A stretch of DNA of 64,000 nucleotides from Auanema rhodensis (Eukaryota > Animalia > Nematoda), in NCBI GenBank assembly GCA_964057225.1, contig OZ059895.1:17174001-17238000 (forward strand). The letters run 5' to 3'. A model generated the notes under the pieces. The model saw only the letters and a list, made by a program, of their open reading frames with translations. It made no database searches and was not told where the DNA came from. The stretch's first letter is position 1, and each line of letters starts with the position of its first letter. Made by a program: the position numbers and the translations under genes. This document shows positions 1-64,000 of the stretch, piece by piece.

Positions 1-29379: not shown

Positions 29380-30210
29380 TGAGTGAATTCTGACTGATCT
29401 AATGCCTTAATATCCGTGTTTCGCGCCAAAACAAACCAATGGGCGGCGCCTATCTTAGCTATTGGGGTATTTCAAGAGGCTCAGAGAATGCCGGGTGAAA
29501 GAGTGTAAGATCTGAGAGAGTACAGACAGACGCCAACATCTTAGGTGTTCAAATGATGCTGTTAGTCCACTACCACAAACGCCACTTCTCTTGTGTAACC
29601 AAGGGTTCTTTACCCATGAGCATTGGCAAATGGCAACTTACCCTAGCCCAAACATAGTTTTGAATGATATAAGGACAAGATGCTGGAAGATGGAAAGATG
29701 AACGTCTGCTAATGGCAAGAGAATCGACATCTGCTGGCAATCACACAAACGTTCTGGTCAAAAGAAGGTAGACGAAACGTAAGTTGAGGTTATGACTAGA
29801 AGGAAGAGCAAACAACTCTTCTTATCTCTACATTCCGTTCGTCTCCTTTTAGATTAGACAAATTTGTTACATTCTAAATAGGATAACAACCAACAATTTC
29901 TAATACAACTGATATCGTCTTTTAAAAGTAGAAATGACCGTCTGGTGAGATTTGCTATAATGTTGTTTGTCTTCTTGAAATTCGAATATACGCTATTCAT
30001 CCCCACGATCCTTTTGTTTATTTCTCATCTCGAGCTTCATTAAGGCTTTCCTTAAGCATCTACTAATTTATGCATTTATACATATATCCTTAACCCTTTT
30101 AATGAAGACCTACTGGTCCCGATCGGAAGGGTTGTCCTGCGCATCAAATGGACGCAACGCGTGCACGCACGCGTTACCCCCTAGCCAGGGGTCAGAATAT
30201 CGATAACCAA
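29380..30210. promoter_or_regulatory. Divergent promoter region between hmg-1.1 and hrp-2
   Basis: E2F-type TTTCGCGCC (29419-29427), CCAAT/ATTGG boxes (~29436, ~29461), AACGCGTGC-ac-GCACGCGTT inverted repeat (~30156-30175), ATCGATA (~30199). Confidence 0.6.
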
Positions 30211-30346
30211 TCCCACTCCTTATGTATTCCTTTTCTGTTTTTTTTTCCAATTTTCAAATATTCTAACTATATTTCGCTTTTTTGTTTAATATTTTAATTA
30301 TGCATATTATTTTATATTATTTGTTTAAGGTTAGGCCATTGGAGTT

Positions 30347-33006
30347 ATGGCCGACGTAGAGATGCAGGAGGGTGCTACAGTTGAATCGGACAAAAAGCCA
30401 GAGGTTACTGAGAATGTTGAGGAAGTAAAGAACGAAGAAATGGACGCTAAGCCATCCGACGATTCTACTGAGGAAAAGAAGGAGAATCCAGCAGCTGCTA
30501 ATTCTGTGAGTGATAAATTTATCTTTTATGTTTTTTATTTTTTGTTTCTAGGTATATGCTAATAATGAAACCTTTTCCAAGCTTATCGCTCAGAATATGA
30601 AAGTTGGTGTTGCAGAAGCTTTAATGAAGCTTTTTGATACTGATTGTATGTCTATTGATGACGTTGATGAGCGAGCTGTAGAAATGCTAAATTCTTTTCC
30701 CGAAGAACACGGAATCTATATTTGTGACCAACTTCGGGTAAACATTTAATTATTTTGATGTTTTTTTACAAATATTATGTAGGAATCTATGTTATTTGGT
30801 GTGCAAAATAAGCCCCAATATCTCATGTCCCTTATGAGGAACTTTAGAGACAAAACCAGAAGTGTTGGAGCTGCTGCTGTAAGATTTATCAGTTTAATTT
30901 TTTAATTATCTAGTGTTTTAAAGGTTTTGCAAGGCCAACTCATTACCGGACCAGAACGATCAAAGATGACAGAAATCTTAGATAAAACTGGCTATACTCT
31001 AGAAATTACCGTTGGTCAACGAAAGTACGGAGGTCCACCACCTGAGTGGGAAGGGGCTATAACTGGACCCGCTGGTCAGGGCCACGAGGTTTTTATTCTT
31101 TAATTTTTTTTCCTAAAAGTTCCATTCAGATTTACATAGGACATATACCTCATGAACTTTTTGAAGACGCTCTCATTCCTCTGTTCGAGCAATGCGGCAA
31201 GATTTGGGATTTACGTTTGATGATGGACCCCATTACTGGAAGAAATCGTGGATATGCTTTCCTTACCTATTGTGAGAAGTCCTACGCCAGTGAAGCTGCT
31301 AAAAAGGTGTTTATTTTATTTTTTTCCCCTTGCGCGTTTGTTAGACTTGTGAGTATGGTGAGGTAGGTTAAGACTTATTCTTTTGATGTTGTTCTGGATA
31401 CCTTCTTTTGCGTGGACGTCTCTTGTCTGTTATCTATTCGCCACAGAGTTGTTCGAGTTTTGCACGGTTTTTGTCAACCTTTTATTTTATATTTTCAGTT
31501 TTTTTTTATAATATATATTCAAAAGTGCATTCTAATTTGCGCTAAACATATTCTAAAAACGCTGAAAACAAGCGAACAACAATCTGTGAATTTAGTTTGA
31601 TGGTCACGAAATTTCTCCCGGAAAAACGCTGAAAGTGAACGTCTCAGTTGCAAACACTCGCCTGTTCCTTGGCAACATTCCCAAGTCGAAATCTAAAGAC
31701 GAAATTCTTGAGGAGCTTAAAAAGCACGCAGGTGAATTCCACCGGCTCTTTGGAACCGATTTTTCTCACTTTTGCTAGAAGCTGGACAGTAGTCAACAAG
31801 GGCTTTCACTTGATATATGCTTCTAATTTATTCAAATTCAGATGGCGTGACTGATGTTATTGTCTACACGATCCCCGATGCTACTGATCGCCACAAGAAC
31901 CGTGGTTTCTGTTTTGTCGACTTCGTGGATCACAAGACAGCTTCGGATGCTAAAAGGAAAATCCAACAGCATAAAGTATATCACACTTTATAATCGTGAA
32001 GTAACAATTTGATTATAGATTCGTCCTTTCAATACTGACCTTGTTGTTGATTGGGCTGAACAACAAGACGAACCTGATGAGGATACCATGAGCAAGGTAA
32101 GCGTTTATACATATTGTAATTTCCCTAAATTTACAAATTTAGGTTAAAGTATTATATGTTCGTAATTTGCGAGAATGTGTTACTGAGGATAAACTTAAAG
32201 AAATATTCACTCCATATGGAGAAATAGAACGAATCAAGAAAATCAAGGATTATGCCTTCGTTCACTACAAAGATAGAGATGCTTGCTTGAAGGTAAATTG
32301 GTGTTATTCCTATAATTTTGAAAATGTTATCTTCAGGCTCTTGATGAGTGGGGCGGCAAAGAGTTGGAAGGAGTATGCATAGATTGCTCACTTGCTAAGC
32401 CTCAAACAGAAAAGAAAAAGAGACCGTCCCGTGGACGAGGATTTGGAAATACTACTAGCGGCCCTGGATATGGCACCCCAGCTGGACCTGGTCGTGGCAG
32501 AGCCAATAACATGTACCCAAACCAGTATAATTATCATTTTTTAAAATAGTATTTTACCTTATATTTTAGTCGTGGTGGCTTTGATGAAGGATACTACGGT
32601 GGTGGAGGTGGCGGAAGCTATGGTGACTATGGTGCACCATATGAAGGTTATGGCCACGGAGGTTTTGGAGGGCCAGGAGGATACGGTGCTCCTATGGGCT
32701 ACGGAAACTACGGCGGTGATGGTGGATATGGAGGAGGCTATGGCCAACATGGCGGTTTCGGCGGAGGATTTGGTGGCGGAAGTTGGGGAGGAGGAAACCG
32801 CGGTGGCGGAGGAGGCCGCGGAGGACGAGGAGGAGGTGGAGGAGGCCCAGGATACAGAGGGTATTTGAAGAAAATCTAATAACTGATCAAAATCTTTTTT
32901 TTGTAGGCGTGGAAAACGACCTGGAGACCGAATGGGTGGACCCGCCTCTAAAAGGGATAACAGTGCTCCCGATTTCTCGGCTGATGTGAGCATGAGTTCT
33001 TTTTAG
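30347..33006 (+). CDS. hrp-2: hnRNP R/Q (SYNCRIP) homolog: acidic N-terminus, 3 RRMs, RGG/YG tail
   Basis: LEITVGQRKYGGPPPEW; IYIGHIPHELFEDALIPLFEQCGKIWDLRLMMDPITGRNRGYAF; NTRLFLGNIPKSKSKDEI; VKVLYVRNL; RGG tail; ends ADVSMSSF*. Confidence 0.93.
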
Positions 33007-33398
33007 TACAATAGAATCTCACTTAACCGTATAATTATTATTGAACATTTCATGCGAATCGGGGGTAGTCCAATGGTGTGTCTCCGCTGTTTAGTCTACT
33101 TTTGTTGTTATACTTTTGCATTCTTTGATTTATTCTTTACTATTGTCAATATTGTTCGTAGCCGAAGTTCGTACCGAGTTTCCTATTTATAATTTAAATT
33201 AAGCTTAAGCTTCTTAAATAACATTCATTGTTTTGCGGTTATTACCGCGTGATGATCGTGTCCTCCGTATCTCGTAAGTTGTTATTTATAATAATAAATA
33301 TTTCGAAGTCTTCATGTGTGATAATGCTGACGTTATAATACATTTACTTGCTTGTCTAATCATCATCATCAAAGCTTTTCTTTTTGAGTGAATGTAAT

Positions 33399-34316
33399 AT
33401 GTCTCTTAATGAAAAGGTTGTTGTCACAGGGCATCGAGCTGATAGGCTCGACAGCAGTAAGAAATATGATAGGTTAAAGATTTATAATACAACGTATATA
33501 CATAGGATTGTGTGATGTGATAGGGCAATTTTTATATGATGTGAGCCACATAGTAATTCATAGATTCGGAGGTTATACCGACGAGCATTTCCAAAGTGGG
33601 CATTTTGGGTTGATACCAGTTACAGTAAGATTTTCGGATTAAATATCCGAATGAAAGAAAAATTAATTTTAGAGATGCACTGACCATAGATTAGTAAATT
33701 ATCTGCAAAGATCCATTTCCGTCGTTCGAAATGCTTTGAAGCATCATCACCTGGAAAAGTTTGAAGGTTTATCTCACCTATCGGCTTTCAACAGAAAAAA
33801 CTTAAACATTTAGTTTGCATAGTGGATAATCAAGAAACTTCCCTGTTCTCTCTTAGGGTGTCAATTAAACAAGTTTCAAGTTTTCACAACGAACAACTGT
33901 TCGGTTTTGCTTCAATACATATAATTACGCTACATTTGCTTTCAGAAAAGCTTTAGATTCTCGTGTTGAAGATCTTCGGAAACGACTGTGTCCCGCTTTG
34001 CTAGCTCTACAAACCATGAAAATAGATGCGAATTTGAGAGAATCTCTAGAGAAAACTCGTGAGTTTGGAAAAACACAACTGATGTCAACTTTCCAGCTGT
34101 TCAGCTACTCGACCACGTATTCGACTATTGACTACAACATCTGATTCACACGGAATGAAAAAAACAGCAACTCCTCCATTTTATAATCATACGATGATAC
34201 CTTGGTCAGATCCGGTACAAAATGATTTCAACCAAGTTTCTTGTGTAATTTGTTTCATCATGCAATACTTTAATTTTCAGCTTGTATTCACTGCCTTCGT
34301 ATTAAAACAAACATAG
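33399..34316 (+). CDS. HORMA-domain protein, REV7/MAD2L2-like; 7 exons
   Basis: Spliced: MSLNEKVVVTGHRADRLDSRLCDVIGQFLYDVSHIVIHRFGGYTDEHFQSGHFGLIPVTRCTDHRLVNYLQRSISVVRNALKHHHLEKFEVCIVDNQETSLFSLRVSIK...PTRPRIRLLTT...MIPWSD...LVFTAFVLKQT*. Aligns without gaps to remembered human REV7 N-terminal half (DV..FL....H.I.....Y....FQ......PV.......L..Y.Q.....V...L.....EK..V.I.D). Confidence 0.75.
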
Positions 34317-36825
34317 AACGATCACGATATTCATTCTTCAGATGTTACACTTATATCTGTACCAACAATAAAAATATATAACAATATCTCTAAAAACATC
34401 GGGATCAATCGGGAGCGATTGCAGAGAAAAAAGGGGCGCCAATAGATGTTAACAGACGGCCAAAAAAAACACTACAATCTCAGTGAAGTGGTTAATAAAG
34501 ATGGTCTTGAACCACAATTAAAGACAAAGGAGTTCGATGTCTAACGCTCTAAAGTTGTACTAGTCTCTAACACATTTTGAAGGAGGTAGTGGAAAAGAAA
34601 GGATGATAACAGGATCTACCTGTGTTCGTGACTGATTACATCGGTTTAACCGATATTAAAATAGAGAAAAGAAAAAGGCAGAAAATGCCTGAAGGGGATA
34701 GAACCCGTCTGGGACAACAGCGAGTGACACACCTGAAAAAGATGAGCACATCACTCTCTGAACCCGGGAAGTACCGTATGATGGGATTTGGCTAAATACT
34801 ATGTACATTAGGGTTCTAGTATAATCTGGAGAGTAGTATAAACAATATGTGAAAAAACTTAAGATTTTGCAATATTAGGTACCAGGCCTACTTAAATAAG
34901 ATATACCAAGTTTCCAATAACAAAAGATCACCATATAATATACATAGACCCAAGATGTGAATAGAAGTTAACACCATCAAGCCGGAATCACAAGAAAACA
35001 CTAGATTATAGCAGTAAAACAACACCGCGTTTTGTACCGTGTGCAGGATAGCCAGCCAGAATGAGCATGCATATATTAGAGCATTTAGAGCAACGAAATC
35101 GTCGAACAACGCCACTGTTAAGACAACTTGCGCGCTTTTCATATTAATTTACCATACAAAACAATGGAAAGAATTAACGAACAAGTTGTCCGTTCAGCTC
35201 ACAAATAAAAAAAACGTGTTGACTAGCGTATGTTGCTATCTATTAGCTATATACAGTCTGCACTGCTCAGAGCCTGAACTGGAAATGTACAAAAAGCTGG
35301 TGACCCGACTGGTTCACAGGAGAGAAATGGGGCGAAGTATTAAGAAAAAGAAATTAGAAACAGCTGAACAATCGCGCAGCAAAACAAAACTTCATAATTT
35401 CATAATTGTTCAACTGTCGGATAAAGGGTAGACAACGATAATCCATGAGTGGGGAGGGGTATGGATGAATTTACCCGATCAAAGGTAGGGTCGATATCAC
35501 ACCATTAGGTTAACGTTATAAAGCGGAGAAGTGAGAAAATGGTAGAACGACCCAACCAAATACAATGACTGTAAGACGTGAGGAAAATTAAAATGAATCC
35601 AGGAAACTAGAAATCTCTATCATTTTTCATCACAAATTCCCTGAGGACTCGGCAATGTTAATAACAGAGATAACAATAAGTGGTTAGACGATATATACAT
35701 ACATACAATTCTTGCTCAAAGTTTTAGACAAATCTTTTCTCACGAGAATTTAAGGAATAAAAATGCAACTTATCACCTAGATCTAAAATAAAAAAAATTT
35801 TTCATACACCCCCCAGGGAGGGAATAAAAATATTTTGGATTTCGCAATTGTTGCTTCACTCAGTTCTTTCGTTTTCAAAAAATGAATGAGAAAAACATTT
35901 GTATAAATTCGTGGGCCAGAACTGTATATACATGTTGGTTATATATATATAGTATACTTGGATATGGAAAATGCTTAAAACGATCAAGATAAAATTTCCA
36001 AGAATAAACTAACTTTTCCGAATACCGAACTTTTTCAGTAAATAAACTGTGAAAGTTTACATTCGAAGGAGGGATGTAGAGGAAAATGGAGACGTGTCAA
36101 AAGAAATTTTAAAAATTCGAGAGACCGATCCATCTGGATAGTGTACCGTTAAAAATATGTTAGGATTAGGCTTTGAGAAAGACACAAGAAAAATATGGGA
36201 TAAATTGAAGACAAAAAAGATGCAATACCATACTAAGCCTAAGCAATATAGTCTTTAGTTGAAACTTTAACGATAGCTTTAGTATATGTTATTCTTATGT
36301 CTTTCTTCAAGGTAATCACTAACATTTGGTATATTACTAGGTATTTTAATGTGGTATCTTCTGCTGGTATTTGAAATATATTTCTGAAAGGGAGTGGTTG
36401 AAGTTTTAAGTTATTAACGAAGCGAAAAAGGTACCATAGTACACACTCGGGATTAAGGGCCTTCTAAAGTCGGTATTCGGAAAGGTTAATAAAATGAGAA
36501 ATATCGTTCAAAAAATATCGGTTACTCCAAACATTTGATACTATCGTTCACCGACATTTTTGTTCAATATATTTGTCCAAGTACATTATATAGCTATAGA
36601 AAATCAAGAACATTAAATGATTACTACTTGCTATACTCCTGCTCTAGTCATTCTAAAATGAGCCTCAAAAATTTCTGATTTAGACCGTTCGAATAATGAG
36701 ATGAACATATTAGGAGATAGAGGTAGATATTACAGAAAAGAACCATTAAAATATAATTAGAAAAAGCTACGAGAAATAAGAAAAGCAATCGTACAGAAAT
36801 GCGATTTCAGTAGAAATTCACCGTC

Positions 36826-37327
36826 TTAAGAGGCACCAACCGTAACGGCTGCGATGAGTTGCATTGGATTAAGACGGATACCGTTCATTAAATGAGACTC
36901 GATAGAAGATTGGCTGCTGACACTTCCTGCTCTGTCTGTGGAAGAAACAGAATCAGCCATAGAACCGGTATCAGACTCGCTCCCAGAACCACAAAGCTAA
37001 AATGTAGATCTCAATGTACAGCCGTAACAATTCACTATTACCTCCGCAAACCAATCACTGGGTGGAAGAGGAATAGCGCGTGCAGATGGAGAATCACTGA
37101 ATTTACTTCCAGCGAAGCATGGATTGTTATTGGAGCTTTGTTTGCGCGTGTTAGTGGTACGACGTCCAGGAGTGCGACTCTTGGGGGTGTGAGGAATAGA
37201 AGCGATGCTCGAGCTTGAAGCAAAGGTGACTCTGAAAAAGATATATTCACCTATTGATAGAAGTTACAATAAATTACCTATTCTGAGATCGAGATGGCGA
37301 ATTAACAGATTGCGAATTGTACGACAT
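36826..37327 (-). CDS. PNRC-family (proline-rich nuclear receptor coactivator / decapping activator) protein, about 135-140 aa, 3 exons
   Basis: MSYNSQSVNSPSRSQNR|VTFASSSS...NPCFAGSKFSDSPSARAIPLPPSDWFAE|LCGSGSES...GIRLNPMQLIAAVTVGAS*. FAGSKFSDSPS..IPLPPSDW matches the PNRC motif [22 protein letters not shown]. Confidence 0.85.
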
Positions 37328-37418
37328 ACTAACAAAAGAAGAAATTTAAACACTTAAACAGATTCAACAATATTTGAAGTTGCTTATAAGCGCACAAGGT
37401 CGGCGAGCGGTGTGGCTA

Positions 37419-37528
37419 TCACCTGTAAAATATATATTAGATTAGGTTAAGGGAAAAAACAAGTACCTCAATAATATTCTTCTTTCAGTTACAGATCTTA
37501 TTATAACCGAGTTTGACTCAGTTAACAT
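37419..37528 (-). CDS. Upstream ORF (21 aa) in the PNRC-like leader, spliced across intron 37466-37423
   Basis: ATG TTA ACT GAG TCA AAC TCG GTT ATA ATA AGA TCT GTA ACT GAA AGA AGA ATA TTA TTG AG|G TGA TAG = MLTESNSVIIRSVTERRILLR followed by two stops. Confidence 0.6.
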
Positions 37529-40045
37529 AAAATATTCTCCGGATGTTTGGGAGAATGTAATCCTTTCCTTTACTGTCTTACGGATGGTACTTTCCACGAA
37601 AAAACTGGCACCGACTAATCGGCCTTAGATGGAATGGACGCAAAGTGCGATTTAGACTGAAAGTTTATACATATCAATTATATCAATTTATGAGAAAACG
37701 AGAGGAACGATAAAAAAAAAGTGAAACTATGACTACCAACCCTAAAAATATAGGGCATATTAAATTTCTTATAGCGGTATTTTTAAGCAAAACTGCAAAC
37801 TTTTTCTAAAGTTTTTAATTTCAATTTTCATCAATTGTAATTTAGCAACGATTTATGAAGCACATGAAAAAGGCAGTTTTGAAAAGGGATGGTCATATGC
37901 ATAAATCGAAGCCTCACAATCGATTAACTCAGGTCTGCATTGGATTGTCATGAGGGGTAGCCAACCGCGACGCATCACGCACGCGTCGCGGACAATCGAT
38001 AATATTTCAGCAGCGGGAAGTAAAGGACAAGCAGAGAAAAAGCGACGCAGACGCTCAGAAGGTTGTGGAAATACGATAGGAAGAGTGGAAGGTCGAGAAG
38101 AGCCAGAAGGCCCATATGTTATGAGAATCAGGATTGTGGAGAAAAGCAAAAATAAGAAGAACAAAGAAAAAGTAGAAACCTCGAGAAGCAAGAAAACTTT
38201 AACATACAGAAATCGAGGCAATAATTTCTTTATCATATATTAATGTCATACATGGAGCTAGGGTCAAATAGATGTGACTGATCGTTTTTATCGCGGAAGA
38301 AACTAGTCCTTATATGTCATTAAGCACGTAAAATCGACAAAAAATGGAACGAAAATGAAACGACCACATCCTAAAGATGTTGTTGGCACAGCTGAGAAAT
38401 AGGTGGGTAGGGAAGGGGGTTGGCGAGGAAGAAGAATGACTCTTTTACAAGCAAACTAGTATTTACAATGTGTCTGTTTCGCAATGGTCATATTGCCATG
38501 TTGAACATCAAGCTTGTTAATTACATATACGATATGTTTACAAGTAGAGATCATCATAACCTTTTCCTAATTATATAATCTAGAAAATATGAACAATCGT
38601 AAAAGTTGTCGGATAAACTGATTACTTTATCTATACGAATTATTTCTATGCTGGGTTCAACGAAGAAATCTCGTAAAAAGTATGAATTCCAAAAGGAAAA
38701 CCGAAAAAAAGAAACCTGGACAAAAAAGACGTCGTGGAAAACGAGAGTAAGTAGCGAGAGTCCGATGGTTCATTTGCTACGAATGGGCTAAAGTGCAAGT
38801 AATGATTGAAGGATGGGGGGAGGGGCAGTGCCTGCTCCTATTCGTTTTTAGGCATGCAAACAATAACAAAAGGGCAAAGAATATTCTTCCTAGATTTTAT
38901 TTGAAAAGACTGTTGTCAAAAGAGCGAGGAAAATGCATCAATAGATTTATTTTTATTTGAAATCTATCCTCAGTTGTATTTTTCACAATAAGCAAGGAAC
39001 CGGCTTAAATAGGCAATAAGCATTTATTTACAGCTCCAGAGAACCTTCTGAAGATCTAGAATTTTCTTCCATTCTCTTGTTTTTGATTTAAAAAAACAAT
39101 CAATGTTCGTGAAAAAGAAATTGACAGAAAAATAAAAAGATGAAGGAGTGATAATGGAACCGACCGTTTGCGAGCGCATCAGAGCTGAAAATGAAAATAC
39201 ACTCACTCATCATAGAAAAGATGAAAAACAAATGGTGTAACGGTCACCAAAACTACTTGTTAAAACGATCAAAGTATTGACGTTCAAATGATATAACTAT
39301 AATTTATATTTGTATTTAACTTTATGCTGTAAGTGTATTGTTTAAAAAAGTAAAAAAGAACAAGACGATGTCTAAAAAATGATATTGCGAAATATAGGTA
39401 GAGAATGGCATAATGTCAAATCACAATTCGTGATAAGCAATCTGGAACGTCTATTTTGCTCTTATCCCCGAACAACTTAGCAAACAGAGTAGAAATCAAA
39501 TGTATCAGCGTTTTCTTATTAATCTTAGTAATCATTGATCAATTGATGTTTCATATCTTAACTGTCAGGTAAAGATGACATCTATCGAATCAAAAAAACA
39601 AAAAAAAAATATTTGAGTGAACGCAACCGGTCTATGCCGCCAAAAATTAGAATGAATCATGAAGAAAATGAAAGTCGGCATTCAGTAATTATAAAATTAT
39701 AATTGCGATTTTTGATTAGAATATTGTTGATGGGAACATCGTAATTTAATGAAAAGCCACGATGATTCAAAATATATTTCGTAACACGTTCATAATCTTA
39801 CATAAAATCGATCGAAACATTTTTATTCAAACAAAATCTCCAAATTCTGTCAAACAATCAAGTGTACTAACATGACACAACAACGAAAGATAAAAACTTT
39901 CCTCCAAAAAATATAACAACCTGATCAAAATGAAACAGACGTGACTTAACTAAAGCACACAGAGCTAAAACAAGGTAAGACACTCCAATGAATTGCACTA
40001 TAAGTATAGCACCCAGCGTTCTTCACTTAAATGCCTTTGAATAAA

Positions 40046-40961
40046 TCAAAAGCCATAAAACTTTCCGTAGTTGTGAGTATGGTTGTAGCTGGGATTCAAA
40101 CGGTCATAACGAGCACGATGCATATCAGCATCGTGACAATTGTACAATTCAAGTAATCGTGGACAACTGAAAAAACCAAACATATCATCTACCAAACTAA
40201 TCAAAAAACCCACGTTACTCTTCCAAATCTATCTGTTTCAGAGTGAGTCGACCATAAACCAGCTTCATTCGTTCTTGGTAGTGGTAGTTGTGAAGCTAGA
40301 CGAGAATGAACGGCCAGGGTAAAACATTGTTCGCAAAAAAGTGAAGACTCCCTTTTGACGGCCATCTGACACATTCAGTTTTAGATAAGAAAACAAAATA
40401 AAAACTGGAACCTCTTGGAAATAAGAAGCGCACGAATCAGAATCGCTGTCATGTAGTTCGGACTCGTATCCAGAAGAAGATGAAATGGGAGACACAGGTC
40501 TGAGAATAAACACAAAAAACTAAGATTTTCTTAATTTAAACCATACCTACGTTCCAAAAGTTCCTTTGTTATAACTTTAGGCTTGTTTGTATCTTTCAGC
40601 CTGAGTTCTTGCTTGGCAGGTCTTAGATTCAACGAAACTTTAAATGTATTCTGAAAAAAAAACAATTAAGTTAATGAATCAATATCTTTTTTACATTTTT
40701 ATCGTCATCATTTCTTTCATACTCATTGCTCAGTCGTGGTTTTAATAGAAGTACTTCTTTGGAGACTACTTTTTTCTCACTTGATAACTTTGGAGAACGA
40801 CGAGCTAGATGCTGAAAAAAAAGTATACAGAAAAACTAAATATAAATTTAAATAAAATTCAAAATGAAGTATACACATATCACTGTCCAATATCATCTTC
40901 TAAGCTCTAACAATTTAAGGCTTATTTCAAAACTTACACATTTGGAAGTAAAATCGCTCAT
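40046..40961 (-). CDS. Nanos-family protein (NOS-1-like), first CCHC finger intact, second degenerate
   Basis: MSDFTSKC|HLARRSP...RPVSPISSSSGYES...|MAVKRESSLFCEQCFTLAVHSRLASQLPLPRTNEAGLWSTHSETDRFGRVTCPRLLELYNCHDADMHRARY...FYGF*. CxxC..H..GRVxCPxL pattern with a NOS-1-like LPxPR...GxWSxH insert. First exon is tentative. Confidence 0.72.
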
Positions 40962-41194
40962 AGTTGGAAGCCGTAGCTGCGGTTAAGAATAACCGGATAA
41001 AAAATAAAAGGCGGGATGAAGGCAATGTATATGAGCCTAGGAAATACAACAAACACCCGCCCCTTTTTCCCAGCACAACCTGGAAGAACGGTAATTATTC
41101 CAGTAAGAGACCATGTAGATCAAAGAGGGAACAGGCACCACGTGGGTGGTATTGTACCGGAACCGGATGTGAATTCCATGAGTTTCTTGGGAAT

Positions 41195-41203
41195 TTTCGC
41201 GCC
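41195..41203. promoter_or_regulatory. E2F (EFL-1/DPL-1)-type site upstream of the nanos-like gene
   Basis: TTTCGCGCC about 235 bp upstream of the ATG; the same 9-mer lies upstream of hmg-1.1. Confidence 0.55.
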
Positions 41204-41561
41204 GGAACTCACCAATTGCTTGTACTTTTAATGTTTTTTGAATAATTAAGAAGAATAAGAGGGGTTCCCCCGACCTCTTCAAAGAAACTCCGCCCTATTA
41301 AATTCACAAAAAAATGCCTATTACCATTATGTGTGGTCCAAAAAAGTTTTTGTCTTTAACTTGAGTTCAGAAGTATTATCAGTTGTGGTTTTGATTTAAT
41401 CATGTTCGTATTAGATTTTTTTAACCTGTTTACATTGAAGTATTGATATAGAAATTATTTTTTAAATTCTCTATCAATAAAAAAATTTATTATTTGATTG
41501 CATAAACGAGTAATACATACTATCAGTGCACTGCATTACATCGAATAAAACATTATCATTG

Positions 41562-43653
41562 TTACCATGGCCAACAGTCTCCTGGGCATGACTGGGGATG
41601 AGTCTCGAATTTTCCAGTATTAACTTCCATAAGTACGGTATAAGCTGTTAACTTGTTCAAGTTACTACGAGATGAAAGAACGTTGTAGATTCCCTAAAGT
41701 TATAGATATTTGAGTTTATTTTGTGCATTGAATATCATCTTCTACCTGGAACCCGGTATTCTTGACGCCCATATATTGCATGCAATGATCACCAGGGGTG
41801 CGACGATCATCGAGATAAAGAGGCTTGAATAAAAAATGTTTTAGATTTCATATTTGTTTGAAAATCATACAATCTCATTACGATCATAGTTAGTTTCTAA
41901 AAGATACCATCCAGATTTGCTATTGGTTCTATCCATGCTGGTAATGAGGTCTGTTCCATTTAAGCTACGTGCAATGATAGCACCCTGCACAATTTTTGTT
42001 AAACAATACGAATATTTGAAAAGAAAAATATAAAAAAGCATTTGAGCAAGCCTTATTTAATTACAAATCACATACTTCATAAGGCTTGGCTCCTCCGAGA
42101 ATGAAGTATACTGGAGCGATAAGAGCTTGGGTTTGAAGGAATTCCTTAGCTTCAGCATAACCTATCAAATTTATTTTTTATATAGAAAGTTGAACTTTAT
42201 GTTGTTATTGACTAAGATCAAATAGCTTACTGTTGCACTTTTCAAGAGCTTCTCTACTCAACCAGGACATGAACTTTCCTTCTGGATAATTTCCAGTGAA
42301 GAACTTATAAAGACCGAGGTAACCTGTGATTTTACACTTGCGGTTTGTTTTGTAAGCTGATCAAATCACCTCCATCTTTCAAAAATCTGTCATTAGCAGT
42401 AATAGTGAATGCTTTTTCCTTGAGTCCGTTGTAAACTCCAACATATCCAGCAAAATTGTTAGTCTTGAAGAGAACCTTGCCTCAAAATCAAAACGTAATC
42501 ATCGAAAATGCTGGTATATGATACCATCTTTAATCCAATTTACATTGACAATCATGTCTCTCAGTTTTTGTGTGATCGGCCATTCGTGCTTAACTGGATC
42601 CCATCCCATTAACAATCCAAAATCAAGATTTCTAAAGTATTTGGACTTTTTCTAAATTTAAAGGCAGAATTCTGACCTAGCATGATAAAGATTTCCCTTA
42701 CTATCTTGAGCAACAATAGAAGTGCAAGCAGTGAAAATTTCATAGAAGATATTGTACACTACGATTTGTCCAAGTGGAACACCAGAAGCTTCCGAGATGG
42801 ACTGAACATGTATATTCATAATTTGGAAAAAACCAGAAAATGAACCTTGATCTCATCTCGGTAAGGTTGTGGAATACCATCTATGAGTTTTGCTCCCATA
42901 TCATCCACAAAATCCAATGCACCAGGGTAAAACGGAGTGACGAGACCAACCAAAACCTAGAGTATATGCTTGGTAGATTGGAACACTTCTGCTATTCGTA
43001 CTCCAATTAAATCAGAAATCTGCTTCTTGTACACGGTAGCGATTTCAACCCAACGTTCATTAGCAGGAGCATCTAAACTGACGTTGTACCTGAAAAGTTG
43101 TCAAACAAATTAATTAAATTAGGAAATTTTGGTTAATATGTTTATAGTGAATATCTAAATTTCTTTACATTTATAATATTTTAGAATAATTTCATCTTGA
43201 AGACCTTTAAGAAATTCTTTTAAAAACAGATGTCTTATATGATTGATAACTCAAGTGATATTTATATTTAATAAATGATTTACAATTCAATGAAAAGAGT
43301 TTCTGATTGCTTTTCATTAATTTATCAAAGGAAACAAAGCGATAAATAATTGAAATTGAAGAGAATTTGCTCGACACGTGGCTGTATCATATCACAATCC
43401 TCTAATCAGTAAAGAATTTATAAACATTCATAATTGTCAATGTGAAGTTTTGGAAATTAATTTTATAAGCAAAGTTTTAAGTTTTTTTCCAAAAACAGTA
43501 AGTAACACACCATTTGAATGCAAACTGATTGTCTGGATTATAACGATTCGTTTTGTTCTCTAAGATACAGTAATCTTCAAAGGGATGAGGTAAATCCACA
43601 TGCTTAGCAAGTGCAACAGCTGCCACAAATAAAAAGAGGAAAACTGATTTCAT
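41562..43653 (-). CDS. asah-1: Acid ceramidase (Ntn hydrolase)
   Basis: Signal peptide [17 protein letters not shown]; [13 protein letters not shown]; [18 protein letters not shown] (catalytic Cys); HARNLDFG; ETNYD; DDRRTPG; ends CWPW*. Confidence 0.93.
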
Positions 43654-46600
43654 GTTTAATCCTAAATTAAGTTACATTCTTGTAACATATAGAACGAGAT
43701 AATCATATTTTAAGAAAACATACTGGTTCAATGTAAAGATTTAACAAATAGGTATCATTTTGAAAAATAGGGGAAATAAGCTAAAAATACGCCTTTCGAA
43801 GAATGAACACAAGTCTCCATGACTTGAAATGAGACCAAGATGCTGATGATAAGAAGATTAGCCACGAAGCATCCTCCGCATTGTATAAGGTGTAAGAAGC
43901 ATAAAAAGTTTAAATGTTCCACATAGATCAAAACATAATTTAGGTACATTCGAATCAAAAACACAACGAAAACTCAACAATGTTCATAATTTGGCTACAA
44001 ATATCATCCAAAGTTAACATAATAATTATTGATGAAGAAGTGATAAAAAAAGAAAAATATAATTCATGCTGATTTTATTGCTTTTAGAAAGTAGTCTTCT
44101 TTGCTTTCAACCTTTGATCAGTTCTTATCAACAAGCAAGATAGCACTGAATATTGCTTTCTAATTAAATAATATATTCTAAATTTCGATATATATATAAA
44201 AGTACGATATTTCAAAGAATTGAATGAACGTGATGTAGAATTTTTGGAAAAATAAAGGTTTCGACGCTCTATTGATAAATTTACATAATTATTTGTAATC
44301 AACTATTGTCATTTCATTTTTAAAATAGGGTGAAGTGGTTGCATATTTAGCAAGGATGTGGATTAGTTTCAGAAATTTAGGTAATATTTGCTTTTAAATA
44401 TTATTTTATTCATATTTTAATTAAACTATAACAATGATACACGACTTTAATGGTTTGAGATATCACACTTACAATATTTATCCTAATTACCCGTTTCTGA
44501 CTATATCGATTATTGGCATAGTAGTTTCTTAAAAATCTGTTTTGTATTCTTCCTTAATATCGATTACTCTCGTAAGATTAGTTTATATGTTCTGTTACTA
44601 TTTATCAGTTGAAGACATTACGATTGGATTATTAACTGAGTTTAGTTAACGTTTTTGTTTTATCCAAGTTTATTTGTTTTTTTTATCCCCATCGAAAGCC
44701 ATTACTTTGAATTCTGACATCAGATGTCTGGAAAGTTCTGCATATGCTATGAATTCGAACCACAGAATTTAATGATTTTTCGCTTATCCAAGTTTCTTAG
44801 CGCTATGAGGTCGCTTCAGTTGTCACTTTCCCTGTTTTGAATAGCCAGTAGGTATCCCTGTATCGTGACGACAACTAGATTCGTCGCGTGCCCGCCATCA
44901 CCCAAATAGATCTTATCTCTTAGTCTTCTTCACTGTTTTCTCTTTATCCTAGACTAACAAGCAACTACGATCTTTTCTTAGTTCATTTATTCCCGCCTCT
45001 TAATTTTTTCCAGAGTGTGCTTTGGGGAAATTTATTTAGATTTTCGAGCTTTTATATCTCTTACTTGTATTATTTTCAGACTACCCAAGCGATCGTCTGA
45101 ATATCTACAATATTTTCTACAACAACATATATTTGTCAGGTATGTCTGAATTAAGCTTCTCATTGTTACGATAACATTTGTACTAACTATGACACCTTTT
45201 TTATATTTTCTAACCCTTTTCTCGCCAGTTTTATTCAATTTGTCATCTGGTACTTTCTTGGCTACTACAGCTGCTTTTTTCGAACGTGGCCTCCTACTAT
45301 ACTGTACTAGTGACTTCCGCCATTCATTTGCTTTTCATTTGTCGGCATTTTTTAATCTCAATAGCTTAGTGTTCTATGGACCATCTAATGACTCATACCA
45401 GCTTTACTTGACTGTGATCTTTTTATATCCTTTGGAACACTTAAGCTGAGGGTTTTCTGATTACCCTATTTACGATAACGAAGATTTCTCGAGAGAAAAA
45501 TATTTCCTTTCTCCAATTTGTTGAGTATAAGATTTACACCTCATTACTCAATTTAAAAAAAGGTTTCTTAGTCAGCATGCAGCTGGAATGGTTTTCAACA
45601 GTATTTTACTCAGCGAAAAAATAATTCAATATTTGTCATGTTGTACTGTAAATGTCGATCTTGCTTGAAAGTTCGATTAAATCTTCAACTATTGATTGCT
45701 GATTCTATGTAAAAGCTTCAAGTTCTGGATACAATATGTGCAGCTTGTTGACATAGCTAATTTTTGCTGAGTTTCTTTTAACTTGAACCTACTGCCTTTT
45801 CAGCTTCTAGCTAACACCTTTTCTTTAACTTATGCTTATCATTTCACAATGAAAAAAATCGAACCCCAGGAGGACTTACGATTAACAATGGGCCAGGAGG
45901 TGTTGGAAGCATTTTGGTTCCCTGTGTGAAGGAATATAAAGGCGGACACATCTGGCACAAATGTGCTCATCCACTTTATCTGGATCTTTTTGCTCTCCCT
46001 GCATCCTGTACTATTTAGATGGTTGCATTATATGTGACAGGAAAAGAATCTCTCCACGTCAGTCTCAGCACCCTCCTTCAGACAAAGCCATCAACCAAAA
46101 TACTTTTCTCTTCTTTTCCTTGTTTCAAAGTTTCGCATATGCGCCATATACTTCCTTTCTTTTCTTCTAGTTGATGCTTGAGTCTCTTCTCTCCTTTCGT
46201 ATTGTTCGCTTTTCGGTTCTTTTTTTAAGCAAGTTTGGTGCAAATGACAGCATTAGGATGTATATAGAGAAAAAAGTTAATTGAAATTTCTAGAATTCTT
46301 TAGGGCCGTCAATAGTCGGCTTTTTACTTGAATCTGTTACAATTTATCCAACTGTCTGGCAATCCGTTGTATACTGTTAATGCGAAGTTGTATTTCTTTT
46401 CAGAAAGATATACGTTTTACAGCGTTTTATATTAGACGATCTAAACATCCGTTGAAGGGACCCTTATTGGCAGGTCTAAAGCTACAGTATACCAAAATCT
46501 AATTAGCCACAGCTCCCATAATAACAACGCATCTCGAGAGTATATTTCGTGAATAAACGCTTATCTGAACTTTACTTTAGTAATTCTCTGAAACTGTTGC

Positions 46601-47111
46601 CGAGAACCGAAACTTTGAAGTAGTTTGAGAAATCTTTTCCATTTATATGTTTTTTTTCGATCAGTTCTAATTACTCTTTAAACGTGGCTCATTCTTTTTC
46701 AGGGAGTTCTGCTTTATAAATTTTGTTTTGTTTTTGACAATTGAATATAAAACACCTGTTCGACTACCGAACCAAAGTTTTTTTGTGCTTGTTCTAGTTT
46801 TCGGGGGACGATATTCTTTCGGTTGCCTTTGTATTGAATCGCTTGGTTAATATATTGTTTGTAATATTCAAGCGCGTGCGTTTGACATGAACATAGAAAT
46901 AGTGAAGTGAATGATTTGTATTAATTTCTCTAGCGATCGACGTTACGTCCAGCTCTTGTTACTCATCTAATTTGCAAAATTTTCAAATGATATTGTTATA
47001 TCCTCTGATTCGGGTTCTTCATTACGTGCTCAACCATACTAATTGAATATTCATACTCTTTGTCTTTAAGCTGAATATATTGCTTATTGATTTTGGCATG
47101 ACCGTATTGCT

Positions 47112-47158
47112 ATATGTATATACACACACATATATATATATATATATATATGTATATA
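47112..47158. repeat. (TA)n/(CA)n microsatellite
   Basis: atatgtatatacacacacatatatatatatatatatatatgtatata. Confidence 0.9.
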
Positions 47159-50100
47159 AAGGATGTATGGTTGGTTAATCAAGAGTTTTCCATTATCTTC
47201 CTTCAAGGCAACATCCCGCTGTTAATGCTCCTTTTTACTTGTGACTTTTTTCCAACAGTTGATTGTTGGTAGATAATTTTTGCTTGTTCACCAACGGCAT
47301 TTTCTAACAGTTACCATACTAGCACCCTGCACTAATAGTATCATTCAATTTGGTAATATACAGGTTTATGTTTCCCATATTAAGCTCATCTCATCGCATA
47401 AAAGGACCCAGCACATCATTTGACGTCGTGGCAGTTAAGTTTGTTCAGCTGCTAAGGGTCCTGGCTACCTCTCGTTCTCTGCACTCCATCTCATAATCAC
47501 GTCTATGCTACCATTCATTGATATAGATTATGATTCTGTACATTGCTTTCACTTTGGTTTTCTCGTAATTTATGGCGACTGTAAACTTCATGCAATCCAA
47601 ATTTATTGAAATTTGTTGTCTCCCTTCCACATTAATTGCAATTTTTCGAGCATCATTGTGATCCTTACTACTTCTATGCATGCAGCTCGGCATTAATAAG
47701 TTTCAAGATTGAATGTCTCTGCTTCTTTTCGGTATATTGAATTGTAAATTTTTAGCATTGATTAGCTTATCATGGCAACTTCTCATTATATATGAATAAG
47801 GTATATCTTGCCATACCAAGCTTACTCCATTTTCCTCGAGCTTTCTTTCGCCGACTAAGCAGCTGCCTGCACTCTTTCTCTATTTCTCCCTGTTCAAAAT
47901 TTACCTTTTCGTAGTTATCCCTAGCTTTCGCTTTTCGATAAAAGCTTGGGCCATCATGATATATTCTAGTATTATTTCTAACTCATATTATTCTTTACTT
48001 TGTAATTTTTCTTTCATACTCGAGGAATCTCCTCTTTTCTTAACTTTCACACTGTTTATCGCAATAGTCTATCATTTTACTTCATGACATGTCAGGCTTA
48101 CAGATTTATATTAAAAAAAAATTTACAAATCATTGATATGACCTCACTTAATATTGTACCACCATAGAATGTACATGATGGTACATGGCCTTTTGACCGT
48201 CGGCTGGGAGCCTCTATCCTTGGCTAAGTGACGCAACATCTGCCATCTGGACTGCTCAAGAAGGGAGGATGGTTTAGTGAAACATGCAAAGATCGATTGA
48301 TATACTATAAGACATCAAGCGCATTCTTATAAACAATTGCGCAGATTAACCAGAAACAGAACTCTAGTGTTACAGTTATGCTCCTTGAACCTTTTTTCGC
48401 AACATAAACTATAAACAAGCACCTACGATCTCAGATTGTTATAAGTTGACCCATTACGACCTTTGTTTCTCTTTTATTTGTGTACTTATTCATAAATATA
48501 AACCTACACATCTAAGTTATCGAAAACTTCATAGTGTCGCATTACGGACTGTGCTCCAATCCATCCCTGTCTTGTATATCCTAGATGAAACAGTTCTATC
48601 ATTACTGCAGTCTTGTCTTCTATATATACTGTATCTTAGCTTTTGCCTATGAATGACGACCTTACATGAAATTGATTGCTATTTCGAATGACGATGTTCT
48701 CGGCTCCATCTGGTCAACCGGTTTTCGCAGGATTATCGGTATAGCTGTGGTCGTCATCTTGGCACTGTATGCATGCGTTGTAAGGTCGTTGCTAAATTTT
48801 TGAATAAACGAATTGAAAGTAGCTGCATGTTTCATAGAGAAGTTGAGCATTTTTAACAAATAAACATTGTTGACAGATTTGTTGAGCTACCGTATTTAGT
48901 CTTATCAGCTATTTTTTATGTTCATAGTTAACTTAGCGCTAATATTTTGTTTTATTCCTTCCGAATAATATTTTTATTGTTGTCGTTCTTACCAATTGTT
49001 CTATAAATGCTAGAAGTATCGTTCAATAGATCTCACAAACGGTAAATTGAGCTGTTTTCAAATTGAAAAAATCAATGGCTCCCCCCCCCCCCCTAAAAAT
49101 AGTGTTTGGTATCCATTATGAATCAGCGACTACCATATTCTTTATTGTTTTCACAAACTCAATTTTATCTCAATTTTATTCCATATCAAGAAAAGTTTCT
49201 TTAATTTTTTTTCTACATTTACATTAGTAATCTACATCACTTTATTTCAACCACATGCATTGTTCTATAGCTTTTCTGTGACAGTTCTTGGGGGGGAGCG
49301 AGGATTGAGATGAGGGAGGAGGTCATTGAGGCGGAGCTTGGGCTCATCCACGCCCATTGGCTAGGCTGAAATGCGAATAAGACCTGGCTGTATACTTTGT
49401 GAAAAGAGTTCGTTATCTTCTAAAACATTGAAACCATTAGATCTCAATACATTTCTCATTTGTGCTTTATGCAAATTCTTAATTATGATACCACTTGCTT
49501 TTTGTTTTTTCTATTCAATCGGAATATTATCAAATACAAACTATATGGTTGTTGGGTTGTTCTGATCATGTGTTATTTCTGTCATTTTTCGTTTATTTAT
49601 TCTCTCAATTTTTATTTTTTGAATTCTCGTAATTTTAAATTATTTATCCAATATTTTCTAAAAATTATTTGTGGAAGTGTTGTTTTTACATGAGTTTCGT
49701 TATTAATTCTACTATACTAAGACTTTACTTCTTGTGAATGTTTGTTTGGCGGGAGTTTCTTGGTTTTAAACCGTTTCAACGATCGGCTTGAGGCAATATC
49801 GCGCCAGTTTTGGTCTTGTACAGTAACTTTGTATCTCGTTGATAATTTCTTTGTTTGTGTTCTTGATGAAGGTAACAGTAAACTTGAGAAAAAGAGAATG
49901 TCTTCTCATCACATCAACCAATATCGTAGCCAGACACATTGAAGACTGATCGTTCAAATAGCTCTTTGTCTTACTGTCCATAGACGTCCATTTCTACGCC
50001 TCAGCCCTCTCCCCTACCTACTGCCCTAACTGTTGGTGACCACCATTTTCCCTACCATCAATCAATCCACAATGTCTATGCACTCTACCTAATCTTATTG

Positions 50101-51017
50101 TTTTTTTCGATCTCATTTCCCATCAGGCACCAAATTCATTTTTTTATGTATACGTATTGACTCTGCTCAATTTACTCAACATTGTTTTTTTCTGTGAAAT
50201 ATTCTATTCGCTGTACTTTCTATTATTCTGTAATTTATTCATTTTTTTCACGGACTGTCGGTTTAAATCTCATTCCAATTTTTTCGATTTTCCTTAAATG
50301 AACTGAAACGACAATACTCCTTGACGACCCTTTTCCTACAGCTCATTAAACATTTCAATGGATGAGCAAGATATTGCTTAGTTCGCGCCTTTTTTTCAAA
50401 ATATCAACACAATTTTTAATGTTTCTCATTGAAATTTTATTGAAATCGTCTTATTTCTATCTATGTGGTGTTAGAAATCTTCTTGTCTTACTGCTAATAA
50501 CTCTTTAAGGGTCTGTTGTTTTCTACTACAGTCGGCTTACTCTTTAATTACAATTTCAATGCTAATTACGGTCCCCTGTGTCCTTTCTTAAATCATTTTT
50601 TTACTGTTGACTGACTAGACTTCAAACCTCTGATTTTAATACTCCTTAAATGAGCTCGAAACTTACTTTCGTAATAGTTTACTTGAAAGGTTTCCGACTA
50701 TAACTTATACAGTAATCTTAAATGATGAAGGGCGCCTGGCGGCGAGAGCAAAATGTTGTTAGATCCGACCTCTATTGACACCCATAGTACTACGTATAGC
50801 CCTTAGTATTTTGTCTTACTGTTCGAGAGGTACTTACGACTTTCATACCGTTTTTTGAGCCGCCTAATCTGCATATTCTGCTTTTTTGTATTGAGCCTTT
50901 TCTTCCCTCAATCTTAATTCTTAATATATTCCTTCAAATCTCTTTATTACTTTATTGTTTTCCTTCTTTTTGAATATTTTCTGAGTATTGCAGATTCGCA
51001 GTAGTGACACCAAGGTG

Positions 51018-54000
51018 ATGTCAGCTCAGTATCCCGACTATTCCACATATGTCGATCCTCTAGCTGTAGGAGCTGGTGGAGATATCTCTGCTACAAACTA
51101 TTGGGGTTTGTTGATGTTATTCTTTATTTATTGATGTTGTCATTTAGCAAATCCTTATCCACCACTCGGATACCAGCCTTCGCTACTTCCTATTCCTAAT
51201 ACTTCTGATGTAAGCGGTGCTTCTCAAGCTGCTGCTGATTATGGAACTTCCGCAGCTTCAGTGGCCGGTTACCCTTCTGGAGTACCTGCTGTATCGTCTA
51301 CTGTATCTTCAGCTACTTCTGTTGCTCCTGCAGGCGATGTCTTAGAATTGGGGAAGGTATCTTTTTAACTCCCTAAATGTATTATTGATAATGACACATT
51401 TCAGTTGCCTCCCGCATATTCTACATCGTCTACTGCTCCAAGTGCAGAAACTCTTTCGGCTATGTATTCACCTTGGGGATATTCTTATATGGTAAGTAAT
51501 GTACATTGGTCGTACGTCTGATTAAGATTGATAACTCATGCCAATAATATCTTCTTCTTTTGATCTCAAACACAACATTATTACTGCTGTCGGCTCAGCA
51601 CAAGTATGATGTCACAAACTACCTTGGGATCAGTACATAAATCCTTATATCCTTGTTTGTACAAATCCGAACACCAAAGCGTCACGTTTGAAGTTACCGC
51701 TGTTCGCATGTACAATGTTGACCAGCCTCTAGATGGTTATCTTATGATTTCGATGACAAATGATGACTATTTAATTTTACTACTCTACAAGTCGATTAAA
51801 AATTGAAATTAGGCTGAACAGTCCTTCAAATCTTTTCAAAATTGCTTCGTAAAATTTCTGAATAATTGTGTTCCTGTTTAGCAACCACCACCACCAACTG
51901 ATGATAAAACGGGTCTAACATCTGCTGCTGGTCCATACCCAGGAATTCTCGGCTATCCAAGCTTCGGACAGACTGCCGATGCTAGTGAACTAGCTTTGGG
52001 ACCGTCATTTTATCCCCAGCAACCTCAGGTGTGTTAAGTTTTTTCTTAATGGGGTGCTATGATTTGAATGACTATTTGAATTACGACTAGACTACAACTG
52101 TCATTCTCTCACTTTCATCATAGTTCGTTGAAGCTAGTGTTGCTGATGCACGGCATGGTGCTTCCCAAGGCCATTCTTTCTTTTGACGAATCTTCTCATT
52201 CTCTATGTCATTCCTTGGTTTGCAAACAAGGCTAAGAGGAATAATGGTCTCAAATCAGTGTGGCCGTCTGAGGAACCTACCCAATCACCTTTTTGCTGAC
52301 AGGGGATTATGATTTACAATCGTCTTTACCAAGGAGCCTTTATCCATAGTGGCTTCGACCGTCCTAGGTTCTCTCTGTTCAGCATAATCTTCAGTGTCGG
52401 CTTTTTTGACAACTGACCTCGATGTGCATCCAGCAGCGAATATGAAGTTGCCTAATAAGGATAGAGCTTTATTCTATGCTCAAACAGTCGGTGTGCTTCT
52501 TTGATGAACAGATGGATACAAGGCCGAAAAGTTGCCGTGAGCATTGCTTTTTTCGTTAGTTTCGCCCACGAAATTGCTATGTTCAAAGAAAAATAGATGT
52601 GTTCCATATATTCAAATTTATTAATTCTCTAAATATGCAAATAATACAGTTTGTGAGCATTTCAAATAAAAATGTTCATAGCAATCAAAGGAAAACGATT
52701 GCTATCTATGTACAAAAGGAAATGGTTTGGTATATTTGTATTCTTTCAATAGCTTTAAAACTGTGTTGTTATCGAAGTAACGTTTTTGAGATTAATGATA
52801 TAAGGGCTTCTGAAGAGAAACATGACTAGATATCCTAAGAAGCTACAGCTGCAATCAGTTGCTGTGGAGTGAGTCTAATTCCTTCCGTGGCAGGGTAGTA
52901 TTGAAGGGCCTGTACATGGCAATCCAAGAAATTGCTACTAGTGGATACAACTGAGGCTACAGAGCCTGGACGTGTTGACCAAGGGGAATCGTTGCTTGAC
53001 ATTGTTTCAGATTCAATACCAGAGTCAGCCTAAAAGTATAAATGTAGGAATAATATGTGATCATTTTTTTTATTACTTCCTCGAGCCATTTCATAGGAGG
53101 CAAAGGAACCTTGTGAGCCATGGGAGAATCAGTGAAACTAGGCCCAGCATAGAAGTTTGTAATTCCTGTACGAGCGAGTTGTTCTCTTAGTCTTGCAGTT
53201 TTTGAAAGGATTGGAACGGGAGATAATGTATGATCAATCTTACAATAGTTACTGAAAATAAGAATATTGAAAGTACGCTAACTATAAGTTCTCCTTACCT
53301 TTTCGAATTACGCTGTTGGCGTGTTAATTTGACAATACGAGAATTCATGATAGGAGAAGAATTAGCAGACATTATTCCAAAGTTTATACTATATAACAGC
53401 TATTAGTTGTTTGTTTGAGAGAACTCTGAAACAATGATGTTTAGAAAAAATGAAGAAGGATAACGGAGCACATAGAGATGACACAATTTGATATATAATA
53501 TATGTATATAGTTAGGTCAAACCGATTGAGTGACCAGATACTTCTCAGCACTTATACTTTCACGAGGGCCGGTGAGGATTTGATTAGATATTAGGATTGC
53601 TCCAGAAAATCAGAGTAAAGAGGAAGAAGAGTTAGAGAATAATATTAAGAGAAGACTAATGGAGGCTGATGAATAGAATGAGGAAAACTCAACATATTTA
53701 AACCAAATCACGTTGTTCACGTGAACAGTTTCATTCAGGCTGTCATGACGTGTAAGTCGGTGGGATAAAATGGGATATTAAACAAGCATGAACATTATGC
53801 TAATTTCAATGTTCAGAATCAGTAGCCTATGAACAAGGTTCAGTGTTTCAAAGGGAATTGATAAAGCCTGAATAGCAGAACAAAGCATCAGTATCCGAAA
53901 AGGATCGGATGTCTTTTGTATTGATAATCGTCAACTCTGACACTTCTTTTGTCTATTCCGCTTTTTCCAACTTTTTTTCAATTGTCTAGTTTGTGGGGTC

Positions 54001-56320
54001 AGACAAACCTTAGGTTATTTCATTGAGTATTCTTATTTCTTTTATTTATGTTTAGTTTTGAATGGATGATGGAGCACCGATTATAGTAATTGGTAATAGG
54101 GGCCAAAGCTAGCTATAGAAAGGACAACTGTAATGAGGATTTTCCTAGGTTACTGTAGTGCCTATTCATAGCTATGCTTTTTTTGAATACTCCTCCTACA
54201 AGAAGGATACAATAGGAATTTTTACAGTTAACATGTACATTGTGAAAAATCTTATTGTCATATATTTTTGTTATTAATGAGTAATAAGATTACGTAAGAT
54301 TTTCATGCAATGTTTAGATAGCAATGAAGATCATTGCAGTTTTAGGAAAACATTTCCTGAATCCTGTATTATTTTTTGTGGAGCTCTGTTGATTTCATCA
54401 ATTCATCCTCAGAAAAACGAGATATTCAATAAAAAAAGGACCATACAGGGGGAAATAATGCAAAGAAGGGGATAAGGTCGGTTGACCATCTGCCAACCAC
54501 TATGCATAGGCCTTAGTCTTCCTCATCTCTCATGTGCTCTATTGTAAATCTGCACGACCTCTTTTCCTTTCGAGGGACCATAAACGATGAAAACAAATTT
54601 TCCTCACCATATCTGTTTTTTTGGGGATCAAAGCTCATTCTTCAATATTTTATTTGGAAGATATTCTAATGTATATTTATTTTCAGGTTGCCTCTGCTTT
54701 AACGGATTCTGGCGCCGGCGCTGTATCCGCACCTCCAACTGATGCCTCAGTCTATGCTCCTTCTCACTGCCTTCCGTCTTCACATTCTCCTTTCGACTAC
54801 AACGGACTACATGGTAGTTCTGCTTCCACTGCTGGTTTATCGTAAGTGGATTTTTAACATTGGAATTCTTTAAGTATTAACTATCTCAGGGCTTCAATGC
54901 CAATAAGACCCAACACTACCAAACGAAAGGCCTCGAAAGGTATTCATGGAGATTCTGATGATGAGGGAAGATCATGTGATGAAAAAGATGTTGACAGACG
55001 ATCAGCCAACAACGCTAGAGAGCGGTAAGTGGATCTAATTCTTGATATGACGCCATCTGATCCAAAGAAGTTTGCTCAAAGGATCACACCATTCATTATC
55101 ATGGATTTTTCAACTCTAATACCTACTTTTTTGAAGTGGCTAGCTACTGCTAATCTACTAATTCTTCCTTTATTTGGTTGTCTTATTAATATGAGCAGTA
55201 GATACTAATTTGCCTAAGTCCTGTTATGATTTAGGTTATGTACATATACATACAGATATGCACAAGCCTCTGCAGACATGATTGCTCTCATTTTGAAGAA
55301 TCATATTTGTATGCTACCTAATCCATCATGTTACCTGTTTGACTTATCTATTGAGAATTACGATTTGTCCAAAATTCCCAATTAACGAATAATCTATTCA
55401 TCTTATGTATTCTCATCGACATGAGAGGGGTCATCCATGCTCTTGAAAACTTATCCAGATTTGTAGGAGAAGTGATGAGGATTAGCAAGTGTATTATCGA
55501 CTCATAGATTTGTATAACTTCTAACTAGTGTCATATCAAATCTTTTTCGATAATTTCCCAAATCAATATGGCTCCGACGTAACCCTGTATTGCCCTACAT
55601 AGTTAATTGAGACGAGATGCTGTCAGCATTATTTTTTGATATGCTAAGATTGTAAATATCATAATGTTCACTAAGTATTAGGGTTAACCAATTTACAACA
55701 GCAGCCTAATTCCTCTATCGTTCCCTCAGTTTACAATATGAAATTACCTGGTTGATCTTATCTAACTCTCAAGGGTTACAAGAAGTTATTACTTGATGTT
55801 CTCACGTATAGATTATGTTGTGCTTACACCCGAATGACATAACATAAGGAGTGCAATAATTACTATGGGAAAATTTGAGCCAAAATCACATAAACTATTT
55901 TTTATAGAGTAATGTAAAGTATATTTTTCCAGGGTTCGTGTTCGTGATATAAACTCAGCGTTCAAAGAGTTGGGTAGAATGTGTGGTCAGCATATGCAAG
56001 GAAATCAAGAAAAAGCACAAACTAAGCTGGGTATTTTGCATCAAGCCGTACAAATTATTACTACTTTAGAAGACCAGGTACAGGTGCTTTTATTTGTTGT
56101 TCCTTGAGTTATAACGTGTTATTTTAGGTTCGTCATCGTAATTTGAACCCAAAAGCTGCCTGCCTGAAACGTCGAAGTGATGATGATGTGAAACTTCAAG
56201 TCCCGTAAGTGGTTTTTCGAACAATGCTTTAACTTATCCGATTTTTACAGTGTAATAGGCGATACCAAGCCGATGATTGATCAACCATTCCAAGCTCAGA
56301 ATATGAATACCTTCCATTAG
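51018..56320 (+). CDS. hlh-2: Class I bHLH E-protein/Daughterless ortholog
   Basis: [10 protein letters not shown]|[48 protein letters not shown]|[16 protein letters not shown]; low-complexity N-terminal exons from MSAQYPDYS. Start codon tentative; large introns. Confidence 0.92.
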
Positions 56321-57473
56321 CACCTCTTCATATTAACTATTGTATATTCTGTAATACGATTGTTGTACGTTGTTCCTCCAGTTGCTCCTGCTCTACACTT
56401 TGTAGTTCTCATTCTTAATTTTTAAATTCTACCCGATTGTATTAACAATTGTTTGTTTATATTTCATAATTATTTTTTACCGAAATTTACGGCTTTAGCC
56501 GTACTCAGATTGAGCTCAGACGTATGCCCTAAATATTGTACCTGTCATAACTCAGTGGCAGTTGATCAGTTCGTATATTCTAACGAAGAAAAAAACACTT
56601 AGATAATTAACAATACATAAGATAATAAAATTTCATACAATTAACTCTCTTCGTACTGATATATACCTGATTAATCTTTAAACCCTCATAGTTTGTAATG
56701 AGTTTTGATGCGATTTGTCAGGTCACATATGAAGCTTTTATCATAATTTGCCCACATTTCATGTTTCCATGTCATCGCATTATATCCCTCTATAATCTTA
56801 AATTATTTTTGTATTCAAGATATTAATATGTCCTATAATGTTTGTTTTTTACTTGCCCTTATTCAGTTGTAAGCAAGTGAACTCACTATTGTCGTTAATT
56901 TGATAATTTCTGTGATTTGTTCTCGTGAGATAAGATCTTGCTTGTTTGCAAGGCGCAGGAGAAATCGGTTTTGAATTCTATTTTTTAGAATTTGAAACCA
57001 TCTTTTCATGTTCTTTACTATCATGATTGTAATGCAAAATCTTCTCTTTTCTCCCAGAATTTGAATGTAGTTTGAAGAATGAAACTATACGAATACATAC
57101 ATTGTTTTCTGTTTAAAATTTAAAATCTCGTCCATGAATCCATGAAATAGGTTGCGGTTTTAAACAGCAGTCTCTTTAAGCTCACATAACTGAAAGACGT
57201 TTCAGTTCAACTCCTCAAGCTTGTTGGCTGACCCTGATTCCTGAGCGTTCACCAATAACCTTTACTGGAAATGGGCTGCTCATATGTTATCATATAAGCC
57301 AACATTCAACTATAAAAATAATCCATAAAATCAATTATGAATTCATTATTATAATTAGTAGCAAATATATGTATGATCTTGATAATTTTAGTTAATATAT
57401 CTATAAATTTCATTAATAATTTATTGTTTATAAAATTTACAACACAAATATTTAACAATTATTCAAAATAATG

Positions 57474-59534
57474 TTAGATTGAATGTTCAAATAGTCCGAA
57501 AAAATTGAATTTATTCTTCTTTGACTTTTTCTTCTTTTTTGAAGTATCATACTCTCCGTATACTACTTTTCGCACAATTTCAAGTGCAGTTGGATGTTGC
57601 AGTATCCCCATATGCTCAGCATTTGGAATCTCATGGACAGTTACTGCTTTACCGTTGTTATTCGACTCATTCCATCTCAAGCATACTTCGGCACTGATGC
57701 GATTAACTGAAAGAAGCGGATTCTTAATCTTCGTCAGCAGTTTTTTGGTATGCGAATGAATATAGCTGAACCTGTTCCATCGCCGTCTCCATATTTGATT
57801 GTTGGTTGATAATCTGGGAACCACCAGTTGCCCCACGAGAACTGTTCCGGTGTAGCTAAACCTGTGCCATAGACACAATGAACCTAAATATAGATGGTTA
57901 GAATGAGTGTGATCTATTTAATATTGACTTCAACTCCAGGAGCTTTAAGATCTTTGTTCAGTAAAGCAGCCGCCTTATATTGTTCATAACCTAGCTCATA
58001 CTTGATGTCCGTGAAAAATTCTTCAATGTTCGCTAGCTAAAAATAGAATGAATTGTTATATTCAGGTGAAACTTGGTGAAAAGCTTAAAAACGTGAATAT
58101 GTTTTTGAACTTACGGTGTAATTTTTACTGTCAGTATTAGCTAACACAGTTGTATCATTCCATACTAGAGGATTAGGGAACAAAAAGGCTGATGAGGAAA
58201 ACGACCTAATACGATATGGTTATAGTTCTTTAACTCAAGAGAAGATAAAAATATATAAAAAAAACATGATAACTAGTATGAAGTTCAAATGAAAACAAGC
58301 TGAATGACGTCTACTGACCTTTGCATCTGACGTAATTTATTTGGCTGAAGAACAATTCGATAGTAGTTCATGTTGTAACCTGCGGCATAGAGCTTGACAA
58401 TTTGCATTGATCCACCCCAAGCACCCGCTAAGCCCACATGACTTTTGATAAATTTATCTTTCCAAGCCTTAAATCTGTATAATAAGAACATATAGTTCAT
58501 TGAACTTTAAAACAAAAAGAAAATGATCCACGAGTTAAGTAATTAATCGCTTAGCGTACCTGATTCACGAAATTGTTATAGAAATAGAGCATGAGAGGAT
58601 TTCCCATACTATGAGCAACAATGACTACCTGCAATTAAGATATAATTCTAAATTTAAAACAAAAATTCAATTTACTTGCTTATTTGAGTTTAATTTGTAT
58701 ACATTCTCTATTAGTTCTTTTAATTGATTCAAATAATCTGTTAATTCATCTGAAAAATTCCAATATAACCAATTGCTTAAAGCTTATAATTATGAGAAAA
58801 TACAAGTTGAATGAGTTGAAACTTTAAAGCAATATTAAGCATTTCAGAAAACAAGCAAGAAACTGACTTGGTGATCTTCTCCAGTCATAAGGAGCACCAG
58901 CAACATCCTTTCCTCGACGATATCCCCATGCAGTCATCATATCTACCATGTTAAAGAAATATAATCCGCTACTCGCCTGAATAACGGTTTGATGAATCAG
59001 AGTTAACATGAATATGTATGGTTTTGTTGTTGTTCACTTACTTTACTTTTGTCAAGCCATTCAACTGTTTCAGTATCTCCAAAACCTGGAATTCTAATAT
59101 CGACTCCAGGCATATTTTCCGATAACCCTGTCGAAGAGTTGAAAACTAATCTAAAAATATTATTTTATAGTCCATATCCTTGCTCAATTAATCAATTACT
59201 GCATATTATCCAACCAGCAATCTATGACTACGGGAGTAAAAAGTTGCAAGTTGAGCCAGAGATCCCACCAATCCGTTGTTTGTTTGGCACATACATAGTG
59301 AACTACGGAAGGTTTGCCTGTCAAGTTGGCTTCTAATTGACTTCCCCCATCCCCAGGAACTGAAGATAATTTATATTTTTTTCAAATGTTTGTAGTAGCT
59401 TTACCTAATATTACTGGATTTCCAGGTTCTTTGTTTTTGCTCTGACGAACATACGGAGCGCTCCCCCAAACCACAGTAATCAGAATAAGATAGAAAAACG
59501 TAATCGAGAGATATGGGCGAAATCGTTCTATCAT
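57474..59534 (-). CDS. plag-15: Group XV lysosomal phospholipase A2 / LCAT-like
   Basis: Signal peptide; PVILVPGDGGSQLEA; GAPYDWRRSP; lipase motif VVIVAHSMGNP; GDGDGTV region; EHMGIL; Lys-rich tail. Confidence 0.9.
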
Positions 59535-62500
59535 TGACAGGCAGGCTTAAAAATATTAAATTAAAATTATAATTATAATGAAATACTACAGTAACTTCTA
59601 TTCATATCAGATTAGATACCGTGAAAACATGACAAATGGAGAGGATCAAATCAGGAAAATTAAAGAGATTTGTGTATTGTTAACAGAAAATAAGAAAAAA
59701 ATGATTCTGAGACCAAAGTATAGTTCATGTGAGCACAATTAATTTGCTAAAAATGATATTTCAAGAATGAAAACAAGATTTGTTTAGATATGAAATTAGA
59801 AAAACACTCTCATTACGAGCATATGATAGGAGTTTTTCCAAAATTATTTTTTCAAAAACATTAACTAGATATATAAAGATATGAGAACGTTACGCTGTGT
59901 GGTCAGCTGATGGATGGCAAGAAATGCTGAGACCCGAACGGGAGCTGAACCAGACGTCCCCTAGATGATGAGACCACAGCGAGTTTTTAAGAGATAGAGA
60001 GAAAAAGAAGGAGAAAGAGAGGGAAAGAGAGAGTATGGAAGTGAAGGATTCTAAATCTCTTATCTTCATGGTGTTAGATCAATAATAACAGTTGTTTCTT
60101 ATCAATTTGTTCTTCTTATCAAACATTCAAACAATCAGAAAACAACTGCCAATGGAAAATTATCGGAATAGCAATAAGGAATTTGAAGTTCCTTCTTTTC
60201 AAAAAATGTAACAAGACGAAGTAAAAACATTGTTTCACCAAAAAAATACACAAATTTCATGGATTTCATATTCATTAGGTGATGAATCATTATAAATGCC
60301 AAACATAAGTTTACATTGTTCATACTTTTGTAAAACATTTCCTTTCCCATTAAGGACGCCACATTCTTATTATTAAATATCTTTAGGCTATACATATGTC
60401 ACATAAATGAAATAAGTATGTTCATAACTATATATGTATAGTTTATAATTTTGTTTCTTCGGAACATGACTCTTGCTCTGCCTGAACTTTTAATTTGCTC
60501 AATTTACTTGGTACTTATTCTATCCATCTTCATAAGTTCAATCATGTACATATACATATGTATTGCTTTAATTACTTTTATTCTCTTTCTTCTATTAAAA
60601 GTAAAATTATTCAGGATTATTATCGAATACTACATTTCTAGAATCGTCTTTCTTGAGATTCAAGCTTTGATTCTTTTTTTTTCAATTTTCGAGTCAGACA
60701 GATACAGCCTATTGTCCCACCTATGTGTTATTCAGTTCGAAAAACTGTGCTCAATTGCCATGTCTATTGCTCATGTCTATGGCAGGCGTGATGTTTACAA
60801 ACTTTCAAGTTTCTTATACGCTTTTGAATTACATTATAATTTACGAATTGAATATTTTTGTACCTAAAAAACTATTTTCTTGTTAACTTTAAGGCTGTTG
60901 TCACGTTTATGACTCTTATCAGCAATCTTCACCAGCATGTTCCTATGCTCTGTAAAGGAAGTCATCAAGTATACTTTTTTTTACCACAATAAACTAATAA
61001 GCAAAAAAGAGAAAGCAACAAATATTTGAAATTATTTGGGTACACAACAACTTTCATTATCAATTTTATTTCAATGGCTACTAGTTTCTCATTATTTGAT
61101 TTCATACTACAAAGCTTTATAAATCATTTTGCTGCGAATTACTTAATTTCCGGATTATTTAACAAATACTATTTTAAAATAAGGTTAGAAATGAAATATA
61201 AACTTTTTAATATCTGTCAAATAATATTGAAAAAGGATCAGAATCAGGAAATTTGTTTCTAAGTAATCAGAGTTAGTCTCTTTTGCCTGCAGGAATGAAG
61301 GGTACTCACCTCATTAGGACTTGACTTTTTTTTGTTTCATGGTGAAACATTTTAACTAAAATGTCAGAATTTATGAATGTTTAAATCATCGTTGTGATGG
61401 TTAGGGAATAGATAAGATGACACAGAGAGTATCCAATGCGTGAGTCAGTCACCGTCATTTAGCCCTCTCTTCTTGAAATCCTTGAGAACCTTTGGTATTC
61501 TCTATATATCTATATATCTTAATATATATTCCGGGTAGGGCAAATAGCACTGAGCACATTTATTGTCTTAGACTAAATTCAGCCGAAAAGGATTAGAAAA
61601 AAGGATTAGAACAGATTTTAAGAGAGGACCTAGAAGATAAAAGAGGAAAGAAAGAGAAAGATAGAGAGATATTGAGAAAGAGAGAGAGATTGAAAAAGAG
61701 AGAAATACGATAGGTAAAAAGGAGAATTAAAAAAGCTAATTACCGGATTAAAGTTGGAATATAGGAGACAAAGCCTTAGTTAATTCATATGCATATCACT
61801 ATTAATACATGCACCTGACACTGCTTTCTCCCATCTATCTAATTTTTGGTCATTTTTCCCTTTTATTCGTTCTCTAATTAACTTTAACAGGAATTATCAA
61901 GAGTTGATAATCTTGAAAACAAAAAAATTGATTATGAAATGTAAAAGAAATTTGTCTAGAGCAATAGATCAAAGTTTCATCAAATTTTTTAATTTATGAG
62001 CTTGATTCTTTATACTCACAACTCAAGAATAATAAGATCAATGATATTTGACTGTCTATCAATGTTAAACTCTTAAGCCTACTTGCTTCCATTTGCAACA
62101 CAGTCTCACGTGAGTCAGCGAAATTTCATTCATTTTTGTCTGCAGAGAAGCGAAAGATGGTTGTTCTTCTTTCAGACTTCATATTTCTCATTCAATTCTC
62201 TTATCCATGCTTTCAAATTAATTTAAATGATTTATAAAATTTTATTTGGTTGACTATAAAATATGTCAAAGTTGAAGATTTGAAAAGAGCATTCATATTC
62301 ACATCGTCCTTTCTTGTGATTTTAATTTTGCTAACCGAAAAGATTAAAATTTCTTGTACCGTTTACAATTCCAGCTTACAAGCTTCACATCCGCTTTTTC
62401 TGTTTTATTTTCTTTTAAGGTAAGCTGAAAAATGTTTCATGTCATTACAAGTAGTATAACTTCTATTGCCAATCAGATTTTGATAAAGTTTTATCAATAT

Positions 62501-62778
62501 GAGTTATGAAAACTTCATAAGTTCTTCTGAAAATTCTTTCTCTTATGTATTTTCTCAAACTTTGCTTCTGCATTATGAATTTCAACAAGCCTCATCTTCT
62601 TGTATTTACTACGTTCGTAATTCAGCAAGCTTCTAATGTTACTAATTTTAGAAAATTGAAAGATATCCAATCAAGTTTTTTTTCATTCTTGGGAATTATG
62701 TAAGTTCATTTTACTATAACTTATTGAGAATTCGTAACATTATTCAATATCATTAAGTAACTTTTGATCGTTGCAGAT

Positions 62779-64000
62779 ATGAATAGCAATTATTTCTGTC
62801 ACAAAGCTTTTGATATGACTAACGATACTCATAATAATCAAAACAACAGGAATATCAGTATATCTAAGGCTGGCTCATTAAGTGTTGAAACAAATAATAT
62901 GTCCAATCGACTTAACTCTGTTGCATCTTTTATAAAAACAATGTCACATGTAGATAATCCTGAAATCATTAATTCAGAGAATGATAATATAATGAGGCAA
63001 TCAGGTAACCTTCGTCATTCTTATAGTTGCATATCTTATCCAATTGCCTCAAATATCAATAACAACAGACAAATCCCAGATACCTCTTTAATCAACAAAC
63101 CATCTTTGCCATCCAGCAATGCCGTTCCTGTCATCCGAAACCTCAAATCAGCAGTATCCGCTGCCAGTTCAACAATCTACACTGCCAGACCCGCAGTCCA
63201 CAATTCCCTTCCCGTCGTTGAAAACTTCAAATCAGCAGTACCCGATGTCAACGACTCAGTCCACATTACTGGACCAGCAGCAGTACACAATGCCTTCCCC
63301 GTCGTCGAAAACTTCCAATCAGCAGTACCCGATGCCAGCTCAACTGCCCACATTACCAGACCAGCAACAGTCCACAATGCCCTTCCCGTCGTTGAAAACT
63401 TCAAATCAGCAGTACCCGATGTCAACGACTCAGTCCACAATGCCCTTCCTGTCGTCAAAAACCTCAAATCAAAAGTACCCGATGTCAACGACTCAGTCCA
63501 CATTACCGGACCAGCAGCAGTACACAATGCCTTCCCCGTCGTCGAAAACTTCCAATCAGCAGTACCCGATGCCAGCTCAAGAGTCTACATTTCTAGACCA
63601 GGAGTTCCCAATGCCGTTGCAGTCGCCGAAAACCTCACATCAGCAATACCTGATGCCAGCTCAACAACCCACAACTTCTCTCCCTTGCAATACGTCAAAT
63701 ATGCAGCACCCAATGCAAACCCTGCATTCTACAGAGCCAACTTTGCAGTTTCCAGTTCCAACCCTACAACCCAAAGACCCAATCCTTCACTCTCTAGATC
63801 CATCGTTACAGTCCCCAGTGTCAACCCCACAGCTCAAAACATCCAATCAGCAATGCCAAGTGAAAAGTCCACAGTCCACAGAACTGACCGAGAAGTTCAG
63901 AACTTCACACTTGCAATACCTGCAACCACTAGCATCAAAACAACAGCCGATAACGCCAAGCCTGCAGTCTACAGCACCAGTTCTACAATCAAAAATACCA
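62779..64000 (+). CDS. Unknown low-complexity protein with 29-aa tandem repeats; truncated at the window edge
   Basis: ttgcag acceptor ends at 62776, ATG at 62779, no stop to 64000 (407 codons): MNSNYFCHKAF...AVHNALPVVENFKSAVPDVNDSVHITGPA repeats. Absent from the ORF track because no stop is reached. Confidence 0.75.
   Translation, partial: MNSNYFCHKAFDMTNDTHNNQNNRNISISKAGSLSVETNNMSNRLNSVASFIKTMSHVDNPEIINSENDNIMRQSGNLRHSYSCISYPIASNINNNRQIPDTSLINKPSLPSSNAVPVIRNLKSAVSAASSTIYTARPAVHNSLPVVENFKSAVPDVNDSVHITGPAAVHNAFPVVENFQSAVPDASSTAHITRPATVHNALPVVENFKSAVPDVNDSVHNALPVVKNLKSKVPDVNDSVHITGPAAVHNAFPVVENFQSAVPDASSRVYISRPGVPNAVAVAENLTSAIPDASSTTHNFSPLQYVKYAAPNANPAFYRANFAVSSSNPTTQRPNPSLSRSIVTVPSVNPTAQNIQSAMPSEKSTVHRTDREVQNFTLAIPATTSIKTTADNAKPAVYSTSSTIKNT
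63115..63670 (+). repeat. Coding minisatellite, ~87-bp unit, about 7 degenerate copies (one shortened to 63 bp)
   Basis: Repeated cacaatgcccttcccgtcgttgaaaacttcaaatcagcagtacccgatgtcaacgactcagtc; length variants are multiples of 3. Confidence 0.9.

Follow-up and report, generated by a model that had tools for sequence, protein, structure and literature searches.

The HORMA fold consists of three core helices on a beta-sheet and a mobile C-terminal safety belt. Among the described proteins with this fold, human REV7 (also called MAD2L2 or MAD2B; PDB 3ABD, 5O8K, 6BC8 and others), an accessory subunit of the translesion DNA polymerase zeta (Pol zeta), is the closest to the worm protein reported here, and it is likewise 211 amino acids long and made up of a single HORMA domain without tails. 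Drosophila rev7 (PolZ2), likewise a fast-evolving animal REV7, shares 29% of its residues with the human and 18% with the yeast protein (PMC7714529). It is annotated and its role in Pol zeta is documented, whereas public records give the worm protein neither a name nor a domain. MAD2 (human MAD2A, S. pombe Mad2, MDF-2 in worms) has the fold in common with the worm protein and is of similar size. The meiotic HORMADs of nematodes (HIM-3, HTP-1/2/3), a group that has expanded in this phylum to four members in C. elegans (PMC4657174), have the HORMA core in common, but they are longer and end in C-terminal tails with closure motifs.

Reviews of DNA repair in C. elegans include REV-1 and REV-3 and leave out REV7. 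The repair chapter of WormBook names REV-3 as conserved in the worm and does not mention REV7 (PMC9097270), and a KEGG-based table leaves the REV7 entry blank for C. elegans, and for the fly too, although the fly has rev7 (PMC6264785). The blank for the fly indicates that KEGG misses divergent members of the REV7 family. Our literature search found no paper pairing rev-7 with C. elegans, or MAD2L2 or rev-7 with nematodes. These two sources (PMC9097270, PMC6264785) agree with the supposition of the initial annotation that C. elegans is without a clearly recognised REV7.

Here, we describe a gene in a stretch of 64,000 nucleotides of nematode DNA (the window) that is expressed and encodes a 211-residue single-domain HORMA protein. 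We consider it, with moderate confidence, most likely to be the fast-evolving REV7/MAD2L2 orthologue of an Auanema-like rhabditid.

An intact, spliced and expressed gene

The gene lies on the plus strand at 33399-34316, with its ATG at 33399-33401 and its TAG at 34314-34316. Transcript contigs come from a single study, of which four runs (X10-X13), presumed to be RNA, were used; about half of the words of the locus are present in each. Every run yields one spliced contig of 3.76-3.87 kb that agrees with the genomic DNA without a mismatch. In the contigs of all four runs, six introns (33457-33505, 33625-33672, 33767-33813, 33899-33945, 34059-34104 and 34236-34280) have been removed, each 45-49 nt long and with GT..AG ends. 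At one joint, 33766/33814, the contigs had been placed at 33764/33812, and the cut was shifted by +2. The seven exons measure 58, 119, 94, 85, 113, 131 and 36 nt, together 636 nt or 211 codons and a stop, with no internal stop codon. The locus is an intact, spliced and expressed protein-coding gene. Its 3' UTR is unspliced and extends beyond 34500 in the contigs.

The initial annotation had proposed seven exons between 33399 and 34316 and an intact reading frame, both of which the contigs confirm. Its length of about 200 residues did not stand, the correct value being 211. A GT at 34215 as donor of the last intron (joint 34214/34215) is ruled out by the contigs, which place the real donor at 34235 and thereby add seven residues. 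The contigs also rule out an alternative pair of splice sites for intron 4, with donor 33903 and acceptor 33951, in favour of 33898/33899 and 33945/33946.

Similarity to REV7 and predicted fold

When exon 2 was searched with phmmer against the full protein library, a single cluster was returned, P0001, a protein of 211 amino acids that is 68% identical over residues 21-58. Its record, from Auanema sp. JU1783, reads "unnamed protein product" and has no precomputed Pfam domain. The seven exons of the window align with P0001 in order and ungapped, at 74, 69, 90, 74, 68, 74 and 64% identity. The P0001 locus (L001) has the same neighbours as the window in the same order and orientation, namely an ABC transporter (+), an HMG-box gene (-), an hnRNP Q gene (+) and the 211-aa gene (+). 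Window and L001 align collinearly, with about 72% of the DNA identical, and the introns interrupt the same codon positions. The window thus stems from a rhabditid that is near to Auanema sp. JU1783 but has diverged considerably from it. Over 207 complete codons, the amino-acid identity is 0.74, with a pN of 0.18 against a saturated pS of 0.81, so that the HORMA protein is under purifying selection.

The exons, all on the plus strand, differ in what they contribute and in how well they are conserved. The coding part of exon 1 (33399-33456) encodes residues 1-19 plus one nucleotide; its joint to exon 2, 33456/33506, is found in four of four runs, and it is 74% identical to P0001. Exon 2 (33506-33624, residues 20-59, 68-69% identity) covers the predicted region of helix alpha-A in the HORMA core and corresponds to residues 14-53 of human REV7 within a two-species profile described below. 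Exon 3 (33673-33766, residues 60-91) is the most highly conserved of all exons, with 90% identity, and encodes a tyrosine at the position of Tyr63 of human REV7. Exon 4 (33814-33898, residues 91-119, 74% identity) lies between the joints 33766/33814 and 33898/33946. The predicted region of helix alpha-C falls into exon 5 (33946-34058, residues 119-157), which is 68% identical and aligns ungapped to residues 120-156 of P0001. Exon 6 (34105-34235, residues 157-200, 74% identity) presumably encodes the safety-belt region, contains a conserved PW and is joined to exon 7 at 34235/34281. The coding part of exon 7 together with the TAG (34281-34316) accounts for residues 201-211, at 64% identity.

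Single exons, compared with Pfam and PDB, gave blanks or chance matches, and these searches were not significant because the exons encode only 27-43 residues each. All full-length comparisons therefore concern P0001, which is 74% identical to the window protein, the latter having entered only as separate exons. In a phmmer search of the PDB with P0001, the 15 top-ranking distinct sequences are without exception constructs of human REV7/MAD2B (E 6.3e-4 to 1.5e-2, 22.5-18 bits), with residues 18-119 of P0001 aligned to residues 12-115 of human REV7. MAD2A and S. pombe Mad2 follow with a weak alignment over residues 21-148 and E-values of 0.57-1.3 (11.7-12.9 bits, as against 22-27 bits for REV7). 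ATG101, p31comet and the meiotic HORMADs have no PDB match to P0001 at E up to 10.

A profile built from two species, that is from residues 16-120 of P0001 and exons 2, 3 and 4 of the window (profile A4), again picked out these 15 REV7 constructs, now at E 4.3e-5 to 4.7e-4 (26.7-23.3 bits), with MAD2A at E 1.2. Addition of the second species thus improved the REV7 score from an E-value of 6e-4 to 4e-5. Profile A4 aligns to residues 13-92 of human REV7 over 80 ungapped columns at about 25% identity, a value that is ordinary for the REV7 family, since fly rev7 reaches 29% (PMC7714529). The margin of REV7 over MAD2 is 10-14 bits for P0001 and profile A4, with about 14 bits for the profile. Judged by these PDB searches, with REV7 similarity assessed in the forward direction, the similarity to REV7 is significant and stands above that to every other HORMA family. 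Using a human sequence that agrees with the one in the PDB, the initial annotation had noted that about 75 residues align to human REV7 without gaps and that REV7 fits better than MAD2 or ATG101. Both points hold for P0001 and profile A4.

Sequence similarity to solved HORMA proteins is confined to the amino-terminal half of the protein. The C-terminal 100 or so residues of P0001, including the presumed safety belt, drew a blank against the PDB by sequence, and in this respect human REV7 differs: for its C-terminal half, with safety belt and REV1-binding strands, no counterpart could be detected in the worm sequence. In human REV7, Tyr63 and Trp171 reportedly hold the REV3 motif, as Hara and colleagues are said to have described in 2010. 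A tyrosine is present at the Tyr63 position in both worms. The conserved PW of exon 6 lies in the half without a sequence match to REV7, where human Trp171 is not confidently alignable. In Pfam, HORMA (PF02301) is the sole family matched by full-length P0001 at E up to 10. The match runs from residues 25-98 to profile positions 5-82, at the correct end of the profile, and scores 12.3-14.4 bits against a cut-off of 24 bits, a gathering score that is a criterion of detection and not a property of the protein. The length of the window frame (211 codons) and of P0001 (211 aa) fits the size of about 200-250 aa of REV7/MAD2L2 as HORMA-only proteins.

The structure model of P0001 in the ESM Atlas, an orthologue model on which the evidence for the fold rests, has a pTM of 0.70. 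Structurally, it comes closest to a chordate HORMA cluster of 212 aa, with a TM of 0.78/0.78 over 194 residues, and its neighbours by features (0.94) are HORMA clusters, among them one with the name MAD2B. For the C-terminal half alone, the model has a TM of 0.60 to the same chordate cluster, and feature scores of 0.87-0.88 to HORMA clusters, which are at the level of a lead only. AlphaFold2 models had low confidence, with a pLDDT of 36 for the 2-deep alignment and 35 for the single sequence, and can serve as no more than a hint. They place long helices at residues 13-40, 64-83 and 116-142, which we take to be where alpha-A to alpha-C of a HORMA domain lie. On the ESM Atlas model, the product is predicted to be a protein of the HORMA fold.

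Alternative readings and a possible role in Pol zeta

The narrow distribution in which relatives were detected bears on the alternative that fares best, a lineage-restricted HORMA paralogue. Descended from REV7, MAD2 or a meiotic HORMAD, it would have given up its service to Pol zeta and would bind different closure-motif partners, for example in Auanema's unusual meiosis. Word-index searches with whole P0001 (with E limits of 0.01 and 10) and with its residues 16-120 returned only P0001 itself, a metagenome scan returned no relative, and in the libraries searched by word-index, phmmer and metagenome scan no orthologue was detected in nematodes beyond Auanema. Relatives detectable in Auanema only would suit such a paralogue. 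The word-index blanks are weak evidence, because a match requires shared exact 5-mers and a score of at least about 29 bits, and human REV7 itself reaches only 22 bits. The paralogue would also be consistent with a gene that is the least conserved part of its locus (55-76% DNA identity, where the non-coding flanks reach 74-96%), with a safety-belt half that cannot be recognised by sequence, and with the expansion of meiotic HORMADs in nematodes. These points are countered by the PDB searches, in which REV7 is the sole significant match and HORMADs of any species are without a match at E up to 10. Structures of C. elegans meiotic HORMADs should be in the PDB. The size of the protein and its missing tail moreover suit REV7 and MAD2, but not the meiotic HORMADs, and the Tyr63 equivalent has been retained. 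We regard the paralogue as unlikely, and as the first rival to be reckoned with.

A related reading is that the protein derives from REV7 and has been repurposed. Room for changed partners is left by a safety-belt half that sequence searches do not recognise and by the fast evolution of the gene. REV-3 of this clade may lack REV7-binding motifs, and the fast-evolving safety belt would capture other closure-motif partners, for instance ones that control the germline or meiosis in Auanema, a lineage with three sexes. If this were true, Pol zeta of these worms would work without REV7 and the HORMA protein would have a new role. We think that such a change of function is improbable, more so than a paralogue.

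Less probable again is an orthologue of another small HORMA protein, that is p31comet/CMT-1, ATG101/EPG-9 or MAD2/MDF-2. These proteins have the fold in common with the worm protein and are similar in size, the p31comet family is highly divergent in worms, and an ATG101 cluster appears at rank 15, with a score of 0.77, among the ESM Atlas neighbours of the C-terminal half. Full-length P0001 nevertheless matches no Pfam family except HORMA, p31comet and ATG101 are without a PDB match at the same permissive threshold, and MAD2 remains 10-14 bits below REV7. MAD2 is well conserved in nematodes, and a true MAD2 orthologue would for this reason be expected to score far higher.

That the protein lies outside the HORMA family altogether, as an unrelated small conserved protein with a chance similarity to REV7, would agree with the Pfam score under the cut-off, the AlphaFold2 models without a confident fold and the modest E-values of 1e-4 to 1e-5, but it is very improbable in view of three partly independent lines that agree (PDB phmmer and profile searches, HORMA as sole Pfam match, ESM matches over 194 of 211 residues) and of a score that went up once the second species was added.

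We thus favour an orthologue of REV7, and the worm gene is most likely a previously unlabelled member of the known HORMA/REV7 family, to judge from its sequence. By analogy with that family, we infer a role in Pol zeta. The C-terminal safety belt of the worm protein would close around a short proline-containing motif of REV-3, which the window does not encode, and the closed protein and REV-3 would together give the Pol zeta translesion complex. Its outer face would bind REV-1, bridging Pol zeta to REV-1, and TRIP13/PCH-2 would reopen the HORMA protein.

A REV7 orthologue in these worms would mean either that the accessory subunit of Pol zeta has persisted in Rhabditina, too divergent for routine annotation, or that its loss is confined to some lineages. 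With both Auanema-type sequences as seeds, genomes of C. elegans, hookworms and further members of clade V can be searched by profile and by synteny, first of all in the region downstream of the hnRNP Q/hrp-2 orthologue. Whether worm Pol zeta has a REV7 would thereby become directly testable. The gain would be to close a gap in a pathway already known, and no new mechanism.

Surroundings of the HORMA gene

Upstream of the HORMA gene, the window contains at 27100-33006 an ABC transporter (+, C-terminal NBD at 28060-28640), an HMG-box gene (-, 28852-29241) and an hnRNP Q-like gene with RRM and RGG parts (+, 30347-33006). The 3' end and 3' UTR of the latter (33000-33300) are 86-96% identical to Auanema sp. 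JU1783, despite saturated synonymous sites next door. This 3' UTR is strongly constrained and perhaps autoregulatory. The AATAAA poly(A) signal of the hnRNP Q-like gene lies at 33293-33298 (+) and is conserved with its flank in Auanema sp. JU1783; contigs of the upstream transcript stop at 33263-33275.

The 5' leader or outron of the HORMA gene occupies 33334-33398 (+), and the contigs have their 5' ends at 33334, 33342, 33383 and 33387. A candidate trans-splice acceptor AG is found at 33387-33388, about 10 nt upstream of the ATG, and Auanema sp. JU1783 has TTCAG at the aligned site. Trans-splicing itself and a spliced leader were not seen. From the AATAAA to the candidate acceptor there are about 90 nt, a spacing that is typical for a nematode operon. 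The HORMA gene is probably the downstream gene of one operon with the hnRNP Q-like gene. The leader also holds a start-stop mini-uORF, ATGTAA (33392-33397), which ends 1 nt ahead of the main ATG; it reads GTGTAA in Auanema sp. JU1783 and so is not conserved.

Downstream, the contigs continue for about 2.9 kb beyond 34500, toward a minus-strand gene and through DNA with no clear ORF. In Auanema sp. JU1783, the corresponding position is occupied by a minus-strand gene of 137 aa. The 3.8-kb contigs are probably two convergent transcripts that were merged via overlapping 3' UTRs; we also considered a long bicistronic transcript as their source, but the merger with the convergent minus-strand transcript is more likely. 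Inside these contigs lies a non-coding block (34447-35330) that is 74-91% identical to Auanema sp. JU1783. As all six frames are conserved, the block is conserved as DNA or RNA and not as protein, and it is probably a long 3' UTR, either of the convergent minus-strand gene or of the HORMA gene. Elsewhere in the window, a full-length U6 spliceosomal RNA gene at 18258-18359 (+; 110 bits, E 8e-28) is the sole Rfam match at the gathering score.

What the first reader, a model, noticed from the sequence alone, without database searches (positions are those of the whole stretch)
37325..37657. Spliced peptide uORF in the leader of a nematode PNRC-family decapping activator, with an acceptor that could bypass it
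Seen: a leader exon starting at TTTCAG (37657) holds the uORF MLTESNSVIIRSVTERRILLR* (37528-37419). It crosses a 44-nt intron and ends in tandem stops TGA TAG, and its frame stays open about 30 codons upstream of the ATG, so a non-AUG extension is possible. A second acceptor TTTTGTTAG (37329) sits 1 nt before the main ATG. Known: PNRC2 bridges UPF1 and DCP1 in decapping/NMD, and vertebrate PNRC2 carries a conserved peptide uORF. From memory (unverified) that peptide contains LTELTSVIIRSVTE, nearly identical to LTESNSVIIRSVTE here. Inference: an ancient sequence-dependent uORF controlling a decapping activator, switchable in nematodes by alternative trans-splicing (distal site keeps the uORF, proximal site removes it).
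Basis: partly seen in the sequence, partly recalled or inferred. Interest (0 to 1): 0.9.

Follow-up and report, generated by a model that had tools for sequence, protein, structure and literature searches.

The report
Conserved peptide uORF before nematode PNRC
A 21-codon upstream reading frame in the leader of a worm PNRC (decapping-activator) gene is real; its last seven amino acids and its UGA stop are kept in several rhabditid and hookworm relatives, which suggests a peptide-dependent brake on translation, but nothing found here shows it is shared with vertebrates or switched off by trans-splicing.

Summary
On the minus strand, an acceptor (TTTCAG, 37662-37657) opens a leader. Its only upstream AUG (37528) starts MLTESNSVIIRSVTERRILLR, which crosses a 44-nt GT-AG intron (37466-37423) and stops at TGA TAG. 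The main ORF (ATG 37327, 136 aa) carries the PNRC motif.

The uORF recurs upstream of PNRC orthologues in Auanema sp. JU1783, Ancylostoma caninum and two unidentified nematodes known from cDNA-like contigs. One of those contigs starts with the SL1 3' end. The last seven codons (ERRIL[L/I/V]R) give pN/pS 0.14 with saturated synonymous change; the 13 codons before them give 0.88. UGA is invariant, and the AUG context is weak in all five.

The uORF is absent from Caenorhabditis briggsae, Diploscapter, Toxocara and three other nematode transcript groups. Pristionchus has no AUG form. It is therefore lineage-restricted, not demonstrably ancient.

Human PNRC2 has a published conserved-peptide uORF, but its sequence could not be obtained. 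The recalled match falls on the part that varies even within Auanema.

No data support trans-splicing at 37329. That acceptor would instead fuse the uORF in frame to the main ORF.

Most likely this is a cis-acting nascent-peptide (termination-stalling) uORF tuning PNRC output.

The parts
37657..37662 (-). TTTCAG 3' splice acceptor at the start of the leader; probable SL1 trans-splice site
   Evidence: Sequence. Identity to Auanema sp. JU1783 rises from 44-45% upstream of it to 78% downstream. The orthologous cDNA contig L004 starts with GTTTGAG, the SL1 3' end, 139 nt before its uORF AUG; the distance here is 128 nt.
37467..37656 (-). Leader exon 1: 128 nt of 5' leader, then the first 62 nt of the uORF
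   Evidence: It is 78% identical to JU1783, as conserved as the coding exons.
37534..37556 (-). Inverted repeat ATTCTCC-N9-GGAGAAT, a possible 7-bp hairpin ending 5 nt before the uORF AUG
   Evidence: Both arms (TTCTCC/GGAGAA, loop 9-10 nt) are present in all five species. Free energy is -6 to -11 kcal/mol, with z-scores of only -1.1 to -2.2. One outer pair changes A-U to G-C; otherwise there is no covariation. The structure is not proven.
37419..37528 (-). uORF: ATG 37528, 20 codons plus AG in exon 1, the final G plus TGA after the intron; peptide MLTESNSVIIRSVTERRILLR
   Evidence: Orthologous uORFs. The last 7 codons have pN/pS 0.14 and the preceding 13 have 0.88.
37423..37466 (-). 44-nt GT-AG leader intron inside the last uORF codon
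   Evidence: Canonical GTACTT...TTTTACAG. JU1783 has a similar GT-AG intron at the same place. Removing it gives AGGTGATA, which is contiguous in cDNA contigs L004 and L005. Identity to JU1783 is 64%, against 73-78% for the flanking leader.
37328..37422 (-). Leader exon 2: the final G of the last uORF codon, the TGA TAG stops and a 91-nt spacer to the main AUG
   Evidence: It is 73% identical to JU1783, including a perfectly conserved 20-nt block (TCTGTTTAAGTGTTTAAATT).
37329..37337 (-). TTTTGTTAG acceptor-like site 1 nt before the main ATG
   Evidence: Sequence. JU1783 has TTTGTTAAG here. No transcript evidence for its use. Joined to the uORF donor (after 37467) it gives ...ILL-S-MSYNS in frame with the main ORF, read directly from the sequence in both Auanema species.
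36826..37327 (-). Main ORF, 136 aa, a PNRC-family protein: exons 37327-37278, 37231-37042 and 36996-36826
   Evidence: Spliced translation. Pfam PNRC 24.4 bits, cut-off 21. 83% identical over exon 2 to the Auanema sp. JU1783 protein P0001. A profile of the nematode orthologues hits human PNRC2 peptides in Dcp1/Dcp2 complexes (5KQ1, 4B6H) and, weakly, yeast Edc1.

Best explanation
This is a genuine conserved-peptide uORF (CPuORF). It is restricted to part of the rhabditine nematodes: Auanema, hookworm-type strongylids and two unidentified relatives. It sits in the SL1-spliced leader of the PNRC/Edc1-type decapping-activator gene.

Proposed mechanism (inferred):
1. Scanning ribosomes meet a single upstream AUG in a weak context, so some initiate there and the rest leak past to the main AUG.
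2. Ribosomes that translate the uORF make a peptide whose only constrained part is the C-terminal ERRIL[L/I/V]R, directly followed by an invariant UGA.
3. That nascent peptide slows or blocks termination or ribosome release at the UGA. This limits reinitiation 53-91 nt downstream and obstructs following scanners. Early termination probably also exposes the mRNA to nonsense-mediated decay.
4. The output of a decapping/NMD cofactor would thereby be tied to translation or decay status.

Shown: the anatomy, the conservation and its peptide-level signature, and retention of the uORF in SL1-bearing and other cDNA-like contigs. Inferred: translation of the uORF, stalling, and feedback through NMD.
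For: - Five orthologous uORFs end in ERRIL[L/I/V]R-TGA: window, JU1783 (L002), L004, L005/L006 and A. caninum (L001).
- The invariant residues use different codons across species: GAA/GAG, AGA/CGA, AGA/AGG, ATA/ATT/ATC, TTA/CTT/CTC. Summed Nei-Gojobori values for the last 7 codons are pS 0.77 and pN 0.10 (ratio 0.14), against 0.88 for the preceding 13 codons. The other two frames are not conserved.
- A nucleotide profile finds the core only in these leaders.
- cDNA-like contigs show the uORF separate from, and upstream of, the main ORF. L004 begins with the SL1 3' end.
- It is the only uAUG in the window, JU1783 and L004 leaders. In the window, 3.9-4.2 ATGs would be expected by chance (P about 0.05).
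- The -3 position is U and +4 is not G in all five species.
- The leader is as conserved as the coding exons between the two Auanema species, and conservation starts at the TTTCAG acceptor.
- Many NMD-factor mRNAs carry uORFs or long 3' UTRs as feedback features (PMC3783168). Mouse Pnrc2 is translationally controlled through uORFs (PMC5892948).
Against: - There are no Ribo-seq, RNA-seq or reporter data for any of these species, so translation and stalling are inferred only.
- Only five sequences from about four lineages are available, and two are of unknown species.
- The invariant AGG|TGA overlaps a splice junction in Auanema and a donor-like GTGAGA in A. caninum, so some of the invariance could be a splicing constraint.
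- The whole leader is conserved between the two Auanema species, so that pair alone does not single out the peptide.
- The human PNRC2 CPuORF, a possibly unrelated peptide, showed no significant frameshift effect in HEK293T reporters.
- Several nematode lineages do without the uORF.
Confidence: 0.55

Rival explanations
1. The uORF acts independently of its peptide, or the conserved element is RNA. It is either a plain leaky-scanning/reinitiation gate, or the conserved block is RNA signal: the splice donor with exonic enhancers, the TTCTCC/GGAGAA hairpin, or a protein-binding site. Under this reading the peptide motif is incidental.
For: The non-coding leader around the uORF is equally conserved between the two Auanema species, at 73-78%. 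The GGAGAA and TTCTCC blocks and AGGTGATA are conserved as nucleotides, with spacing to the AUG that is not frame-preserving. The last sense codon spans a splice junction.
Against: Within ERRIL the codons differ at synonymous sites in nearly every species while the amino acids do not (pS 0.77, pN 0.10). The other frames are not conserved. An RNA element would keep bases, not residues. The hairpin is weak (z -1.1 to -2.2) with almost no covariation.
Confidence: 0.2
2. The short ORF is protein-coding in its own right. It either makes a trans-acting micropeptide, or it is an alternative N-terminal exon: the donor after 37467 joined to the acceptor at 37329 gives MLTESNSVIIRSVTERRILL-S-MSYNS..., in frame with PNRC.
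For: The in-frame relation holds in the window and in JU1783, read directly. After removal of the 44-nt intron, the junction recreates a donor-like AG|GTGATA. Gene predictors fused the uORF to the main ORF in A. caninum (P0006), and the A. cantonensis model (P0008) begins with a similar N-terminus.
Against: cDNA-like contigs L004 and L005 show the stop retained, and in L004 the uORF is in a different frame from the main ORF. The invariant UGA right after the motif argues for termination there. Only seven residues are constrained, which is little for a free peptide. The two Auanema species are too close to count as independent. The A. caninum model spans an assembly gap.
Confidence: 0.1
3. One reading: an ancient uORF peptide homologous to the vertebrate (and insect) PNRC2 uORF, bypassed in nematodes by alternative SL trans-splicing at 37329.
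For: Human PNRC2 has a CPuORF (PMC7530721), and mouse Pnrc2 has translated, stress-responsive uORFs, so the same gene family carries uORFs in two phyla. An acceptor-like TTTTGTTAG lies 1 nt before the main ATG. In another nematode group SL1 is added 72 nt before the ATG with no uORF (L015).
Against: No uORF of this family occurs in C. briggsae, Diploscapter, Toxocara or three more transcript groups, and Pristionchus has no AUG form. The residues said to match vertebrates are the unconstrained ones. Mouse uORFs are described as long and partly CUG-initiated, unlike this 21-codon AUG uORF. No printed vertebrate sequence could be found. The acceptor is AAG in JU1783. The cDNA contig L003 carries at least 44 nt of non-SL leader before its ATG.
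Confidence: 0.08

Closest known systems
Human PNRC2 conserved-peptide uORF (ESUCA screen, Takahashi et al. 2020, PMC7530721) and the translated mouse Pnrc2 uORFs (Paolini et al. 2018, PMC5892948)
   Same: The host gene family is the same (PNRC motif). In both cases a uORF with a conserved peptide lies in the 5' leader, and the main ORF is poorly translated or regulated.
   Different: The mouse uORFs are described as two long ORFs with CUG and AUG starts, whereas this is one 21-23-codon AUG uORF. The human uORF gave no significant frameshift effect. The nematode uORF is missing from most sampled nematode lineages, so independent origin is the simpler reading.
Termination-stalling uORF peptides (from general knowledge: cytomegalovirus UL4 uORF2, mammalian AMD1 MAGDIS, fungal arginine attenuator peptide, plant CPuORFs with conserved C-termini)
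   Same: Short uORF; the constraint is concentrated on the C-terminal residues that abut the stop codon; the stop codon is invariant; the AUG context is weak and leaky.
   Different: The ERRIL[L/I/V]R motif resembles none of these. No stalling or ligand dependence has been shown. The last codon spans an exon junction.
Autoregulatory NMD circuit, in which mRNAs of NMD factors carry uORFs or long 3' UTRs (PMC3783168)
   Same: A uORF sits on the mRNA of a factor linked to UPF1-dependent decay and decapping. Its termination lies upstream of two exon junctions in the coding region.
   Different: Those uORFs are not reported to be peptide-conserved. A role for nematode PNRC in NMD has not been shown. 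PNRC2 itself is not named among the circuit's targets in that paper.

Membership tests
Conserved-peptide uORF (CPuORF) | AUG-initiated ORF lying wholly upstream of the main ORF in the mature mRNA | tested here: met
   cDNA-like contigs L004 (with SL1 remnant) and L005/L006 carry the uORF, its stop, and 53-55 nt of spacer before the main AUG. In the window this is inferred from the canonical 44-nt intron.
Conserved-peptide uORF (CPuORF) | Present upstream of orthologous main ORFs in several lineages | tested here: met
   Found in the window, Auanema sp. JU1783, A. caninum and two unidentified nematodes. The main ORFs are mutual PNRC orthologues.
Conserved-peptide uORF (CPuORF) | Purifying selection on the amino acids (Ka/Ks clearly below 0.5) | tested here: met
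   The last 7 codons have pN/pS 0.14 with pS 0.77. The N-terminal 13 codons give 0.88, so the constraint is confined to the C-terminus.
Conserved-peptide uORF (CPuORF) | The uORF is translated | not testable with these tools
   No ribosome-profiling data are accessible for these species.
Homology group of the vertebrate PNRC2 CPuORF | Peptide similarity to the human, chicken or zebrafish PNRC2 uORF | not testable with these tools
   The supplementary alignments of PMC7530721 are not held. Five other papers' supplements gave nothing. No vertebrate DNA is reachable with the tools.
Homology group of the vertebrate PNRC2 CPuORF | Continuity across intermediate lineages, as expected of an ancient element | tested here: not met
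   Absent from 4-10 kb upstream, or from the transcript leaders, of PNRC orthologues in C. briggsae, Diploscapter pachys, Toxocara canis, Pristionchus fissidentatus (no AUG form) and three other transcript groups.
PNRC / Edc1-type decapping activator (main ORF) | PNRC motif: YAG-x-x-F activation motif followed by a proline-rich Dcp1-binding segment | tested here: met
   Pfam PF15365 scores 24.4 bits against a cut-off of 21. The orthologue profile aligns CYAGSKFSDSPSARAIPLPP..W with the PNRC2 peptide of 5KQ1/4B6H (E 2e-5) and weakly with Edc1.
PNRC / Edc1-type decapping activator (main ORF) | Binds DCP1/DCP2 (and UPF1) and stimulates decapping | not testable with these tools
   A biochemical property, inferred only from conservation of the motif.
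Termination-arrest uORF peptide | Conserved C-terminal residues directly followed by a conserved stop codon | tested here: met
   ERRIL[L/I/V]R-TGA in all five species.
Termination-arrest uORF peptide | Sequence-dependent repression (lost on frameshift) and a ribosome paused at the stop | not testable with these tools
   Needs reporters, toeprinting or Ribo-seq.
Alternative trans-splicing switch (distal site keeps the uORF, proximal site removes it) | Spliced leader found at both acceptors | tested here: inconclusive
   Distal: an SL1 3' end on orthologue L004 at the equivalent position, and conservation starts at 37657. Proximal: no transcript evidence. The site reads AAG in JU1783, and L003 carries 44 nt of non-SL leader. 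There are no reads for the window's own species.

The most novel reading that the evidence does not exclude
ERRIL[L/I/V]R-UGA is a new animal ribosome-arrest peptide that senses termination, NMD or decapping capacity and sets the dose of a decapping activator by feedback. It is either the nematode counterpart of the vertebrate PNRC2 uORF (deep homology) or an independent reinvention of peptide-uORF control on the same gene.
Probability: 0.15. Interest if true: 0.8.

Novelty: new member of a known kind. Interest (0 to 1): 0.5.

Why it matters
Few animal uORFs have a defined, short peptide motif under clear amino-acid selection, and validated arrest peptides in animals are rare. This one offers a seven-residue motif plus an invariant UGA that can be tested directly by frameshift, recoding and toeprinting.

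It sits on the mRNA of a decapping/NMD cofactor whose vertebrate counterpart is also uORF-controlled. That points to dosage control of decapping activators at the level of translation, possibly evolved twice.

It also occurs in hookworm-type parasites but not in Caenorhabditis, which would explain why it has not been noticed in the model worm. At least one public gene model (A. caninum ANCCAN_19936) wrongly starts at the uORF AUG.

Tried and rejected
- Word-indexed protein search with the extended 60-aa uORF frame: no candidates.
- JGI metagenome scan with the PNRC profile: returned only the contig already held.
- Literature searches for the peptide strings (SVIIRS, ERRIL and similar): only unrelated words matched.
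- Supplements of Takahashi 2020, Mackowiak 2015, Sandmann 2023, the 2026 Nature microprotein paper, Crowe 2006 and Hayden & Bosco 2008: no PNRC2 uORF sequence. Paolini 2018 gives only mouse coordinates.
- The profile search for PNRC homologues returned nematodes only, so no vertebrate or insect locus could be fetched.
- Non-AUG N-terminal extension: rejected. JU1783 has an in-frame stop, and the conserved GGAGAA block is 5 nt from the AUG in L005 but 6 nt in the others.
- 'Tandem stops' as a feature: rejected, because the second codon is a stop only in the window.
- Hairpin as a proven structure: not supported by RNAalifold (-0.74 kcal/mol, no compensatory pairs) or by shuffles.
- Rfam: no family matches 36500-38400.
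- Pristionchus 'KERRIK|GT' leader exon: it has no AUG, is purine-rich and has no stop after splicing. Left as unexplained.
- Earlier scan notes: nothing relevant.
Full report
**What is in the window**

All features lie on the minus strand.
- TTTCAG ends at 37657.
- A leader of 329 genomic nt then runs to the main ATG at 37327.
- The leader holds a single ATG, at 37528. Dinucleotide shuffles of the leader predict about 4 (P about 0.05). The 644 nt further upstream hold 14.
- From that ATG the frame reads MLTESNSVIIRSVTERRILL, then AG, then a canonical 44-nt intron (GT at 37466, AG at 37423), then G TGA TAG.
- The spliced peptide is therefore MLTESNSVIIRSVTERRILLR, with the stop at 37421-37419.
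- Unspliced, the ORF would run seven more codons.
- The frame is open for 32 codons upstream of the ATG.
- TTTTGTTAG ends at 37329, one base before the main ATG.

**The host gene**

Three coding exons (37327-37278, 37231-37042, 36996-36826) give a 136-aa protein.
- Exon 2 matches Pfam PNRC above its gathering score: 24.4 bits against 21.
- The closest database protein is an unnamed protein of Auanema sp. JU1783, 83% identical over exon 2. The window is most likely from an Auanema-like rhabditid.
- A profile of nine nematode orthologues hits the human PNRC2 peptides crystallised with Dcp1/Dcp2 (5KQ1, 4B6H; E about 2e-5). It also hits yeast Edc1 peptides more weakly, through the YAG-x-x-F and proline-rich motif.
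- Orthologues occur across nematodes: strongylids, filariae, ascarids, Pristionchus, Caenorhabditis, Panagrolaimus and Ditylenchus.

**The uORF is conserved in some relatives**

One representative protein, A. caninum ANCCAN_19936, begins MTSECNSVSRTTLTERRILIR. That gene model starts at the uORF AUG.

Fetching the loci shows four further orthologous uORFs, giving five with the window:

| Source | uORF peptide |
|---|---|
| Window | MLTESNSVIIRSVTERRILLR |
| Auanema sp. JU1783 (L002) | MLIGFTSVTVRSVVERRILLR |
| cDNA-like Logan contig L004 | MNTECSVQRSRSVIERRILIR |
| Soil metatranscriptome contigs L005/L006 | MNSQFIAVSSKERSEIERRILVR |
| A. caninum (L001) | MTSECNSVSRTTLTERRILIR |

- All five end in AGG TGA.
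- JU1783 has a similar GT-AG intron at the same position. The spliced Auanema junction AGGTGATA is contiguous in L004 and L005, which supports the intron.
- L004 begins with GTTTGAG, the 3' end of SL1, 139 nt before its uORF AUG. The window has 128 nt from TTTCAG to its AUG. A mature trans-spliced mRNA therefore keeps the uORF.
- Other contigs in the set also start with SL1 remnants (L009, L010, L015), so the assemblies do preserve them.

**Where the selection acts**

Between the window and JU1783:

| Region | Identity |
|---|---|
| Upstream of TTTCAG | 44-45% |
| Leader | 73-78% |
| Leader intron | 64% |
| Introns within the CDS | 47-48% |
| Coding exons | 76-92% |

The exon boundary at 37657 is therefore real, and the whole leader is constrained.

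Across the five species the invariant residues E-R-R-I-L use two to three different codons each. Nei-Gojobori sums are:
- Last seven codons: pS 0.77, pN 0.10, ratio 0.14. All replacements fall at the L/I/V position.
- Preceding thirteen codons: ratio 0.88.

The other two reading frames of the block are not conserved. This is a peptide-level signature confined to the C-terminus that abuts an invariant UGA.

The AUG context is weak in all five, with U at -3 and no G at +4.

An inverted repeat, TTCTCC-N9-10-GGAGAA, ends 5-6 nt before the AUG in all five. In A. caninum it is split by a putative 58-nt intron. It is thermodynamically weak and shows almost no covariation. I list it as a conserved sequence feature, not a proven hairpin.

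**Where it is absent**

tBLASTn, motif scans and an nhmmer profile of the 107-nt core find nothing in the following:
- C. briggsae, 4 kb upstream. A uAUG-free stretch of about 140 nt follows the nearest acceptor-like site.
- Diploscapter pachys.
- Toxocara canis.
- Tylenchid-like SL1-bearing transcripts, which hold only MQKA plus tandem stops.
- A panagrolaimid-like transcript group.
- A further group in which SL1 is added 72 nt before the ATG.

Pristionchus fissidentatus has a conserved leader exon ending ...KERRIK|GT, but without an AUG and without a stop after splicing. I leave this unexplained.

The element is therefore lineage-restricted within the rhabditines. It either arose after the Caenorhabditis/Diploscapter lineage split off or was lost there.

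**The vertebrate link**

- Human PNRC2 does carry a CPuORF identified by ESUCA. It was one of 17 tested by frameshift in HEK293T cells and is not among the eight that responded.
- That screen used fly, zebrafish, chicken and human, not nematodes.
- Mouse Pnrc2 has two long translated uORFs (CUG and AUG starts listed). Its ribosome density rises on eIF2 phosphorylation.
- I could not obtain any vertebrate or insect PNRC leader or uORF peptide.
The congener JU1783 shares only 8 of those 14 residues. Near-identity with vertebrates is therefore implausible. If anything is shared, it should be ERRILxR-stop.

**The proximal acceptor**

- No transcript evidence supports trans-splicing at 37329.
- The site reads AAG in JU1783.
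- The cDNA contig L003 carries 44 nt of non-SL leader before its ATG.
- Joining the uORF donor (after 37467) to this acceptor gives AG+T = Ser followed by ATG, which is in frame. An N-terminally extended PNRC isoform is therefore an alternative use of the site in both Auanema species.
- The retained stop in L004/L005, and the different frame in L004, argue that the separate uORF is the main form.

**Mechanism and verdict**

The best-supported reading is a cis-acting CPuORF. Leaky initiation occurs at a weak AUG. The nascent ERRIL[L/I/V]R peptide acts at UGA termination to limit reinitiation 53-91 nt downstream. It probably also sensitises the mRNA to NMD, which would give feedback on a decapping/NMD cofactor. 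NMD-factor mRNAs commonly carry such features (PMC3783168).

The anatomy and conservation are shown. Translation, stalling and feedback are inferred.

It is a new member of a known kind (CPuORFs). It parallels the vertebrate PNRC2 uORFs, but homology to them has not been shown.

Noticed in passing
L001:6001-6066 (Ancylostoma caninum JOJR01000809.1): Public gene model ANCCAN_19936 (RCN34223.1, P0006) starts at the uORF AUG and fuses MTSECNSVSRTTLTERRILIR to the PNRC ORF through odd exons. An assembly gap (Ns at L001:7711-7905) probably hides the true first coding exon, so this looks like a mis-annotation.
   Followed up: partly
P0008 (Angiostrongylus cantonensis A0A0K0DD34): The 233-aa model begins MNFSECSRSV, which resembles the N-termini of the uORFs in L004 and A. 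caninum. This hints that metastrongyles carry the uORF too. No DNA could be fetched.
   Followed up: no
L016:7347-7465 (Pristionchus fissidentatus): A leader exon about 550 nt upstream of the PNRC ATG has an AUG-less open frame, ...TSLCALRGQG...KERRIK, ending at a GT donor. A Pristionchus-like model (P0039) reads ...TSVCALRGQG...EERIRRIS fused to the main ORF. Whether this is related to ERRILxR is unclear.
   Followed up: partly
L009:1-313 and L010:1-267: SL1-bearing transcripts of a tylenchid-like PNRC orthologue (348 aa) have a 4-codon uORF, MQKA, followed by tandem stops TGA TAG, 71 nt before the main AUG. It is a different, minimal uORF on the same gene family.
   Followed up: no
L015:1-84, and the JGI contig without DNA: In another nematode group SL1 (CCCAAGTTTGAG) is added 72 nt before the PNRC ATG with no uORF. 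A second contig of the same protein has a leader of at least 227 nt, which may be an alternative or an unprocessed leader.
   Followed up: no
window:37966-37990 (minus strand): A GC-rich inverted repeat, CGCGACGC-N9-GCGTCGCG, lies in AT-rich sequence about 310 nt upstream of the leader acceptor. It may be a promoter element. The region is not alignable with JU1783 (45% identity).
   Followed up: no
window:37341-37360 (minus strand): A 20-nt block, TCTGTTTAAGTGTTTAAATT, between the uORF stop and the main ATG is identical in Auanema sp. JU1783. It stands out from the 73% identity around it.
   Followed up: no
L017:9350-9450 versus 9960-10060 (Toxocara canis JPKZ01001383.1): The first coding exon of the PNRC orthologue and its short leader are duplicated about 610 nt apart. 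This is a local duplication or an assembly artefact, and the upstream copy was called as a separate 58-aa gene.
   Followed up: no
P0010, P0018, P0029, P0033, P0037 (filarial PNRC orthologues): The filarial proteins carry long N-terminal arrays of an 8-residue repeat (MHPxSSGI-like) that are absent from other nematode PNRC proteins.
   Followed up: no
P0005, P0015 (ENA metagenome proteins of 1224 and 1413 aa): P0005 matched the window's PNRC exon in four separate stretches; P0015 is a 1413-aa member of its cluster. Origin unknown.
   Followed up: no
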